Of a DNA stretch of 64,000 bases, positions 1-64,000 are shown one piece after another. Position 1 is the stretch's first letter; every line of letters starts with the position of its first letter. Both the position numbers and the translations under genes were made by a program. This stretch comes from a virus: the IMG/VR virus record IMGVR_UViG_3300047472_000237, positions 18,788-82,787 of that record; one strand, written 5' to 3'. The notes under the pieces were generated by a model. That model did no database searches, was not told the DNA's origin, and worked only from the letters and a program-made list of their open reading frames with translations.

Positions 1-9
1 AACGAGCAC

Positions 10-690
10 GTGGGCGTCAAGAGCGCCGTGTCCGCGATCACCGGCCTGAACAACGCACTCCGCGCCGCCCGCGCCGAGGCGAAGAACAAGACCACCGGCC
101 CCGACCTCACGCCGCTGAAGGAATGGGGCGACACCCCCGAGGCCATCCTCGCGAAGTTCAACGAAACCAAGACCGGCCTGGAAGGGCAGATCAAGGGCGT
201 GAACATCGAGAAGATCAAGGAAGACCTCGCCAAGGAACACAGCGGCACCCACACCAAGCTCACCAAGCGCGCCGAGGCCCTCCAAGGCCAGCTGCACAAG
301 CTGCTCGTGTCCGGCGAGGCGACCACCGCCATCAGCGGACTCAAGGGCGACGTCGAACTGCTCATGCCGTTTGTCGCTCAGCAGGTCAAGGTCGCCGAGA
401 GCAAGGACGGCGAGTTCCTCGTGCACGTCGTCGACCAGGCCGGCGACATCCGCTACAGCGGCGTGACCGGCGCTCCCATGAGCATCAAGGAGCTCGTGGC
501 TGAGATGAAGGCCAACGAACGCTACGGCAAGCTGTTCGCCAGCGAAGCCGCCAACGGTGGTGGTGCCGACGCGGGTGCGTCGAACAAGGCCCCGAACGCC
601 GCGCAGCGCCAGGCCGCCGCCAAGGGTGACATGTCCGCCATGGACAAGATCCGTGCCGGTCTCACCAAGAAGGGCAATCTCTCCTCGTAA
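10..690 (+). CDS. Capsid scaffolding protein (probably 5'-truncated by window edge)
   Basis: Helical Ala/Lys/Glu-rich ORF ending in a Gly-rich linker and 'MSAMDKIRAGL', immediately upstream of the major capsid gene. Confidence 0.7.
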   Translation: MGVKSAVSAITGLNNALRAARAEAKNKTTGPDLTPLKEWGDTPEAILAKFNETKTGLEGQIKGVNIEKIKEDLAKEHSGTHTKLTKRAEALQGQLHKLLVSGEATTAISGLKGDVELLMPFVAQQVKVAESKDGEFLVHVVDQAGDIRYSGVTGAPMSIKELVAEMKANERYGKLFASEAANGGGADAGASNKAPNAAQRQAAAKGDMSAMDKIRAGLTKKGNLSS

Positions 691-718
691 ACACGAGACG
701 AGATCCCGGTTCCAAGAA

Positions 719-756
719 AAATCACCCCCGGCACTTGTAAGTGCCGGGGGTGATTT
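719..756. terminator. Perfect inverted repeat after scaffold gene (possible bidirectional terminator)
   Basis: AAATCACCCCCGGCACTT-GT-AAGTGCCGGGGGTGATTT. Confidence 0.6.
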
Positions 757-890
757 GCTATCGTTCACCGATTCACCTGACGACGATGTGTCGACAGGCA
801 AAGATGCAGCCCTCAGGGTGATCCTGTTCGGGGCGGCGAAGAAGCTGCAACCGAACACACATTCGCCCCAGAAGGGCGGGAGAAGAAGCA

Positions 891-1814
891 ATGGCCTCCG
901 TTACCCTCGCTGAAAGCGCCAAGCTCGCTCAGAACGATCTGATCGCTGGCGTCATCGAAAACGTCATCACCGTCAACAAGATGTTCGGCGTCCTGCCGTT
1001 CGACGGCATCGACGGCAACGCGCTGGCCTACAACCGCGAGAACGTCCTCGGCGACGTTCAGGTCGCTGGTGTCGGCGACGCGGTGACCGCCAAGGCGGCT
1101 GCGACCTTCACGCAGGTCACGAGCTCCCTCACCACGATCATCGGCGATGCTGAGGTCAACGGCCTCATCCAGGCGACCCGCTCCGGCGACGGCAACGACC
1201 AGACCGCGATCCAGATCGCGTCGAAGTCGAAGTCGGCCGGCCGTAAGTACCAGGACATGCTGATCAACGGCGACGGCACCAGCAACACCTTCGCCGGTCT
1301 CCGCACCCTGTGTGCGAACGGCCAGAAGATCCCGGCGGTCGACGCGAACGGTGACAACCTCAGCTTCACCCTGCTCGACAACCTGATGGACACGGTCACG
1401 GACAAGGACGGTGCGGTCGACTACTTCGCGATGCACGCCCGTACCATCCGCAGCTACATGGTCCTGCTCCGCGCCCTCGGCGGTGCCAGCATCAGCGAGA
1501 CGGTCACGCTGCCCAACGGCGAGCAGGTGCCCGCCTACCGTGGCGTCCCGATCTTCCGCAACGACTATATCCCGATCAACCTCACGACTGGTGCCAACAG
1601 CACCACGACCGTGGTCATCGCGGGTACGCTCGACGACGGCTCGCGTCAGCACGGTATCGCCGGCCTCACCGCCGAGAAGCAGGCCGGTCTGCACGTGGTC
1701 GACGTCGGTGAGAAGGAAGACGCCGACGAGCACATCTGGCGTGTCAAGTGGTACGCCGGCCTGGCCCTGTTCAGCGAGAAGGGCCTCGCGATGGCCACGG
1801 GCATCGAGGACTAA
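891..1814 (+). CDS. Major capsid protein (HK97 fold, YuA-like)
   Basis: MASVTLAESAKLAQNDLIAGVIENV..LPFDGIDGNALAYNRE..WRVKWYAGLALFSEKGLA; 307 aa; follows scaffold; GGAG RBS. Confidence 0.9.
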   Translation: MASVTLAESAKLAQNDLIAGVIENVITVNKMFGVLPFDGIDGNALAYNRENVLGDVQVAGVGDAVTAKAAATFTQVTSSLTTIIGDAEVNGLIQATRSGDGNDQTAIQIASKSKSAGRKYQDMLINGDGTSNTFAGLRTLCANGQKIPAVDANGDNLSFTLLDNLMDTVTDKDGAVDYFAMHARTIRSYMVLLRALGGASISETVTLPNGEQVPAYRGVPIFRNDYIPINLTTGANSTTTVVIAGTLDDGSRQHGIAGLTAEKQAGLHVVDVGEKEDADEHIWRVKWYAGLALFSEKGLAMATGIED

Positions 1815-1845
1815 TCCTCGACGTGACGAGTGAAACCTGAACCAT

Positions 1846-1880
1846 GGACGGCCGGGGTCGTATAACGGCCCCGGCCGTCC
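1846..1880. terminator. GC-rich hairpin after capsid gene
   Basis: GGACGGCCGGGGTCG-TATAA-CGGCCCCGGCCGTCC; no clear U-tract. Confidence 0.45.
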
Positions 1881-1898
1881 GTCCAACTGGAGATCGCA

Positions 1899-2465
1899 AT
1901 GGCCTTGTTCAAAGTCGAATCCGCGCCGGGAGCTCCGGTTCCCCGCTTCAACGGCATCGATGCGTATGTCGTGCAGGCGAACAACTCGACGGAGGCCAAG
2001 GCACTCGCGAAGGGTGCCGTCAACGGCGACTCCGACGCCGTGTGGGACGCCGCTACCGTGACCGACCTCTCCACCGCTGGGCCTGTCGCCCTGACCGGCT
2101 GGGTGTTCGCGATCGGTATCAACACCGCCTCGCCCATCGCCGTATCGGTGACCGGCGACTCGGACGACACGCTCGACGACGTCGGTGCCAAGCTGGTGAC
2201 CGCGCTCAACGCGACGGTGATCAACGCGGCGGCCTACAACACCGGCACGAACGTGCTGACCGTTGCGGCCGTTGCGGACGGTATCGGTGACAAGACCGTG
2301 ACCATCACCGTCACCCCTCCGGAAGGCGTCTACGCCACCGGCGGCTTCGTCCAGGGCAACCTGGTGGCGAGCAAGACGGACGGCGGCATCGCGGCGGCCG
2401 ATCTGCGTGTGACCTTCTCGACTTCGTGGGTGGTTCCCGGCCGGCTCACCGGCTACAAGCAGTAA
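1899..2465 (+). CDS. Virion structural protein (head decoration-like)
   Basis: Ala/Thr/Val/Gly-rich beta-type protein directly after capsid gene; GGAG RBS. Confidence 0.6.
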   Translation: MALFKVESAPGAPVPRFNGIDAYVVQANNSTEAKALAKGAVNGDSDAVWDAATVTDLSTAGPVALTGWVFAIGINTASPIAVSVTGDSDDTLDDVGAKLVTALNATVINAAAYNTGTNVLTVAAVADGIGDKTVTITVTPPEGVYATGGFVQGNLVASKTDGGIAAADLRVTFSTSWVVPGRLTGYKQ

Positions 2466-2474
2466 AGGTTCCCC

Positions 2475-2675
2475 ATGGCCAGCTTCAAGTTTGTCAGGCA
2501 GAACTCCGGCAATGCCAATCGGCAGTACGGCGTTCACTTCGACCGGCTCGGTGCTGGCCTTGGCCGCCGCAAGCAACGGACGGCAGCGGACATGACCGAG
2601 ATCAAAGCGGGTGCTCCCCGCGTGTACCCCACCGGGACGGACAGGAAGTCCCCTGTCCTCCCCGGCGGCCGATAA
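2475..2675 (+). CDS. Small basic hypothetical protein
   Basis: 66-aa ORF filling the gap between structural genes; phage-like codon usage. Confidence 0.5.
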   Translation: MASFKFVRQNSGNANRQYGVHFDRLGAGLGRRKQRTAADMTEIKAGAPRVYPTGTDRKSPVLPGGR

Positions 2676-2690
2676 GCCCAGGAGGTCAGC

Positions 2691-3341
2691 GTGGCGTTTG
2701 TCCCCGAAACTGGTGAGGGTCTCGAAACCGCGAACGCCTACATCGACGTGGCCTTCGCGGATTCGTACCATGCCGACCGGGGGCACATCTCTTGGGACGC
2801 CCTGGGCCTGAGCGATCCCCCGGCCATCCTCGCCAAGAAGCAACAGTGCATCGTCCGCGCCACCGACTACGTCAACAAGCGGTTCGGCCGCCGGTTCCGA
2901 GGCGTCAAGCAGAACCGCCGCCAGGCCCTTGAGTGGCCCCGGATGAACGCATACGACAACGACGGCTACAGCCTCGCGGACATCGATGAGATCCCGCGTG
3001 CCCTTCAGGCCGCCATCGCCGAGTACGCCCTCCGCGCCGCACTCGTCGGCGAGCTCGCACCTGACCCCATCCCCGTGGTTCCCCGCCAAGACCTTGGCGT
3101 CGAGGAGCCGACCGTCGAGACGACGTATGCCGGCGGCCAGGTCAGCCGCGTGTCCGAGAAGGTCGACGTCATCGAGGAGACCGTGTCGTACATGACGCCG
3201 ATCCAGATGGCGAGCGTCGGCCGGAACAAGACCATCCTGAGCACCCTGGTGTCGGATGCCATGATCCCCGAGTACCCGGCGGCAGACATGCTGCTGGAGG
3301 AACTCCTGACCTCCCAACGGCGAACCGTCGCGCGAGGATAA
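2691..3341 (+). CDS. Head-tail adaptor (DnaT-like phage family)
   Basis: VPETGEGLETANAYIDVAFADSYHADRG..RATDYV..QALEWPR..IPRALQAAIAEYAL; GGAGG RBS. Confidence 0.75.
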   Translation: MAFVPETGEGLETANAYIDVAFADSYHADRGHISWDALGLSDPPAILAKKQQCIVRATDYVNKRFGRRFRGVKQNRRQALEWPRMNAYDNDGYSLADIDEIPRALQAAIAEYALRAALVGELAPDPIPVVPRQDLGVEEPTVETTYAGGQVSRVSEKVDVIEETVSYMTPIQMASVGRNKTILSTLVSDAMIPEYPAADMLLEELLTSQRRTVARG

Positions 3342-3344
3342 GAC

Positions 3345-3743
3345 ATGGCGAACTACACCAAGCTGGCGGCCACCGCCAAGCGGCTCATCGAGAAGAACGG
3401 GGCGGCCGTAACGCTCCGCCGCCCGCCCACGGAGCAGGCCGTCCTGAACGCCTCGCAGCCCTGGAGGGGCAACGACCCGGCCGCCGCCGCCAACGCCGGT
3501 GGGCAGGTCGAGCAAGCCGCCAAGGCGGTCCTGCTCGACTGGAAACTGGCCGACGGCTCAGCGGACACGACGCGCCGGGGCATGAAGCGGGCGCTGGTCG
3601 CCGCGAACTCCGTGCCCGGAGTGGACCTGGCCGATTACACCGCTTTGGTGGACCCGGCCGGCACTGTGTGGAAGATCGATGGCGTCAACCCGCTCGCCCC
3701 AGGGGGAATCACGCTGCTGTTCGAACTCACGTTGAAGAAGTAA
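3345..3743 (+). CDS. Head closure / head-tail joining protein
   Basis: YTKLAATAKRLIEKNG..VNPLAPGGITLLFELTLKK; neck-module position. Confidence 0.65.
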   Translation: MANYTKLAATAKRLIEKNGAAVTLRRPPTEQAVLNASQPWRGNDPAAAANAGGQVEQAAKAVLLDWKLADGSADTTRRGMKRALVAANSVPGVDLADYTALVDPAGTVWKIDGVNPLAPGGITLLFELTLKK

Positions 3744-3744
3744 A

Positions 3745-4191
3745 ATGCCAGCAACCACTCGACAAGCTCGCGACCAGATGAACGCCCTGTTCAAGGTGGC
3801 GGTCGACGCCAACACTGCTCACCCGCAGATGGTCGGCTTCGTCACCATCTGGGACGGAGTCGACAAGCAGCCGGCTCCCCCGAACTCGCCCACGCCCTGG
3901 GCACGAGTCGCGATTCGCCACAACTCCGGCGGACAGAAAAGTCTTGCCAACGATCGGGGGAAGAAGCGGTTCACCCGTACCGGCTTCGTCGTCATCCAGC
4001 TTTTCACCAACCCGAACGACGGCCTGGTGTCCAACGACGAAATCACTGCTATACTTCTCAGCGCGTACGAAGGGAAGACGACGTCAGGTGGCGTCTTCTT
4101 CCGCAACGTCCGCTCTCAGGAAGTCGGCCAGGACGGTGCCTGGTATCAGACGAATGTCTTCGCAGACTTCGAGTACGAACAGATCAAGTAA
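3745..4191 (+). CDS. Tail terminator / tail completion protein
   Basis: WARVAIRH..RFTRTGFVVIQLF..VGQDGAWYQTNVFADFEYE; precedes tail tube. Confidence 0.75.
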   Translation: MPATTRQARDQMNALFKVAVDANTAHPQMVGFVTIWDGVDKQPAPPNSPTPWARVAIRHNSGGQKSLANDRGKKRFTRTGFVVIQLFTNPNDGLVSNDEITAILLSAYEGKTTSGGVFFRNVRSQEVGQDGAWYQTNVFADFEYEQIK

Positions 4192-4206
4192 CTGGAGAAC
4201 GATCCG

Positions 4207-5763
4207 ATGGCCAAGCTCAACAAAATTGACAGCAACTCGACCGCGTCGAGCTACTGTGAGGAAGCAAGCCTCGGCGTGCTCCCCGCCGCTGCGTCCCAGG
4301 TGTGGACGCCGCTCGAGCCGAACAGCTACAGCGACTTCGGTGGTCAGGTGACCACGGTCGCCCGCAATCCGATCAACAGCGGTCGTCAGCGCAAGAAGGG
4401 CGTCGTGACCGACATCGAGGCCAGCGGTGGCCTCAACTCGGACATCACGCAGACGAACATCCAGGGCCTCATGCAGGGGTTCACCTTCTCCGACCTCCGA
4501 CGCAAGAACGAGAAGACGGCCATCACGTCCGTCACCGCCGGCACCAAGAAGTACGCCCTGGTCACGAGCGGCTACCGCGTCGGCGACCTGGTGTTCTTCA
4601 GCGGCTTCGCCAACGCGGCCAACAACGGCCTCAAGCGCGTCACCGCCGTGGACGGCACGGACGTCACGGTCGCTGAGACCGTCGTCGACGAGACCGTCGC
4701 CGGCTCCGTCAAGGCGGTCGCAGTCGGCTTCCAGTTCACCGCTGCGGATGCCACCATCGACGGCGACGGTGCCTCGCTCCCGGCCCTCGAGACCACCACC
4801 AAGGATCTGACCCAACTCGGTCTGATCCCCGGCGAGTTCATCTTCATCGGCGGCGACGGTGCTGCGGAGAAGTTCGCGACGGCTGCCAACAACGGCTTCG
4901 CCCGCGTCCGCTCCGTCGCGGCCGGCGTGATCACCTTCGACAAGACCAGCGACACGATGGTCGATGACGCCGGCACGGGCAAGACCCTCCGGGTGTTCTT
5001 CGGCCGCGTGCTCAAGAACGAAGTCGGTACGCTGATCAAGCGTCGTTCCTACACGCTGGAGCGCCGCCTCGGTGCCAACGACGACTCCGACCTCACGCGG
5101 GAACAGGCCGAGTATCTCGAGGGTGCCATCGCCAGCGAGTTCTCGCTGAACGTGCCCACCGCCGAGAAGGCCACGGTCGACATCTCCTTCATGGCGCTGC
5201 GGAACTCGACCATCGACGAGAACATCAGCGGGGCCAACACCCTGCTCACCAAGGTCGCCAGCGTGGTGAACACCCCGCTGATCGAGGCGGACGCCTTCAA
5301 CACGAGCTCGGACGTCAGCCGCATCAAGCTGGCGTCGGTCGTCGCCGGCCAGCCGAACCCGGAGCCGCTCTTCGCGTTCGTGCAGGAGTTCAGCCTGACG
5401 GTCAACAACAACCTCACGGGCAACAAGGCCGTCGGTGTCACCGGCAGCTTCGAAGTCACGGCCGGCACCTTCGAGGTCGGCGGCAACATCACGGCATACT
5501 TCAGCGACGTCGCTGCGGTGGAAGCCGTGAAGAACAACGCTGACATCACGCTGGAAGCCCACTTCGTCAAGTCGAACGCGGGTATCACCTTCGACGTCCC
5601 GCTCATCACCCTGGGCGACGGCCGCCCGAACGTGGAACAGGACCAGGCAATCACCTTGCCGCTCGAGACGATGGCCGCCACCGGCGCGAAGATCGACCCG
5701 AACCTGAACCACACCCTGTTGATCGTGTTCTGGGACTACCTCCCGAACGCGGCCGACCTGTAA
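4207..5763 (+). CDS. Major tail tube protein
   Basis: KIDSNST..WTPLEPNSYSDFGGQVTTVARNPINSGRQRKKGVVTD, characteristic of YuA-like tail tubes. Confidence 0.85.
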   Translation: MAKLNKIDSNSTASSYCEEASLGVLPAAASQVWTPLEPNSYSDFGGQVTTVARNPINSGRQRKKGVVTDIEASGGLNSDITQTNIQGLMQGFTFSDLRRKNEKTAITSVTAGTKKYALVTSGYRVGDLVFFSGFANAANNGLKRVTAVDGTDVTVAETVVDETVAGSVKAVAVGFQFTAADATIDGDGASLPALETTTKDLTQLGLIPGEFIFIGGDGAAEKFATAANNGFARVRSVAAGVITFDKTSDTMVDDAGTGKTLRVFFGRVLKNEVGTLIKRRSYTLERRLGANDDSDLTREQAEYLEGAIASEFSLNVPTAEKATVDISFMALRNSTIDENISGANTLLTKVASVVNTPLIEADAFNTSSDVSRIKLASVVAGQPNPEPLFAFVQEFSLTVNNNLTGNKAVGVTGSFEVTAGTFEVGGNITAYFSDVAAVEAVKNNADITLEAHFVKSNAGITFDVPLITLGDGRPNVEQDQAITLPLETMAATGAKIDPNLNHTLLIVFWDYLPNAADL

Positions 5764-5786
5764 TCGGTGAAGGGGAGAGCACCACG

Positions 5787-5822
5787 TGTCGGCTCCGGAT
5801 TATTCCGGAGCCGACATTGTTT
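5787..5822 (+). terminator. Intrinsic terminator after tail tube gene
   Basis: TGTCGGCTCCGGA-TTAT-TCCGGAGCCGACA followed by TTGTTT. Confidence 0.7.
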
Positions 5823-5826
5823 CGGC

Positions 5827-5855
5827 TTGCCCACCGCTTCACCTTCCGGTACATT
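5827..5855 (+). promoter_or_regulatory. Sigma-70-like promoter for tail chaperone gene
   Basis: TTGCCC-17 nt-TACATT. Confidence 0.55.
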
Positions 5856-5925
5856 TCACTCCTCACGCTCGACAGCGGTCGGGCACTTGTAGAGAGTTCA
5901 GCGATAGTTTCACGGAGCACTGATC

Positions 5926-6345
5926 ATGGCAAGCACTTACGGCGCATACAAGACCGACGAGAACCGCGAACGCACGGGCGTGAAGCTCGACCTCGGCGAG
6001 GCTGGCAAGTTCCAGATCGCCCGCGCCGGCGGCGGCAACTCGAACTTCGAGAAGCGCCTCCAGGCCGTCACGAAGCCGTACCGCCGCGCGATCCAGACCG
6101 GCAACATCGACAAGAAGATCGCGGATCGTCTTCTTGCCGAGACGTACGCCGACACGGTGCTGCTCGGCTGGGAAGGCGTCAGCGGCGAAGACGGCAAGGA
6201 GCTCCCGTTCAATCGCGACAACGCGATCAAGCTGTTCACCGATCTCCCCGACCTGTTCAAGGAGATCCGCGAGACGGCGGAAGACGCGACCCTCTACCGC
6301 GCCGAGCTCAATGGGGTGGACGCAAAAAACTCTGTGACTGCCTGA
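5926..6345 (+). CDS. Tail assembly chaperone (gpG-like)
   Basis: Between tail tube and tape measure; IARAGGGN..LLGWEGV..LFTDLPDLF. Confidence 0.8.
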   Translation: MASTYGAYKTDENRERTGVKLDLGEAGKFQIARAGGGNSNFEKRLQAVTKPYRRAIQTGNIDKKIADRLLAETYADTVLLGWEGVSGEDGKELPFNRDNAIKLFTDLPDLFKEIRETAEDATLYRAELNGVDAKNSVTA

Positions 6346-6674
6346 TCTACGCCCTGGAGCAGGGCAAGACAGAGCAGAAGATCATCGCCGACTGCATACG
6401 CACGAGGCGGCCGTTCCCCAAGGCCATTGCGAATGCTCCCGAGCTCTTCTTGGGTCTCGAGTTCGTCTATGGTGCGTACTTCGAGCTGAGCTCGTGTCGC
6501 GATTACGGTTGGGGAATGGGGCCGATCCCCTGGACGGCCATCCAGGACTACGCCGAGTCTCATTCGCTCGACGAAGACGACACGCTCGACTTCCGGTATT
6601 TCATCCAGGAACTCGACCGCGCGCACCTGGAGTGGATCAACGCGAAGAGCGCCAAGGATTCGGCGAAGAAGTGA
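5926..6674 (+). CDS. Tail assembly chaperone, -1 frameshifted form (gpGT-like)
   Basis: Slippery heptamer A-AAA-AAC at 6324-6330; the -1 frame continues LCDCLIYALEQG..PIPWTAIQDYA to the stop at 6674. Confidence 0.75.
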
Positions 6675-6707
6675 TGTTGGGAGGCCGTCGCGAGTGTATA
6701 ATTCGTG

Positions 6708-7142
6708 ATGGCCTCCCTTCACGCATTCTCGGCTACGATGGACACTCGCGTGAAGGCGATTGGGAAGAACGTCAACGGCACAAAGCGTGCCGTCGCGAAG
6801 GCGGTCATCAGAGAGTGTATCGTCTCCACGCCCGTCGACAAGGGTGTCGCCCGTTCCAACTGGCAGGCACTTCTCGGAGACTACTCGGCCGACAAGGTTC
6901 CCGCGTTCGCACCAGGAAACCACCTGGGCCTGGCGGAAACCGCGAACGCTGACGCTGCCATCCAGGCGGCCAACTCGGCCATCGACCGAGCCGCGCCGGG
7001 GGAAGACATCGTAGTCCTGAACAACGTCGACTACATCGAGACGCTGAACAACGGATCGTCTACCCAGATGGCTGCGAACTTTGTCCAGAAGGGGATCGGG
7101 GCCGGCATTGCCGCCGTCAACAGCATGAAGGTGGTGCCGTAA
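6708..7142 (+). CDS. HK97 gp10-like tail completion / neck protein
   Basis: TPVDKGVARSNW..NNVDYIETLNNGSSTQ motif; TATAAT at 6697-6702 just upstream. Confidence 0.8.
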   Translation: MASLHAFSATMDTRVKAIGKNVNGTKRAVAKAVIRECIVSTPVDKGVARSNWQALLGDYSADKVPAFAPGNHLGLAETANADAAIQAANSAIDRAAPGEDIVVLNNVDYIETLNNGSSTQMAANFVQKGIGAGIAAVNSMKVVP

Positions 7143-9647
7143 GTGACCGAACGCATTGTCATCGTCGTCAGTGAGAATGGCACTGAGCAGGTCATCAAGA
7201 AGCTCAAGGGCGTTGGCGCACAGGCCAAGAGCTCTGGCGACTCTGTCGGCTTTCTCCAGAACGCCCTCGGACTGCTCGGAGCCGCCGCCACCATCAAGGG
7301 CGTGCTTGGTTACATCGACGCCTTCACCGAGCTCCAGAACAAGCTGGCGACCGTCTCCCGCTCGCAGGAGGAAGCGGCCCTGGCCAGCCAGAAGCTGCTC
7401 GACGTCGCCAACCGCAGCCGCACGTCGTGGGAAGACACCGTCACGCTGTACCAGCGCGTCGTCCGCTCGACGGAACAACTCGGCCTCTCTCACAAAGAGT
7501 CGGCCCGGATCGTGGAGACCCTCAACAAGGCCACGATCGTCGGCGGTGCATCCGCCATCGAAGCCTCGAACGCCATCATCCAGTTGTCGCAGGCGTTCAG
7601 CGCCGGCGTGCTGCGTGGTCAGGAACTTCGCTCCGTCATGACGCAGATGCCGCTGATCGCGGACATCCTGGCGAAGAAGATGAACACGACGATGGGCGGC
7701 CTGTTGAAGCTCGGCCCGCAGGGCAAGATCTCGGCTCAGGTCATGGCCGACGCCCTCCTCGAGGCCAGCGACGAAATCGACAAGGCGTTCGCCAAGACCC
7801 TGCCGACCATCGGTCAGCAGATGAAGGTGCTCGGCAACCAGGTGCTGAAGTTCGTCGGCGACCTGAACAACAAGTACGAAATCCTGCCGAAGATCACCAA
7901 GGGCATCGAGTTCCTCGGTGCCAACATCGACACGTTCGCCCGCGCGGTGCTCGCCGGCTCGCTCGTGATCGGCATCCAGAAGGCCATCGGCGGGTTCAAC
8001 GCACTGACCGCCGCGATCGCGGCCAACCCGGTCGGCCTCATCGCCGTCGCTATCACGGCCGGCCTGGTGGCCCTGATCGCCTTCAGCGACCAGCTGTCGC
8101 TTGCTGGTGAGGGCACCGCGACGCTCGCCGACTTCGCCAAGGCGTTCTGGGAAGAGCTCAAGTCGGACATCGCGTTCGCCGTGGAGCTCTTCCAGAAGAA
8201 CTTCGGTTGGATCGCTGACTATCTCCGCCAGATCTTTGGCACGGACTTCGCCATCAGCATCAAGGGATTCTTGATGCTCGGTGCCAAGGCCGTTGACTCG
8301 TTCATCGGCATCTGGGTCGGTGCTGGCTTCGCCATCATCGAGGCGTTCCGGAACATCCCCGCGACGGTTGAACTGATCTTCAAGGGAATGATCAACGCCC
8401 TGATCGGTCAGATCGAGTCGTTCATCAATACGTTTGTGTCCGCGATCAACGTCATCGCCGACTCCTCCCTGGGCAAGAAGTTGGGCCTGACCGCCCTCAA
8501 GCAGAACGTCCTCCCCCGACTGGAAATGTCGAAGGAGGCACAGACCACCGGCGCTGCCATCGGCAAGGCGTTCGTGGACGGCTTCAAGTCGGTCACCGAC
8601 GCCCAGGACTTGGTTACGAAACTCAGTATCCGTGCAGAAGAGATCGGCAAGGATCGCCTGGCCAAGGCCGGCCCTGACCCGGCCCTGAACCCCAAGGCCC
8701 AGGAAGAGTTCGAGGCCAAGCAGGCTGCGGCCGCTGCCGCCCTGACCCGCGCTCAGTCGATCGCTGACGTCATCGAGTCGCTCGAGAACGAGAACGAAGC
8801 ACTCACGAAGGTCATCGACAATCGCCGGATCTCGAACGAGTACATCCGGATCGAGCAGGGCCTGCGGTCGAAGGGTGTGACCCTGACCGAAGCAGAGAGC
8901 CAGTCGATCCAGTCGGTGCTCGAGAAGAACCGTGCGTTGAAGGACCAGCAGTCGGCATACCAGTCGATCATGGGGCCGCAGGAAGAAGCCGCCCGCCGGA
9001 TGACGGCACTCAGCGAGCTCTACCGCGCCGGCAAGATCGACGTGGACCAGTACACGGTCGCCCTCCGCGAGGCTCAGATCCAGCAACTGAGCACGTCGCG
9101 GGACGCGATGAGCGGCTTCAAGAGCGGCTTCCTCCAGGTGCAGGACGAGCTCTCGAACTTCGCTGAACTGTCCTCGAAGACGGTCGTCAACGCCTTCCAC
9201 AACATGGAAGACTCGATGGTCGACTTCGTGAAGACTGGCAAGTTCAACTTCAGCGGCCTCATCGACAGCATCCTCGACGACATGATCCGCCTGGTCACGC
9301 GGCAGGCCATGAGCGGCCTGTTCAGCAGCCTCGGCGGGATGGGCGGCGGCCTCGGCTCGATGTTCGCTGGCCTCGCCGGAGCTCGTGCAGCGGGCGGCCC
9401 GGTCAGCCCCGGCGGAGCGTACCTGGTCGGCGAGCGCGGCCCCGAAGTCTTCACCCCGAACACGGGCGGGGCCATCAGCCCGAACGGCTCCATGGGTGGT
9501 GCCCCGCCTCAGGTCAACGTGAACGTGGTCAACGTGTCGGATCCTGACGAGGTCTCGTCGGCCCTGAACCACCCGGCGAACCAAGACCTCATCGTGAACA
9601 TTCTCCGCAAGAACAAGGGTGCCGCCCGCCAGGCGCTGGGAGTCTAA
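7143..9647 (+). CDS. Tape measure protein
   Basis: 834-aa helical protein; QLSQAFSAGVLRGQELRSV and C-terminal RAAGGPVSPGGAYLVGERGPEVFTP. Confidence 0.92.
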   Translation: MTERIVIVVSENGTEQVIKKLKGVGAQAKSSGDSVGFLQNALGLLGAAATIKGVLGYIDAFTELQNKLATVSRSQEEAALASQKLLDVANRSRTSWEDTVTLYQRVVRSTEQLGLSHKESARIVETLNKATIVGGASAIEASNAIIQLSQAFSAGVLRGQELRSVMTQMPLIADILAKKMNTTMGGLLKLGPQGKISAQVMADALLEASDEIDKAFAKTLPTIGQQMKVLGNQVLKFVGDLNNKYEILPKITKGIEFLGANIDTFARAVLAGSLVIGIQKAIGGFNALTAAIAANPVGLIAVAITAGLVALIAFSDQLSLAGEGTATLADFAKAFWEELKSDIAFAVELFQKNFGWIADYLRQIFGTDFAISIKGFLMLGAKAVDSFIGIWVGAGFAIIEAFRNIPATVELIFKGMINALIGQIESFINTFVSAINVIADSSLGKKLGLTALKQNVLPRLEMSKEAQTTGAAIGKAFVDGFKSVTDAQDLVTKLSIRAEEIGKDRLAKAGPDPALNPKAQEEFEAKQAAAAAALTRAQSIADVIESLENENEALTKVIDNRRISNEYIRIEQGLRSKGVTLTEAESQSIQSVLEKNRALKDQQSAYQSIMGPQEEAARRMTALSELYRAGKIDVDQYTVALREAQIQQLSTSRDAMSGFKSGFLQVQDELSNFAELSSKTVVNAFHNMEDSMVDFVKTGKFNFSGLIDSILDDMIRLVTRQAMSGLFSSLGGMGGGLGSMFAGLAGARAAGGPVSPGGAYLVGERGPEVFTPNTGGAISPNGSMGGAPPQVNVNVVNVSDPDEVSSALNHPANQDLIVNILRKNKGAARQALGV

Positions 9648-10843
9648 TGCTCTTCGTGTATCGACCAGAAACCCCGCTCCAGGAGACCCTCCGGTTCCTC
9701 ACGGACGTGCTCATCCACAAGGACGGCACGGAGCAGCGCATCTGTCTCCGCATCGCAGCCCGCACGGAGTACGCGGGCGACGTGCTCGTCGAGGACGGGC
9801 CGGAGCGCCAACGCATCGAGAACATCCTGTTCGACCAGCAGGCGAGCACGTTCGAGATCCCCGCGTGGGTGGACGGGTGCTACCTGGGCAACGCCACGGC
9901 CGCCGGTGCCACCATGCTGAACACCGACACGACCATGTCGATCTTCCGCAACGGTGCGAAGGCAATCCTCATCTCGCCCGATGACGGCACGTATGAAATC
10001 GTGACCGTTGTCGACGTCGACGGCGACCACCTGGAGACCTCGGCCACCACGCTCGACTGGCCGGCCATGACGGAGATCTACCCCATCCGGAACGCCCTGC
10101 TGACCCAGCAGGTTCGCTCGCAGCGGTGGACCAACAGCCTGACCAAATACACGTTCAACTTCGCCCTGTTGGACGACACGCAGAACCTGTACCAGTACAC
10201 CCCGGCCGCGCTCGATTTCGATGAGATCGGCTTCGGCGACGACGCGGCCAAGCTGCTGGTCGACGACCCGAACGCCGTCGAGGATCGTCTCACCGAATCG
10301 TCCGATCGTATGGTGTCGATCATCGACAACGCCACTGGCAAGTTCAGCATCTTCAGCAACTGGCCCAAGAGCCGGCGATCGTCCTCGAAGGGATTCGTCA
10401 CGACGTCTCGTCAGAAGCTGTGGGCGGCCAAGGTGTGGCTCAGCTACCTCAACGGCCGGCAGACTTCGTTCCTCCTCCCGACCTTCGCGAGCGACATCAC
10501 TCCGCTCGCTGGTCTCGTTGAGGATGCCACCACGTTGCTGGTTGCTAACGCCGGCCATTCAACGTACACTGCCCTCGGCGTCAACCCACGGAAGTACATC
10601 CGCGTGGAGCTCGCCAACGGCACCGCGACGTACCACCAGGTGACCAACGTGGTCGAGGTGAACGCGGTGCAGGAAACGATCACGGTGACGCCGGCCTGGC
10701 CGGACAGCGTGAGCCTCTCGAACATCGTGCGTATCTCCGTGGTGGAGAAGGTTCGACTTGACAGCGATGACATCACGATCACCCACGCCGACCTGAACGG
10801 CACGGCCACCATTAACATGCCCGTGAAGGCGGTACTCGAATGA
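9647..10843 (+). CDS. Distal tail / baseplate protein
   Basis: ETLRFLTDVL..GTEQRI..GRQTSFLLPTF..VRLDSDDITITH; follows tape measure. Confidence 0.7.
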   Translation: MLFVYRPETPLQETLRFLTDVLIHKDGTEQRICLRIAARTEYAGDVLVEDGPERQRIENILFDQQASTFEIPAWVDGCYLGNATAAGATMLNTDTTMSIFRNGAKAILISPDDGTYEIVTVVDVDGDHLETSATTLDWPAMTEIYPIRNALLTQQVRSQRWTNSLTKYTFNFALLDDTQNLYQYTPAALDFDEIGFGDDAAKLLVDDPNAVEDRLTESSDRMVSIIDNATGKFSIFSNWPKSRRSSSKGFVTTSRQKLWAAKVWLSYLNGRQTSFLLPTFASDITPLAGLVEDATTLLVANAGHSTYTALGVNPRKYIRVELANGTATYHQVTNVVEVNAVQETITVTPAWPDSVSLSNIVRISVVEKVRLDSDDITITHADLNGTATINMPVKAVLE

Positions 10844-11652
10844 GCTACGACGCAAGAGAATCCAGCACCGAACGCGGCTCGCCAATCGAGCTCTACGATC
10901 TCGCTCTCGGCGGGACGCAGTACCACTTCACGTCCGGCGCGGAGCCGGTCACGTACACTGCCACCGACTATGAGCCGCTCGAGATCTCGCGTGACGAGGT
11001 TCGCGTCGGCCCTGAACAACGCACGGAGGTCATGACGATTGTCATGCCGTCCGCGCACCCCTTCGCCATGTCGTACGCCCGCGTGGTCCCCGGCCAACGG
11101 GCCAGCCTGACCATCCGCCGCGTCCACCGCACCGACTCCGTCGACCAAGAGCTCATCACGCTGTTCAAGGGCATCGTCCGCTCCGTGTCGTTCAGCGACA
11201 AGGCCGGCACCGCCCGCATCGGCGTCATGCCCATCAGCGGGGCACTCGCCCGCGCCGTCCCCCGCTACACCTACAAGGGCATGTGCAACCACGTGCTCTT
11301 CGACTCCTGGTGCCAGCAGGATCCCGAGGAGTGGAACTATGTCGGCGAGGCCAGCGACGTGGACGCCAACACGTTCACCATCAGCGGCCTGACCGGCTCC
11401 AAGGGCAACGGGTGGGCGACGGGCGGCTTCGCCACCTTCAACGGCGACTACCGCCTCATCCTTCGCCAGACGAGCGACAGCATCAAGCTGCTGTTGCCGT
11501 TCAACGACGACATCGATGGTGAGGATGTCACGATCTACACCGGCTGTGACCACTCCTTCAACGTGTGCGGAGACAAGTTCGCTAACACGATCAACTTCGG
11601 TGGCTTCCCCTTCGTCCCGACCAAGAACCCCTTCCAAAGCGGACTGAAATAA
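10840..11652 (+). CDS. DUF2163/BR0599-family tail protein
   Basis: CNHVLFDSWC..GCDHSFNVCGDKFANTINFGGFPFVP Cys motif. Confidence 0.88.
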   Translation: MSYDARESSTERGSPIELYDLALGGTQYHFTSGAEPVTYTATDYEPLEISRDEVRVGPEQRTEVMTIVMPSAHPFAMSYARVVPGQRASLTIRRVHRTDSVDQELITLFKGIVRSVSFSDKAGTARIGVMPISGALARAVPRYTYKGMCNHVLFDSWCQQDPEEWNYVGEASDVDANTFTISGLTGSKGNGWATGGFATFNGDYRLILRQTSDSIKLLLPFNDDIDGEDVTIYTGCDHSFNVCGDKFANTINFGGFPFVPTKNPFQSGLK

Positions 11653-11653
11653 C

Positions 11654-14600
11654 ATGTTTGAATTCCTGTTCATGGTGGTGCTGACAGCGATCTTGACGGT
11701 CGTGGCGGAGCTCATTCGCCCCAAGCCGAAGATCGAAAACGCTCGCCCCGCGCACCTCGGCGACTTCTCCTTCCCGACCGCCACCGAAGGCCGCGTCGTC
11801 CCGCTCGTCTGGGGCACCGTCCGCATCGACGGGCCGAACGTGGTGTGGTACGGCAACCTCGAGAACGAGCCGATCAAGAAGAAGGTCAAGACGGGAATGT
11901 TCTCGTCCAAGAAGGTTGTCACCGGCTATCAGTACTCTGTCGGCATGCAGTTCGCCCTGTGCCGTGGCGACGTTGACTTCCTCTCCAAGATTTGGATCGG
12001 TGAGGTCTCCGCCTGGGAGGGCGTGCTCGGCGAGTCGTTCGTCGAGATCGAAGATGAGAACTTCTTCGGCGGCAAGCTCGACAACGGCGGCATCGATGGC
12101 AAGTTCTCCTTCTACCTCGGATCGCGCGAGCAGCTGCCGTCCGCCTACCTGGGCCAGACGCCGCCGGACTATCTCTGGTTCGACGACTTCTCGGCCAACG
12201 GTGGCGACCCGCTGAACGAGTACAAGGGCAGTGACGCCGGCGCTCACTACTTCGTCGCCAACAAGGGACAGGTCGGTGCTCCGACCGGCGGCGACACCAA
12301 TGACGACAGCGACGTCATGCGTGTGCTCGAACACACGGTGGCGGAAGACGCTCTGCCCTCTCCGAGCAACGAGGCGAAGGTTCGCAGCACGTACGGCGGC
12401 ACGGCCCCCGGCGACCTGAACCGCTACATGGCGCTCCTCCTGCACCCTGAGCGGCCCCGCCTCGGCGACAACGTCAAGGCCGTGATGACCTTCATCCCGA
12501 AGGCCGCCGGCGCGTTCGACTTCGCCGCCCACGGCCTCTGGCTCACGGTCAAGTGCGAAGACCAAGGCTCCCACAACAGCAACTATCACGTCGCTGTGAA
12601 CGTGGACGACAGCACGGTCAACCTGCACCTGTTCGCCCCTGGCATGGCGAACTCCGTCATCCTCGACACGGCCACCGCTGTCGGCGGCGACTTCACCATC
12701 ATGACGGGCAAGCACTCCATCGAACTTCGCGTCGAAGGTGACCGCGCTCGCGTGTTCCTCGACGGCATCAACATCATCGATGAGACCGACAGTCGCATCC
12801 TGGACATCCCGGAGAACTACTGCGGCGTGTGCGTCGGCATCGAAGGCAACCTGAACGTCGAGTTCTTCTCGTCCAACGACTGGTCAGCGGCGGGCATCTA
12901 CTCGCTCGCCGTGGACAGCACCACTCGCAAGCTGGAGTCGTCCGTCCCCGCGTACCGTGGCACGTGCTACGGTGTGTGGGAGGGCGGTTACATCGGGAAC
13001 AGCAGCCAGATCCAGCCCTGGGCATTCGAGCTTCGACGCTGCCCGAACCCGCTGGCCCTGACCAGCAATCGACACATCGTCAACGGATTCGACTGCAACC
13101 CGATGAACATGCTGTACGAGATCCTGCTTGATCCGGATTGGGGCCTTGCCCAGCTGAGCTCGGACATCGACGTCGACAACTTCCGCGAAGCGGCCTACAC
13201 CCTGTTCGACGAGGGCAACGGCATCTCGATGAACATCGACGACGCCCTGGAGTGCTCGGAGCTCATCCGCGAGATCGAACGTCAGGTCGACGGTATCTTG
13301 TTCGTCAACCGCACCACCGGCAAGTGGCAGATCACGCTGGCTCGCGGCGGCTACGAACTCGAAGACCTCACGTCCATCAATGAGACGAACACGGTCGAGG
13401 TCAAGGAGTTCACCCGTGGTGCGTGGGAAGAAACCACGAACAACATCAACGTGGAGTTCGCCAACCGCACCAACGAGTACAAGGTCACGTATGCGACGGC
13501 CCAGGACTCGGCGAACATCCGGATCCAGGCGAACACGATGGTGTCCGTCACCGCCAAGTACCCTGGCGTCAAGAGCCGCGCCCTCGCGAACCAACTCGCG
13601 TGGCGTGACCTGCGGACGCTCGCGTACCCCATCGCCAAGTGCACTGTCCTCGTCGACCGCACCTTCCACAGCCGCAACCCCGGCGACCTGGTCCGCGTCA
13701 CGATCACGAGCAAGGACATCGTGGATCTGCCGATGCGGATCACCCGCATGGACCTCGGCCGGCTCGACGACGGCGTCATCGAGCTCAACCTGATCCAGGA
13801 CACGTTCGGCTACGACCTCCCGTCGTTCGCCGACCCCGACAACACGCAGTGGCTGCTCCCCGGCGACACGGCCCCGCAGAACATCGAGACGGCCGACCGC
13901 GTCGTGTTCGAGGCCCCGCTCAAGTTCCTGCCGTTCGCAGACGAGAACCCTGGCGTGCCCGACCGCGTCTGGATCGGCGCTCGCTCGGCTGGCGGCGGTG
14001 GGGCCGGCTTCGCCCTGGCGGGCCGCCAAGGCTCCGACCCGTACGCCGAGTGCGGTGAGGTGGCCGGCTACCTCGTCCGTGGCAAGCTCAAGAACGCCGT
14101 CTCCGGCGGCACCACGCAGGGCACCGACACGCTGGTCATCGAGACCGACGGCGGCGACACCCTGCTCGCCATCAGCAAGCAACTCGAGTCGCACACTTCC
14201 AAGGAAGTCGGCACGAGCCTGTTCAACCTTCTGCTCATCGACAACGAGTTCGTGGCCCACACCGGCTACACGCTCGGCTCCGGCATCATCACGCTGACTG
14301 GCGTCTACCGTGGCATGCTGGATACCGTCCCGGCCGCCCACGCGGTCGGTGCCAAGGTCTGGTTCTTGTCGACGTCGGGCAACCTGACCGACCTGGCATG
14401 GACGCCCGGCGCGACGGTGCAGATCCGCCCGCTGCCACAGAACCTCAAGGGCGAGCTCGACGTGTCGCTCGCCACGCCGTCCAACGTGCTGATGAACAAC
14501 CGCGTTCGCCGGCCGTACCCGCCGACGAACTTCAAGCTCGACGGTGTGCCGTATCCGGAGACGATGAACCTCGACTCGCTGCCGGCCGAAGACATCCAAG

Positions 14601-15757
14601 GCTGGCACGACGCCAACCTCGGTGGCACGTACACTCCGGACACGCCGGACTACTTCGAGTCAGCGGGCATCCAGGAAGTCGGCATGAAGTTCGACGTGCT
14701 GTCGAACGGCTACGTCCTCGCCGCCCGCTGGTTCCGCACGAACACCAACCAGACGGGCACGTTCACGGCCAACCTGTGGAACAAGGACACGGCCACGCTG
14801 CTCGCCACGAAGACGTTCCCAACGCCGACCGGACTCGGCGCTCAATACGCCTACTTCGACCTGCCCGTCCCCGTCACGGTCGGTGTGAACTACATCATCA
14901 GCTACAGCAACCCGTCGCAGCACCTGTCGCTGAACGGCATCAACTTCTTCAACGCGGCGACCCGTGGTCAGTTGCACCACCCCGGCTACGGCTCGACGCG
15001 TAGTGCAGCCGGCTCGACGGGCACCATTCCGACGTCCGACGAATACAACGACTTCGGCATCGACCCGATCATCTTCTTCGGCACGGTCGGCCTGCTCGAC
15101 GCCCCCGGCGCTGAGGCGTCCTACACCCGCCGCGACTACCGCAACACCAACGAGGTCAACGCCCTGCTCAACGAGTCGAGCCTGGCCGCCGACTTCCCAA
15201 CGGCCAACACAACCGAGTGGGCCGTCGACGTCCGCATCGACCCGGATACGACGAACACCCTGCTGTACACGGTGCCGTTCGCGAACCAGTCATCGGCGTT
15301 CCTCAGCCGCACGAAGATCCTCCGCTACGCCAACGGCGTGCCGGCTCGACTCCGCGTTGCTGTCCGCACGCAGCACACGCTCGACGCCACCGTCCGCGCG
15401 GCCACGCAGTTCCTTCAGTGGGACTTCGACACAGAGTCCACGTTGAGCCTCCAGACCTTCCTGGGCGTCAAGGCAGTCAACGTGGCGTCTACCGGGTATG
15501 TCGCTGTGACGACTGGGACGTTTACCCTTATGATCGGGTCAGCGTTGACCACCGGCGCGGTCGAAGTAGAATTGAACGGCTCGGCGACCTGGACTCCGGT
15601 CATCGCGGCGACCGCGACCAGCGGGACGTTCTCCGTGACGGCCGCCGACTCGATCAAGGTGCGACACACCCAGACGGGTGCAAACACCAGCGAGACGCTC
15701 TTCCAGATCGTGGACGACAGTGACGTTCCGGTTGCTTACGGAGTGCTTACTTATTGA
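11654..15757 (+). CDS. Tail tip / host-specificity protein with inserted carbohydrate-binding-like domains
   Basis: FSFPTATEGRVVPLVWGTV, PAYRG, NPMNMLYEILLDPDWGL, RGMLDTVPAAH; DUF4082-like segment EVGMKF..TANLW..LLAT..PVPVTVGVNYIISY. Confidence 0.85.
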   Translation: MFEFLFMVVLTAILTVVAELIRPKPKIENARPAHLGDFSFPTATEGRVVPLVWGTVRIDGPNVVWYGNLENEPIKKKVKTGMFSSKKVVTGYQYSVGMQFALCRGDVDFLSKIWIGEVSAWEGVLGESFVEIEDENFFGGKLDNGGIDGKFSFYLGSREQLPSAYLGQTPPDYLWFDDFSANGGDPLNEYKGSDAGAHYFVANKGQVGAPTGGDTNDDSDVMRVLEHTVAEDALPSPSNEAKVRSTYGGTAPGDLNRYMALLLHPERPRLGDNVKAVMTFIPKAAGAFDFAAHGLWLTVKCEDQGSHNSNYHVAVNVDDSTVNLHLFAPGMANSVILDTATAVGGDFTIMTGKHSIELRVEGDRARVFLDGINIIDETDSRILDIPENYCGVCVGIEGNLNVEFFSSNDWSAAGIYSLAVDSTTRKLESSVPAYRGTCYGVWEGGYIGNSSQIQPWAFELRRCPNPLALTSNRHIVNGFDCNPMNMLYEILLDPDWGLAQLSSDIDVDNFREAAYTLFDEGNGISMNIDDALECSELIREIERQVDGILFVNRTTGKWQITLARGGYELEDLTSINETNTVEVKEFTRGAWEETTNNINVEFANRTNEYKVTYATAQDSANIRIQANTMVSVTAKYPGVKSRALANQLAWRDLRTLAYPIAKCTVLVDRTFHSRNPGDLVRVTITSKDIVDLPMRITRMDLGRLDDGVIELNLIQDTFGYDLPSFADPDNTQWLLPGDTAPQNIETADRVVFEAPLKFLPFADENPGVPDRVWIGARSAGGGGAGFALAGRQGSDPYAECGEVAGYLVRGKLKNAVSGGTTQGTDTLVIETDGGDTLLAISKQLESHTSKEVGTSLFNLLLIDNEFVAHTGYTLGSGIITLTGVYRGMLDTVPAAHAVGAKVWFLSTSGNLTDLAWTPGATVQIRPLPQNLKGELDVSLATPSNVLMNNRVRRPYPPTNFKLDGVPYPETMNLDSLPAEDIQGWHDANLGGTYTPDTPDYFESAGIQEVGMKFDVLSNGYVLAARWFRTNTNQTGTFTANLWNKDTATLLATKTFPTPTGLGAQYAYFDLPVPVTVGVNYIISYSNPSQHLSLNGINFFNAATRGQLHHPGYGSTRSAAGSTGTIPTSDEYNDFGIDPIIFFGTVGLLDAPGAEASYTRRDYRNTNEVNALLNESSLAADFPTANTTEWAVDVRIDPDTTNTLLYTVPFANQSSAFLSRTKILRYANGVPARLRVAVRTQHTLDATVRAATQFLQWDFDTESTLSLQTFLGVKAVNVASTGYVAVTTGTFTLMIGSALTTGAVEVELNGSATWTPVIAATATSGTFSVTAADSIKVRHTQTGANTSETLFQIVDDSDVPVAYGVLTY

Positions 15758-15851
15758 AGATGTGGTTGGCGCAAGGGTGAATTTTTCGTACAATTCAACG
15801 CGTCCGATTCGACCCCTATTGTCGAGGTAAGAAACAGAAAGTACGACCGTC

Positions 15852-16442
15852 ATGGATGAACAACCCACCAGCCTCTGGCGAATCGTACTGGCGGGATTGT
15901 TCTCCACGTCTGTCCTCGGTGCAGTCGTCAAGGGCGCGTTCGACTTCCTGACCCGCCGCGCCAAGAACAAGGCGGCCCAGGCGATCGAAACCGCCACGCA
16001 GGTGTACGCGGTCCTGAACGATGCCGAGTACCGCGCCAAGGCTTCTCGCATTGTCCTCACGGCCGCCCACAACTGCGGCGGCCCCATCCGGCCCGACGTG
16101 GTCCTGTCCTCGACGGCCCTCTACGAAGTCGTCTCCGGCGTCGAGCCGCGTCTCGAGCGACTCGCCAACGTACGCCTGGACCAGTGGCACGTCTCGCTCC
16201 TGGCCCGCATCGTCAAGGAAGACTTCGTGTGGATCAAGACCTCCGACATTCCGGTCGGCAATCTGATCCGCACCATCCTGACGATCGATGGGATCCAGGA
16301 AACGTGCTTCTTCCTCATCCGCACGGATGGCACCCGAATCCTCTACGGCGCGGTGGACTTCGTAACCACCCCGGCGTCTAACCCGCAGGCAGACGAGGCC
16401 CTTCGAACACTCCAGTCGAGCCTCGCAGCCCTGCTCAAGTGA
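15852..16442 (+). CDS. Single-TM membrane protein, possible holin-like
   Basis: N-terminal hydrophobic helix (LWRIVLAGLFSTSVLGAVV) plus globular C-terminal domain; promoter TTGGCG-17-TACAAT at 15766-15794. Confidence 0.4.
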   Translation: MDEQPTSLWRIVLAGLFSTSVLGAVVKGAFDFLTRRAKNKAAQAIETATQVYAVLNDAEYRAKASRIVLTAAHNCGGPIRPDVVLSSTALYEVVSGVEPRLERLANVRLDQWHVSLLARIVKEDFVWIKTSDIPVGNLIRTILTIDGIQETCFFLIRTDGTRILYGAVDFVTTPASNPQADEALRTLQSSLAALLK

Positions 16443-16452
16443 ACGGATCCAC

Positions 16453-18051
16453 ATGCGTCAGAAAGTGATCGAGGCGTACGAACGCAATGGTGGCAACACC
16501 AGCGCGGCGGCCCGCGAGCTCGGCATCCCCCGCTCCACGGCTCAGTACCACGTCTCCGAGGCCGGCCTGAACAAGGCCAAGCCGCTCACCGGCGGCAGCC
16601 TCCTGGGCGTCTCGACGCTCCCTGCTGAGCTCCCTCCGGCCGGCCAGGTCAAGGTGTACATCGTCACGTCCGCGCAGAACAACACCAAGCTCAATGAGCG
16701 GGTGTGGGCCAGCCTGTTGGCACTCGCGGAACACTACGAAGCAGAGATTCTAGTCGGCACGTACAGCTACAACAAGAACGCATTCGGCAAAATGTCGGTG
16801 AAGCGTGGCACCGCGTCGCACGACACGACGCTGTGGTACGACAAGCGCATCGAGCCGTACACGTCAGACGTCCGGCGCGAGCTCGCCAACGGCCTGGTGT
16901 GGTGCGGCGAGATGAACATCCAGCCCACCGCCGAGGATCCGCTCAGCGGCCTGGAGACGTACTCGTCCCGCGACTCCGCCATCTTCCCGCACGCCAAGAT
17001 GGCTCTGCGTTCTATCGCGGCCATGGCCGGGGCCGGGGTCAAGTTCAACTACACGACGGGCACGGTCACCCAACGCAACTACATCCAGAAGAAGGCCGGC
17101 CTGAAGGGGGAACACCACCACATCTACGGTGCCCTCATCGTTGAAGTCAACTCCAAGGGCAACTGGTGGGTGCGTCAGCTTGACGCGGACGACAAGGGCC
17201 GCATCCAGGATCTGACCGTGCTCGCCGATGGCGACAAAGTCACCACGAACAACCGCGTCGAGGCGATCACGTGGGGCGACCTCCACGCGACCACGATCGA
17301 TGTGGCCGTCCTCAACACCGCCCTGGGCGACGGCGGCATGCTCGACTCCCTTCGGCCCAGGTACCAGTTCGTCCACGACCTTCTCGAGGGCGTGTCGATC
17401 AACCACCATGCGGCGAAGGATCCACACGAACAGTTCAAGGCGTTCCTGCGAGGCTTCGACAGCGTGGAGGCCGAACTCCGCTGTACCGCCAACACGCTCG
17501 GGGCGTTCACTCGCAAGGGCGTCACGACCGTTGTCGTCGACTCGAACCACGACAACTGGCTGAGCAAGTGGCTGAAGGAACACGACTACCGCCGCGACCC
17601 ACGCAACGCGATGCTGTTCCTCGAGGCCCAGCTGGCCACGTTCACGGCGCTCCAGAACGGCAACAAGCGTTTCAACATCACCGAGTGGGCCATCCTCCAC
17701 GATCGTGTCAAGAAAGCGACACACCGCCAGCTTGGTGAAGTCAAGTTCCTCCTGACCGACGACTCCTTCACCATCTGCGACGGGCGGATCGAATGCGGCA
17801 TGCACGGACATCTCGGCCCCAACGGATCACGCGGCACTCCCGCCAACCTCAACAAGGTCGGACGCCGCGCCAACACCGGCCACACCCACGCGGCGACCAT
17901 CCTCAACGGTCTGTACGTGGCGGGAACGAGCACCACGCTCAACATGGGATACAATCGCGGCCCTTCGTCATGGAGCCACTCCCACATCGTCACCTATCCG
18001 AATGGTAAGCGTTCGATCGTGACGATCTTCGCCGGTCAGTGGCGAGCTTGA
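16453..18051 (+). CDS. HTH + calcineurin-like metallophosphoesterase
   Basis: N-terminal GGNTSAAARELGIPRST HTH; motifs WGDLH, HDLLEG, SNHD, HGH, GHTH. Confidence 0.7.
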   Translation: MRQKVIEAYERNGGNTSAAARELGIPRSTAQYHVSEAGLNKAKPLTGGSLLGVSTLPAELPPAGQVKVYIVTSAQNNTKLNERVWASLLALAEHYEAEILVGTYSYNKNAFGKMSVKRGTASHDTTLWYDKRIEPYTSDVRRELANGLVWCGEMNIQPTAEDPLSGLETYSSRDSAIFPHAKMALRSIAAMAGAGVKFNYTTGTVTQRNYIQKKAGLKGEHHHIYGALIVEVNSKGNWWVRQLDADDKGRIQDLTVLADGDKVTTNNRVEAITWGDLHATTIDVAVLNTALGDGGMLDSLRPRYQFVHDLLEGVSINHHAAKDPHEQFKAFLRGFDSVEAELRCTANTLGAFTRKGVTTVVVDSNHDNWLSKWLKEHDYRRDPRNAMLFLEAQLATFTALQNGNKRFNITEWAILHDRVKKATHRQLGEVKFLLTDDSFTICDGRIECGMHGHLGPNGSRGTPANLNKVGRRANTGHTHAATILNGLYVAGTSTTLNMGYNRGPSSWSHSHIVTYPNGKRSIVTIFAGQWRA

Positions 18052-18053
18052 GC

Positions 18054-18082
18054 TTGCTGGATCTTCAACGGCCGGTTACACT
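18054..18082 (+). promoter_or_regulatory. Sigma-70-like promoter
   Basis: TTGCTG-17-TACACT, 9 nt before helicase ATG. Confidence 0.6.
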
Positions 18083-18091
18083 TCACTCCCC

Positions 18092-19627
18092 ATGACGCCT
18101 GACGACTTCAAGAAGCCGCCGTTCCCGCACCAGTTGTCCGAGTTCAACGGGCACAAGGACGACATTTCACGCGGACTGCTCTGGGAAATGGGCACCGGCA
18201 AGTCGAAGGAGACCATCGACCAGTCGGCTCACCTCATCGACGAAGGCAAGGTCGACTGCATCCTCGTCGTGGCCCCGGACGGCGTCCACCGCAATTGGGT
18301 GACGGACGAGATGCCATCGCACATGCCCGACAGGCTCCTGAAGCAGATGAAGATGTTCTGCTATCAGACCGACAAGGCCGCGACCAAGTGGCACCAGGCC
18401 GACGCCGAGGCGGTCCTCGCCCACCCTGGGCCGATCCTCATCGCCATGACCTACGACTCCGTGGTCACGGACGCCATCACGAAGAAGTGCCCCAACTCCG
18501 GCCGCCGCCTGACCATCTGGCGCGGCGGCAAGGCGTACCTGTGGGACATCCTCAAGAGCCGCAAGGTCATGTATGTCGCGGACGAGGCACGACGCATCAA
18601 GACCCCGACCGCAGACCGCACGAAGGTTGTAGTCAAGTCCTCCCCCTTCGCCAAGTACCGCCGTCTGCTGAACGGCACGCCAGTCCCCAACGGCCCGTTC
18701 GACCTGTTCAGCCAGATGCTGTTCCTTGACCCGAACTTCTGGCGGCCCCACGGCTGCTCCACGTTCGGTGCGTACAAGCAGATGTTCGGCACGTTCATCA
18801 CGAGCCATGTCCGCGATGCGAACGGCAACGTGCGGCCGTTCCAGCAGCTGGTGGCGTACCGCAACCTCGACCTGCTCCAGAAGATTCTCGGCACCATCTG
18901 CTCGCGTGTGACCAAGGACGAAGTCCTGAACCTCCCGCCGAAGCTGTACAGCCGCGCGACGTTCCAGATGACCGCCGCTCAGGAGAAGATCTACTCCGCC
19001 CTCCGGGACGAGTATCTCGCCGTGCTCGACGACGGCAGCCTGGTCACGGCCCCGCTGACCATCACGCGGATGCTCCGCTTCCAGCAGGTCACGAGCGGCT
19101 TCGTGCCGGTCACGCAGGTCGACGCGGACGCAGAGCCGATCCACGACATCGGGACGTCGAACCCGCGTCTCGAGCTCCTGGGCCAGATCATCGAGGACAT
19201 CCCCCACGGCTGCATCATCTGGGGCCGCTTCAACCGCACCATCGACAAGATCATGGAAATGCTCGGCGACCGCGCCGTGCGGTACGACGGCCAGGTCTCC
19301 AGCGACGACCGCGCCGAGGCCAAGCGGAAGTTCCAGGCGGGTGAAGCCCAGTTCTTCGTGGCGAAGGCCCAGAGTGCAGGCGAGGGTCTGACGCTGACCA
19401 AGGCCCGCACGGTCATCTACGTCGAGAACACCTTCGACCTGGCGATGCGACAGCAGTCGGAAGACCGCGCCCACCGCATCGGCCAGGAGCACCCGGTCAA
19501 CTACATCGACATCATCGCCGAGAACACGGTCGACGACCATATCGTGAAGGCCCTTCTCGACAAGTTCGATGTCGCCAACCAGATCACTGGCGACAAGGTC
19601 AAGCAGTGGCTCCAGTCCGTTGAATAG
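18092..19627 (+). CDS. SNF2-family (SF2) helicase
   Basis: EMGTGKS, ADEARRIK, LNGTP, GEGLTL, QSEDRAHRIGQ. Confidence 0.92.
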   Translation: MTPDDFKKPPFPHQLSEFNGHKDDISRGLLWEMGTGKSKETIDQSAHLIDEGKVDCILVVAPDGVHRNWVTDEMPSHMPDRLLKQMKMFCYQTDKAATKWHQADAEAVLAHPGPILIAMTYDSVVTDAITKKCPNSGRRLTIWRGGKAYLWDILKSRKVMYVADEARRIKTPTADRTKVVVKSSPFAKYRRLLNGTPVPNGPFDLFSQMLFLDPNFWRPHGCSTFGAYKQMFGTFITSHVRDANGNVRPFQQLVAYRNLDLLQKILGTICSRVTKDEVLNLPPKLYSRATFQMTAAQEKIYSALRDEYLAVLDDGSLVTAPLTITRMLRFQQVTSGFVPVTQVDADAEPIHDIGTSNPRLELLGQIIEDIPHGCIIWGRFNRTIDKIMEMLGDRAVRYDGQVSSDDRAEAKRKFQAGEAQFFVAKAQSAGEGLTLTKARTVIYVENTFDLAMRQQSEDRAHRIGQEHPVNYIDIIAENTVDDHIVKALLDKFDVANQITGDKVKQWLQSVE

Positions 19628-19669
19628 TGCTTGCTTTCTTCGCTCAACCCCTAGAGAATTGGTCCTTCA

Positions 19670-20242
19670 ATGACTGACCCAAACGCATACGCCGGCTTCA
19701 CGGACGCTCCCGTCATCGCCGAAGGCCCGGCCGCCAACGTCAACCGGCTGATCGAAGAGCTCAACCAGCACGAGGCGGACGCTGAGAAGCACGCCAACGC
19801 CCTGAAGACTTCGCAGGAGCACATCCGCCGCATCCTGGAGCGCGAGCTCCCGGAGCAGATCGAAGCCATGGGTGTCGTCGAGTTCAAGACGGCCGAGGGC
19901 CTCAAGGTCGAGATCAAGGAAGATGTCCAAGCGGGCATCAGCGAGGCCAATCGTGGCACCGCGTTCAAGTGGCTCGAGGACAACGGCCACGCCGGCCTGA
20001 TCAAGCGCAACGTCCACGTCGCGTTCAACAAGGGCCAGGAGCAGGAGGCACGAGACCTCATCGCCGAGCTCACGCCCCGCTTCGCCGCTGTGTCCGAAGA
20101 CCAGAAGGTGCACCCGTCGACGCTGAAGGCGTTCGTCAAGGAACAGCTGACCGCCGGCATCGACATCCCGATCGAGCCGTTCGGTATCTTCAAGCAGAAG
20201 ACGGCAAAGATCACGCAGGTCAAGGGCAAGAGCAAGAAATAA
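19670..20242 (+). CDS. Conserved phage protein of the replication module
   Basis: AFKWLEDNGHAGLIK..VHPSTLKAFVKEQL; promoter TTGCTT-17-GAGAAT at 19631-19659. Confidence 0.6.
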   Translation: MTDPNAYAGFTDAPVIAEGPAANVNRLIEELNQHEADAEKHANALKTSQEHIRRILERELPEQIEAMGVVEFKTAEGLKVEIKEDVQAGISEANRGTAFKWLEDNGHAGLIKRNVHVAFNKGQEQEARDLIAELTPRFAAVSEDQKVHPSTLKAFVKEQLTAGIDIPIEPFGIFKQKTAKITQVKGKSKK

Positions 20243-20338
20243 CGAAACAAAAACGGTTGCCGGCCCACCGTGAAGGGCCGGCGTCTATTGGTGGGGTGAC
20301 GTTAATCAGCCTGCCAGACCCTGTCTCGGAGATCTGTT

Positions 20339-21184
20339 ATGAGTTCGACCCTTCCCGCTACGCAAGGCAAAGCCGCCAACGCGATTGCCACGTACGACTA
20401 CGGCGACAGCGCCGGCGCTGGTTTCGACAACCAGACGAACGAGGACGTCAGCATCCCCTTCCTGGGCGTGCTCCAGTCCAACTCGCCGCAGGTGGCGAGC
20501 CGTGAGAACCGCATCGAGGGCGCTCGCCCCGGCGACCTGATCAACACCGTCACGAACGAAGTGTTCGACGGCGGCAAGGGCGTCTACTTCCAGCCCAGCG
20601 ACACGTCGCACGTGTTCGTCGAGTGGAAGCCGCGCGACGCGGGTGGTGGCTTCGTCGCCATCCACGCGCTCGACAGCCCGGTCGTGGCCCAGGCGAAGAA
20701 GGAATCGACCGTCTTCGGCAAGTACAAGACCCCGGCCGGCAACGATCTCATCGAGACGTTCTACATCACCGGCATGATCCACCGCTCGCTCAACATCGAC
20801 GAGCAGGCGGCTGGCAGCATCGAGCCGGCCGTGATCGCCTTCTCGTCGACCAAGATCAAGGTCTACAAGTCGATCATGACGCGTCTCCGCACGTTCCAGA
20901 ACGGCAAGCCGCCGCTCTTCGCGCACCGCCTGATCATCACGACCAGCGGCGAGAAGAACGATCGCGGCGAGTTCTACAACTTCAGCGTCAAGCCGGCCGT
21001 GAACAACGACCTGGCCCAGTCGCTGATCCCGCCGACGCTCGGCGACGGCAGCCCGAACCCGCTCCTGCTCGCCGGCCAGGAGCTCCTGAAGGCCAACCGT
21101 CGTGGCGACACGAAGGTCAAGCACGACACCCAGAACGCGGGTGAAGGCAAGAAGGATGAGAAGGGCGACGATATTCCGTTCTGA
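20339..21184 (+). CDS. Putative single-stranded DNA-binding protein
   Basis: IPFLGVLQSNSPQV..EWKPRDAGGGFV; acidic C-terminus GDDIPF. Confidence 0.65.
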   Translation: MSSTLPATQGKAANAIATYDYGDSAGAGFDNQTNEDVSIPFLGVLQSNSPQVASRENRIEGARPGDLINTVTNEVFDGGKGVYFQPSDTSHVFVEWKPRDAGGGFVAIHALDSPVVAQAKKESTVFGKYKTPAGNDLIETFYITGMIHRSLNIDEQAAGSIEPAVIAFSSTKIKVYKSIMTRLRTFQNGKPPLFAHRLIITTSGEKNDRGEFYNFSVKPAVNNDLAQSLIPPTLGDGSPNPLLLAGQELLKANRRGDTKVKHDTQNAGEGKKDEKGDDIPF

Positions 21185-21273
21185 TCTTGGTTGCCTCAAC
21201 TGAGTGAATGCGGCATACTTCTGGCCGCCGGGTACGAAAGTGCTCGGCGGCCAGATTGTTTGGAGACGTACGA

Positions 21274-22500
21274 ATGGAATGGACGACAAAGCAACAACAG
21301 GCTCTCATCTCCGTCAAACGCTGGCTCGACAGTGGCGGAGAGGGCGTCTACCGCCTCTTCGGCTACGCGGGCACCGGCAAGACGACCCTCGCCAAGCACT
21401 TCGCTGAGGGCCTCGACGCCGGCTCTGTGCTCTACGCGGCCTTCACTGGCAAGGCCGCCTATGTGCTCCAGCAGAAGGGGTGCTTCGGGGCGACGACGCT
21501 CCACTCGCTCATCTACAAGCCGCAGGACAAGAGCCGCGCCCGGCTGACCGATCTCCGCAAGGCCCTCGACCACATCGAAGCCGCCCTGAAGGAGAAGGGC
21601 ATGCCTGAGGACAAGTGGCGGTTCGACACGCAGTGGAAGCAGTTCAACGACATGTACAAGGCGGAGGAGCAGAACGTCAAGCGCATGTCGTTCGCCCTGA
21701 ACACCGAGTCCGCTGTCGCCACCTGCAAGCTGCTCATCGTCGACGAGTGTTCGATGGTGGACGGCCGCATGGCCGAGGATCTCGCGACGTACAAGAAACC
21801 CATCCTCGTGCTGGGTGATCCCTTCCAGTTGCCGCCCGTGTTCGGCACCGGCGTCTACACCAACGCGGCCCCCGACTTCCTCCTGACCGAAGTGCGTCGT
21901 CAGGAAGCGGACAGCCCCGTGCTCCGCATTGCCACCGACATCCGCGAGGGCCGACCGATCACCAAGGGTGCGTATGGCTCGAGCCGGATCATCGACACCA
22001 AGTCCGTCGACAAGGACGAGGTCATGGCGTTCGACCAGGTGCTCGTCGGCACCAACAAGCGCCGGTATGGCACCAACGCCCGCATGCGTGAGCTCCTGGG
22101 CCGCTCGACGCCCCTCCCGGTCGCCACCGACAAGCTGGTCTGCCTTCGCAACAACCACGAGCAGGGCCTCCTGAACGGCGGCCTCTGGAACGTGGTGACG
22201 GCCGTCAACACTGACGACACTTCTGTCGACCTCGACATCGAGAGCGACGACGGCAAGCTGCGTGTCGTAACTCAGGCACACGCCCAATACTTCCAGGGCG
22301 GCGAGCCAGCCTTCTGGGACATCAAGGACAAGGACTCGTTCGACTACGGGTACGCCTTGACCGTCCACAAGTCGCAGGGCAGCCAGTGGAAGAAAGTCTA
22401 CATCTTCGACGAGAGCCGCGTGTTCCGCCAAGAGGCGCGACGCTGGCTCTACACGGCCGTCACCCGCGCCGCAGAAGATGTAGTTATCGTCCAAGACTAA
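21274..22500 (+). CDS. Dda/RecD-like SF1B helicase
   Basis: GYAGTGKT, AFTGKAA, VDECSM, GDPFQLPPV, YALTVHKSQGSQW, LYTAVTRA; start chosen at MEWTT. Confidence 0.92.
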   Translation: MEWTTKQQQALISVKRWLDSGGEGVYRLFGYAGTGKTTLAKHFAEGLDAGSVLYAAFTGKAAYVLQQKGCFGATTLHSLIYKPQDKSRARLTDLRKALDHIEAALKEKGMPEDKWRFDTQWKQFNDMYKAEEQNVKRMSFALNTESAVATCKLLIVDECSMVDGRMAEDLATYKKPILVLGDPFQLPPVFGTGVYTNAAPDFLLTEVRRQEADSPVLRIATDIREGRPITKGAYGSSRIIDTKSVDKDEVMAFDQVLVGTNKRRYGTNARMRELLGRSTPLPVATDKLVCLRNNHEQGLLNGGLWNVVTAVNTDDTSVDLDIESDDGKLRVVTQAHAQYFQGGEPAFWDIKDKDSFDYGYALTVHKSQGSQWKKVYIFDESRVFRQEARRWLYTAVTRAAEDVVIVQD

Positions 22501-22533
22501 CACTACAATTCGTTCACGCTTTGAGGTAACGCT

Positions 22534-23508
22534 ATGCGCCAACTATTCAACCCACGAGTCGCGTTCAAGCCGTTCGAGTACCCGGAGGTCACCGGGTATC
22601 GCGACGCGATCAACCATTCCTTCTGGCTCGTCTCGGAATGGAACTTCATCGCGGACCAGGGAGACTTCTCCCAGATGACACCGCTCGAACGCCGCGCGAT
22701 CCGCAACACGCTGCTGGCAATCTCGCAGATCGAAGTGTCTGTCAAGAAGTTCTGGGCTCAGTTGGGCGGCCGCATTCCCAAGGCCGAGTTCGACCAGGTC
22801 GGCATCACGTTCGGCGAGTCAGAAGTCCGCCACGCTGAAGCCTACAGCCACCTGCTGACCGTCCTGCACCTCAACGAAGACTTCGAGCAGATCCTGGAAG
22901 TCCCCGCCATTCGCGGCCGGGTGGACTACCTCGCCAAGTTCATGAAAGGTGCGAGCGCCTGCTCCGACCAGGAGTACGCCCTGACGCTGACGCTGTTCTC
23001 GTCCTTCATCGAGAACGTGTCGCTCTTCGCTCAGTTCGTCATCATCAAATCCTTCAACAAGCACCGCCAGGTGTTGAAGGACATCGACAATGTCGTATCG
23101 GCCACGCAGAAGGAAGAGCTCATCCACGCCGCCTTCGGCCAGTACGTCGTCAACACAATCCGTAGCGAGAACCCCGGATGGTTCGGAACGGATTTCTACA
23201 TCCGGCTCGAGGAAGCCGCTCACGCCGCGTACAAGGCGGAACGTGCTATCCTCGACTGGATCTTCGAGGCCGGCGAGCTCCCATGGCTCAGCAAGGCCGC
23301 CCTCGACCAGTTCATCCGTCAGCGGCTCAACGAGAGCCTGACGGCAGTCGGAGCGGACACGATCTTCGTCGTCGACCAGGCCCTCCTGGGCGAACTCACG
23401 TGGTTCTACGAAGAGCTCCACGCTGGCATCAGCGTCGACTTCTTCCACGTCCGCTCCGTTGACTATTCCAAGAAACAGCAGGCCGTGCAGGCAGGAGACT
23501 TGTTCTGA
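22534..23508 (+). CDS. nrdB: Ribonucleotide reductase class I beta subunit
   Basis: KPFEYP, ISQIEVSVK, ESEVRHAEAY, IENVSLF, EELIH di-metal ligands. Confidence 0.92.
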   Translation: MRQLFNPRVAFKPFEYPEVTGYRDAINHSFWLVSEWNFIADQGDFSQMTPLERRAIRNTLLAISQIEVSVKKFWAQLGGRIPKAEFDQVGITFGESEVRHAEAYSHLLTVLHLNEDFEQILEVPAIRGRVDYLAKFMKGASACSDQEYALTLTLFSSFIENVSLFAQFVIIKSFNKHRQVLKDIDNVVSATQKEELIHAAFGQYVVNTIRSENPGWFGTDFYIRLEEAAHAAYKAERAILDWIFEAGELPWLSKAALDQFIRQRLNESLTAVGADTIFVVDQALLGELTWFYEELHAGISVDFFHVRSVDYSKKQQAVQAGDLF

Positions 23509-25151
23509 TGTCGTACCGATGGCTCACACCCGAATCACAGACGTTTCTCGAACGCGACTACCTCATGCCGGGGCAGACCGTGGACGAGCGGATCGATATC
23601 ATCTGCAACCGCGCGGAGGAGCTCCTGCAACGCCCAGGGCACGCGGCTCGGCTGAAGGAGTGTCTCCAGAAAGGGTGGATCACCCTCGCCTCGCCCATCC
23701 TGACCAACTTCGGCACCAGCCGGGGTCTGCCCATCAGCTGCTTCGGCAGCAGCATCGAAGACTCCATGGAGTCGATCGTCCGGACGCACGCTGAGGTGTG
23801 CATCATGACGAAGCACGGCGGCGGCACGAGCGGCTACTTCGGCAAGCTGCGTGGTCGTAATGTGCCGATCAAGGACAACGGCGTCTCGAGCGGCTCCGTC
23901 CACTTCATGCAGCTGTTCAACACGGCGATCAACGTCGTGTCCCAGGGCACCACCCGGCGCGGCCAGTTTGCCGCGTACCAGGACATCGAGCACCCCGACG
24001 TCGAAGAGTTCCTCAAGATCCGCTCGGATGGCAACAAGATCCAGGACATCCTGTTCGGGGTCTGCGTCAGCGATGCGTTCATGGAGCGGATGATCGACAA
24101 CAACGGGCCGGAGCGGGTGCTGTGGGCGAAGGTGCTCCAGAGCCGCGCGGCCATCGGTCTGCCCTACATCTTCTTCACCGACAACGCCAACCGCCAGGCC
24201 CCCGACTGCTATCGCAACGAGGGGATGAAGATCACCCACTCGAACCTGTGCACCGAGATCATGCTCCCCGACTGCGACGAAGAGTCGTTCGTCTGCGATC
24301 TCTCGAGCATGGTCGATCTGTACTACGACGAGTGGAAGGACACGCACGCGGTCGAGACGCTGGCGTACACCCTGGAAGCCGTGATGACCGAGTTCATCAT
24401 GAAGGGCCAGCATGTGCCGTACCTCGAACGCGCCGTGCGGTTTGCCCGCCGCCACCGTGCCCTGGGCATTGGCCGCGTCGGCTGGCACAGCTACCTCCAG
24501 AGCCTCATGCTCCCGTTCGAGGGCCTGACCGCCCGACTGCTGAACGCGGAGATCTCCGCCACGATCCAGCGGCAGGCTCTGGCCGCGTCGAAGGCTATGG
24601 CTGTGACCTACGGCGAGCCTGAGGTGCTGAAAGGCTACGGCCGCCGCAACGCCACGCTCATCGCCATCGCCCCGACCAAGTCGACCGCGTTCATCTTCGG
24701 TCAGCTGTCCGAGGGCATCGAGCCGTGGACGACCAACTATCAGGTCTCGAAGCTCCAGAAGGGCAGCTTCCCCATCCGCAACCGCTTCCTCCAGAAGCTG
24801 CTCGCCGCCAAGGGCAAAGACACCGAAGAGACCTGGAAGAGCATCCTGGAGCACAGCGGCTCCGTGCAGCACTTCGACTTCCTCGACAAGGAAGAGAAGG
24901 CTGTGTTCAAGACCTTCGTCGAGATCTCGCCGCTTGAGGTCGTTGAACAGGCGGCCGGCCGGCAACGCTTCATCGACCAGGGCCAGTCCACCAACCTCAT
25001 GATCCAGCCGTCGATCCCGATCAAGGACGTGAACGCGCTCCTGATCACGGCCTGGCGGAAGGGTCTCAAATCGCTCTACTATCAGAAGAGCGTGAACGCC
25101 GCACAGGAGTTCGCCCGCAACATCATGCACTGTGCCGCCTGCGAAGGCTGA
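23508..25151 (+). CDS. nrdA: Ribonucleotide reductase class I alpha subunit
   Basis: GLPISCF, GGGTS, SNLCTEI, IAPT, IDQGQS, C-terminal CAACEG. Confidence 0.94.
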   Translation: MSYRWLTPESQTFLERDYLMPGQTVDERIDIICNRAEELLQRPGHAARLKECLQKGWITLASPILTNFGTSRGLPISCFGSSIEDSMESIVRTHAEVCIMTKHGGGTSGYFGKLRGRNVPIKDNGVSSGSVHFMQLFNTAINVVSQGTTRRGQFAAYQDIEHPDVEEFLKIRSDGNKIQDILFGVCVSDAFMERMIDNNGPERVLWAKVLQSRAAIGLPYIFFTDNANRQAPDCYRNEGMKITHSNLCTEIMLPDCDEESFVCDLSSMVDLYYDEWKDTHAVETLAYTLEAVMTEFIMKGQHVPYLERAVRFARRHRALGIGRVGWHSYLQSLMLPFEGLTARLLNAEISATIQRQALAASKAMAVTYGEPEVLKGYGRRNATLIAIAPTKSTAFIFGQLSEGIEPWTTNYQVSKLQKGSFPIRNRFLQKLLAAKGKDTEETWKSILEHSGSVQHFDFLDKEEKAVFKTFVEISPLEVVEQAAGRQRFIDQGQSTNLMIQPSIPIKDVNALLITAWRKGLKSLYYQKSVNAAQEFARNIMHCAACEG

Positions 25152-25175
25152 TCGCTCTCGCCGAGCTCCAACGCA

Positions 25176-25206
25176 GACGCCCTGGGCCAGCAGCCCAGGG
25201 CGTTTC
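25176..25206 (+). terminator. Intrinsic terminator after nrdA
   Basis: ACGCCCTGGGC-CAGCA-GCCCAGGGCGT followed by TT. Confidence 0.65.
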
Positions 25207-25305
25207 GCATTTTGCGATGAATCAGCTTGCTTTCCGGGATAAGTGCGGGCATGATACATCCCGTCGCCGAAAGGCATTAACCCTTCTCTATCTGAGGAAC
25301 TGTCC

Positions 25306-26001
25306 ATGAACGTGCCGTACACTTCGAACGCGCTCGGCTTGACCATCAAGTCCGCTGACGACATCAAGACCCTCGAGCCCAAGCAGATGCTCTCGCTCCA
25401 CAACGAGATCTCGAACGCCTCCGTCAAGCGGTTCGCCGACAAGAAGAGCGGCGTCAAGCGCACGGTCGAAGCGTTCCAGACCTGGCAAGGCCAGCAGACC
25501 GAGAAGACGCCCAAGCTGGTCACCGCCGACCACAAGTCCTTCCGCAAGGACAGTGCCCGTGGCAAGGTCATCGCCGCTGCCTCGAAGGCCGGCGGTGCGA
25601 CCCGCGCCCAGCTGAAGGAGATCTCCGGCTGGGACGACACGAACCTGACGGCGGCCCTGAGCCGCGTCGAGTCGTACAACGGCCTGACCGTGACCCGCAC
25701 CGGCGAAGGCGACGAGCAGATCATCGTCATCACCGGCGTCCTCCGCACCCGCAAGGCGTTCGCCTTCGACCCGCTCCCCGAGAAGCAGCGTCGAGCACAC
25801 AAGGAGAGCGGCACGCCGACCAAGCGCTCCAAGGTCGTCGCCATGCTCACCGCCAAGGGCGGGGCCTCGTTCGAGGAGATCCAGGCGGCCACCGACTGGA
25901 ACGACCGCGACGCGTACGAAGGCATCCGTCTCATCCACAGCTATCTTGGATATGGCCTGAAAGAGACGGGCGAAGGCAAGATCATCGCTTTCCGCGCGTA
26001 A
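25306..26001 (+). CDS. Basic protein with two winged-helix-like domains
   Basis: Repeated unit SARGKVIAAASKAGGATRAQLKEISGW / TKRSKVVAMLTAKGGASFEEIQAATDW; promoter TTGCTT-17-CATGAT at 25227-25255. Confidence 0.6.
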   Translation: MNVPYTSNALGLTIKSADDIKTLEPKQMLSLHNEISNASVKRFADKKSGVKRTVEAFQTWQGQQTEKTPKLVTADHKSFRKDSARGKVIAAASKAGGATRAQLKEISGWDDTNLTAALSRVESYNGLTVTRTGEGDEQIIVITGVLRTRKAFAFDPLPEKQRRAHKESGTPTKRSKVVAMLTAKGGASFEEIQAATDWNDRDAYEGIRLIHSYLGYGLKETGEGKIIAFRA

Positions 26002-26006
26002 TTCGC

Positions 26007-26034
26007 TTGCTACTGCCGCCAAGTGCGGTAAACT
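26007..26034 (+). promoter_or_regulatory. Sigma-70-like promoter driving the structured RNA / modification cluster
   Basis: TTGCTA-16-TAAACT; predicted +1 near 26041 coincides with the first base of the closing helix. Confidence 0.65.
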
Positions 26035-26040
26035 GAAGTC

Positions 26041-26350
26041 GTCCTGATTGAGGCAGTCGGCCGCCCCGCTCACCCCGAGGGCGAAGACTGCAAAAATCAA
26101 AGTCGAGCAACGCCACAGAGGAGCTCCGGCTCCTCCAACCTGAGTCGCTTGCGGGTCTTCGGCCCCGTGAAGCGATGGCCCGTAAACGGTCGGGTCTGTA
26201 ACCAGGCATCGGTTCTGGAATGTAAACCGCCAACAGACGACTTGTGCGTCAACCACTGGCGGAGCATGAAGGAATCGCGCGGCGGGTGAGTGCACCACTG
26301 CAAGATTTCGGGGGATGAACAACGTCGTTCGTCGACTGCCTCATCAGGAC
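26041..26350 (+). ncRNA. Unassigned ~310-nt structured RNA
   Basis: 20-bp terminal helix (26041-26061 with 26331-26350), nested helices, two UNCG tetraloop hairpins, own promoter, no credible ORF. Confidence 0.7.
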
Positions 26351-26369
26351 ACTTTTCTCGAAAGAACCT

Positions 26370-27230
26370 ATGGCCTCCCAGAACTATCCCCGCGTCACGA
26401 TTGAAGACTTTGGCAAGCACCTGCTCGACGCGGGCGATCTGGATCCCATCTATCTCGGCCTCCACCGGCTGGCCCTCCCCGCGAATCAGCTTCATCGCTG
26501 GCTCCTGGCATACTGTTGCTTCTACAGCGCCGGCGTCGCTTCGTACCTCTCTGAGTTCGAGGGTGCGACCTTCTGGGAACACTTCCTCACCGCTGCCAAG
26601 AACGAGACCCCGGCCCCGCATGGCGGACGTTGGGAGCGTGGCAAGGAACGTCGCCACTTCCGTGGCGGACAGGCCATCAAGGCCACCAACGAGCTCATCG
26701 GCAAGTACCCCGTCCCCGAACTCGCCTTCAACGGGCACCTGGTCCGCCCCGGCGAGACCCGCCTACCCTTCAGCGTGGTCAGCGACCGCGCTCAGGAGTG
26801 GCGAGGCTTCGGCACCTGGATCTCCTTCAAGGTCGGCGACCTGCTCGACCGTGTCGGCATTATCCCCGTCGACTTCGCGTTTGACGAGGCGATGTACGAA
26901 GATCCGACCAAGGCCGCGATCATGCAGTGGAAGCTGCGGCGCGACCTGCCCCAGGACTCGACCATCGACGACCCGAAGGCCGCCGTGCAGGAGATCGTCG
27001 CGTACCTCATCGAGCACTTCAAGGACTATCTGGCCCCGCCGCTGCTCGACCGCCCCATCGGCCTCCAGGAGGTCGAGACGATCCTCTGCAAGTGGAAGTC
27101 GCACATCAACGGGCACTACCCGTTCTTCAACGACACGGTCGAGATCCACCACGGTGTCTCTCCCTGGGCCAACCACAGCGACACGGCCAAGCGGTTCCTC
27201 GCTGCCATGCCTCAGCCGCCGGCCAAGTAA
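26370..27230 (+). CDS. Amino acid:DNA transferase (aGPT-Pplase2 family)
   Basis: GDLDPIY, WLLAYCCFY, WERGKERRHFRG, FGTWISFKVGD, QEVETILCKWKSH. Confidence 0.85.
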   Translation: MASQNYPRVTIEDFGKHLLDAGDLDPIYLGLHRLALPANQLHRWLLAYCCFYSAGVASYLSEFEGATFWEHFLTAAKNETPAPHGGRWERGKERRHFRGGQAIKATNELIGKYPVPELAFNGHLVRPGETRLPFSVVSDRAQEWRGFGTWISFKVGDLLDRVGIIPVDFAFDEAMYEDPTKAAIMQWKLRRDLPQDSTIDDPKAAVQEIVAYLIEHFKDYLAPPLLDRPIGLQEVETILCKWKSHINGHYPFFNDTVEIHHGVSPWANHSDTAKRFLAAMPQPPAK

Positions 27231-27269
27231 TCCGTTTGCCTTCTGTCGCCTTTCAGTGTATCTTCGATC

Positions 27270-28103
27270 ATGAGCACAACAGTCAACATCATCGGGGCCG
27301 GGATCGCTGGCTCCATCACTTCAACCCTCCTCCGCACGGCAGGGTTCAACACGCGGGTCATCGACGACGCTGACAAGTTCTCCGCCAGCGCGGCGAGCTC
27401 CAACCTGTTCATCGTCGATTGGTACGACACCGACCTGAAGCAGATCGCTGACGGCTTCGACGTGCTCGAGATGCTCTACAAGGACGTGACGGAGTTCCCG
27501 TTCAAGGCCGGCATCAAGATCGCACCCCGCATGCTGCACATCGGGCAGCGTCACCTGCTGGTCAAGCCGGACGTGATCGGCACTGTGACCTACGCCGACG
27601 AGCAGGGAGTCGCCCTGGGCGACATGCAGCACTTCGATGGCCCAGTGATCCTGGCGGCCGGCTACCGCGCCAACACGCTCATCCGCGACCACGCTCAGCA
27701 CCACGACATCGAGGTCTACGCGGGCCACCGCTACCTGTTCAAGGGAGACCTGGCCGAGGGCCGCCTCGACATGGTCGCACCGTACAAGCACGGCAAGCTG
27801 TACCAGTACGCACCGGGGCAGATCTACTACGCCGACAGCGTGAAGCTCCAGCTGAAGTCCTACAACAAGCGACAGGCCGAGATCCAGGAGCGGACGCTCG
27901 CTCGTGCCCAGGCGGCACTAGGTCGTACAGACCTCGAGATCATCGACTTCCGAGTGGGGTATCGCCCTGTCATCGCTGAGAAACCGCTTGGCGTACTCGA
28001 CCGCATCAGCAAGAATGTGTGGAGTATGAACGGCGGCGGCAAGAACGGCACTGTCGCCTATGCCGGCCTCGCCCGGCAGCTTCTCGAGGAGCTCAGGGCC
28101 TGA
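27270..28103 (+). CDS. FAD-dependent oxidoreductase (glycine oxidase/DAO-like)
   Basis: IIGAGIAG, ASAAS, ILAAG, VGYRP, GGGKNG; promoter TTGCCT-17-TATCTT at 27236-27264. Confidence 0.8.
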   Translation: MSTTVNIIGAGIAGSITSTLLRTAGFNTRVIDDADKFSASAASSNLFIVDWYDTDLKQIADGFDVLEMLYKDVTEFPFKAGIKIAPRMLHIGQRHLLVKPDVIGTVTYADEQGVALGDMQHFDGPVILAAGYRANTLIRDHAQHHDIEVYAGHRYLFKGDLAEGRLDMVAPYKHGKLYQYAPGQIYYADSVKLQLKSYNKRQAEIQERTLARAQAALGRTDLEIIDFRVGYRPVIAEKPLGVLDRISKNVWSMNGGGKNGTVAYAGLARQLLEELRA

Positions 28104-28268
28104 TGAGCAAGAAGGCCGGCAAACCTCTCCTGCCATTCTTCAAGTCGCTTCGCAAGCGCAAGAAGAAAGGGAAGAAGCGGACCATCGTAACTGACTGGGA
28201 CTTGCCGCCGATCGTGGAGAAGACGAAGACCCTTGCCGATTGCTACGAAGAGGACTACAGTGACCGCA

Positions 28269-28718
28269 ATGCAAATCCGCCCCGCCACCCCCGACGACCA
28301 CAAACGCCTCTGCGAGATCGCCCGCTCACACCGCGCGGGGAACGGCTTCTCGAACATTCAAATGTTCAGCGGCCCGACCCACTACGCTAACGGCTGGCTG
28401 CGTGTGATGGTCGACGCCGAAGGCAAGATCGTCGCCTTCACCTGCATTCGTCAGAAGAAGACGACGAAGCAGACGAAGCTCTACTACATCATCGTGGACA
28501 CGGCGTACCGCTCCGGCGGCATCGTCGACAACAAGCCGGTCGTCGGCATCGGCCAGGCGCTCCTGGATGACCTGATCACCAACTCCCCGTATCGCGAGCT
28601 CATCTGCGACTGCCTGAAGGACAATGAGCCGGCTCTGAAGTTCTACAAGAAGAACGGCTTCGAGATCGTGGGTGAGTCCCTCAAGGGCAAGGGACACATC
28701 CTCCTGAAGAAGTGGTGA
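28269..28718 (+). CDS. GNAT acetyltransferase
   Basis: MQIRPAT..YRSGG..GIGQALL..NEPALKFYKKNGF. Confidence 0.85.
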   Translation: MQIRPATPDDHKRLCEIARSHRAGNGFSNIQMFSGPTHYANGWLRVMVDAEGKIVAFTCIRQKKTTKQTKLYYIIVDTAYRSGGIVDNKPVVGIGQALLDDLITNSPYRELICDCLKDNEPALKFYKKNGFEIVGESLKGKGHILLKKW

Positions 28719-28934
28719 GCACGGAGTGAACTTGTCGGGCCAAACCTCGTGCACGGCCTGCTTGCCTTAAATGCTGCCGCCCGGTCGAGGTCGGGAGAGG
28801 CGAATCCAGGTGCTCACCACTCTTGAGGGAACTATGGACACCATCATCGTCGCTCATCATGTCGCACACTTCAGCTGTGCACTACTTACTCTCTTGTGCA
28901 TCGCCTACGTCGCGAAGCCGAAGGACCGTTCCCA

Positions 28935-29588
28935 ATGCGTAACCCGACCATCGTCAATATCCGTGGCACGAGCGGCTCTGGCAAGAGCACTCTGGTCAAG
29001 GCGATATTCGCCCGCTGCACCAATGTCGAGCCAGTGCGGGCACCTTCCACCGCGAAGCGCAAGCAGCCGCTCGGCTACACGATGCAATACAACTCGCTCG
29101 GCGCGGAGAACAACCCGCAGAAGCTGTTCATCGCCGGCCACTACGAATCAGCCTGCGGCGGCTGCGACACGTTGGGGAAGTACCTTCCCGATGTCGTCAC
29201 TCCTCGTCTGATCGGCGACGACACCGAGCCGAACAGCTACCACTTGACCTTCGGCCTGGTGCGTGAGTACTGGCGGCGCGGCTACAACGTCGTGTTCGAG
29301 GGCCTGCTCATCAGCGGCGACGTGCGGCACACCAAGGCCCTCCACGACGACGCCCTCCCCATCAACGTGGTCGGCTTCGACCTGCCCGTGGACTTCTGCA
29401 TCGCGTCCGTCCTCGAGCGGCGGAAGGCCGCTGGCAACGTCAAGGAGTTCAACGAGGCCAACACGCGGGACAAGCACCGCCTCCTCGTGAACTGCCTCTC
29501 GAAGCTCGACGTGGCGGGCGTGCCCGTACAACGCTGCGGCACTCGAGAGCTCGCCTCGGACGCGGTCTACGCCCTCCTGGGCATGTAA
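28935..29588 (+). CDS. P-loop kinase, putative 5-hydroxymethyl-dU DNA kinase
   Basis: NIRGTSGSGKST, GHYESACGGCD, VVFEGLL; context in modification cluster. Confidence 0.75.
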   Translation: MRNPTIVNIRGTSGSGKSTLVKAIFARCTNVEPVRAPSTAKRKQPLGYTMQYNSLGAENNPQKLFIAGHYESACGGCDTLGKYLPDVVTPRLIGDDTEPNSYHLTFGLVREYWRRGYNVVFEGLLISGDVRHTKALHDDALPINVVGFDLPVDFCIASVLERRKAAGNVKEFNEANTRDKHRLLVNCLSKLDVAGVPVQRCGTRELASDAVYALLGM

Positions 29589-29656
29589 CGTGCGACGCCG
29601 CTCCAGGCCGCTCCGACCCGCTCGGAGCGGCCTCTCTTTGGCCCCGAAAGTTCAAC

Positions 29657-30565
29657 ATGATCGACGCAAACGTCAACGTCTTCTTCGCGCTCGCACGAGA
29701 GCGGTACGCCATCCAGCGCCGGCGCGAGGGGACGATCCCCAACCCGCACGCTCCCCACTTCTCGGCCAACCCGATCTTCCAGCGGTATCGGTTCTGCAAC
29801 CTGTTCCGCGAGCAGGATCGGACGACGGCCTGGTTCCGGGACACGCTGCGTGAGCCGCTCCGCAACGACGCGGCCCGCGTGCTGTTCGCCACCATCGCCT
29901 TCCGCTGGTTCAACCGCATCAGCACCGGGAAGCTCATCAGCGGCTTCCTGATGGAGGGCCACCGGACGTGGAAGCCTGAGAGCATCCGCACGATCCTGAA
30001 GGACGTGAAGCCGGTCGTCACCGGCGCGTACATCATCAAGACGCCGAACGGCATGAACAAACTCGACGGCGTGCTGTGGTGCATCGAACAGGTGCGGAAG
30101 GACATCGACCATCTTGCGGGTGCCCTGGGCCACACGCCGCCCGATGAACGCTCGCTCGAAGGCACGTGGGAGGCGCTCCGCCAGTTCCCGTATCTCGGCG
30201 ACTTCATGTCGTACGAAGTCGTCACGGACTTGCGACACACCTGCTGGCTCGACCAGGCGTCCGACCGCTACACGTGGTGCAATCCTGGCCCAGGGTGTAC
30301 GCGGGGCCTCGGGTGGGTCGTCCACGGCGACTTCGACCGCTGGAACAGGAGCTCGAAGACCGACCGCGCGGCCATGCAGCCTCACCTGGAGAAGCTGCTC
30401 GAGCTCGCCAACAGCGACAGCGAGCTCTGGCCCGACGACTTCCCGGACTGGGAGATGCGCGAGGTCGAGCACTGGCTCTGCGAAGTGTGCAAGTATGTCC
30501 GCGTTGAGAGCGGCGGCTCTCCGCCGAAGGAAATCTTCAGGAATGCGCTTGCCTCCGTGAAGTGA
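29657..30565 (+). CDS. aGPT-Pplase1-family protein (5-hmdU kinase-associated helical domain)
   Basis: PIFQRYRFCNLFREQDRTT, FRWFN, GDFMSYEVVTD, GPGCTRGL, VEHWLCEVCKY. Confidence 0.85.
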   Translation: MIDANVNVFFALARERYAIQRRREGTIPNPHAPHFSANPIFQRYRFCNLFREQDRTTAWFRDTLREPLRNDAARVLFATIAFRWFNRISTGKLISGFLMEGHRTWKPESIRTILKDVKPVVTGAYIIKTPNGMNKLDGVLWCIEQVRKDIDHLAGALGHTPPDERSLEGTWEALRQFPYLGDFMSYEVVTDLRHTCWLDQASDRYTWCNPGPGCTRGLGWVVHGDFDRWNRSSKTDRAAMQPHLEKLLELANSDSELWPDDFPDWEMREVEHWLCEVCKYVRVESGGSPPKEIFRNALASVK

Positions 30566-30584
30566 ACGGGATAACTTCGCCGCA

Positions 30585-31127
30585 GTGCGTCGATTCAAGG
30601 CAGCGAAACCTCTGGCCCGTATCACCGACGAGAGCGTCAAGGCGCGGCTGGAAGAGAATCGGCGGCTCGCTCCCTGTCCGGTTGCGGCCTACGTGCCGGA
30701 CGGCAGCCCGCTGAAGGGCGACTGCTGGGAGTGGACTGGATGTGCCCCGGATGGGTACGGCCAGATCAAGGTCGCGGGCGTCGTGCAGCGGGTGCACCGC
30801 GTCTCCTTCGCCGTGTACAAGGGCGAAGTCCCGAGGAAGATCACCGTCGATCACCTCTGCCACAACCCGAAGTGTTTCAATCCAGAGCACCTGGAACTAC
30901 AGACTGCCGCCATCAACTCTGGCTACAGTCGCATGGAGTACCGATATGATTGTTCTCAAGGCACGCAATGCCCACCAGGCCCTGCCGGAGATGATGCACC
31001 AGGTCCAGAGCAACGACAAAGCGGTGACGCGGTCGAGCCGGAACGGGCCTGTGATCCAGTTTGTGGAGCCGTTCACGATCCAGTACGCGAAGCCGACGGA
31101 GCGGGTGGTGTTCTGGCCGGAACGTGA
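30585..31127 (+). CDS. HNH endonuclease (homing-type)
   Basis: CWEWTG..GYGQI..HRVSF..VDHLCHNPKCFNPEHLE; 3' end overlaps next gene. Confidence 0.8.
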   Translation: MRRFKAAKPLARITDESVKARLEENRRLAPCPVAAYVPDGSPLKGDCWEWTGCAPDGYGQIKVAGVVQRVHRVSFAVYKGEVPRKITVDHLCHNPKCFNPEHLELQTAAINSGYSRMEYRYDCSQGTQCPPGPAGDDAPGPEQRQSGDAVEPERACDPVCGAVHDPVREADGAGGVLAGT

Positions 31128-32022
31128 CGCCAACCCGTTCTTCCACCTGTTCGAGTCGCTCTGGATGCTCGCCGGCCGCAACGACGTGGCCTATCCCGCC
31201 CGCTACTCCAGCAACATCGGTCAGTTCAGCGACGACGGCCAGACGTTCCACGGCGCGTACGGTCACCGCTGGCGTCGACACTTCCAGCTGACCGACGAGA
31301 TGACCGGCCGCTCGCAGCCCATCGACCAGCTGAGCACCATCGCCGCCGCGCTCAAGGCCAACCCGGAGGACCGCCGCCAGGTGCTGTCGATGTGGGACGC
31401 CACGGTCGACTTGGGCCGACAGGGCAAGGATCTCCCCTGCAATCTCCAGATCGTCTTCCAGCGTGACCACAACGGCCGCTTGAACATGACGGTGTACAAC
31501 CGCTCGAACGACATCCTGTGGGGTGCTCTCGGCGCGAACTGCGTCCACATGAGCTACCTCCAGGAGTACATGGCGGCGGCCATCGGCTGCGAGGTCGGAC
31601 AGTATTGGCAGATCTCCGCCAACATGCACGCCTACACGGAGCTCACCCCGCTCCTGAAGAAGTGCCTGCCGCTCGACGACCACTGTTGGCCCTCGTCCGG
31701 CTACAAGCACACTGACCCGTACGAAGGGGCCATCGAGCCGTTCCCACTGGTCAACACGCCCCTGGCCCAGTGGGAGGGCGAGCTCCGCATGTTCATCGAT
31801 GAGCCGACCGCCATCGGCTTCCGTGACCCGTTCTTCCGCCGGGTGGCGTCGCCGCTCGCAGCGGCCTACGTCAAGTTCAGTGACCGCAGCGACCCGCACC
31901 GCTTCGAGCACGCCTTCAATGCCCTGAACAGCGCGGCCAACTGCGACTGGCGGCTCGCCGCCTTCGAGTGGCTGACCCGCCGCGAAGCCGCTGCGAAGTT
32001 GAAATCAACCACGGCTCAGTGA
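30946..32022 (+). CDS. Thymidylate synthase homologue, probable dUMP hydroxymethylase
   Basis: RDANPFFH, GAYGHRW, DLPCN, NRSNDILWGALGAN; start chosen at MIVLKARN. Confidence 0.85.
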   Translation: MIVLKARNAHQALPEMMHQVQSNDKAVTRSSRNGPVIQFVEPFTIQYAKPTERVVFWPERDANPFFHLFESLWMLAGRNDVAYPARYSSNIGQFSDDGQTFHGAYGHRWRRHFQLTDEMTGRSQPIDQLSTIAAALKANPEDRRQVLSMWDATVDLGRQGKDLPCNLQIVFQRDHNGRLNMTVYNRSNDILWGALGANCVHMSYLQEYMAAAIGCEVGQYWQISANMHAYTELTPLLKKCLPLDDHCWPSSGYKHTDPYEGAIEPFPLVNTPLAQWEGELRMFIDEPTAIGFRDPFFRRVASPLAAAYVKFSDRSDPHRFEHAFNALNSAANCDWRLAAFEWLTRREAAAKLKSTTAQ

Positions 32023-32029
32023 GCCTGTC

Positions 32030-32104
32030 TGACGCGATGGTCCAGATGGTAGGGCCGTGGGCTCATAACCCGCTGCATCGAAGGTTCGACTCCTTCCGCG
32101 TCAG
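32030..32104 (+). tRNA. tRNA with CAT anticodon (initiator-like, atypical)
   Basis: Acceptor TGACGCG/CGCGTCA, D-loop TGGTA, anticodon arm GTGGG-CTCATAA-CCCGC, T-arm GAAGG-TTCGACT-CCTTC; no encoded CCA. Confidence 0.8.
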
Positions 32105-32107
32105 CTT

Positions 32108-32521
32108 ATGTCGAAAATCTACCTCATCTGCCCCGTCCGCAACGTGTCGAAGGACCAACTCGATGCGATGACGCTCTACGTCGCCAGCCTCGAACGGGAT
32201 GGCCACACGGTCCACTTCCCGAACCGGGACGTCGACCAGAGCAACGACGACGGCGGCGTTCGCATCTGCGACGAGCACCGCGCGGCGATGCATGAGTGCG
32301 ATGAGGTGCACACCTTCTGGGATCCGCTTTCGTACGGCTCCCACTTCGACCTGGGCATGGCGTTCATGCTCAGCTACGCCCGTGAGCAGATGGGCGGGGC
32401 ACCGATCCGCTTCGTGGTGGCGAACCACACCGAGCGAGTGCCCGTGAAGTCCTTCCAGAATGTTCTCGTTCGCCTGTGTGAAAGTGAAGACGACTATGAC
32501 ATCGACTACCCCAATCATTGA
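32108..32521 (+). CDS. Nucleoside 2-deoxyribosyltransferase-like / nucleotide N-glycosidase
   Basis: KIYLICPV..VHFPNRD..AMHECDEV..SYGSHFDLGMAF. Confidence 0.65.
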   Translation: MSKIYLICPVRNVSKDQLDAMTLYVASLERDGHTVHFPNRDVDQSNDDGGVRICDEHRAAMHECDEVHTFWDPLSYGSHFDLGMAFMLSYAREQMGGAPIRFVVANHTERVPVKSFQNVLVRLCESEDDYDIDYPNH

Positions 32522-33104
32522 TCTCGACAAGGACAGCGGCAACGAGTTCCTCGAGCGGCTCGAGGGCATTGCCCAGAAGGACGTGGCCGGCCTGAAGAAG
32601 GCTGCGGAGTCCTACGGCCCAAGCTGGAAGCAGCGGGGCGGCGTCGGCGCGTTCATGATGCTCGCCCGCAAGTGGGATCGGATGGAGCAGCGGCTCAAGA
32701 AGCTCGGCGGACGGGTGTACGACATCTTCCACGGCATCGCCACCGACGACCGGGGCGAGGGCCTGATCGATGACGTCCGCGACCTCCGCCGCTACTTGCT
32801 CCTCGTCGAGGGCGAGATGGAGGCTCGCGGCTTCCAGGGCAAGGCCCAGCGCGACAACGCCGAAGCCTCGAAGGAGCTCAAGCAGTACCCGTTCACGACC
32901 CAGCTGATCCGCGTCGCCGGCACGTTCCAGATGGTCGTCAACACGGGGCGGCCCGGCCGCAACCTCGCCCTGGGCGTGACCACAGACCAGAACCAGGAGC
33001 CGGCGTACAACTTCCGCGTCCTCTTCGAGGTTCGAGACGACATGCGGCAGGAAGCCATCGACCAGCTGCGACTGATGGCGGACCATCTCGAGAAGGGGCA
33101 CTGA
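32496..33104 (+). CDS. All-alpha NTP pyrophosphatase-like nucleotide-modification-associated protein
   Basis: YGPSWKQRGGVGAFMMLARKWDR..DDVRDLRRYLLLVE. Confidence 0.65.
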   Translation: MTSTTPIIDLDKDSGNEFLERLEGIAQKDVAGLKKAAESYGPSWKQRGGVGAFMMLARKWDRMEQRLKKLGGRVYDIFHGIATDDRGEGLIDDVRDLRRYLLLVEGEMEARGFQGKAQRDNAEASKELKQYPFTTQLIRVAGTFQMVVNTGRPGRNLALGVTTDQNQEPAYNFRVLFEVRDDMRQEAIDQLRLMADHLEKGH

Positions 33105-33107
33105 GCC

Positions 33108-33728
33108 ATGGCCAGCAAACCCGGCCGCAAGATGATCAATTGGGACAAGGACGACTTCAGTCGCTTCCTCAAGATGGTCGCGTTCGTCGTGTACCACTAC
33201 GACGGGGAGCACTCCGTCAGTCGCCACTTCCGCCGGTTCTGCTGGATCCTGCCACAGCTGTCTCAGCGAGTGCTCGGCCGCGTAGTCACCTACGATGACG
33301 TGGTCGAGCACTTTCGTACGACGCAAACCCGAGAGGTCTCGGAGAACGCCATCTTCCAGCGAGGGGACAAGACTCAGCGGTATCAGGAGTTCAACTCGAT
33401 GCAGCACCTGGTCGTCGGTGCCTACCACGACCTGAAGGGACTGTCGCTCGAGGACGGACCCGAGATCGACACGGTTCGAGACTTCACCAACGACCAGCTT
33501 GCCTGGGCCGTCAAGCGGTACGGCAACGGCTGCTATTGGTGCAAGGCCCCGTTCAGCGACATGGTTGGAAAGGTCGCGGATCATTACGTTCCCCACTCCA
33601 AGGGTGGCAGGACGACGAAGGAAAACTGCCGTCCGTCGTGCCCGACCTGCAACGCGTCGAAGAGCGACATGATGCCAGACGAGTTCGTAGCCAAGCGGAT
33701 GGCTCTCGCGGCGCGGTGCCGGAAATGA
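33108..33728 (+). CDS. HNH endonuclease (C-terminal domain)
   Basis: CYWC..DHYVPHSKGG..NCRPSCPTCNASKSD. Confidence 0.85.
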   Translation: MASKPGRKMINWDKDDFSRFLKMVAFVVYHYDGEHSVSRHFRRFCWILPQLSQRVLGRVVTYDDVVEHFRTTQTREVSENAIFQRGDKTQRYQEFNSMQHLVVGAYHDLKGLSLEDGPEIDTVRDFTNDQLAWAVKRYGNGCYWCKAPFSDMVGKVADHYVPHSKGGRTTKENCRPSCPTCNASKSDMMPDEFVAKRMALAARCRK

Positions 33729-33771
33729 ATTCGTTGCCTGAGCGTTGAGCTTCAGGTACAAGGGTCGTCGA

Positions 33772-35694
33772 ATGTCGTTCAACAACATGCAACTCCCGCT
33801 GTGGAAACCGCAGCACGCCTGGCGTCCGACGCCTGTGAGCCAGATGCCCTCGTGGGCCGATGCCAAGCGCATCGCCATCGACATCGAGACGTACGACCCA
33901 CAGCTGCGTGACCTGGGCCCAGGAGTTCGACGCGGCGGGTACATCGTCGGCATCAGCTTCAAGATCGAGGACGGCCCAGGGCACTACCTGCCAGTGCGGC
34001 ACTTCGAAGACAACCTGCCCTCCGACCAGGTGTACGGCTACCTGCGCGAACAGGCGAAGCACTTCAAGGGCGACCTCGTCGGCGCGAACATCACCTATGA
34101 CCTCGACTACTTGTTCGAGCAGAAGGTGCTGTTCCCGCAGGTGCGTCGGTTCCGCGACGTTCAGGTCGCTGACCCACTGATCAACGAGCTCCACATGAGC
34201 TACTCGTTGGAGAACATCGCGACCCGCTACGGCCTTCCAGGCAAGGACGAGCGGATGCTGAAGGAGGGTGCAGCCGCCTACGGCGTGGACCCCAAGAAGG
34301 GCCTCTACAAGCTCCCCGGCCGCTACGTGGGCGACTACGCCATCCAGGACGTGGCGCTCCCTCTGATGGTGCTCCGCCGCCAGGAGCGGCTCATCGAGGA
34401 GCACGGCCTCGAACAGATCTACGACCTCGAGACCAGGCTGACCCCCGTCCTCCTGAAGATGCGCCGGCGCGGCGTCGCCATCGACCTCGGCCACCTTCAG
34501 AAGGTCGAGGACTGGTCGATCCAAGAGCAGACCGCCGCCCTCGAGAAGGTTCGCGAGCTCACGGGCGTACGCCTCGCCCTCGAGGACGTGAACAAGCCGC
34601 AGGCCCTCGTGCCGGCGCTGAAGCAGATCGGGTGCGACATCCCGAAGACGAGCCAGGGCAAGCCGTCCGTCCAGAAGGACTGGCTGAGGGGCCTGAAGCA
34701 CCCAATCGCCGACGCCCTGAACCGCGCTCGGAAGATGGACAAGCTGCGTGGCACCTTCTGTCGCAGCATCCGTGCTCACCTGGTCAACGGCCGGATCCAC
34801 GCCACGTTCAACCAGATGCGTCGCTCGAGCGACAGCGACCTCGACGATGACACGGGTGCCCGCTACGGCCGCCTGTCGTGCACCGACCCGAACCTCCAGC
34901 AGCAGCCGGCTCGTGACCCTGAGATCGGCAAGTTCTGGAGGAAGATCTATATCCCAGACGACGGCATGCTGTGGGCCGCGATGGACTATTCGCAGCAGGA
35001 GCCGCGAATCACGTACCACTACGCCTTCGCCTCGAAGTGTGCCGGCGCTGAGGTCATCGTCAAGCGGTTCAACGACGACCTGTCCGCTGACTCCCACACC
35101 GAAATGGCTCGTATCTGCTGGTCGGCCGCTGAGATCGAGGCCAACTTCAAGCAGCTGCGTGGCTACGCCAAGGAGATCTTCCTCGGCGTGACGTACGGCA
35201 TGGGCGGGGCGAAGCTGTGCAAGAAACTCGGCAAGCCGACCATCTGGAAGTTCAGCGACCGTCTCAAGAAACAGATCGAAGTTGCCGGCCCCGAAGGTCA
35301 GGCCATCCTGGACACCGTGGACAAGCGGATGCCCTTCCTCCGCGAACTGGCACGCAAGTGCGAGAACCGAGCGAAGAGCACCGGGAAGATCAAGACCCTC
35401 CTGGGCCGGCTCTGCCACTTCCCGCTCAAGGACGACGGTCAGGTCGACTGGGCACACAAGGCCCTGAACCGCCTGGTCCAAGGCAGCGCGGCCGACCAGA
35501 CGAAGCTCGCCGTCGTGACCTGCGACGACCTGGGCCTCGACCTCCAACTCCAGGTGCATGACGAAATCGACACTTCCGTGAACAGCCCAGAGCATGCCGA
35601 ACAGATCGCAAATGTGATGCGAACGTGTGTCCAGCTGGCTGTGCCCAGCAAGGTCGACGTCGAGATCGGCAAGTCCTGGGGCGATTCGATGTGA
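33772..35694 (+). CDS. DNA polymerase family A with 3'-5' exonuclease
   Basis: IDIET, GRLSCTDPNLQQQP, DYSQQEPR, AKEIFLGVTYGMG, VQGSAAD, QVHDE. Confidence 0.95.
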   Translation: MSFNNMQLPLWKPQHAWRPTPVSQMPSWADAKRIAIDIETYDPQLRDLGPGVRRGGYIVGISFKIEDGPGHYLPVRHFEDNLPSDQVYGYLREQAKHFKGDLVGANITYDLDYLFEQKVLFPQVRRFRDVQVADPLINELHMSYSLENIATRYGLPGKDERMLKEGAAAYGVDPKKGLYKLPGRYVGDYAIQDVALPLMVLRRQERLIEEHGLEQIYDLETRLTPVLLKMRRRGVAIDLGHLQKVEDWSIQEQTAALEKVRELTGVRLALEDVNKPQALVPALKQIGCDIPKTSQGKPSVQKDWLRGLKHPIADALNRARKMDKLRGTFCRSIRAHLVNGRIHATFNQMRRSSDSDLDDDTGARYGRLSCTDPNLQQQPARDPEIGKFWRKIYIPDDGMLWAAMDYSQQEPRITYHYAFASKCAGAEVIVKRFNDDLSADSHTEMARICWSAAEIEANFKQLRGYAKEIFLGVTYGMGGAKLCKKLGKPTIWKFSDRLKKQIEVAGPEGQAILDTVDKRMPFLRELARKCENRAKSTGKIKTLLGRLCHFPLKDDGQVDWAHKALNRLVQGSAADQTKLAVVTCDDLGLDLQLQVHDEIDTSVNSPEHAEQIANVMRTCVQLAVPSKVDVEIGKSWGDSM

Positions 35695-35701
35695 GGACAA
35701 T

Positions 35702-35956
35702 ATGCTGACGACACTGCTGTACATCTTCCTCGGCTGCTTCATCGCCTCCGCCGCGATCGACGTGATCAAGCTGGCGTGCACCTGGGTGCTCTTCCTCGCC
35801 TGCCTCGTCCTGTACGACTGCACGTTCCTCTTCGCCACCTACGACGCCTGGACCGGCTGGTTCTGGGACAGCAAGAAGGGGCGGCTCTACGTGTTCCCCA
35901 TCCCGATGTTCGGCTTCTACTTCGACTTCAAAGAGGATCCCACTTATGTCATGTGA
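35702..35956 (+). CDS. Small membrane protein
   Basis: Hydrophobic N-half; YDAWTGWFWD..LYVFPIP. Confidence 0.5.
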   Translation: MLTTLLYIFLGCFIASAAIDVIKLACTWVLFLACLVLYDCTFLFATYDAWTGWFWDSKKGRLYVFPIPMFGFYFDFKEDPTYVM

Positions 35957-36503
35957 CAACACCGACGGCCCTTGCTCGTGCGGAGCCTGGCACAAACCTG
36001 GCGACGGCACGTTGGGGTACATCCAGCCCGCATTCAATACGTGGGACATCCGCTTCCTCGAGCTCTCCGACCACATTGCTCTCTGGAGCAAGGATCCGTC
36101 CACCAAGTGCGGCGCGGTCATCGTGCGGCCCGACCGCAGCGTGGTCAGCGTCGGCTACAACGGCTTCCCCCGTGGCATGAGCGACGCCCCGGAGCTCTAC
36201 GCCGACCGTGAGGTCAAGTACGACCGCGTCATCCACGCCGAAGTCAACGCGATGATGTCGGCCCACCAGAGTGTCAAGGGGTGCACGCTCTACACCAACG
36301 CCCCCTGCTGCTCACGCTGTGCCGTCCACATGATCCAGGCCGGCATCACCAAGTTTGTCTTCTGGTCGCCGCTCCCCGGCCAACGCGAGCGTTGGGGCAC
36401 CGACAAGTCGATCGGCTACATGCGAGAAGCCGGCGCGATCGTCATCGAAGTTTCACGCGGGCCGGCTGTATTGCCTGTTGCTCAAGAAACTCAACCAGGG
36501 TAA
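35946..36503 (+). CDS. dCMP deaminase
   Basis: WSKDPSTKCGA, GYNGFPRG, HAEVNA, PCCSRC. Confidence 0.92.
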   Translation: MSCDNTDGPCSCGAWHKPGDGTLGYIQPAFNTWDIRFLELSDHIALWSKDPSTKCGAVIVRPDRSVVSVGYNGFPRGMSDAPELYADREVKYDRVIHAEVNAMMSAHQSVKGCTLYTNAPCCSRCAVHMIQAGITKFVFWSPLPGQRERWGTDKSIGYMREAGAIVIEVSRGPAVLPVAQETQPG

Positions 36504-36518
36504 ACTTCAACCCGCTGT

Positions 36519-36920
36519 ATGGCTGAAGCTGCACTCAACACCCGTATCTTGAAGGCTCTGAAGCACCTCAATGCGTTCCGCGTTGAGAACGCTTGCCTGC
36601 CGGGGACGCCTGACATCAACTTCACCCACGGGTGGATTGAAGCCAAGTATCTTCCGCGTTGGCCCTCCAAGGGCGGCGTTGTTGCGTGTCGTCACTTTCG
36701 CCCTGAGCAGAAGGCGTGGCACCTGAAGCACGCCCTGGCCGGCGGCGTGAGCTACGTCGTCATCCAGATCGACCGCACGGTCCTCGCCCTCGACGGCAAG
36801 GTGGCCGTCATGAAACTCGGGTCAACGACCGAGTCTGAGCTACGTGCCCTCGCCCTGGGCGTGTGGGAGAACAAACTTGACCCTGTGACCTTCGTGAAGG
36901 TCATGACGGAGCGCCGGTAA
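36519..36920 (+). CDS. PD-(D/E)xK nuclease (VRR-NUC / resolvase-like)
   Basis: RVEN..GTPD..WIEAK..FRPEQKAW; promoter TTGCTC-17-TAAACT at 36478-36506. Confidence 0.75.
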   Translation: MAEAALNTRILKALKHLNAFRVENACLPGTPDINFTHGWIEAKYLPRWPSKGGVVACRHFRPEQKAWHLKHALAGGVSYVVIQIDRTVLALDGKVAVMKLGSTTESELRALALGVWENKLDPVTFVKVMTERR

Positions 36921-39314
36921 ATGTCGTCTGTTGCACCCAATTACGAAGCATCGATCGAGTTCCTGCGGCGGTTCCACCCGAACCGCAACTGGGTGCTGAC
37001 GTCGATCTCCCTCGACAAGCGAAACATCTCGACGAAGACCTTCAACGAGGCCACGGCCGGCAAGTGCTTGGAATGGCTGAAGCTCGCTGGCTTCGAACGC
37101 AACATCTACTTCTCCGTTGGCGAAGTCGACAAGATCGTCGAGAAGAAGGCTGACCGCGAGGACATCAGCCGCGTTTGGTACCTCCACGTCGACATCGACC
37201 CCCGCGCGGGCGAGGACATCGAGTCAGAGCAGAAGCGGGCGTTGGCCCTCCTCCAGAACCCGCCCGGCCTCCAGGCCCCGACAGTCATCACGTTCTCCGG
37301 CGGCGGCTACCAAGCCTTCTGGGCACTCCGTGAGCCGTTCGAAACGAAGAACACCCTGGAGCTCGCCGAAGAGGCGAAGCTGTACAACCTCCAGATCGAA
37401 ATCGCCTTGGGCGCGGACAACGTCCACAACATCGACCGCATCATGCGGTTGCCGGGCACGCTGAACCGCCCCGACGCCCTCAAGGTCAAGAAGGGCCGCA
37501 AGCCGGCGCTGGCCCAGGTGGTCGAGTGGCACGAGGACCGAACGTACACGCTCGCTCAGTTCACGAAGGCCCCGCTGGTGCAGACCGGCGAAGCCGGCTT
37601 CATCGGAACGGCTGGCGGCACCAGCAAGCCGAAGGTCAAGGTCAGCGGCAACGTGCGTCGTATCGAGTCCGTGGACGAGCTCCCCGAGCAGGTCAGCGGG
37701 CGTGCCAAGGTCATCATCTGCCAGGGCGTCGACCCCGACGAGCCGACCAAGTTCGCCGGCCGCAGCGAGTGGTTGTTCTATGTCTGCTGCGAGCTCGTTC
37801 GTGGCGGCTGTGACGACGACACGATCTACTCGATCATCACCGATCCGAAGTTCGAGATCTCGAAGTCTGTGCTCGACAAGGGCAGCATGACCGAGAAGTA
37901 TGCCCTCCGCCAGATCGAACGGGCACGCGAGGACGCCCACGACCCTGACCTCCGCGCGATGAACGAGCAGTTTGCCGTCATCAGCAACTGGTCGGGCAAG
38001 TGCCGCGTCGTCGAAGAGCAGTTCGACGAGTCCATGGGTCGGTTCCGTCTGACCAAGCAGACGTTCGAGGACTTCCGCAACCGCCTGATGCACCGCAAGA
38101 AGACGGTGGGCCAGAACGTACGCGGCGAGGACATCACGCGCGGGATGGGCGAGTGGTGGCTACAGGAGTCTGGCCGCCGGCAGTTCGACAAGATCGTGTT
38201 CGCCCCCGGCAAGGATGTTCCCGGCAGCTACAACCTGTGGCGCGGCTTTGCGTGCGACGCCCGCCCCGGCGACTGCTCGCTGTTCCTGACCCACCTTCGC
38301 GAGAACATCTGCCAAGGCAATGAGGTCCACTACGACTACCTCATCAAGTGGATGGCTCGAGCCGTTCAGATGCCCGACAGCCCAGGGTACTCCAGCGTGG
38401 TGTTCCGTGGCGGCCAGGGCACTGGCAAGTCGTTCGTCGCCAAGACGCTCGGCTCGCTGTTCGGTCGCCACTTCATGCAGGTCACCGACCCGAAGCACCT
38501 GGTCGGCTCGTTCAACAGCCACTTGCGTGACTGCGTGTTCCTGTTCGGTGACGAGGCGTTCTACGCCGGCGACAAGAAGCACGAGTCAGTGCTCAAGATG
38601 CTGATCACGGAAGAGATGATCACGATCGAAGCCAAGGGCGTCGACGCGGAAGTGTCCGGCAACTGCATCCACCTGATGATGGCGTCGAACGACGCCTGGG
38701 TGGTGCCCGCCGGTATGGACGACCGCCGCTTCTTCGTGCTCGACGTCGGCATCAAGTCGAAGAACGACGCCTCATACTTCCAGGCGATCAACGACCAGCT
38801 GCGGGCCGGGGGCCGCGAGGCGCTCCTCCACCACCTGCTCACGCTCGACCTCAAGGGGTACGAAGTCCGCAACGTGCCGAAGACGGCCGCCCTCCAGCAG
38901 CAGAAGATGTTCAGCATGGGCAGCCAGGACGGCTGGTGGTTCGAGAAGCTACGCGACGGCCGGCTCCTCGCCGAGCACGGCGACTGGCGTCTCGAGGTTG
39001 TGGTCAACGACCTGCACCAGGACTTCCTCGACTACTGCCGCCAGTTCAACGTGGCACGGCGCGGCACTGCCTTCTCGCTCCGCCAGACGATCGAGGGTTT
39101 CCTGCCGAAGGGCCTCCTGGGCAAGTATCAGACGAACTCGCCCGTCGAGACCACCACGCCGTCGGGCGAGAAGAAGATGATCCCCCGCCCGTACTGGTAT
39201 CGCATTCCGTCGCTGGAAGTCTGTCGCAAGCACTGGGACGAGAACTTCGGCGGCCCCTACGACTGGGAAAGTGTCGAGATGCGGAACGTACCGCAGACCC
39301 CGGAAGTCTTCTAA
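36921..39314 (+). CDS. Primase-helicase (RepB-like primase + D5-like P-loop)
   Basis: LHVDID, FSGGGYQAFW, RIMRLPGT; GGQGTGKS, FGDEAF, MASN, DRRF. Confidence 0.9.
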   Translation: MSSVAPNYEASIEFLRRFHPNRNWVLTSISLDKRNISTKTFNEATAGKCLEWLKLAGFERNIYFSVGEVDKIVEKKADREDISRVWYLHVDIDPRAGEDIESEQKRALALLQNPPGLQAPTVITFSGGGYQAFWALREPFETKNTLELAEEAKLYNLQIEIALGADNVHNIDRIMRLPGTLNRPDALKVKKGRKPALAQVVEWHEDRTYTLAQFTKAPLVQTGEAGFIGTAGGTSKPKVKVSGNVRRIESVDELPEQVSGRAKVIICQGVDPDEPTKFAGRSEWLFYVCCELVRGGCDDDTIYSIITDPKFEISKSVLDKGSMTEKYALRQIERAREDAHDPDLRAMNEQFAVISNWSGKCRVVEEQFDESMGRFRLTKQTFEDFRNRLMHRKKTVGQNVRGEDITRGMGEWWLQESGRRQFDKIVFAPGKDVPGSYNLWRGFACDARPGDCSLFLTHLRENICQGNEVHYDYLIKWMARAVQMPDSPGYSSVVFRGGQGTGKSFVAKTLGSLFGRHFMQVTDPKHLVGSFNSHLRDCVFLFGDEAFYAGDKKHESVLKMLITEEMITIEAKGVDAEVSGNCIHLMMASNDAWVVPAGMDDRRFFVLDVGIKSKNDASYFQAINDQLRAGGREALLHHLLTLDLKGYEVRNVPKTAALQQQKMFSMGSQDGWWFEKLRDGRLLAEHGDWRLEVVVNDLHQDFLDYCRQFNVARRGTAFSLRQTIEGFLPKGLLGKYQTNSPVETTTPSGEKKMIPRPYWYRIPSLEVCRKHWDENFGGPYDWESVEMRNVPQTPEVF

Positions 39315-39321
39315 GGACAAC

Positions 39322-41040
39322 ATGTCACAACTACGATGGATCGTTGACGCCGAGAACTTGTCGGCACAGAACTGTTACGGCTCCAAGCTGGGAGTCCACC
39401 CGCTGGTCGGGCAGATGCTCGTGAACCGGGGCATCAACAACATCCCGGAGGCGTACAACTTCCTGAACCCGAACCTCAGAGATCTCCACGATCCGATGCT
39501 CATGCACGACATGCAGCGGGCCGTGCTCCGGATCCGCGAGGCGATCCTGAAGGGCGAGAAGATTGCCGTGTTCGGAGACTACGACGTCGACGGCGTGACG
39601 GCCAGCGCGACCATGTTCCACGCCCTGACGTACTTCGGCGTGTCGCCCCGCATGTACATCCCCCACCGGCTCAACGAAGGCTACGGCATCAGCCCGCAAG
39701 CCATCGAGACCCTGGCGGCCGAAGGCGTCAAGCTGATCATCAGCGTCGACTGCGGCGTCACGGCCGTGGAGCCGGCGGCGAAGGCACACGAGCTCGGCGT
39801 CGACCTGGTCGTGACCGACCACCACCAGTGGAAGGACGAGCTCCCGAAGTGCTACGCCATCGTCCACCCGCGCCTCGACAACAAGTACCCCAACCCAGAG
39901 CTCTGCGGAGCCGGCGTGGCCCACAAGGTCGCCTGGGCCTTGGGCAAGGCCATGGAGGGCTCAGAGCGGGTCGCTCCGGCGTACGGAGAGCTCCTACAAC
40001 AGCTGCTGGCGTTTACCGCCCTCGGCACCATCGCAGACGTCGTACCGCTCATCGGCGAGAACCGGGTCATCGCCCACCACGGCCTGAAGCGGCTCCCTGA
40101 GAGCGTGTTCAAGGGCCTGCGGGCGCTCATCGTGTCGGCCGGCCTCGACGGCGCGGACATCGACGGCTACCACGTCGGATTCTGTCTGGCGCCACGTCTC
40201 AACGCAGCTGGCCGCCTGGGCCATGCCCTGACCGCCCTGAAGATGCTGACCACCGACACGTGGGAGGAAGCACTCGAGACGGGCAAGTATCTCGAGCAGG
40301 AGAACAAGGCACGACAGGACACCGAGCGAGCAATCGTCAAGGAGGCGAAGGCCCAGGCGGAAGCAGAGTTCCCCGGCGCGACCGCGTTGGTGCTCACTGG
40401 CAAGGACTGGCACAGCGGCGTCGTCGGCATCGTGGCCAGTCGCGTCATCGACGAGCGGTACTGCCCGACCATCGTGCTGGTCGACAGCGGCGACGAACTC
40501 CACGGCTCTTGCCGCAGCATCGAGGGGTTCAACCTGTACGACGCCCTGAAGGCATGCGAGCACCACCTCATCCGCTGGGGCGGTCACGCCATGGCGGCCG
40601 GCATCAAGCTGAAGGCAGAGAACCTCGACGCCTTCCGCAGCGAGCTCCAGGCGTACGTGACCGAGCACTGCCCGCCTGAGCTCCTCCAGCGGCGGCTCCT
40701 CATCGACGCGTGGGCGACCATCGACCAGCTGACCGAGAAGCTGATCGACGACATGAACAAGCTGGGGCCGTTCGGCCAGGCCAACCGCAAGGTCATGCTG
40801 GCACTGAAGGACGCGGTCATCGTCGAGTCCCGCGCGATCGGCAAGGAGGGCAAGCACCTCAGCCTGATGATCTCGCAGAAGGGTCGCAAGATCAAGGCCA
40901 TTGCCTTCGGCCGGGGCGACGACGCACATCTGGTCCCCACGGACACGCGAGTCGACATTGCGGCCGAGCCGACTATCAACGAGTGGCGCGGCCGTCGTAA
41001 CGTGGAATTATTGGTTCGAGACATCGTAGTGAGGGGATAA
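39322..41040 (+). CDS. recJ: Single-stranded DNA exonuclease RecJ
   Basis: GDYDVDG, EGYG, VDCG, TDHH, LGTIADVVPL, PRLNAAGR, GSCRS, GGHAMAAG. Confidence 0.95.
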   Translation: MSQLRWIVDAENLSAQNCYGSKLGVHPLVGQMLVNRGINNIPEAYNFLNPNLRDLHDPMLMHDMQRAVLRIREAILKGEKIAVFGDYDVDGVTASATMFHALTYFGVSPRMYIPHRLNEGYGISPQAIETLAAEGVKLIISVDCGVTAVEPAAKAHELGVDLVVTDHHQWKDELPKCYAIVHPRLDNKYPNPELCGAGVAHKVAWALGKAMEGSERVAPAYGELLQQLLAFTALGTIADVVPLIGENRVIAHHGLKRLPESVFKGLRALIVSAGLDGADIDGYHVGFCLAPRLNAAGRLGHALTALKMLTTDTWEEALETGKYLEQENKARQDTERAIVKEAKAQAEAEFPGATALVLTGKDWHSGVVGIVASRVIDERYCPTIVLVDSGDELHGSCRSIEGFNLYDALKACEHHLIRWGGHAMAAGIKLKAENLDAFRSELQAYVTEHCPPELLQRRLLIDAWATIDQLTEKLIDDMNKLGPFGQANRKVMLALKDAVIVESRAIGKEGKHLSLMISQKGRKIKAIAFGRGDDAHLVPTDTRVDIAAEPTINEWRGRRNVELLVRDIVVRG

Positions 41041-41043
41041 CTG

Positions 41044-41889
41044 TTGCCTAACGAAGTGAAGTCGGAGAGACTTCAACGTATGGCCGCTGAACCCCGCACC
41101 AAGTTGAAGTTCGTCGATGCTCCCGAGTTCAAGGTGCGGAAGCACCGCAAGGAGCTCGACGACATGGCCTTACCTGCCATCCCGCCGGCGTTGCACTACG
41201 AACCCGGCCAGGGACGTTCTTCCTCCGCTGTCACGTACGTCATGACGCGAGAGGAAGAGCGGGGCCGGTTCCTCCAGCTGAACTGGCTCAAGCGGCAGCA
41301 CAACACCGCCATCAAGGACGAGGAGAAGGCCGCCCACTTCGTCAAGCAGATCACGCACCTGGTCGAGTACCTGGTCCGCACGAATCTGCCGCTTGTCTAC
41401 AGCCAGGTCGCCCGCAACCTCGCTCGATACCAGAAGCTCGACTGGAACGAATCGGTCAGCGAGGCTCAGCTGTCGCTCATCCGCGCGGTCAACGGGTACA
41501 ACTGCCAGTTCGGCATCAAGTTCAGCACTTATGCTTGCCGCATCATCCTCAACGCGTTAAACTCCGCCAACCAGAAGGCGGCGAAGCGGCAGTCCCGAGT
41601 GCACGACGCCTTGGTTCCTGAACACTACGGCGAGTCCGAAGACATCGCTCAGGAAGTGAACCAAGACGTGGAGCTCATCGACGCGATGAACCACGTCCTG
41701 TCCGAGAACGCGGCCGACCTCTCCGACGTGGAGAAGACGGTCGTGCAACGTCGGTACGGCTTGGGCGACCAGGAAGCTCAGACGCTCGAGGAGATCGGCA
41801 ACGACATCGGCGTCAGCAAGGAACGCGTCCGCCAGATCCAGAACAAGGCGCTCGGGAAGCTCAAGAAAGCGATGACGGTGTACGCATGA
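41044..41889 (+). CDS. Sigma-70-family RNA polymerase sigma factor
   Basis: Region 2 LVRTNLPLV..KFSTYA; region 4 RYGL..TLEEIGNDIGVSKERVRQIQNKALGKL. Confidence 0.9.
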   Translation: MPNEVKSERLQRMAAEPRTKLKFVDAPEFKVRKHRKELDDMALPAIPPALHYEPGQGRSSSAVTYVMTREEERGRFLQLNWLKRQHNTAIKDEEKAAHFVKQITHLVEYLVRTNLPLVYSQVARNLARYQKLDWNESVSEAQLSLIRAVNGYNCQFGIKFSTYACRIILNALNSANQKAAKRQSRVHDALVPEHYGESEDIAQEVNQDVELIDAMNHVLSENAADLSDVEKTVVQRRYGLGDQEAQTLEEIGNDIGVSKERVRQIQNKALGKLKKAMTVYA

Positions 41890-42185
41890 CCAAGCAGCAG
41901 GTTGAAGACGCGTTGGCGGCCAACGGCACGTGCGGCTTCGAGATCGTCGAACACGTCGATCTCGAGAAGAAGGCACAGATGAAGGCCACCCGCCCCGACC
42001 TGTGCTTGGAGCTCTTGACGCGAGACCGGATGATGAGGTTCATCTCCCACGCGCTCCCTGCCGAGGACATGACGTTCACCCTGAAGTGGTCCACCCTGCT
42101 CATCGACCGCAAGCGCCAGACGGTCACAGACGAGAGATATGCGATCGAGAAGGTCATTCGCCTTGCGGTCGACATCCGTCTGTAG
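41886..42185 (+). CDS. Hypothetical protein
   Basis: 99-aa ORF starting within the 3' end of the sigma gene; phage codon usage. Confidence 0.5.
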   Translation: MTKQQVEDALAANGTCGFEIVEHVDLEKKAQMKATRPDLCLELLTRDRMMRFISHALPAEDMTFTLKWSTLLIDRKRQTVTDERYAIEKVIRLAVDIRL

Positions 42186-42199
42186 CACAATCGGGCCAT

Positions 42200-42721
42200 A
42201 TGGTAAAGGCCAAACGCAACGAGCTCGGATACACCCTGTCCTACGGTGGCAAGTCGGCTGAGGCGGTACGCCGGCCCGACCTCTACTTCGACCTGGAGCT
42301 CGACGGGGTCAAGCACAAGGGGTATCTCAAAGGTCTGAAGGACATCTTCTTCGCCTGGGCAGAGGGCAACCCGGTTCAGGCCCAGGGCAAACCTGCGAAG
42401 GCTGGCGTCCGCGAAGTCGAGGAAGAGCCGGCCGGGCGCGGCGGTGGCGGGCGTCGTCCCGAACCGAAGGATCTGGACGCCACCGAGCTCGCTCAGTTCC
42501 GCATCCACGCAGCCGAAACGACACACGAGGCCGTGGCCGCGTACGTCGCCGCCTACAACCTCGAGACCGTCGCCGTCTCGATGGGCAAGAAACCACGACA
42601 TCAGTTCGAGCTCCCCCACACTCCGAAGATCGACCCGCCGCTGAAGGCGTGCTATGACCCGGTGCGAGACCAGTACACCTGGCCGAACCTGCACAACCCG
42701 GAGCCAAAGTCCGACGAATGA
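42200..42721 (+). CDS. Hypothetical protein
   Basis: ORF from MVKAKRN; phage codon usage. Confidence 0.5.
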   Translation: MVKAKRNELGYTLSYGGKSAEAVRRPDLYFDLELDGVKHKGYLKGLKDIFFAWAEGNPVQAQGKPAKAGVREVEEEPAGRGGGGRRPEPKDLDATELAQFRIHAAETTHEAVAAYVAAYNLETVAVSMGKKPRHQFELPHTPKIDPPLKACYDPVRDQYTWPNLHNPEPKSDE

Positions 42722-42781
42722 GCTTGCCTTCGCTTCACCCCGCTGGGACAATGACTCGCGTACCTCAACCGAAGGGCCGCG

Positions 42782-43234
42782 ATGACGATACGACTCGAGA
42801 ATCCAGCTGACGAGATCCGCAAGGTGCTGAACGACCGCGACCGTCGTGGTCTCGACGAGTACCTGGTTCAGCTGCGTCCGTACATCGAGCTCAACAACCC
42901 GAACACGTCGGACATCGCCCTGATGTGCATCAAGGCCCTCAAGGTGCAGGTGTCGTGCTCCCAGATCACGAACCGCGTCGGCCCCAAGGGCAAGCTGTAC
43001 GTCCACATCTGGCCGGGTACGGCGACGGCGCTCAAGGGCCGCGCGGCTGACCGGCTCCTGTCGAACCAGCTGCTCGAGCTCATGGCCGGTCTGTATCACC
43101 ACGTCGAGCTCATGACGCAGCGGATGCAGCTGGCCGGCCTGACCGTTCCCACCCTGACCGGGTCGGCGGCGATGAAGAACATTGTCGCTCAGTTCCAGAA
43201 CGTGGAAGTCGACGACGCCGAAGACGCTGACTGA
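42782..43234 (+). CDS. Hypothetical protein
   Basis: 150-aa ORF with promoter TTGCCT-17-GACAAT at 42724-42752. Confidence 0.55.
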   Translation: MTIRLENPADEIRKVLNDRDRRGLDEYLVQLRPYIELNNPNTSDIALMCIKALKVQVSCSQITNRVGPKGKLYVHIWPGTATALKGRAADRLLSNQLLELMAGLYHHVELMTQRMQLAGLTVPTLTGSAAMKNIVAQFQNVEVDDAEDAD

Positions 43235-43302
43235 TTCGTGTTGGCCTCCGTTGAACGAGACTGTAGAATTGCCGTCTCAGTTCAACCCCATTTGGAGGCC
43301 GT

Positions 43303-44040
43303 ATGCGTATCGCCCGATCGTTCCTTTGCTCCTTCCTCGTGCTCACGCTCGTGGGCCTTCTCACTTTGCCGTCCGGTGGCTGTAAGGGCCACATCGAGAA
43401 CGCGAAGTCCATCAACGCCCAGGTCAAGCTCAAGACCGCCGAGATCGGGAAGGCTGCGGCCGTGGCGACCGCCCACGTTGTCGCCGCAGACGTAGCGGTC
43501 AAGCGGGCCGACGTAGCCGTCCGCGCGGCGGCCACGCAGCCCTCCAACCCGCCGGAGACCGTACGCCTCCTGAGCGAGGCGACGGACGACCACAAGGTGG
43601 CCCTGGCGGAGCTACCGAAGGCCGTCGTCGAGCTCAAGAAGGTCGCCCCGGCGACCCAGGCGGTGGCCGTCCTCTCCGACAAGGCAGAGGCCGTAACGGT
43701 CAAGGCCGTCGAGCAGCGTGACGCCGAGCGCGACCATTGGGTCGGATACAAGACGCGACAAGCGTTGCTGAAGGGGGTGATCGGCTTCGGCGGCATTGCA
43801 CTCGTCCTGGGCGTGATCACGTTTATCGTCAAGACGAACGGGGCCACGCCCATCCTTATGGCCCTCCGGCAGGTCGGCGGAATTATTGTTCAATTGGCCT
43901 TGCGTTTCCTTCGCTGGTTGGGCAGAATCACCTTCACGTTGGTGACGTTGGGAGCGAATAAGCTGGCCGACATTACCAACGAGAAGTACGAACAGCATGA
44001 ACAGGCGAAGGCGGCCGACGCCACGCAGAGCTCCGCGTGA
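43303..44040 (+). CDS. Putative lipoprotein with C-terminal TM segments (spanin-like topology)
   Basis: Signal peptide ending ..LPSGGC, Ala-rich helical core, hydrophobic C-terminal helices; GGAGG RBS. Confidence 0.5.
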   Translation: MRIARSFLCSFLVLTLVGLLTLPSGGCKGHIENAKSINAQVKLKTAEIGKAAAVATAHVVAADVAVKRADVAVRAAATQPSNPPETVRLLSEATDDHKVALAELPKAVVELKKVAPATQAVAVLSDKAEAVTVKAVEQRDAERDHWVGYKTRQALLKGVIGFGGIALVLGVITFIVKTNGATPILMALRQVGGIIVQLALRFLRWLGRITFTLVTLGANKLADITNEKYEQHEQAKAADATQSSA

Positions 44041-44058
44041 AGTGAGCTCCACTCAAGC

Positions 44059-44098
44059 CGACGTCAGGCGGAGTGCCCACTCCGCCTGACGTCGTTTT
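44059..44098 (+). terminator. Intrinsic terminator
   Basis: CGACGTCAGGCGGAGT-GCCC-ACTCCGCCTGACGTCG-TTTT. Confidence 0.8.
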
Positions 44099-44110
44099 GG
44101 AGTCAGCTCA

Positions 44111-44848
44111 ATGGCCGTGAAGATCTCAATCATCAACCACTCCCACAAGGGATACGCGGACACCATCCCCGGCGTCCCATCCCTCGTCGACCTCGCCTTC
44201 GCTGATCCCCCGTACAACTTCGGCGTCAAGTACGCCGACGATCCGACCAAGGATCGCATGACGCCCGCCGCCTACGAAGACTTCTGTAGCGGCATCATCT
44301 ACACGATGTCGCAGAACCTGAAGCCGGGCGGCACCGCCTGGTGGCTGTGCCCGTCGGCGCACATGGACTTCATCCCGGCGCTGATGACCAAGCACGTCGG
44401 CCCGCTCATCTATCGGATCATCAAGACCGAGACGTTCGCCCAGTACCAGCAGGCGAACTTGACCGACGACTACCGGATGTTGTTCGTGGCCCAGAAGCCT
44501 GGCGGCCCGCTGACCCTGAACCCGGACGCGATCCGCATCCCGTCCAAGCGGCAGGAGCTCTACAAGGACAAGCGTGCTGACCCGCGCGGTCGCGTCCCCG
44601 GCCAGACTTGGGAGATCCGCCGCCTCCAGGGCACCAGCACCGACCACGTCGACTGGCACAAGGCTCAGCTTCCGCCCGAACTACTCTCACGCATCGCCCT
44701 CGGTTGGACAAACCCCGGCGACACAATCCTCGATATGTTTGCAGGCTCCGGCAACTTCGCACTCGTGTGCAAGGCCCTCGGCCGCAACTTCTACGGCGTC
44801 GATCAATCCCCCACGTACGTCGGCAAGATGAAGGAACGGATAGCGTAA
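44111..44848 (+). CDS. N6-adenine/N4-cytosine DNA methyltransferase (beta class)
   Basis: ADPPYN near N-terminus, LDMFAGSG near C-terminus. Confidence 0.88.
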   Translation: MAVKISIINHSHKGYADTIPGVPSLVDLAFADPPYNFGVKYADDPTKDRMTPAAYEDFCSGIIYTMSQNLKPGGTAWWLCPSAHMDFIPALMTKHVGPLIYRIIKTETFAQYQQANLTDDYRMLFVAQKPGGPLTLNPDAIRIPSKRQELYKDKRADPRGRVPGQTWEIRRLQGTSTDHVDWHKAQLPPELLSRIALGWTNPGDTILDMFAGSGNFALVCKALGRNFYGVDQSPTYVGKMKERIA

Positions 44849-45432
44849 TGTCGAACACCATCAAACTGAACACGTCGCATCGTGATGCCATCCAGCGGAA
44901 GCTCATCGAGAACAAGTTCAGCCCGCGCGAGAAGCAGCTGGTCCTGGACAACGAGAAGCTGGCCCTGGACGTCTACCACGCCACCTTCTCGCCCTCAGAG
45001 CGGAAGAAGATGGACGAGCTCCCGGTCGGCTGGCTCCGCCGCGTGCACACCATCCGTGCCCGCCTGGGCGGCGTCGACTTCGGCTACAAGCTGGCCGGCA
45101 AGAAGAGCGTACCGATGCCAGCTGAGAAGTGCGACACGTACAACGAGCAGAGCACCTTCCTGCTCGCCGTCAGCGACGGCCCACTTGCGGTCGAGGCCCG
45201 CCGGCTCGAGCGGGAGACGGAAGCGATCAAGACCGAGAAGGAGAAGCTGCGGAGCGAGATCCGCTCCGTGCTCTTCAACGCGACGACCGCCAACCGCCTG
45301 ATCACCCTCTGGCCGGAGATCAAGCCGGTGGTCGACGCAGTGCTGTCGGTGTACGTCGTGCAGCAGAACCTCCCGGCACCGCGCGTCGAAGACCTCAACA
45401 AGGCCCTGGGCCTGAAATCTGTCGCAGCCTGA
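44848..45432 (+). CDS. Nmad5-like nucleotide-modification-associated protein
   Basis: IKLNTSHRDAI..TTANRLITLWPEI..NLPA..LNKALGL. Confidence 0.7.
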   Translation: MSNTIKLNTSHRDAIQRKLIENKFSPREKQLVLDNEKLALDVYHATFSPSERKKMDELPVGWLRRVHTIRARLGGVDFGYKLAGKKSVPMPAEKCDTYNEQSTFLLAVSDGPLAVEARRLERETEAIKTEKEKLRSEIRSVLFNATTANRLITLWPEIKPVVDAVLSVYVVQQNLPAPRVEDLNKALGLKSVAA

Positions 45433-45459
45433 GCCGCCCTGCGGCAGTAGAGTTCACCC

Positions 45460-45678
45460 ATGAAGACACCACCCAAGCCTGTTGACCACAAGGCGACGCT
45501 CGCCCTGGTCAAGCAGATTGACAACGACGGCACGCGGCTGACCAAGGGCCAGATCGACTTCATCGCCGGCATCATCGACGGCAAGCAGAAGGAGTTCTCG
45601 CCCAAGGAGGCCGCCCGCGTCCGGCGCATCTACGAACGAAAGGTAGTCAACGGGAAACCGGATGACTATGACGTCTGA
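45460..45678 (+). CDS. Hypothetical protein
   Basis: 72-aa ORF; TAGAGT -10-like box 6 nt upstream. Confidence 0.5.
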   Translation: MKTPPKPVDHKATLALVKQIDNDGTRLTKGQIDFIAGIIDGKQKEFSPKEAARVRRIYERKVVNGKPDDYDV

Positions 45679-45989
45679 TGGTCTACGTCGACACCATCCA
45701 GAACTATGGTGGCAGCGCCTCCTTCAAGTGGAAGGACAGCTGCCACATGTACGCCGACACCCTGGACGAGCTCCACGCCTTCGCCAAGAAGATTGGCCTC
45801 AAGCGTGCCTGGTTCCAGGACAAGCGGCTACCCCACTATGACTTGAACAAGGGCCGACACGCCGCCGCGATCAAAGCTGGAGCGATTCAGCACGACCTCC
45901 GACAGGCGTACGACTTCTGGACAGTCAAGGGGTGGACAAGGCGGAGCCAACCACAACCTGATTCTCAACCGGAAACACTGTTCCCATGA
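45678..45989 (+). CDS. DUF4031-family protein
   Basis: MVYVD..CHMYADTLDELHAFAKKIGLKRAWFQ..PHYDL..AIKAGA. Confidence 0.85.
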   Translation: MVYVDTIQNYGGSASFKWKDSCHMYADTLDELHAFAKKIGLKRAWFQDKRLPHYDLNKGRHAAAIKAGAIQHDLRQAYDFWTVKGWTRRSQPQPDSQPETLFP

Positions 45990-47005
45990 AGCACAAGAAG
46001 ACCCTGTTCATCGCGAAGAAACGTCACACCAGCGACGGCTACACGGGGGCCAGCTACGGCCTGATCAATTCCGCCCGCTTCGTGGCGGAGACCCTCGACC
46101 GCATCGGCATACGCTCGCCGGTTTGGGAAGTGGACGACGCGAACAGCATCGACCGCGCCGTGACCAAGCACGACCCGAAGTGGGTGTTCATCGAGGCCCT
46201 CTGGGCAACGCCCGAGAAGCTGCTCGAGATCATGTCCCTGCCCAGGCACAGCGAACGCACGTTCGTCGTCCGCGTGCACAGCAAGCTGCCGTTCCTCGCC
46301 AACGAGGGGATGGCCTTCGACTGGCTGTCGCGGTACAAGAGCACCAACCCCCGGCTGATCATCGCCCCGAACTCGCCGGAGTTCACCCGCGACCTGCTCG
46401 ACCTCGACTACAACGCGGTCTACCTGCCGAACATCTACGTGCCAGGCGACGCCACCGGCGCTGGCTGCACGATGAACGACGGCACCGCCATCGAGATCGG
46501 TTGCTTCGGAGCTCTGCGGCCGATGAAGAACCACCTGCTCCAGGCGGTGGCCGCAATGCGGTTCGGCGACCACGTCGACCAGAAGGTGCGGTTCCACATC
46601 AACGCGACTCGTCAGGAGCAGCAGGGAGACAACGTCCTGAAGAACCTCCGGGGCCTGTTCGCCGGCTCGAGGCACGAGCTCATCGAGCAGCCGTGGATGG
46701 ACCACCCGACGTTCCTCCGCCTCGTCCGCTCGATGGACCTGGCCCTCCAGGTGTCGCTGAGCGAGTCGTTCAACATCGTGGCGGCCGACTGCGTGGCGTG
46801 CGGCGTGCCCATCGTCGTCAGCCCTGACATCAGCTGGCTCCCGTCCAACTGCAAGGCGTCGCCGAACTCGACCGAGGAGATCGTCTACCGCCTGCGGAAG
46901 ATGTGGAGCTACAACCGCGTCGACATCGCTCACAAGCAGCACGACTATCTCCGCGCGTACAACATCAACGCCCTCCGAGAGTGGCGGAGTTTTCTTCGTG
47001 TTTGA
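45986..47005 (+). CDS. Glycosyltransferase (GT-B fold, GT4-like)
   Basis: FGALRPMKN, SLSESFNIVAADCVACGVPIVVS. Confidence 0.8.
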   Translation: MKHKKTLFIAKKRHTSDGYTGASYGLINSARFVAETLDRIGIRSPVWEVDDANSIDRAVTKHDPKWVFIEALWATPEKLLEIMSLPRHSERTFVVRVHSKLPFLANEGMAFDWLSRYKSTNPRLIIAPNSPEFTRDLLDLDYNAVYLPNIYVPGDATGAGCTMNDGTAIEIGCFGALRPMKNHLLQAVAAMRFGDHVDQKVRFHINATRQEQQGDNVLKNLRGLFAGSRHELIEQPWMDHPTFLRLVRSMDLALQVSLSESFNIVAADCVACGVPIVVSPDISWLPSNCKASPNSTEEIVYRLRKMWSYNRVDIAHKQHDYLRAYNINALREWRSFLRV

Positions 47006-47043
47006 TGTTGCTTCTGCTTCACCGACGAAGTAAACTGCCCACC

Positions 47044-47463
47044 ATGCAAGAGTACGTGAATGGCGTCGTCATTGACAAGGCTGGCCGGACGCTCCTCATC
47101 AGGAAGAACCGGCCGGCCTGGCAGAAGGGCAAGCTGAACGGCGTGGGCGGCCACGTCGAGGCCGGCGAGCTCCCGATCGACGCCATGGTCCGCGAGTTCC
47201 GCGAGGAGACCGGCCTGTCGCTCAGCGAGGACTGGACTCACCGCATCACTCTGCAAGGCCCCAACTTCAAGGTCCACTTCTTCATCTGCTATGACTCCTT
47301 CAAGGGGTGGCAGCAGACGACGGACGAGGAGCTCGTTGAGGTCGACATCCTGGATCTTCCTCTGGACATTATTCCGAACATGCGGTGGGTGATCCCATTG
47401 CTGATGGACAAGCACGTCGCGGCCCCGCTTATCCTGAACGACGTAACCGCGAACAAGGACTGA
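47044..47463 (+). CDS. Nudix hydrolase
   Basis: GGHVEAGELPIDAMVREFREETGL; promoter TTGCTT-17-TAAACT at 47008-47036. Confidence 0.9.
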   Translation: MQEYVNGVVIDKAGRTLLIRKNRPAWQKGKLNGVGGHVEAGELPIDAMVREFREETGLSLSEDWTHRITLQGPNFKVHFFICYDSFKGWQQTTDEELVEVDILDLPLDIIPNMRWVIPLLMDKHVAAPLILNDVTANKD

Positions 47464-47469
47464 ACGACA

Positions 47470-47949
47470 ATGTCGAACCAATTCGACCCGCACGCAGACG
47501 TTATCGCGATGCACCGCAAGTACGGCCTGGGCATCACGGCCCGCCCGCTCGCCCCGTCGGCCGAGTGCATCAAGCACCGCATCGACATGATCAACGAAGA
47601 GACGGACGAGCTCATCGAGGCAATCGAGTCCGGCGACCTCGTCAAGATCGCGCGGGAAGCCGTCGATGTCATCGCCGTCGTCCTGGGCACCATCATCGTC
47701 TACGGCCTGCCGTACCGAAACATCTGGCGTGCCGTCCACACCGCGAACATGAGGAAGGCTGTGGCCCAGGGCAACACCAAGGCGGCGAAGCCGATCAAGC
47801 CGCCTGGGTGGAAGTCACCCGACCAAGACATCAAGGTCGCCATCTACGGGAAGGGCCGCGTCGACCTGTTCGACGCTCAGGCCAAGGTCATCGCACAGGA
47901 GGGCGGGGAAGGCGAGACCGGCGGCGCGGCCAAGACAGGCGCAGAATGA
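47470..47949 (+). CDS. MazG-like / PRA-PH-like NTP pyrophosphohydrolase
   Basis: INEETDEL..AREAVD..VHTANMRK..KPPGWKSP. Confidence 0.75.
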   Translation: MSNQFDPHADVIAMHRKYGLGITARPLAPSAECIKHRIDMINEETDELIEAIESGDLVKIAREAVDVIAVVLGTIIVYGLPYRNIWRAVHTANMRKAVAQGNTKAAKPIKPPGWKSPDQDIKVAIYGKGRVDLFDAQAKVIAQEGGEGETGGAAKTGAE

Positions 47950-48029
47950 AATACTAGCGGGTCAGGTGAAGACCGGCTATAATTCTGCCGCCCGCTCCGA
48001 TGAGCGGGCGGCACTCTCATGAGGCGTTG

Positions 48030-48878
48030 ATGATTCCAGGTGTCACCATTTCAGGCGGCGGCTCTCCCGGCCGTCGTGGACCACAAGGCCCGTCCGGCGC
48101 ACCCGGCCGACAGGGTGACGATGGCACCAGCTTTCGCTGGCGTGGCCCCTGGCAGCGCGACGTCTTCTACACGCCGGGCGACGCTGTCAGCCACTTCGGC
48201 AACTCCTACATCTGCACGAAACAGAACGAAGATGTCAAACCCACGACGCGAAACTATTGGGACGTTCTTGCGAGTCAGGGCGCACTCGGCCCTCGTGGCC
48301 CTGGCGGTGGCGGTGGCGGTACGCCAGGGCCTACAGGCCCTGCCGGCCCGACTGGACCAGCGGGATCTCCCGGCACAGACGGCGTCCCTGGTCTGATCTG
48401 GCGTGAGGCCTGGAACTCCGGGACTGAATATGGACAAGACGACGCGGTCAGCCGCAACGGTCGCAGCTACATCGCCCTCGCCACAACGACCGGAGAAGAC
48501 CCGGAGCTCTTCCCGGCCAAGTGGGACTTGCTCGCCGACAAGGGTGCCGACGGTGCTGACGGTACTGACGGTGTCGATGGTGCTCCGGGTGCCGACGGCG
48601 CTGATGGCGTCGATGGTGCTGACGGTTCTCCTGGTGCCGCTGGTGCTCCGGGTATGGTCTGGAAGGGCGAATGGGACAGCGGTGCGACGTACGTGACGAC
48701 TGATGTCGTGCAGTACCTTGGCACCAGCTACATCGCTCTCAGCGGCAACACGAACGTCGAGCCGGGTACAGACGGCGGCGTCACGTGGGATGTCGTGGCG
48801 GCAGCGGGCAGCGGCGGCGGGGGCGGCGGTGGGTTCACCCATCCGCAGATCATGAGCAGGATTTCGATCGGAGTCTGA
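48030..48878 (+). CDS. Collagen-like protein with three small carbohydrate-binding-like repeats
   Basis: Gly-X-Y tracts alternating with WRGPW..Y..GDAVS..G.SYI..WD units. Confidence 0.75.
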   Translation: MIPGVTISGGGSPGRRGPQGPSGAPGRQGDDGTSFRWRGPWQRDVFYTPGDAVSHFGNSYICTKQNEDVKPTTRNYWDVLASQGALGPRGPGGGGGGTPGPTGPAGPTGPAGSPGTDGVPGLIWREAWNSGTEYGQDDAVSRNGRSYIALATTTGEDPELFPAKWDLLADKGADGADGTDGVDGAPGADGADGVDGADGSPGAAGAPGMVWKGEWDSGATYVTTDVVQYLGTSYIALSGNTNVEPGTDGGVTWDVVAAAGSGGGGGGGFTHPQIMSRISIGV

Positions 48879-48883
48879 CAACT

Positions 48884-51800
48884 ATGTTCTTCCTTGACAC
48901 AACCAGCAAGTCGCTCGAGCTCGTCCTGGGCGGAGCGAAGACCACCAACCATCTGACGTGGACGACCTCCTGGGCCGACCACACGAGCACGGCGTTCAGC
49001 CTGGCCTCGGACGACGGCGTGTCGAACGACACCACGGCGGTCACCATCGTTCCCGCGCCGAGCGGCTCGAACAAGCGACAGGTGAAGTACGTCAACATCC
49101 ACAACACCGACACGGTCGATGCCGACGTCATCATCCAGATGAACACGGGCACCGTCCGCAAGATGATCTCGGTGACGCTCGCCAAGCTGGAGTCCCTCGT
49201 CTACGACGAGCACAACGGCTGGCAGGTCATGCTGGAGGACGGCGGCGTCAAGATCCTCGGCCCCAAGGGTGACAAGGGCGACACCGGCGAACAGGGCGAG
49301 CAAGGGGAGCAGGGCGAACAGGGCATCCAAGGCATCCAGGGCGTGGCCGGCGACGACGGGGCCGACGGCGCGGATGGTGCTGACGGGGCCACGGGGGCAA
49401 CCGGAGCGGACGGCGACGACGGGGCGGATGGTGCCGACGGCATCAGCTTCATCTGGCGTGGGGCGTACAACGGTGCGACCGCGTACGTCGCCAACGATGC
49501 GGTGAGCTACCTGGGCTCGTCCTACATCGCCATTGCCTCGACGACAGGCAACCTCCCGACCGACGCGACCAAGTGGGAGCTCATGGCCCAGAAGGGCGAC
49601 ACCGGGGCCACCGGCGCGACTGGGGCAACTGGTGCTGCGGGAGCCGACGGCGCTGATGGTGTCGACGGGGATGACGGGGCGACGGGTGCCACCGGAGCGA
49701 CTGGATCCACGGGGGCCACGGGTGCGGCCGGCCGCAACGCGGGCCTTCGCTACCTCTACTCGACGGACACGGCGAACACCGACCCGACCAGCGGCAAGGT
49801 CAAGTTCAATACGACGACCCTCTCGGCGGCGGTCACCCTCCGCATCAGCGAAACGGACAACGACGCGAACAACGTGGCGTCCTTCCTCGCCACTTGGGAC
49901 GACGGCACGAGCACCATCAAGGGCACCGTCGTCATGACCAAGACGGCTGACCCGGCCGTGCTCGCGGCGTTCGACATCAGCGGCACGCTGACGGACAGCG
50001 GCACGTGGGACGCCTTCACGGTGGTCAACACGCTCTCCGCCGGCAGCTTTGCGAACAACGACCCGGTCGAGCTCAAGTTCACCGCCAAGGGCGACAAGGG
50101 CGATACGGGTGCGACCGGGTCGACTGGCTCGACGGGCACCACGGGAACGGCGGGCACCAACGGAACGAACGGCATCAGCGTCGGCAACAAGTTCACCTAC
50201 AGCACGACCACGACCGCGTCCGACCCCGGCGCGGGCCTCTTCCGCCTGAACAACGCGACGCCGGCCTCGGCCACCGCGATCTACATCAGCGAAACCGACG
50301 CCGACGCGGCGGGCATCGGTGCGTTGCTTGCCACCTTCGACGACTCGACCAGCACCGTCAAGGGCCAGCTGACCATCCGCAAGGACGCCGACAGTTCGAG
50401 CTTCCGCGTGTACGCCGTCTCCGGCACGCTCACCGACAACGGCAGTTGGGACACGCTCACCATCGCTCACGTCGCGGGCAACGGCACCTGGGCCAACAAC
50501 GACGTCATGCGGGTCACCTTCGACCGCACGGGCGACAAGGGTGACACCGGCGCAACGGGCACCACGGGAACGACCGGCACGGCGGGCACCAACGGCACCG
50601 ACGGCGTGAGCAACGGCTTCCAGTACGTCTACAGCACCACCACGACCGCCAGCGACCCAGGCTCTGGCATCTTCCGACTGAACAACGCCACCGTCGCCTC
50701 GGCCACCGCGCTGTACATCAGCGAGACGGACAACCTCGCCAACGCCATCGCGGCTGAGATCGCGACGTGGGACGACTCGACCTCGACGATCAAGATGCGG
50801 TTGAAGATCGTCAAGAAGTCGACCCCGGCGACCTTCGCGGAGTTCAACGTCACGGGCACCCTGACCGACAACGGCACGTGGGATACCATGACGGTGGCCT
50901 ACGTGACCGGCGCTGGCACCTTCTCCAACAGCGACGTGGTCCTGATTCAGCCCAGCAGGGTCGGCGACAAGGGCGACACAGGCACGACGGGCACCACGGG
51001 CACGACTGGCACGCCGGGAACGAACGGCACCAACGGTCTCGACGAGGGATACCTCTACGCCTACAACAGCACCACGACCGCGAGCGACCCCGGCTCAGGC
51101 ACCTTCCGCCTGAACAACGCCACGCTCGGATCCGCGACGGCGCTGTACATCAGCGAGACCGACGGGGACGGCGTCACGCTGACGAGTCTGCTCGCCGCGT
51201 TCGACGACTCGACCTCGACCAACAAGGGATACATCACCTTCCGCAAGGTCGGCACGTCGGCCAACTATCGCACGTATGCGATCACCGGCACGCTGACCGA
51301 CAGCGGCACCTGGAACACGTTCACCCTGACCCACGTGGCGGGTGCTGGCACGTGGACGACCGGCGATACGTTCCGCCTGACCTACGCTCGCACGGGCGAC
51401 AAGGGCGACACGGGTGCCACCGGCGCAGACGGGGCCGCTGGTGCCACGGGCTCGACCGGCTCGACTGGCTCGGCGGGTGCCAACGGCATCGACGCGGGCG
51501 TCCCCTTCCAGTACAGCACCACCACGACCGCGAGCGACCCCGGCGCGGGGTTCCTCCGGTTCAACAACGCGACCCTGTCCTCGGCCACCACGCTGTACAT
51601 CAGCGAGACCGCCTCGAGCAGCATCGGCATTGCCAACTGGCTCGCCAACTGGGGCCGGGCGAACAGCCAGCTGATCCGTGGGTTCATCCACGTGTACAGC
51701 AAGGTGTCGCCGACCACGTTTGCGATCTTCAGCCTCCGCTCGGCTCCGACCGACAACGGCACCTGGAACACGTTCACGGTCGCCCCGATCATGACGAACG

Positions 51801-52507
51801 GCACCTTGGGCAACAACGACGCGGTCAGCATCGTCTACGAAAGCAGCGGTGCAGAAGTCGACAACGACAGCCTTCAGGTCAACGGCAGCGGTCTGCTCGA
51901 GATGCACAAGGCGCGGAACTCTTCCGGTGATCCTGGCAGCGTGGGCGACGGGGAGCTCTGGACGGACACGGCCGGCGGCAACCGCGTGCGTGCCCGTTCG
52001 GGCGGCACCAGTTCGTCCTGGTGTGGCGTGGCCAGCGTCACGAGCTCCAGCGTCAGCGTCTCGAACACGACGTCAGAAACTCAGTTCACGAACTCTGTCC
52101 TGAACGTGACGGCGGCTTCGCTCGCCAGCGAGCGGACATACGAAGTGGTCGCGTGGGGGCGGTATCAGTCGACGGCCACACCCAACCTCCAGTTCCGTAT
52201 CAAGATCAACGGTGCAGCGGGCACGACCTTGTCCGGTTCCGGCAACTTCGCGGTGATCACGAATGCCAACACGCGCGTGTGGTTCACCCGTGCCATCATC
52301 ACCTTCTGGGGCAGCGGCTCAAGCGTTACGGCTTCCACGTTCCAGGACTCGTCGGTCGACAACTCCGTCGACTCGGCTCGTCACGATCTCACGACTGGTA
52401 TCAACCTCTCGAGCAACTTCACCATGGGCGTCACGGCCACCTGGTCGGCCGCGTCCTCCTCGAACGTCGCAACCTGCAACGGCTGCGTCTGGAAGGCAAT
52501 GAACTAA
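48884..52507 (+). CDS. Long collagen-linked repeat fibre protein
   Basis: Gly-X-Y tracts separating five ~120-aa repeats (YSTTTTASDPG.G.FRLNN..YISETD..GTLTDNGTW). Confidence 0.8.
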   Translation: MFFLDTTSKSLELVLGGAKTTNHLTWTTSWADHTSTAFSLASDDGVSNDTTAVTIVPAPSGSNKRQVKYVNIHNTDTVDADVIIQMNTGTVRKMISVTLAKLESLVYDEHNGWQVMLEDGGVKILGPKGDKGDTGEQGEQGEQGEQGIQGIQGVAGDDGADGADGADGATGATGADGDDGADGADGISFIWRGAYNGATAYVANDAVSYLGSSYIAIASTTGNLPTDATKWELMAQKGDTGATGATGATGAAGADGADGVDGDDGATGATGATGSTGATGAAGRNAGLRYLYSTDTANTDPTSGKVKFNTTTLSAAVTLRISETDNDANNVASFLATWDDGTSTIKGTVVMTKTADPAVLAAFDISGTLTDSGTWDAFTVVNTLSAGSFANNDPVELKFTAKGDKGDTGATGSTGSTGTTGTAGTNGTNGISVGNKFTYSTTTTASDPGAGLFRLNNATPASATAIYISETDADAAGIGALLATFDDSTSTVKGQLTIRKDADSSSFRVYAVSGTLTDNGSWDTLTIAHVAGNGTWANNDVMRVTFDRTGDKGDTGATGTTGTTGTAGTNGTDGVSNGFQYVYSTTTTASDPGSGIFRLNNATVASATALYISETDNLANAIAAEIATWDDSTSTIKMRLKIVKKSTPATFAEFNVTGTLTDNGTWDTMTVAYVTGAGTFSNSDVVLIQPSRVGDKGDTGTTGTTGTTGTPGTNGTNGLDEGYLYAYNSTTTASDPGSGTFRLNNATLGSATALYISETDGDGVTLTSLLAAFDDSTSTNKGYITFRKVGTSANYRTYAITGTLTDSGTWNTFTLTHVAGAGTWTTGDTFRLTYARTGDKGDTGATGADGAAGATGSTGSTGSAGANGIDAGVPFQYSTTTTASDPGAGFLRFNNATLSSATTLYISETASSSIGIANWLANWGRANSQLIRGFIHVYSKVSPTTFAIFSLRSAPTDNGTWNTFTVAPIMTNGTLGNNDAVSIVYESSGAEVDNDSLQVNGSGLLEMHKARNSSGDPGSVGDGELWTDTAGGNRVRARSGGTSSSWCGVASVTSSSVSVSNTTSETQFTNSVLNVTAASLASERTYEVVAWGRYQSTATPNLQFRIKINGAAGTTLSGSGNFAVITNANTRVWFTRAIITFWGSGSSVTASTFQDSSVDNSVDSARHDLTTGINLSSNFTMGVTATWSAASSSNVATCNGCVWKAMN

Positions 52508-52833
52508 TGAGCCTGCCCTACATCGCATCATCCGGCGACTCCGCTGTCGAGACTGCCGACAACGAGTGGACCGATGTCCTCGAGATCCCCGGCACGGCCG
52601 TGGTCAACTGGATCACCCTCATCAACGAGGGCGATTGGAGCGGCTACTGGCGTCTCACGGACGGCGACGGCGCGACCACCGCCACGCGGCTGGTCGCCGG
52701 CGCGGGCGAGCCAGGCGGACGCCGGTCGGTCATCAACATCCCCTGCCCTGGGCTCAGCGGCGCTCGGCTCCAGGTCAAGAAGGCCCTGATGGGCGACCAC
52801 CTGACGGGCATCTACGCCTTCGGCATGAAATGA
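52507..52833 (+). CDS. Hypothetical beta-rich protein
   Basis: TAATG-coupled to the fibre gene. Confidence 0.55.
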   Translation: MSLPYIASSGDSAVETADNEWTDVLEIPGTAVVNWITLINEGDWSGYWRLTDGDGATTATRLVAGAGEPGGRRSVINIPCPGLSGARLQVKKALMGDHLTGIYAFGMK

Positions 52834-52985
52834 AGAAACGACTCCTCATCCTCGCACTCGCAGCCGGCCTGCTGGTCGGCTGCGAGTCCATGAAGGTGCG
52901 GCCGTACATCCGCAACTCGGACGAGCTCCTCGAGCCGACGTGGCGGGACTACTACATCGGTCTCGAGGCATCAGGCCAGTTTTGA
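52830..52985 (+). CDS. Small lipoprotein
   Basis: MKKRLLILALAAGLLVGC lipobox. Confidence 0.6.
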   Translation: MKKRLLILALAAGLLVGCESMKVRPYIRNSDELLEPTWRDYYIGLEASGQF

Positions 52986-53024
52986 GAGAAGGGCCTATAG
53001 GATCCAGCATCCATCAGGAGGGGG

Positions 53025-53348
53025 TCACCTCTGGAGCCGACCACGCAGCGCCTGAACCATGGCCTGGTGGCCGAGGCGGGCGAGTGTGCGAGGCCCAGGA
53101 AGTTGCGACAGCTTCGCCGAGAACTTGACTGGCGGCTTCGGAGGAAGGGCCGCCAACTCCCCACGCACGCGGAACAAGAGTTCCGCATAGTCTTCCTCCT
53201 CGTCCCGCAAATCTTGGACCATAGACGAGAGCCGGCGCGGTGCACGGCCTTCGTGGCCGCACAGGTCACGGACATAGCACCGAAGGTCAGCGTGTGCCCG
53301 CTTCAGGGCCTTCGCCATCAATTCAAGCTCAGCGCGGCTCAGGTTCAT
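53025..53348 (-). CDS. Hypothetical helical protein (only credible minus-strand gene)
   Basis: MNLSRAELELMAKAL..; divergent from the recombinase. Confidence 0.45.
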   Translation of the reverse strand: MNLSRAELELMAKALKRAHADLRCYVRDLCGHEGRAPRRLSSMVQDLRDEEEDYAELLFRVRGELAALPPKPPVKFSAKLSQLPGPRTLARLGHQAMVQALRGRLQR

Positions 53349-53380
53349 CGGGATAATCTCTCGCTCGTCCCCGGTCCCCG

Positions 53381-53454
53381 ATTCATCAAGATTCACGCCG
53401 CTGTCAGAAGGTTCACGCGTATTCATTAGGATTCATCCGTGATTCACGAGGTCA
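53381..53454. repeat. ~10-bp phased (A/G)TTCA array
   Basis: TCA cores at 53383, 53393, 53404, 53413, 53423, 53433, 53444, 53452. Confidence 0.6.
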
Positions 53455-53680
53455 GCGACGTTCCCCGGAGGGCAGCCGCCGGCACCCCGCCGGCATCATA
53501 CTGCTCCACCGTTCACCGCTGTGCCACTCGTTCGGGTAGGTCCACCATGACCAGACGTTGAAGGTCCAAGTCCTTCACCGCCCCGGCGAGTAGCACCTAG
53601 AGTCTCTTCCCGCCGCCGGTGAGGTACAAGGACAGAAGATATTTGGTTGCTTTGTCCCATCCCCGCTGCATGATACGGGC

Positions 53681-54547
53681 ATGTCGCAACGCAACCTTAT
53701 GGACGGCTTCATCAGCCACCTGTGCTCCGAACGCCGCCTGGCGGACGAGACCGTGGAAGCGTACCGGCGCGACGTCCACGCGGCCAACACCTACCTGAAG
53801 ACGCTCGGCGTCGAGCTCGCCACGGCTACCCTGGAGCACATCCAGACGTACGTGCGAAGCCGCTCGCAGATGGGCCACTCGGCCGCTACGGTCGCCCGCA
53901 ACATCGCGGCCATCCGCTGCTTCCTGATGTACCAGACCGCCCTGGGCCAAGACCGCACGGCGGTGGCTGAGGCGATGGAACGGCCCAAGGGCGAGCAGCG
54001 GCTTCCGACGATCATCAGTGAGGCCCAGGCGGCGGCCATGATGGACGTGCCCCTCGGCGCTCCTCTGGCCCTCCGGGACAAGGCGATGCTCGAACTGTTG
54101 TACGGCTGCGGCCTTCGTGCAAGCGAGCTTGTGGGCGTGCGGATCGACGCCCTCGACCTGGCGGCTGGCACCCTGCGGGTCATCGGCAAGGGTGACCGCG
54201 AGCGCGAGCTCCCGCTCAATGCTACGGCCGCTCGAGCCGTCGCCGCGTACCTGGAGGCCCGCCCGCCCTCAAAGCACCCGACGCTCTTCCTGAGCTACCG
54301 GGGCGAGCCTCTGGACCGCATCGCGCTGTGGCACATCGTAGGCCGCCACGCCGAACGGGCCGGCATCTGCAAGCACGTGCACCCGCACGTCCTGCGACAC
54401 GCCTTCGCCAGCCACATGCTCAGCGGCGGGGCCGACCTTCGCGTCATCCAGGAGATGCTCGGCCACGCCGATGTCACCACGACGCAAGGGTACGTCCACG
54501 TGGATATTAAACGCCTGAAAGGTGTGCACGCCCTACTCGGACGGTGA
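53681..54547 (+). CDS. XerC/XerD-like tyrosine recombinase
   Basis: LRDKAMLELLYGCGLRASEL, GKGDRER, HPHVLRHAFASHML..GADLRVIQEMLGHADVTTTQGY. Confidence 0.92.
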   Translation: MSQRNLMDGFISHLCSERRLADETVEAYRRDVHAANTYLKTLGVELATATLEHIQTYVRSRSQMGHSAATVARNIAAIRCFLMYQTALGQDRTAVAEAMERPKGEQRLPTIISEAQAAAMMDVPLGAPLALRDKAMLELLYGCGLRASELVGVRIDALDLAAGTLRVIGKGDRERELPLNATAARAVAAYLEARPPSKHPTLFLSYRGEPLDRIALWHIVGRHAERAGICKHVHPHVLRHAFASHMLSGGADLRVIQEMLGHADVTTTQGYVHVDIKRLKGVHALLGR

Positions 54548-54601
54548 GCTTTCGGCTACAATAGCCGGAAGAATCCTTCACCCCTTGTCAGGAGAATGCA
54601 C

Positions 54602-55852
54602 ATGTCGGAGTATTCAGGCAAGCTCAACGACGGGCGGGCGTTTACCGCCACCGTCACGAGCAGCAGTGTCGTCGTTCTGGTCGCTGGCGAACAGGTGTGG
54701 CCTGTCGTCGCGCCGCCACCGCCCCCGCCGCCGGCCAACCCGGTCGCCGGCTACACGAAGGTCGCCCGCGAGGGCCAGACCTACGACCTCGGCAACAAGA
54801 TCGCCGACGTCGCGTACGGCTCCGGCACCAAGTTCGCCTTCAAGTCGGGCGTCAAGGGCGTCGTCGCCTTCAACAACGCCACCTTCGGTGATCCGATTGT
54901 CAACACCGTCAAGGACGGGTATGTCAAGGTCACGGGCGAAGTACCGACGACCCCGCCGCCACCGCCGCCCCCGCCGCCGACGAAGCGGAAGAACGGCGGC
55001 ATCAGCGACGCCAGCACGCCGGCCGTCCACGTGCCGTTCTGGAAGGAGATCGGCCTCAACAGCATCCGCATCTGGGTGGGCCTGTGGGACACCGGCGACG
55101 TCGACGAGAACAAGCTGCGGACGATCAATTCGTACTTCGGCATCGACGGCGGCGCGGTCACGCCTCGCATCGTGCTGACGCCGCCCTATCAGGGCACGAA
55201 GATCCCGCCGCACCCGGCCCTCGCCATCGAGAAGATCAAGCGGACGCTGGACAAGCGTGTGCAGATCAACCTCATCAACGAGCCGAACTGGTCGAACTAC
55301 TGGCCGGGGAACAACTGGATGCAGGCGTTCGAGTGGGCCCACAAAGTGGCCGGCGAGCTCCGAGCGGCCGGCTTCAAGGTCGGCACGCCCTCGTTCACCG
55401 GCTGGGAGGACAGCTGGGAAGGCTGGTTCGACCAGATCATCGCGAAGGGGTGGCACACGAACTACGACGTTGTCGTCGGCCACAACTACCCGAACGTCAA
55501 CCCGGACAAGGACTTCAACGGCTTCGTCAGCCGGTTCGACAAGACGAACGCGAACGCCCGCCGCATCGCGGACAAGCTGGAGAAGCTGCTCGGCCGGCCG
55601 ATCGGCGTCGACATCGACGAGTGGGGCCTTGGCAAGAACATCAGCGACGACACCTTCCTGAAGATCATGCCGACCCTCCAGGCGTCGCTGAACAAGTACA
55701 CGACCGACTCCGCGTACTTCATCGTCAGCCGGTCGGGCAGCGCGGCGGCTCCGAAGGATCCACACGACCTGTTCAACTGGGCCATCGACTTCAAGAGCGG
55801 CGAGCGGCGGCAGAAGGTTGTGGACGGCTTCAAGGCCGCCGCAAAGGTCTGA
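54602..55852 (+). CDS. Glycoside hydrolase-like TIM barrel (clan GH-A) with Pro-rich linkers
   Basis: INEPN acid/base, GHNY, IDEWG nucleophile-like motifs; two poly-Pro linkers. Confidence 0.65.
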   Translation: MSEYSGKLNDGRAFTATVTSSSVVVLVAGEQVWPVVAPPPPPPPANPVAGYTKVAREGQTYDLGNKIADVAYGSGTKFAFKSGVKGVVAFNNATFGDPIVNTVKDGYVKVTGEVPTTPPPPPPPPPTKRKNGGISDASTPAVHVPFWKEIGLNSIRIWVGLWDTGDVDENKLRTINSYFGIDGGAVTPRIVLTPPYQGTKIPPHPALAIEKIKRTLDKRVQINLINEPNWSNYWPGNNWMQAFEWAHKVAGELRAAGFKVGTPSFTGWEDSWEGWFDQIIAKGWHTNYDVVVGHNYPNVNPDKDFNGFVSRFDKTNANARRIADKLEKLLGRPIGVDIDEWGLGKNISDDTFLKIMPTLQASLNKYTTDSAYFIVSRSGSAAAPKDPHDLFNWAIDFKSGERRQKVVDGFKAAAKV

Positions 55853-55878
55853 CCTCACTGACTCCAACCTGAACCGAA

Positions 55879-55907
55879 CGGCCCGACGGGATATTCCCGT
55901 CGGGCCG
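55879..55907. terminator. Hairpin after glycoside hydrolase gene
   Basis: CGGCCCGACGGGA-TAT-TCCCGTCGGGCCG. Confidence 0.55.
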
Positions 55908-55944
55908 CTTGCGTCCTGGGCCGACACAGGTATGGTTGCGGTCT

Positions 55945-57066
55945 ATGAGCGACGCAACCACGAGCGGCATTCCCATCCTGTACTCACGTCGTTCCGACGG
56001 CGGTGTCCAGACCTGGCAAGTCGAAGTGGAGGGCGGCAAGTTCCGCACCACGAGCGGCATCCGGGGCGGCAACCTGACCACCAGCGCCTGGACACAGGCC
56101 AAGGGCAAGCAGGGTCGCTCCGACTCAGAGCAAGCCGAGAAAGAGGCCCGCGCCCTGTGGACCAAGAAGAAGGACGAAGGCTACTGGCCAAACGAAGCGG
56201 ACATCGACACGCAGGCGTTCTTCTCCCCGATGCTCGCTGAGGTGTTCGAGGACCGCGAGGCCCTCGTCAAGCAGGCGCTGACGGCCGGGGGCCGGCTGTG
56301 GGTGCAGCCCAAGTTCGACGGAATGAGGTGCATTGCCCAGAGGGGCGGCCTGACGTCGCGCAACGGCAAGCCGATCGTCTCCGCCCCGCACGTCCACGCG
56401 GCCGTCGTGAAGGCGTTCGCCAAGTTCAAGATCGACTTCTTCGTGACGGACGGTGAGCTCTACGCCCACAAGTTCGCGAACGACTTCAACAAGATCATCA
56501 GCCTCGCCAAGAAACAGAAGCCGACGGCAGCCGACCTGGCCGCGTCGGCGGAGACCCTCCAATATCACATCTATGACCTGCCGCACCACTCCGGCGGATT
56601 CACGGCCCGCTACAACGAGCTCTTGAGCATCATGAGCCTGAGCGACCCGTGCATCCAGATCTCCCCAACGGTGCAGGTCGGCTCGATGTCCGAGATCGAA
56701 GAGTGGTTCGCCAAGTGGCGTCAGGAAGGCTATGAGGGCCTCATGATTCGGTTCGACCAGCCGTATCAGAACAAGCGCTCCCGCTCGCTCCTGAAGTATA
56801 AGGTCATGAGCGAAGAGGACTACACGGTGCTCGACGTGCACGAGGGCGAGGGCAACCGCGCGGGGATGGCTGGGGCGATGGAGTTCGCCACGGCTGGCGG
56901 CACCCGCTTCACCGCGTCGATCATGGGCAACATGGAGCTCTTCCGGCGGCTCCTGGCGGACAAGGCGAAGGTCATCGGCAAGGTGGCCTCCATCCAGTTC
57001 CAGAACCTGACGCCGGCCGGCGTGCCCCGCTTCCCCTACGTGAAAGCGATTCGCGACTATGAATGA
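55945..57066 (+). CDS. ATP-dependent DNA ligase
   Basis: PMLA, QPKFDGMR, DGELY, YDL, EGLMIR, LLKYK, GVPRFP. Confidence 0.92.
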   Translation: MSDATTSGIPILYSRRSDGGVQTWQVEVEGGKFRTTSGIRGGNLTTSAWTQAKGKQGRSDSEQAEKEARALWTKKKDEGYWPNEADIDTQAFFSPMLAEVFEDREALVKQALTAGGRLWVQPKFDGMRCIAQRGGLTSRNGKPIVSAPHVHAAVVKAFAKFKIDFFVTDGELYAHKFANDFNKIISLAKKQKPTAADLAASAETLQYHIYDLPHHSGGFTARYNELLSIMSLSDPCIQISPTVQVGSMSEIEEWFAKWRQEGYEGLMIRFDQPYQNKRSRSLLKYKVMSEEDYTVLDVHEGEGNRAGMAGAMEFATAGGTRFTASIMGNMELFRRLLADKAKVIGKVASIQFQNLTPAGVPRFPYVKAIRDYE

Positions 57067-58132
57067 TCTCTTCACTCTGCCGATCTCGCCGAAGTACGTG
57101 AGCCATTGGGGCGTGTGGGAGGGCATCCGCGAGCTCATCCAGAACGCCCTCGACCAGCAGGCCCGCGATCCTGACTGCGTCGTGCTCATCGAGCACTTCG
57201 TGGACATCGTGCGGATCTCGACCAGCACCGGCCGGCTGCTGCCGGAGACGCTGCTCCTGGGCAACACGACCAAGAGCGAAGACCCGTCGCAGCGCGGCAA
57301 GTTCGGGGAAGGCTACAAGCTGGCCCTGCTCGTGCTGACGCGGGCCGGCCACCCGGTTACGATCCACAACGGCGACGTGAAGTGGCGGCCGGAGATCGAG
57401 TTCAACGAGCAGTTCAACTCGGACGTGCTGAACGTCCACGTTGAGGACTACGAAGACGGCGAGGAGCCGGTCACGGGCGTCGACATCCACATCCACGGCA
57501 TCACCGAGGAGCAGTGGCGACTGGTCGAGCTCAACCGCTACGGCGACGGCAGCTTCGACGAGATCCTGCACGAGCCGGAGCAGAAGGGCCGCGTGTACGT
57601 CGGCGGCCTGTTCGTGTCCCACAACCAAACGCTCAAGTGCGGCTATGCGTTCCGCCCAGGGACGGTGATGTTGGACCGCGACCGGGGCATGGTGGACGGC
57701 TTCGATCTGGAGTACCAAACGTCGCGGCTCTGGACGCGGCAAGGCCCCAACCGCCGCGTGGACGCCCTGCTCGACGAAGAGGCCCCCGACGTCAAGTACG
57801 TCGAGGCCCACGTGCACGCCAAGCACGAGTTCGCGACCGGGTACGCGGCGCGGTTCGTCGAACGGCACGGCCCCGACGTTACGCCTGTTGCGACGCAGGA
57901 GGAAGTCGAGCAAGCCAACGCCGCCGGCATGCGGTGGGTGCTCGTCCCGAAGCTGGTCAAGGCCCTCCTGAGCAAGGTGCGGCGGATCTTCATACCGTCG
58001 TTCGACCCGCCAGTCGTGCGGCTCGAGAAGTTCTTGAAGCGGTTCCAGAACCACGTCGGCCCCGACGGCAAGAGGGAGCTCGAGGAGATTATTGCACTGC
58101 TCAAGCCTGTTGTCGCGAAGCCGTCCGCATGA
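57059..58132 (+). CDS. GHKL (HSP90/MutL-like) ATPase domain protein
   Basis: IRELIQNALD, GNTTK, GKFGEGYK. Confidence 0.8.
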   Translation: MNDLFTLPISPKYVSHWGVWEGIRELIQNALDQQARDPDCVVLIEHFVDIVRISTSTGRLLPETLLLGNTTKSEDPSQRGKFGEGYKLALLVLTRAGHPVTIHNGDVKWRPEIEFNEQFNSDVLNVHVEDYEDGEEPVTGVDIHIHGITEEQWRLVELNRYGDGSFDEILHEPEQKGRVYVGGLFVSHNQTLKCGYAFRPGTVMLDRDRGMVDGFDLEYQTSRLWTRQGPNRRVDALLDEEAPDVKYVEAHVHAKHEFATGYAARFVERHGPDVTPVATQEEVEQANAAGMRWVLVPKLVKALLSKVRRIFIPSFDPPVVRLEKFLKRFQNHVGPDGKRELEEIIALLKPVVAKPSA

Positions 58133-58147
58133 GAGAGTTCCAGCACT

Positions 58148-58480
58148 ATGAACAAGCAGCAGTTTCTCGAGCACTGGAAGAACCTCCCTGCCAACCAGCC
58201 GATCAACCCGACGGTCATCCCGTACAAGCACGAGGGCCGGACGTACGGCGAGGACGGCATCCGAATCACAGGCAACCGCGCGTTCATCGACAGCGTGCTC
58301 AGCCGGCTCCAGGATCTGCTCGTGCACGAGAACGACAGCACCCGGCTCAACGCCAGCTACGCACAGCAGAAGGATCGGGAGACCCAGCAGCCGGTCGACA
58401 GCTTCACCGTGTACATCCAGGTGCGTGAGCGCGGCGGCGAGGCACAGATTGCGAACTCCGTGTTCGGGAGACCCAAATGA
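58148..58480 (+). CDS. Hypothetical protein
   Basis: 110-aa ORF, phage codon usage. Confidence 0.55.
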   Translation: MNKQQFLEHWKNLPANQPINPTVIPYKHEGRTYGEDGIRITGNRAFIDSVLSRLQDLLVHENDSTRLNASYAQQKDRETQQPVDSFTVYIQVRERGGEAQIANSVFGRPK

Positions 58481-58705
58481 AACGATTCGCCAAGCTGCGT
58501 CGCCTCGTGGGACTGTTCCTCTGCCGCCACGTGCGGCACGTCGGCCCGCTCCTGTACGGCGGCGGGATGATGTACTCCGACGACCTCGTCCGCTGTGAAT
58601 ACTGCGGACGAGAGAAGTACGAAGAGCACTGGACCTGGTGGGAAGTCGCCCGCTCCAGGAGAACAACCGACGCGAGGCACGCTGCCAGCGTCAAGGAAAA
58701 GACAA

Positions 58706-58996
58706 ATGAGAATCCGTCCAAGTCCCGATTTGCAAGTTCGAATCGTTCAAATGCTCGTCGCCGAGTACAACGGTCCAAACGTCGCCATGAACTCGATGGC
58801 CCTGGCGATGCCTAAGCACAAGGAACAGGCCGAGCTCTGGTTTGCCATGCGAATGTCCCTGGGCATGGACGGGTACTTGACCAACGAAGAGGCGGCCCGC
58901 TGCATCCGTGAGGTGCTGTACCCGGATCCGGTCGCAGCGCCGGCCGACCCGACTCCCCCGTGGCCCGCGACGAAGGGTGTGTCGAATGGCGGATGA
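58706..58996 (+). CDS. Hypothetical protein
   Basis: ORF from MRIRPSPDLQ with AAGGA RBS. Confidence 0.45.
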   Translation: MRIRPSPDLQVRIVQMLVAEYNGPNVAMNSMALAMPKHKEQAELWFAMRMSLGMDGYLTNEEAARCIREVLYPDPVAAPADPTPPWPATKGVSNGG

Positions 58997-59180
58997 CCTC
59001 AAGGACAAGGTGCAGAAGCTACGCGAGTCCGTGGACGAATTGCGGGCGACCTTCGAGCAGAACGTCGAGCTCCAGAAGGAACTCAGCAAGCTGCTCAAGG
59101 CCCGCATGGAGTCGCTGGTGGAAGCCGGCTTCTCTGCCCAGGAGGCGTTGGCGATAATCTGCGCACGCGGCATCAGCTGA
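58986..59180 (+). CDS. Small coiled-coil protein
   Basis: MADDLKDKVQK..LVEAGFSAQEALAI. Confidence 0.55.
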   Translation: MADDLKDKVQKLRESVDELRATFEQNVELQKELSKLLKARMESLVEAGFSAQEALAIICARGIS

Positions 59181-59222
59181 CGCTTGTCGGCGGCTAGTCC
59201 CTCGGAGAGAGTTCGGGCACCT

Positions 59223-59663
59223 ATGAAGACAGGCATCATCAAGAACCCCGGCCACTTCCTCCACAACGCCCGCGTCAAGCTCATCCGCCGGCAGGTGTCG
59301 GGCGACTCGATGGTCGAGTTCCTCGAGCCGCGTCAGTGCTACGGCATCGGCGACCAGGTGCAGGTGGGCACGGGCGAGTACCGCCCCGACGACCAGGCGA
59401 TGTCCGGCGGCGCTCGCATGCGGCGATTCTGGGAGGCCCTGGAGCTCTACACCGGGAAGAAGATCGTCAACGTCCAGATGTACCCCGACCCGCAAGTGCC
59501 CGGCGCGGTCGCTCTGCGTGGCCTGTATGTCGAGGAGCCGAAGGACTCGAACGACTACGTCGAGTGCCTCGTGAAGGGATTCTCCGGCCAGGACGCTGAG
59601 TGGGTGAGCGAGAACGTCGAGGAGTGCGAGTTCAGGTCTTGGCCGCCGACAAGTTCCACCTGA
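59223..59663 (+). CDS. Hypothetical protein
   Basis: ORF from MKTGIIKN. Confidence 0.45.
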   Translation: MKTGIIKNPGHFLHNARVKLIRRQVSGDSMVEFLEPRQCYGIGDQVQVGTGEYRPDDQAMSGGARMRRFWEALELYTGKKIVNVQMYPDPQVPGAVALRGLYVEEPKDSNDYVECLVKGFSGQDAEWVSENVEECEFRSWPPTSST

Positions 59664-59722
59664 TTTCAGCAGCCGAAATTCACCAACCGCCCTAAGATCT
59701 CCGGTCACCTACCGGAGATTCT

Positions 59723-61096
59723 ATGGCGTCCACAACCGAAATCCTGAAGCAAGTCCAAGCGACCGTGGTCGCTGGTCACACAGCCGAACAGGCAGCCCTG
59801 GCAGCGGCCGTCCTCGCCTCTGAGAAGAGCACAGGCGGCCCCGTCGTGCCCCCGGCCGGCAACGTACCGACCACGCCGGCGCTCCCGCAAATGCCGGCGA
59901 GCTCCGTCACCACGACGACCGTCGGCTTCAACCTGACGGGCAACGTGGACGGCGCGGGTGCGACCGCGATCCAGATCGACAAGCCGAACTGGCAGGCCCT
60001 CTACAACCTTGGTGCGAAGGGCGTGACGCTGCGTCGCGTTCGTGGCAAGGCGGCCCGCAAGGACTCCCCCGGCATTCAGTTCGGGGCGGACAACGGCACC
60101 TGCGAGGACATCGACTGGCTCGACGACAGCGGTGCGTGCTTCATGGTGCGGGGCGACGGCTGTACCATCCGCCGGTCACGAGCTCGGACCATCGCGAATT
60201 ACTTCGCCTTCGTCGAAGGCCGCGACAACACCACGATCGAAGACGTCACGGTGGAGGACTGGGGTGCGGACGGCATCCCGAACACTGCCGACGACGACGG
60301 CGGCTCGACCATCGAGTCGATCATCCGAGCGGGCAACGCCAAGCGGATCTATCTGCGTCGTCTCCGCCTCATGTACCGGGGCAGCAGCCGCAAGGCATGC
60401 ATCCGGGGTGACGCCATCTGGGACTGCGAGGACGGCCTGTGCGACGGCGCGATCACCGGCCCCAACCCGCTGAACGGCGGCGACGGCGGCCGCAACTGGA
60501 TGCTCGACCGCGTGCTCACCAACAAGATCCAGATGGTGTCGAACCCGGCCGAGACCCGCGCGGCGGTCATGGCCATGAAGGCGAAGGGTGAGAAGGATCT
60601 CACCAAGCTGGCCCTGGAGTTCCGCCGCGTCGGCCGCATCTGGGTCGACGACAACGACCACAGCAAGGGCGAGGCCCCGCTGTCGAGCGTGATGAACACC
60701 AGCAACCACATCACACAGACGTACGACCGCCGCGTGAAGGATCTGGCCGCCCGCTCGACCGCGACCTGGCGGAAGTGGACCTTCAACTTCGGCTACGCCG
60801 TGGAGCACGGCAGCGTGCACACCATGGACGCCAACTGCGTCGTGCGCGGTGCTCCGGAGAATGGCGGCTACGCCTTCACTGCCCGCCTGGGCGAGTACCC
60901 GGAGCCAGCCAACGGCAATGACCCCGGCTACCAACTGCCGGGCGACGTCATGCGGCCGGAGACCCGCCTGTTCCTCAACGGCACTCGCGTGTACGGCACC
61001 GGCCCGACGATCGTGTGGGGCGTGGCGGACGCTGACGCCAAGCGGTTCATCAAGGGCAAGTTCTTCTACAACGACGTCCTTGTCGACTGGTCGTGA
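59723..61096 (+). CDS. Right-handed beta-helix (pectate lyase-like) protein
   Basis: Repeating GIQFGADNGT / FMVRGDGCTIRRS / GRDNTTIEDVTV units after a Pro-rich linker; GGAG RBS. Confidence 0.55.
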   Translation: MASTTEILKQVQATVVAGHTAEQAALAAAVLASEKSTGGPVVPPAGNVPTTPALPQMPASSVTTTTVGFNLTGNVDGAGATAIQIDKPNWQALYNLGAKGVTLRRVRGKAARKDSPGIQFGADNGTCEDIDWLDDSGACFMVRGDGCTIRRSRARTIANYFAFVEGRDNTTIEDVTVEDWGADGIPNTADDDGGSTIESIIRAGNAKRIYLRRLRLMYRGSSRKACIRGDAIWDCEDGLCDGAITGPNPLNGGDGGRNWMLDRVLTNKIQMVSNPAETRAAVMAMKAKGEKDLTKLALEFRRVGRIWVDDNDHSKGEAPLSSVMNTSNHITQTYDRRVKDLAARSTATWRKWTFNFGYAVEHGSVHTMDANCVVRGAPENGGYAFTARLGEYPEPANGNDPGYQLPGDVMRPETRLFLNGTRVYGTGPTIVWGVADADAKRFIKGKFFYNDVLVDWS

Positions 61097-61203
61097 GTGG
61101 CGTACGCTGGTCTCGAGCTAGAGGTTGCGGCGGCCCCTGGATGTTCCGGGGGCCGCTCGCGTTTCTGCTTGCTTGTCCACCACGCTGCGGTATGCTCGCC
61201 AGC

Positions 61204-61557
61204 ATGTGGATGATGAGACTACTCCAGGGCGTTACCGGCATCGGCTCCTCCGCGCACCCGGCCCCGGCTCCAGGCGAGCCGCTGCTGCCGACAACCATCC
61301 CGAACAAGCGGAAGGACCAAGTCGTCCCTGAGGAGCTCATCGCTCGCCTGCACACGGCGGCGATGTTCACAGGCTACAACACGGCCATCGGCTACGACCT
61401 CGACTACATGCGGGACTCCTGGAAGGAGTTCTATGGCGACTTCGACAACGTCAACGAACGCCTGCGTGACGCCTTCTATTGGGAGGGGCGTCGCAAGCGA
61501 GCAGAGGCTCTCGTCCGGCGCGGCCACTGGTGCACTGGCGAAGGCGAAGGAATTTGA
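61204..61557 (+). CDS. Hypothetical protein
   Basis: ORF behind promoter TTGCTT-16-TATGCT (61169-61196). Confidence 0.5.
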   Translation: MWMMRLLQGVTGIGSSAHPAPAPGEPLLPTTIPNKRKDQVVPEELIARLHTAAMFTGYNTAIGYDLDYMRDSWKEFYGDFDNVNERLRDAFYWEGRRKRAEALVRRGHWCTGEGEGI

Positions 61558-61597
61558 GCTTGCCCTGGGCGTGAACGTGCGGCATCATCACCCTACT

Positions 61598-62368
61598 ATG
61601 CGTGACCTTGCTGACGAGATGCGTGACCTTGACCGACAGTTCGATGAGACTGGCCCCCAACGCCGGCTCGACCGGCCGCTCCCCTTCCGCTACGGCGGCG
61701 GGGCCGAGCTCGCGATGGTCAGCGCCGTCCTGCTTGGGGCGACGGGCAATCTGGGGCGGCCCAAGGCTGAGGCCCAGGAGGGCGACGTCCGCGAACGCGG
61801 GCGCAACGAGGACGCGGGCACCATCAAGGGTGCTGACCGCAACCGCCCGTGCCAGTGCGGCTCAGGCGTCAAGGCGAAGAAGTGTGCCTGCGGCGGCTAC
61901 ACGTCCCTGATCCTCAAGGAGTTCGCCCCGGCGCTCACCGCCATCAGCACCGAGATCGTCGGCTGCCAAGAGCTCGCCGACGCACAGCCAATGCTGGATC
62001 GCATGGCCCGCACGCTGCGTGCGACCAAGACGGGCGTCGGCCTGGCGGCCAACCAGATCGGGTGGATGAAGCGAGCCATCGTGCTCTACCCGAACCGCAC
62101 CACGTTCAAGTACCTGCTCAACCCGAAGGTGCTCTCCCACTCCATGGACCTCACCCTGATGGAGGAAGGCTGCTTGTCGTACCCGCGTCTGTGGGTGCAG
62201 GTACGCCGGCCGGAGAGCATCACGCTGGAATACTTCGACCGCGAGCACGTCCGCCACGTCGAGGAGTTCGAGGGATTCGAGGCCCGCGTCATCCAACACG
62301 AGATGGAGCACCTTGACGGCAAGTGCGCCGTCGGCGACGCCTGGCGGAAGTGGATGGCGAAGAAATGA
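61598..62368 (+). CDS. def: Peptide deformylase with N-terminal SEC-C zinc motif
   Basis: GVGLAANQIG, EGCLS, QHEMEHLDG; RNRPCQCGSGVKAKKC. Confidence 0.9.
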   Translation: MRDLADEMRDLDRQFDETGPQRRLDRPLPFRYGGGAELAMVSAVLLGATGNLGRPKAEAQEGDVRERGRNEDAGTIKGADRNRPCQCGSGVKAKKCACGGYTSLILKEFAPALTAISTEIVGCQELADAQPMLDRMARTLRATKTGVGLAANQIGWMKRAIVLYPNRTTFKYLLNPKVLSHSMDLTLMEEGCLSYPRLWVQVRRPESITLEYFDREHVRHVEEFEGFEARVIQHEMEHLDGKCAVGDAWRKWMAKK

Positions 62369-62787
62369 TCACCCTCCTGTCCGTGCACCGGCTCACGAAC
62401 GGCATGCACCTGACGCTGAACCTGGCGGACGACTCCACGGTCACCGTCACGCTCCAGAGAGTCAGCAACGACAAGCCGGCCGAGCTCGTGCACACCGAAG
62501 TCGGCATCGACCAGCACGACATCGACCCCATCGGCCGTGCCTGCGGCCGCATCATGGAGAAGGCGTACGGCTCCGCACAGCACGACTCCAAGGAGTGGAG
62601 CCAGATCTGGAAGGCGATGACCCGGTACGCGCTCCCAGGCGGCGCTCCGATCCAGGGCGGCCCCGCCCCGGCTCCTCCGTCAGACAAGTTCGAGAACGTC
62701 GCTCGCTTCGTCGGCTTCCCACAAGCGGCCCCGGTCGCAGCCAAGGCCAAGCCGGCCGTCGAAGATGACGGCGGCGGTTTGTTCTGA
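62365..62787 (+). CDS. Hypothetical protein
   Basis: ATGA-coupled to the deformylase gene. Confidence 0.55.
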   Translation: MITLLSVHRLTNGMHLTLNLADDSTVTVTLQRVSNDKPAELVHTEVGIDQHDIDPIGRACGRIMEKAYGSAQHDSKEWSQIWKAMTRYALPGGAPIQGGPAPAPPSDKFENVARFVGFPQAAPVAAKAKPAVEDDGGGLF

Positions 62788-62816
62788 GCGCGGCGGGGCG
62801 GCTAGAGTTCTTCACC

Positions 62817-63059
62817 ATGCGAACTGTCGCCACAATCCGTATCAAGGACGAGGGCAACGCCCTCCGAGCAGCTGCTCGAATCAAACGCGAGAAGCCGGCC
62901 GGCGCGGTGCTCGTGTGGTGTGGATACGTCGGCCCGCACCACACGTATGAGCTCGAGCTCAAGGCGGACAACGCCCTGGAGAAGAAGGTGCAGGAGTACC
63001 TGCGTGGGACGGTTCGGCAGCTGGCCGGCCACGAGACAACGAAGTTCGCCCTCGATTGA
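62817..63059 (+). CDS. Hypothetical protein
   Basis: 80-aa ORF; TAGAGT at 62803-62808. Confidence 0.5.
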   Translation: MRTVATIRIKDEGNALRAAARIKREKPAGAVLVWCGYVGPHHTYELELKADNALEKKVQEYLRGTVRQLAGHETTKFALD

Positions 63060-63297
63060 CCGGCATTCAACCGACACAGAACCAACCGGCCGCCCGCTCC
63101 AGTCTCCATGCTGGATCGGGCGGTCTGCGTTAGGGGATTGTTAGCCGGGGGAACACCTACGGTTAAGCCGGGGACACAATATTGCAAATCGCCTTGCTCT
63201 TCGTTTGGTATGCGAGATGATCTCCTCATCGCCGGGACGGTTGCTGACCGATGTGGTCGCTCCCCGAACGGCAAGGCACCGAATCAAGGAGACACCC

Positions 63298-63657
63298 ATG
63301 TCCGCCACCCAGGCCGCCGCGACCGTGACCGCTTCGAAGACCGCCCGCAAGACCAAGAGCAAGGCCCAAGTCGGAGGCCGTGAGAAGGCCCCGGCCCGTG
63401 ACTCCGGTGTGGTCATCGACCGCATCCGCGACTACACGATCGACGTCCCCAAGGGCGTCGTCGCCAGCGAACCCCGCGAGGCGAGCAAGCGCGGCCAGGT
63501 GCTGGCAATGCTCCGCAAGGGCGACGTGACGATCTCGAAGCTCGAGAAGAAGTTCGAGTGGGCTCCCCGCGACGCGATGGACGCGCTCCGCCTGCTGGCC
63601 CGCACCAACGGCATCGCCATCAAGGTCCACGGCGACGTCGCCACGCTGATCAAGTAA
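63298..63657 (+). CDS. Basic winged-helix-like protein (paralogue of 25306-26001)
   Basis: SKRGQVLAMLRKG..W.PRDAMDALRLL..G..IK; AAGGAG RBS. Confidence 0.6.
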   Translation: MSATQAAATVTASKTARKTKSKAQVGGREKAPARDSGVVIDRIRDYTIDVPKGVVASEPREASKRGQVLAMLRKGDVTISKLEKKFEWAPRDAMDALRLLARTNGIAIKVHGDVATLIK

Positions 63658-63877
63658 CTCGGACCAAGACCTGGGCTCCCCCCTCCCAGGCAGGGGCACG
63701 AGACTTCCCCCTCGTGCCCCACTTTACAAACCGACGGCCGCCTTCATCGGCGGCCGTCGGCGTGGGCCGGAAGGCCCCTGTCGGATGGAAGTCGCTTGGG
63801 GCCAGTCTGGACAATGCCCCTCGAAGAACGCAGCCGCTCTTGCTGCCGACGCAGACACCCCACCTGAATGAGCTCGA

Positions 63878-63913
63878 CCGCCCCGTGCCCCCGCGCGGGG
63901 CGGCTTCGTTTTG
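63878..63913 (+). terminator. Intrinsic terminator
   Basis: CCGCCCCGTG..CGCGGGGCGG followed by CTTCGTTTTG. Confidence 0.65.
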
Positions 63914-64000
63914 TTGTCGCTTTGCTCTTGCCTCTAGCCGAGCGATGAGGCATACTCCGGTCACCTAACCAAGGAGACCTGTGGCAGCTGAACTCGAACG

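Follow-up and report, generated by a model that had tools for sequence, protein, structure and literature searches.

The source of the sequence is an 82,787-bp virus genome from IMG/VR (IMGVR_UViG_3300047472_000237), rated complete by CheckV, of which we analysed the stretch from position 18,788 to 82,787 (64,000 nt; referred to here as the window, in whose numbering all coordinates are given). The genome is that of a soil phage, and a rhizosphere metagenome, the only listed sequencing-run match, may be the source sample; among the contigs of that metagenome, the source contig alone spans the region, without variants. In a crude GC3-based gene call, 82 of the 88 genes lie on the + strand, and GC skew is monotonic. 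Pfam assignments give the following gene order, 5' to 3': the small and large chains of ribonucleotide reductase, a DUF3489 protein, a gap, an amino acid:DNA transferase (ADDT), an FAD oxidoreductase, and a GNAT acetyltransferase (Table 1). A 5-hmdU DNA kinase helical domain is encoded further downstream of the acetyltransferase. The same enzyme set is reported, in the available portions of the pathway paper (PMC8989533), for Pseudomonas phage PaMx11. The gene order of PaMx11 matches as well (nrdB, nrdA, terminator, small gene, AADT, FAD enzyme, acetyltransferase). Because the enzyme set and its order are PaMx11-like, the gap does head a thymidine-hypermodification cluster, as an initial annotation of this DNA had proposed from the sequence.

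The gap (26002-26369; 368 nt) runs from the stop of the DUF3489 gene to the ATG of the ADDT gene at 26370, a start confirmed by alignment of the ADDT N-terminus with relatives from residue 1. Within it lies a 310-nt element, single copy in the phage genome, that is closed by a long helix (P1); 19 nt separate this helix from the ADDT ATG. The GAAAG ahead of the ATG is also present in two relatives (loci L005 and L021). The product of the upstream gene (25306-26001) matches PF11994 at residues 170-199 (E 4.7e-10), its PHROG matches are to unknown-function families only, and its two DUF3489-like repeats were seen in the translation by eye. It is a putative DNA-binding winged-helix (wHTH) protein.

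Table 1. Features of the gap and its flanking genes, in window coordinates
Feature	Coordinates	Strand	Evidence
Ribonucleotide reductase small chain	22534-23508		Pfam
Ribonucleotide reductase large chain	23508-25151		Pfam
Motif copy 1, GCTTGCT-N9-AAGTGCGG, followed by -10-like bases; upstream of the DUF3489 gene	25225-25255	+	Exact match
DUF3489 protein gene (231 aa, two DUF3489-like repeats); upstream neighbour of the gap	25306-26001	+	Pfam, translation
Motif copy 2, GCTTGCT-N9-AAGTGCGG, abutting TAAACT; predicted promoter of the element	26005-26034	+	Exact match
Candidate structured RNA or leader (310-nt non-coding element)	26041-26350	+	MFE, codon tests, Rfam, copy number
P1, 5' arm	26041-26061	+	Pairs with 26331-26350, probability 0.89-0.99
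Hairpin GAGGAGC-UCCG-GCUCCUC (7 bp, C(UCCG)G loop)	26118-26135	+	Pair probability 0.99-1.00
Long interrupted arm: CGGUUCU/GGAAUCG, AUGU/GCAU, CCGCCA/UGGCGG, GACG/CGUC	26210-26277	+	Pair probabilities
P1, 3' arm	26331-26350	+	Pairs with 26041-26061; also found as inverted repeat
Linker with U-rich run and weak Shine-Dalgarno-like GAAAG, before the ADDT start	26351-26369	+	Sequence reading
Amino acid:DNA transferase (ADDT), first gene of the hypermodification cluster	26370-27230	+	PF18724, E 1.1e-21

The gap is non-coding by every measure applied (codon position, codon usage, Pfam, relatives, and tblastx). GC3 is at least 0.9 in both flanking genes (0.9-0.98 in 25306-26001) and flat at 0.56-0.72 over the gap. 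Codon log-likelihoods of the gap ORFs were -0.10 to -0.48, compared to 0.505 ± 0.208 for real genes, and the codon-usage scores of all of them fell in the wrong-frame range. Pfam returned zero matches for four gap ORFs, and an 83-aa antisense ORF had no relative among 5.8 billion proteins and is uncalled even on its own contig. A 46-aa ORF accepted by the crude GC3 caller was rejected as a gene, its codon usage being non-coding-like. The gap was likewise rejected as a decayed ORF, given that tblastx against the ORFs occupying this position in relatives and against all loci gave nothing below E 0.016. The initial annotation had described the 368 nt as ORF-free, and the gap is non-coding by GC3, codon usage, Pfam, and protein-relative search; a conserved ORF across the gap, which it had named as evidence against a functional RNA, was not seen by GC3, codon usage, Pfam, or tblastx.

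P1 is formed by GTCCTGA (26041-26047) with TCAGGAC (26344-26350) and by 26049-26061 with 26331-26343. It comprises 20 bp (18 Watson-Crick pairs, one G-U, and one further C-G) with one bulged U, and its arms are 269 nt apart; the end-to-end helix that the initial annotation had described, with one bulge and one G-U, is therefore present and of high pair probability. The search rule for such repeats required an exact seed of 11 nt, 7 further pairs, a bulge of at most 1 nt, and arms 30-600 nt apart. P1 was the sole long-range inverted repeat of such strength in the 82.8-kb genome, and an equivalent repeat arose in 3 of 400 simulated first-order Markov genomes (6 of 100 when the rule was relaxed to 10+7 bp). 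Across a bulged C, AAGT and ACTT continue the inverted repeat past the predicted transcription start, so that P1 would grow to 24 bp, with two bulges in all, in a transcript begun upstream. Given this extension, a DNA-level repeat or transcripts started upstream fit as well as a leader does.

Directly upstream of P1 lies a second unusual feature, the motif GCTTGCT-N9-AAGTGCGG (24 nt, 15 specified bases), exactly two full copies of which occur in the 82.8-kb genome. Both copies are intergenic and on the + strand, 780 nt apart, and the likeness between them continues for about 20 nt further upstream. By our estimate, the probability that the motif would recur exactly by chance within the roughly 166 kb of the two genome strands together is about 1.5e-4. 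P1 and the promoter motif are thus both non-random. When loosened to at most 3 mismatches, the motif was not enriched (4 found, 2.25 expected), and it was absent upstream of ADDT in relatives (2 unrelated loose matches in 934 kb). The TAAACT -10 resembles the TAnACT -10 of repeated promoters annotated in phage YuA (AM749441) as "sigma70 promoter requiring phage-encoded cofactor," one copy of which precedes a DUF3489-type gene, gp08. There is good evidence from these comparisons that the duplicated motif is a real regulatory site, presumably a promoter or operator; it could be an operator and not a promoter. The predicted transcription start is G26041, the first base of P1, seven bases after TAAACT. 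The claim that the element has its own promoter was therefore upheld in part: the motif is in place and recurs exactly before the preceding gene, whereas the hexamers themselves (TTGCTA-16-TAAACT) are weak, matching the consensus at 8 of 12 bases by reading and going unlisted by a promoter scan with a threshold of 9/12 consensus bases.

Folding statistics were calculated for the whole element and for the interior without P1 (26062-26329). The whole element on the + strand had an MFE of -142 kcal/mol (z -5.69; 0/100 shuffles as stable), and the - strand gave z -3.58 (0/100 shuffles as stable). The corresponding values for the interior were z -2.05 on the + strand (6/200 shuffles as stable) and -0.96 on the - strand (36/200), and P1 supplies most of the whole-element folding signal. 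Compared to 1650 genomic 310-nt windows after GC adjustment, the + strand of the element had z -2.33, with 15/1650 windows as low or lower, a rank that flatters the element because it is framed on its own helix and the background windows are not. The + strand folded better than the - strand both for the whole element and for the interior alone, consistent with the preference for a + strand RNA in the initial annotation. Its other argument for RNA, the UNCG loops, carries little weight: C(UNCG)G hairpins number 4 on each strand of the genome, the one at 26118-26135 being among those on the + strand, and this is near the simulated frequency of 2.5 ± 1.6.

All sequence motifs listed in the initial annotation were found at their coordinates, including, by reading, GTAA(A)C three times and ACTGCAA twice, but the predicted ensemble favours only some of the stems assigned to them. 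The parts of the interior that are robust in the model are the 26118-26135 hairpin and the 26210-26277 arm, whose four segments had mean pair probabilities, in order, of 0.94, 0.99, 0.99, and 0.74; the CCGCCA/TGGCGG stem (0.99) is one of these segments and stands. The CCCCG/CGGGG and CTCACCC/GGGTGAG pairings are present at a probability of only 0.31-0.51. Two further stems lose out to other pairings. The UUCG hairpin at 26145-26175 is disfavoured (outer pairs about 0.27, loop-proximal pairs 0.0-0.07) and is outcompeted by the pairing of UUGCGGGUC with GGCCCGUAA (probability 0.71), and the CCAGG/TCTGG stem is displaced by CGGUUCU/GGAAUCG (0.94). Thus, while the whole fold is beyond that of shuffled sequences, the interior is barely above background and had been partly misassigned, and an ornate structured RNA is not demonstrated.

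Since the inverted repeat exists in the DNA too and extends beyond the predicted transcript start, we considered whether the element acts at the DNA level, by binding a regulator so that the DNA between its two arms loops out, by forming a cruciform, or by serving as a replication origin primed by transcription. The duplicated motif around a putative DNA-binding wHTH gene also resembles an operator pair. However, the cumulative GC skew has no inflection at the element, there are no iterons or tandem repeats and no AT-rich segment (GC 0.56-0.61), arms 269 bp apart are generally unfavourable for cruciform extrusion, and the folding asymmetry between the strands favours RNA. We regard a DNA-level role as very improbable.

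Comparison with known RNA classes placed the element in none of them. Rfam 15 (4227 models, among them those for known riboswitches, ribozymes, and large RNAs), run on the whole window at gathering thresholds, identified only a tRNA at 32031-32103. At E <= 10 on 25950-26420, the only match was a CrcZ hairpin (18 nt, 7.9 bits against a gathering score of 95), which falls on the 26118-26135 hairpin at chance level (E 7.6). ARAGORN reported 0 tRNA or tmRNA genes in 25800-26500. A hammerhead ribozyme was considered and rejected: CUGAUGAG occurs on the - strand inside a P1 arm, but no GAAA follows the adjacent hairpin, and no hammerhead or other ribozyme family model matched the element at E <= 10. 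An intrinsic terminator at P1 was also rejected, as P1 is followed by ACTTTTCTC and as many as 269 nt lie inside what would be its hairpin; a terminator scan of 22000-31000 listed only 29618-29630. No known aptamer class in Rfam 15 matches the element, and a 20-bp P1 with a probability of 0.89-0.99 would be too stable for the helix of a ligand-operated switch; a riboswitch of a new class is conceivable. P1 does have the dimensions of an RNase III substrate (at least 20 bp, or about two turns, of nearly uninterrupted dsRNA), with one bulged U. On these model searches, the element is an orphan candidate, a member of no known family. The initial annotation had seen no hallmarks of tmRNA, RNase P, SRP, or hammerheads, in agreement with Rfam 15, ARAGORN, and the hammerhead check, and the Rfam covariance-model comparison that it had proposed yielded no significant match to the element.

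Homologues of the element were sought by sequence and by structure. With blastn (distant setting), the element was unmatched in 50,697 phage records and 72,556 plasmids, and nhmmer and blastn against 82 and then 162 ADDT loci gave only chance matches of 13-30 nt. We also built a covariance model (R1) from the single sequence and its constrained MFE structure, which makes it insensitive, such that distant homologues may escape it. R1 scored 390.8 bits on its own genome, the positive control in a search of 34 further records that otherwise gave hairpin-level matches only (PaMx11, 13.6 bits; YuA, 8.8 bits). Its best non-self scores against the 162 ADDT loci and the window were 15.5 and 13.5 bits, both single hairpins, and it had 0 matches at E <= 1 in 50 whole IMG/VR records. 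The P1 arm pattern had 0 matches in IMG/VR; in one genome from each of 185,579 species it occurred at 42 loci in unrelated phyla, a single arm at each, close to the roughly 35 chance matches that we estimate for 18 specified bases in 596 Gb. None of the 42 loci showed extended similarity to the element by nhmmer or blastn, which gave only chance matches of 13-30 nt there as well. The homologues at the same synteny that the initial annotation had hoped to align were therefore not found in 162 ADDT loci and 84 whole phage records.

The genomic neighbourhood of ADDT in other phages was more informative. ADDT homologues numbered 492 at E <= 0.001, the best non-self match having 62-63% identity. 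The 162 loci that we compared, some of them one contig in two collections, include 80 from IMG/VR and 80 from metagenomes, collected with an ADDT alignment (best identity, 53%); ADDTs at 58-63% identity are in neither locus collection, and a single-protein ADDT scan of IMG/VR gave no match. A homologue of the upstream protein was detectable in 49 of the 162 loci. The two genes were at most 170 nt apart in 34 of these 49 loci. Their distance exceeded 280 nt in the remaining 15, and the 7 of these wider gaps that we inspected hold open frames of 93-194 aa, which we read as small accessory genes. The slot in relatives thus usually contains a spacer of 12-170 nt or small ORFs, as illustrated by YuA (the 88-aa ORF gp09) and PaMx11 (51 nt). 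Among the nearest phages by DNA polymerase (4 loci, 61-62% identity), L034, L035, and L038 fit this pattern, with small ORFs in the slot. Excision of 26041-26350 in silico leaves a spacer of 58 nt, typical of relatives. Because the element is missing from the relatives' slot, we infer that it is an insertion into a plastic slot.

These data raise the question of whether the element is an insertion and nothing more, that is, neutral or selfish DNA, either MITE-like with 18-20-bp terminal repeats or the remnant of a decayed accessory ("moron") cassette. Such DNA would have inserted downstream of a pre-existing promoter and ahead of the ribosome-binding site of ADDT, and any folding of its RNA would simply follow from the terminal repeats. 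Consistent with this idea, the inverted repeat precisely delimits a discrete segment of 310 bp that is missing in all relatives examined, removal of this segment restores a spacer like theirs, and the slot itself is plastic (15/49 loci exceed 280 nt, with ORFs in the 7 inspected gaps and gp09 in YuA). The terminal repeat also carries most of the folding signal (interior z of -2.05 and -0.96 on the two strands) and runs 4 bp past the predicted transcript start. Of the features expected of a MITE, terminal inverted repeats are found (the 20-bp P1 arms, with one bulge). However, the flanks (GAAGTC and ACTTTT) show no direct repeat, and hence no target-site duplication, at any plausible boundary tried, and the element has one copy in the phage, 0 in IMG/VR contigs, and only the 42 single-arm loci in species genomes, a number near chance expectation. 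It is also unlike the relatives' slot ORFs by tblastx, and its left repeat starts exactly at the predicted transcription start. Bacterial MITEs such as Correia elements and the ultra-small MPME elements of mycobacteriophages are similar in being ORF-less segments of a few hundred base pairs with terminal inverted repeats that are intergenic, cotranscribed with the downstream gene (predicted here), and variably present among relatives. The element differs from them in lacking a target-site duplication, in being single copy with no transposase identified, and in having no second paired-arm copy in IMG/VR or the 185,579 species genomes. We therefore consider a purely neutral or selfish insertion somewhat unlikely, though it is the main rival of the leader reading given below. 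Were it correct, the element would mark the site, flanked by two conserved genes, as a plastic one at which phages of this group exchange small accessory cargo.

The reading that we prefer, tentatively and with a probability of roughly 0.4, is that the element is a structured 5' leader of the modification operon, specific to this lineage and closed by a helix of the RNase III type. With 19 nt between the helix and the ATG and no called terminator, ADDT would be transcribed through the element, and the operon message would thus start out with the element as its 5' leader. The initial annotation had offered a discrete ncRNA and a leader as options; the leader is the better supported of the two, since these 19 nt leave no room for another promoter, and the stand-alone gene is less so. 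According to this model, the element is a non-coding insertion whose transcription on the + strand would make the first 329 nt of the thymidine-hypermodification mRNA. Transcription would start at about 26041, and the transcript would begin base-paired. Long closing helices are typical of RNase III substrates and of end-protected stable RNAs, and P1 may, by analogy, be a double-stranded processing or protection module rather than a switch. A host RNase III-type enzyme might cut P1 and so detach the leader both from the coding message and from transcripts that read through the upstream gene, or an uncut P1 might protect the 5' end against decay; by either route, P1 would control how stable the ADDT message is and how well it is translated. 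Cleavage could also release a stable RNA of about 310 nt, as a by-product or an effector, with at least three well-supported hairpin arms in its interior.

The closest parallels to the leader model are phage leaders and spacers processed by RNase III, such as the lambda N leader, sites in the T7 early region, and the leader of the DicF precursor in the Qin prophage. As in those systems, a long, near-perfect dsRNA helix, transcribed from a phage promoter (both predicted here), precedes the opening gene of a phage operon and ends tens of nucleotides before the ribosome-binding site. In contrast to the helices of those systems, which are local hairpins of tens of nucleotides, the 20 bp of P1 close a 269-nt multibranched interior, and in this respect P1 is closer to the processing stems that bracket rRNAs. 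The likeness to the lambda N, T7, and DicF leaders is one of general architecture, not of sequence, and Rfam gives no match. The HK022 put RNAs resemble the candidate leader in that a structured RNA with a possible action in cis comes right after the phage promoter of a long operon; however, they are about 70 nt, with two stem-loops and no end-to-end helix, which the element has. A leader that works as proposed would be a further example of a large phage leader clamped at its ends.

A discrete, trans-acting phage ncRNA (a scaffold, decoy, anti-defence RNA, or ribozyme) could instead be freed from the operon transcript, perhaps to act with the DUF3489 protein. Stable RNAs typically have their 5' and 3' ends paired, and the element has its own copy of the promoter motif, three high-probability hairpin arms, and no coding capacity or match to a known family. 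ROOL and GOLLD, which we take to be Rfam 15 families, are large structured orphan RNAs found in phages and prophages, and like them the element is a phage-borne, multibranched, non-coding RNA candidate of several hundred nucleotides with no assigned function. However, the element matches neither at the gathering score (window) or at E <= 10 (element), and the definition of these families rests on covariation among hundreds of members, whereas the element is a singleton with weak interior statistics. Arguing further against a trans-acting RNA, there is no called terminator and no space for a separate ADDT promoter, conservation was found nowhere in the collections searched, no ribozyme family matches at E <= 10, and no long stretch of the element is complementary to any other part of the phage genome (best, 14 nt; E 0.09). 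The protein encoded at 25306-26001, suggested in the initial annotation as the partner of the RNA, fares poorly in that role, since nothing links the two. Phages that lack the element still have a conserved DUF3489 gene next to ADDT, indicating that the product of this gene does not need the element. We consider a trans-acting RNA doubtful.

A bolder possibility, which we hold to be quite improbable, is that the element is the founding member of a new class of phage RNA dedicated to DNA hypermodification (about 310 nt, promoter-proximal, and end-clamped). Such an RNA might sense an input of the pathway (an amino-acid or acetyl donor, or the 5-hmdU nucleotide supply) or work with the DUF3489 winged-helix protein, and so time or target the ADDT operon; its orphan status would then reflect poor sampling of this soil phage lineage. 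A working leader or RNA of any kind would give thymidine-hypermodification operons their first associated regulatory RNA. The available portions of the pathway paper make no mention of intergenic or non-coding sequence, and "promoter" appears there only for expression vectors (PMC8989533). Separately, the paired promoter/operator motif around the conserved DUF3489 gene offers a testable clue to how such clusters are turned on.

The protein encoded directly upstream of the amino acid:DNA transferase gene (ADDT) consists of two DUF3489-like repeats when its translation is read by eye, the second of which is the only one picked up by Pfam. A homologue of this protein directly precedes ADDT in 49 of 162 loci, and its counterparts by position are YuA gp08 and PaMx11 gp45. 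It could represent a conserved partner, as yet uncharacterised, that accompanies thymidine-hypermodification clusters. Among related phages, the space that separates ADDT from the DUF3489 gene is a plastic slot, holding from zero to three small ORFs (example slots are listed in the table), none of which is related to the 310-nt candidate structured RNA or leader found here (the element).

The DUF3489 gene is flanked by two exact copies of the motif GCTTGCT-N9-AAGTGCGG, and a motif search of the whole 82.8-kb genome returned these two full copies only; a search of relatives did not turn it up. The two copies may represent paired promoters or operators, perhaps serving the tandem winged-helix protein whose gene they flank. 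Farther upstream, the hairpin just 3′ of the nrdA-like gene is likely a terminator, with a GC-rich stem and a T-rich run after it; the PaMx11 annotation places a terminator after nrdA at the matching position, and the hairpin was not among the results of a consensus terminator scan.

Features (window coordinates unless a locus is named)
Feature	Position	Description
Hairpin	25177-25203	Perfect, 11 bp, GC-rich, then T-rich run
Motif, copy 1	25225-25248	Before DUF3489 gene
DUF3489 gene	25306-26001	
Motif, copy 2	26005-26028	After DUF3489 gene
ATG ORF	26315-26404	29 codons; starts in 3′ part of the element; out-of-frame overlap with ADDT start
tRNA gene	32031-32103	Rfam, 41.2 bits; within modification/replication module
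Imperfect palindrome	44027-44126	49-nt arms; within 43814-44320
Hairpin	719-756	Perfect, 18 bp, loop of 2; includes GGCAC/GTGCC
Slot, L033	2319-3000	
Slot, L034	2110-3000	
Slot, L038	2534-3000	
Slot, L002	2731-2994	

The 29-codon ORF is probably meaningless because, on reading the sequence by eye, it has no properly spaced Shine-Dalgarno sequence. The tRNA gene was the only Rfam match in the window. Of all 310-nt windows in the genome, those at 43814-44320 are the most over-stable (GC-adjusted residual z of -3.3 to -3.6 on the - strand), and their folding is more extreme than that of the element itself. A second strongly over-stable region, 514-1020, contains the 18-bp hairpin.
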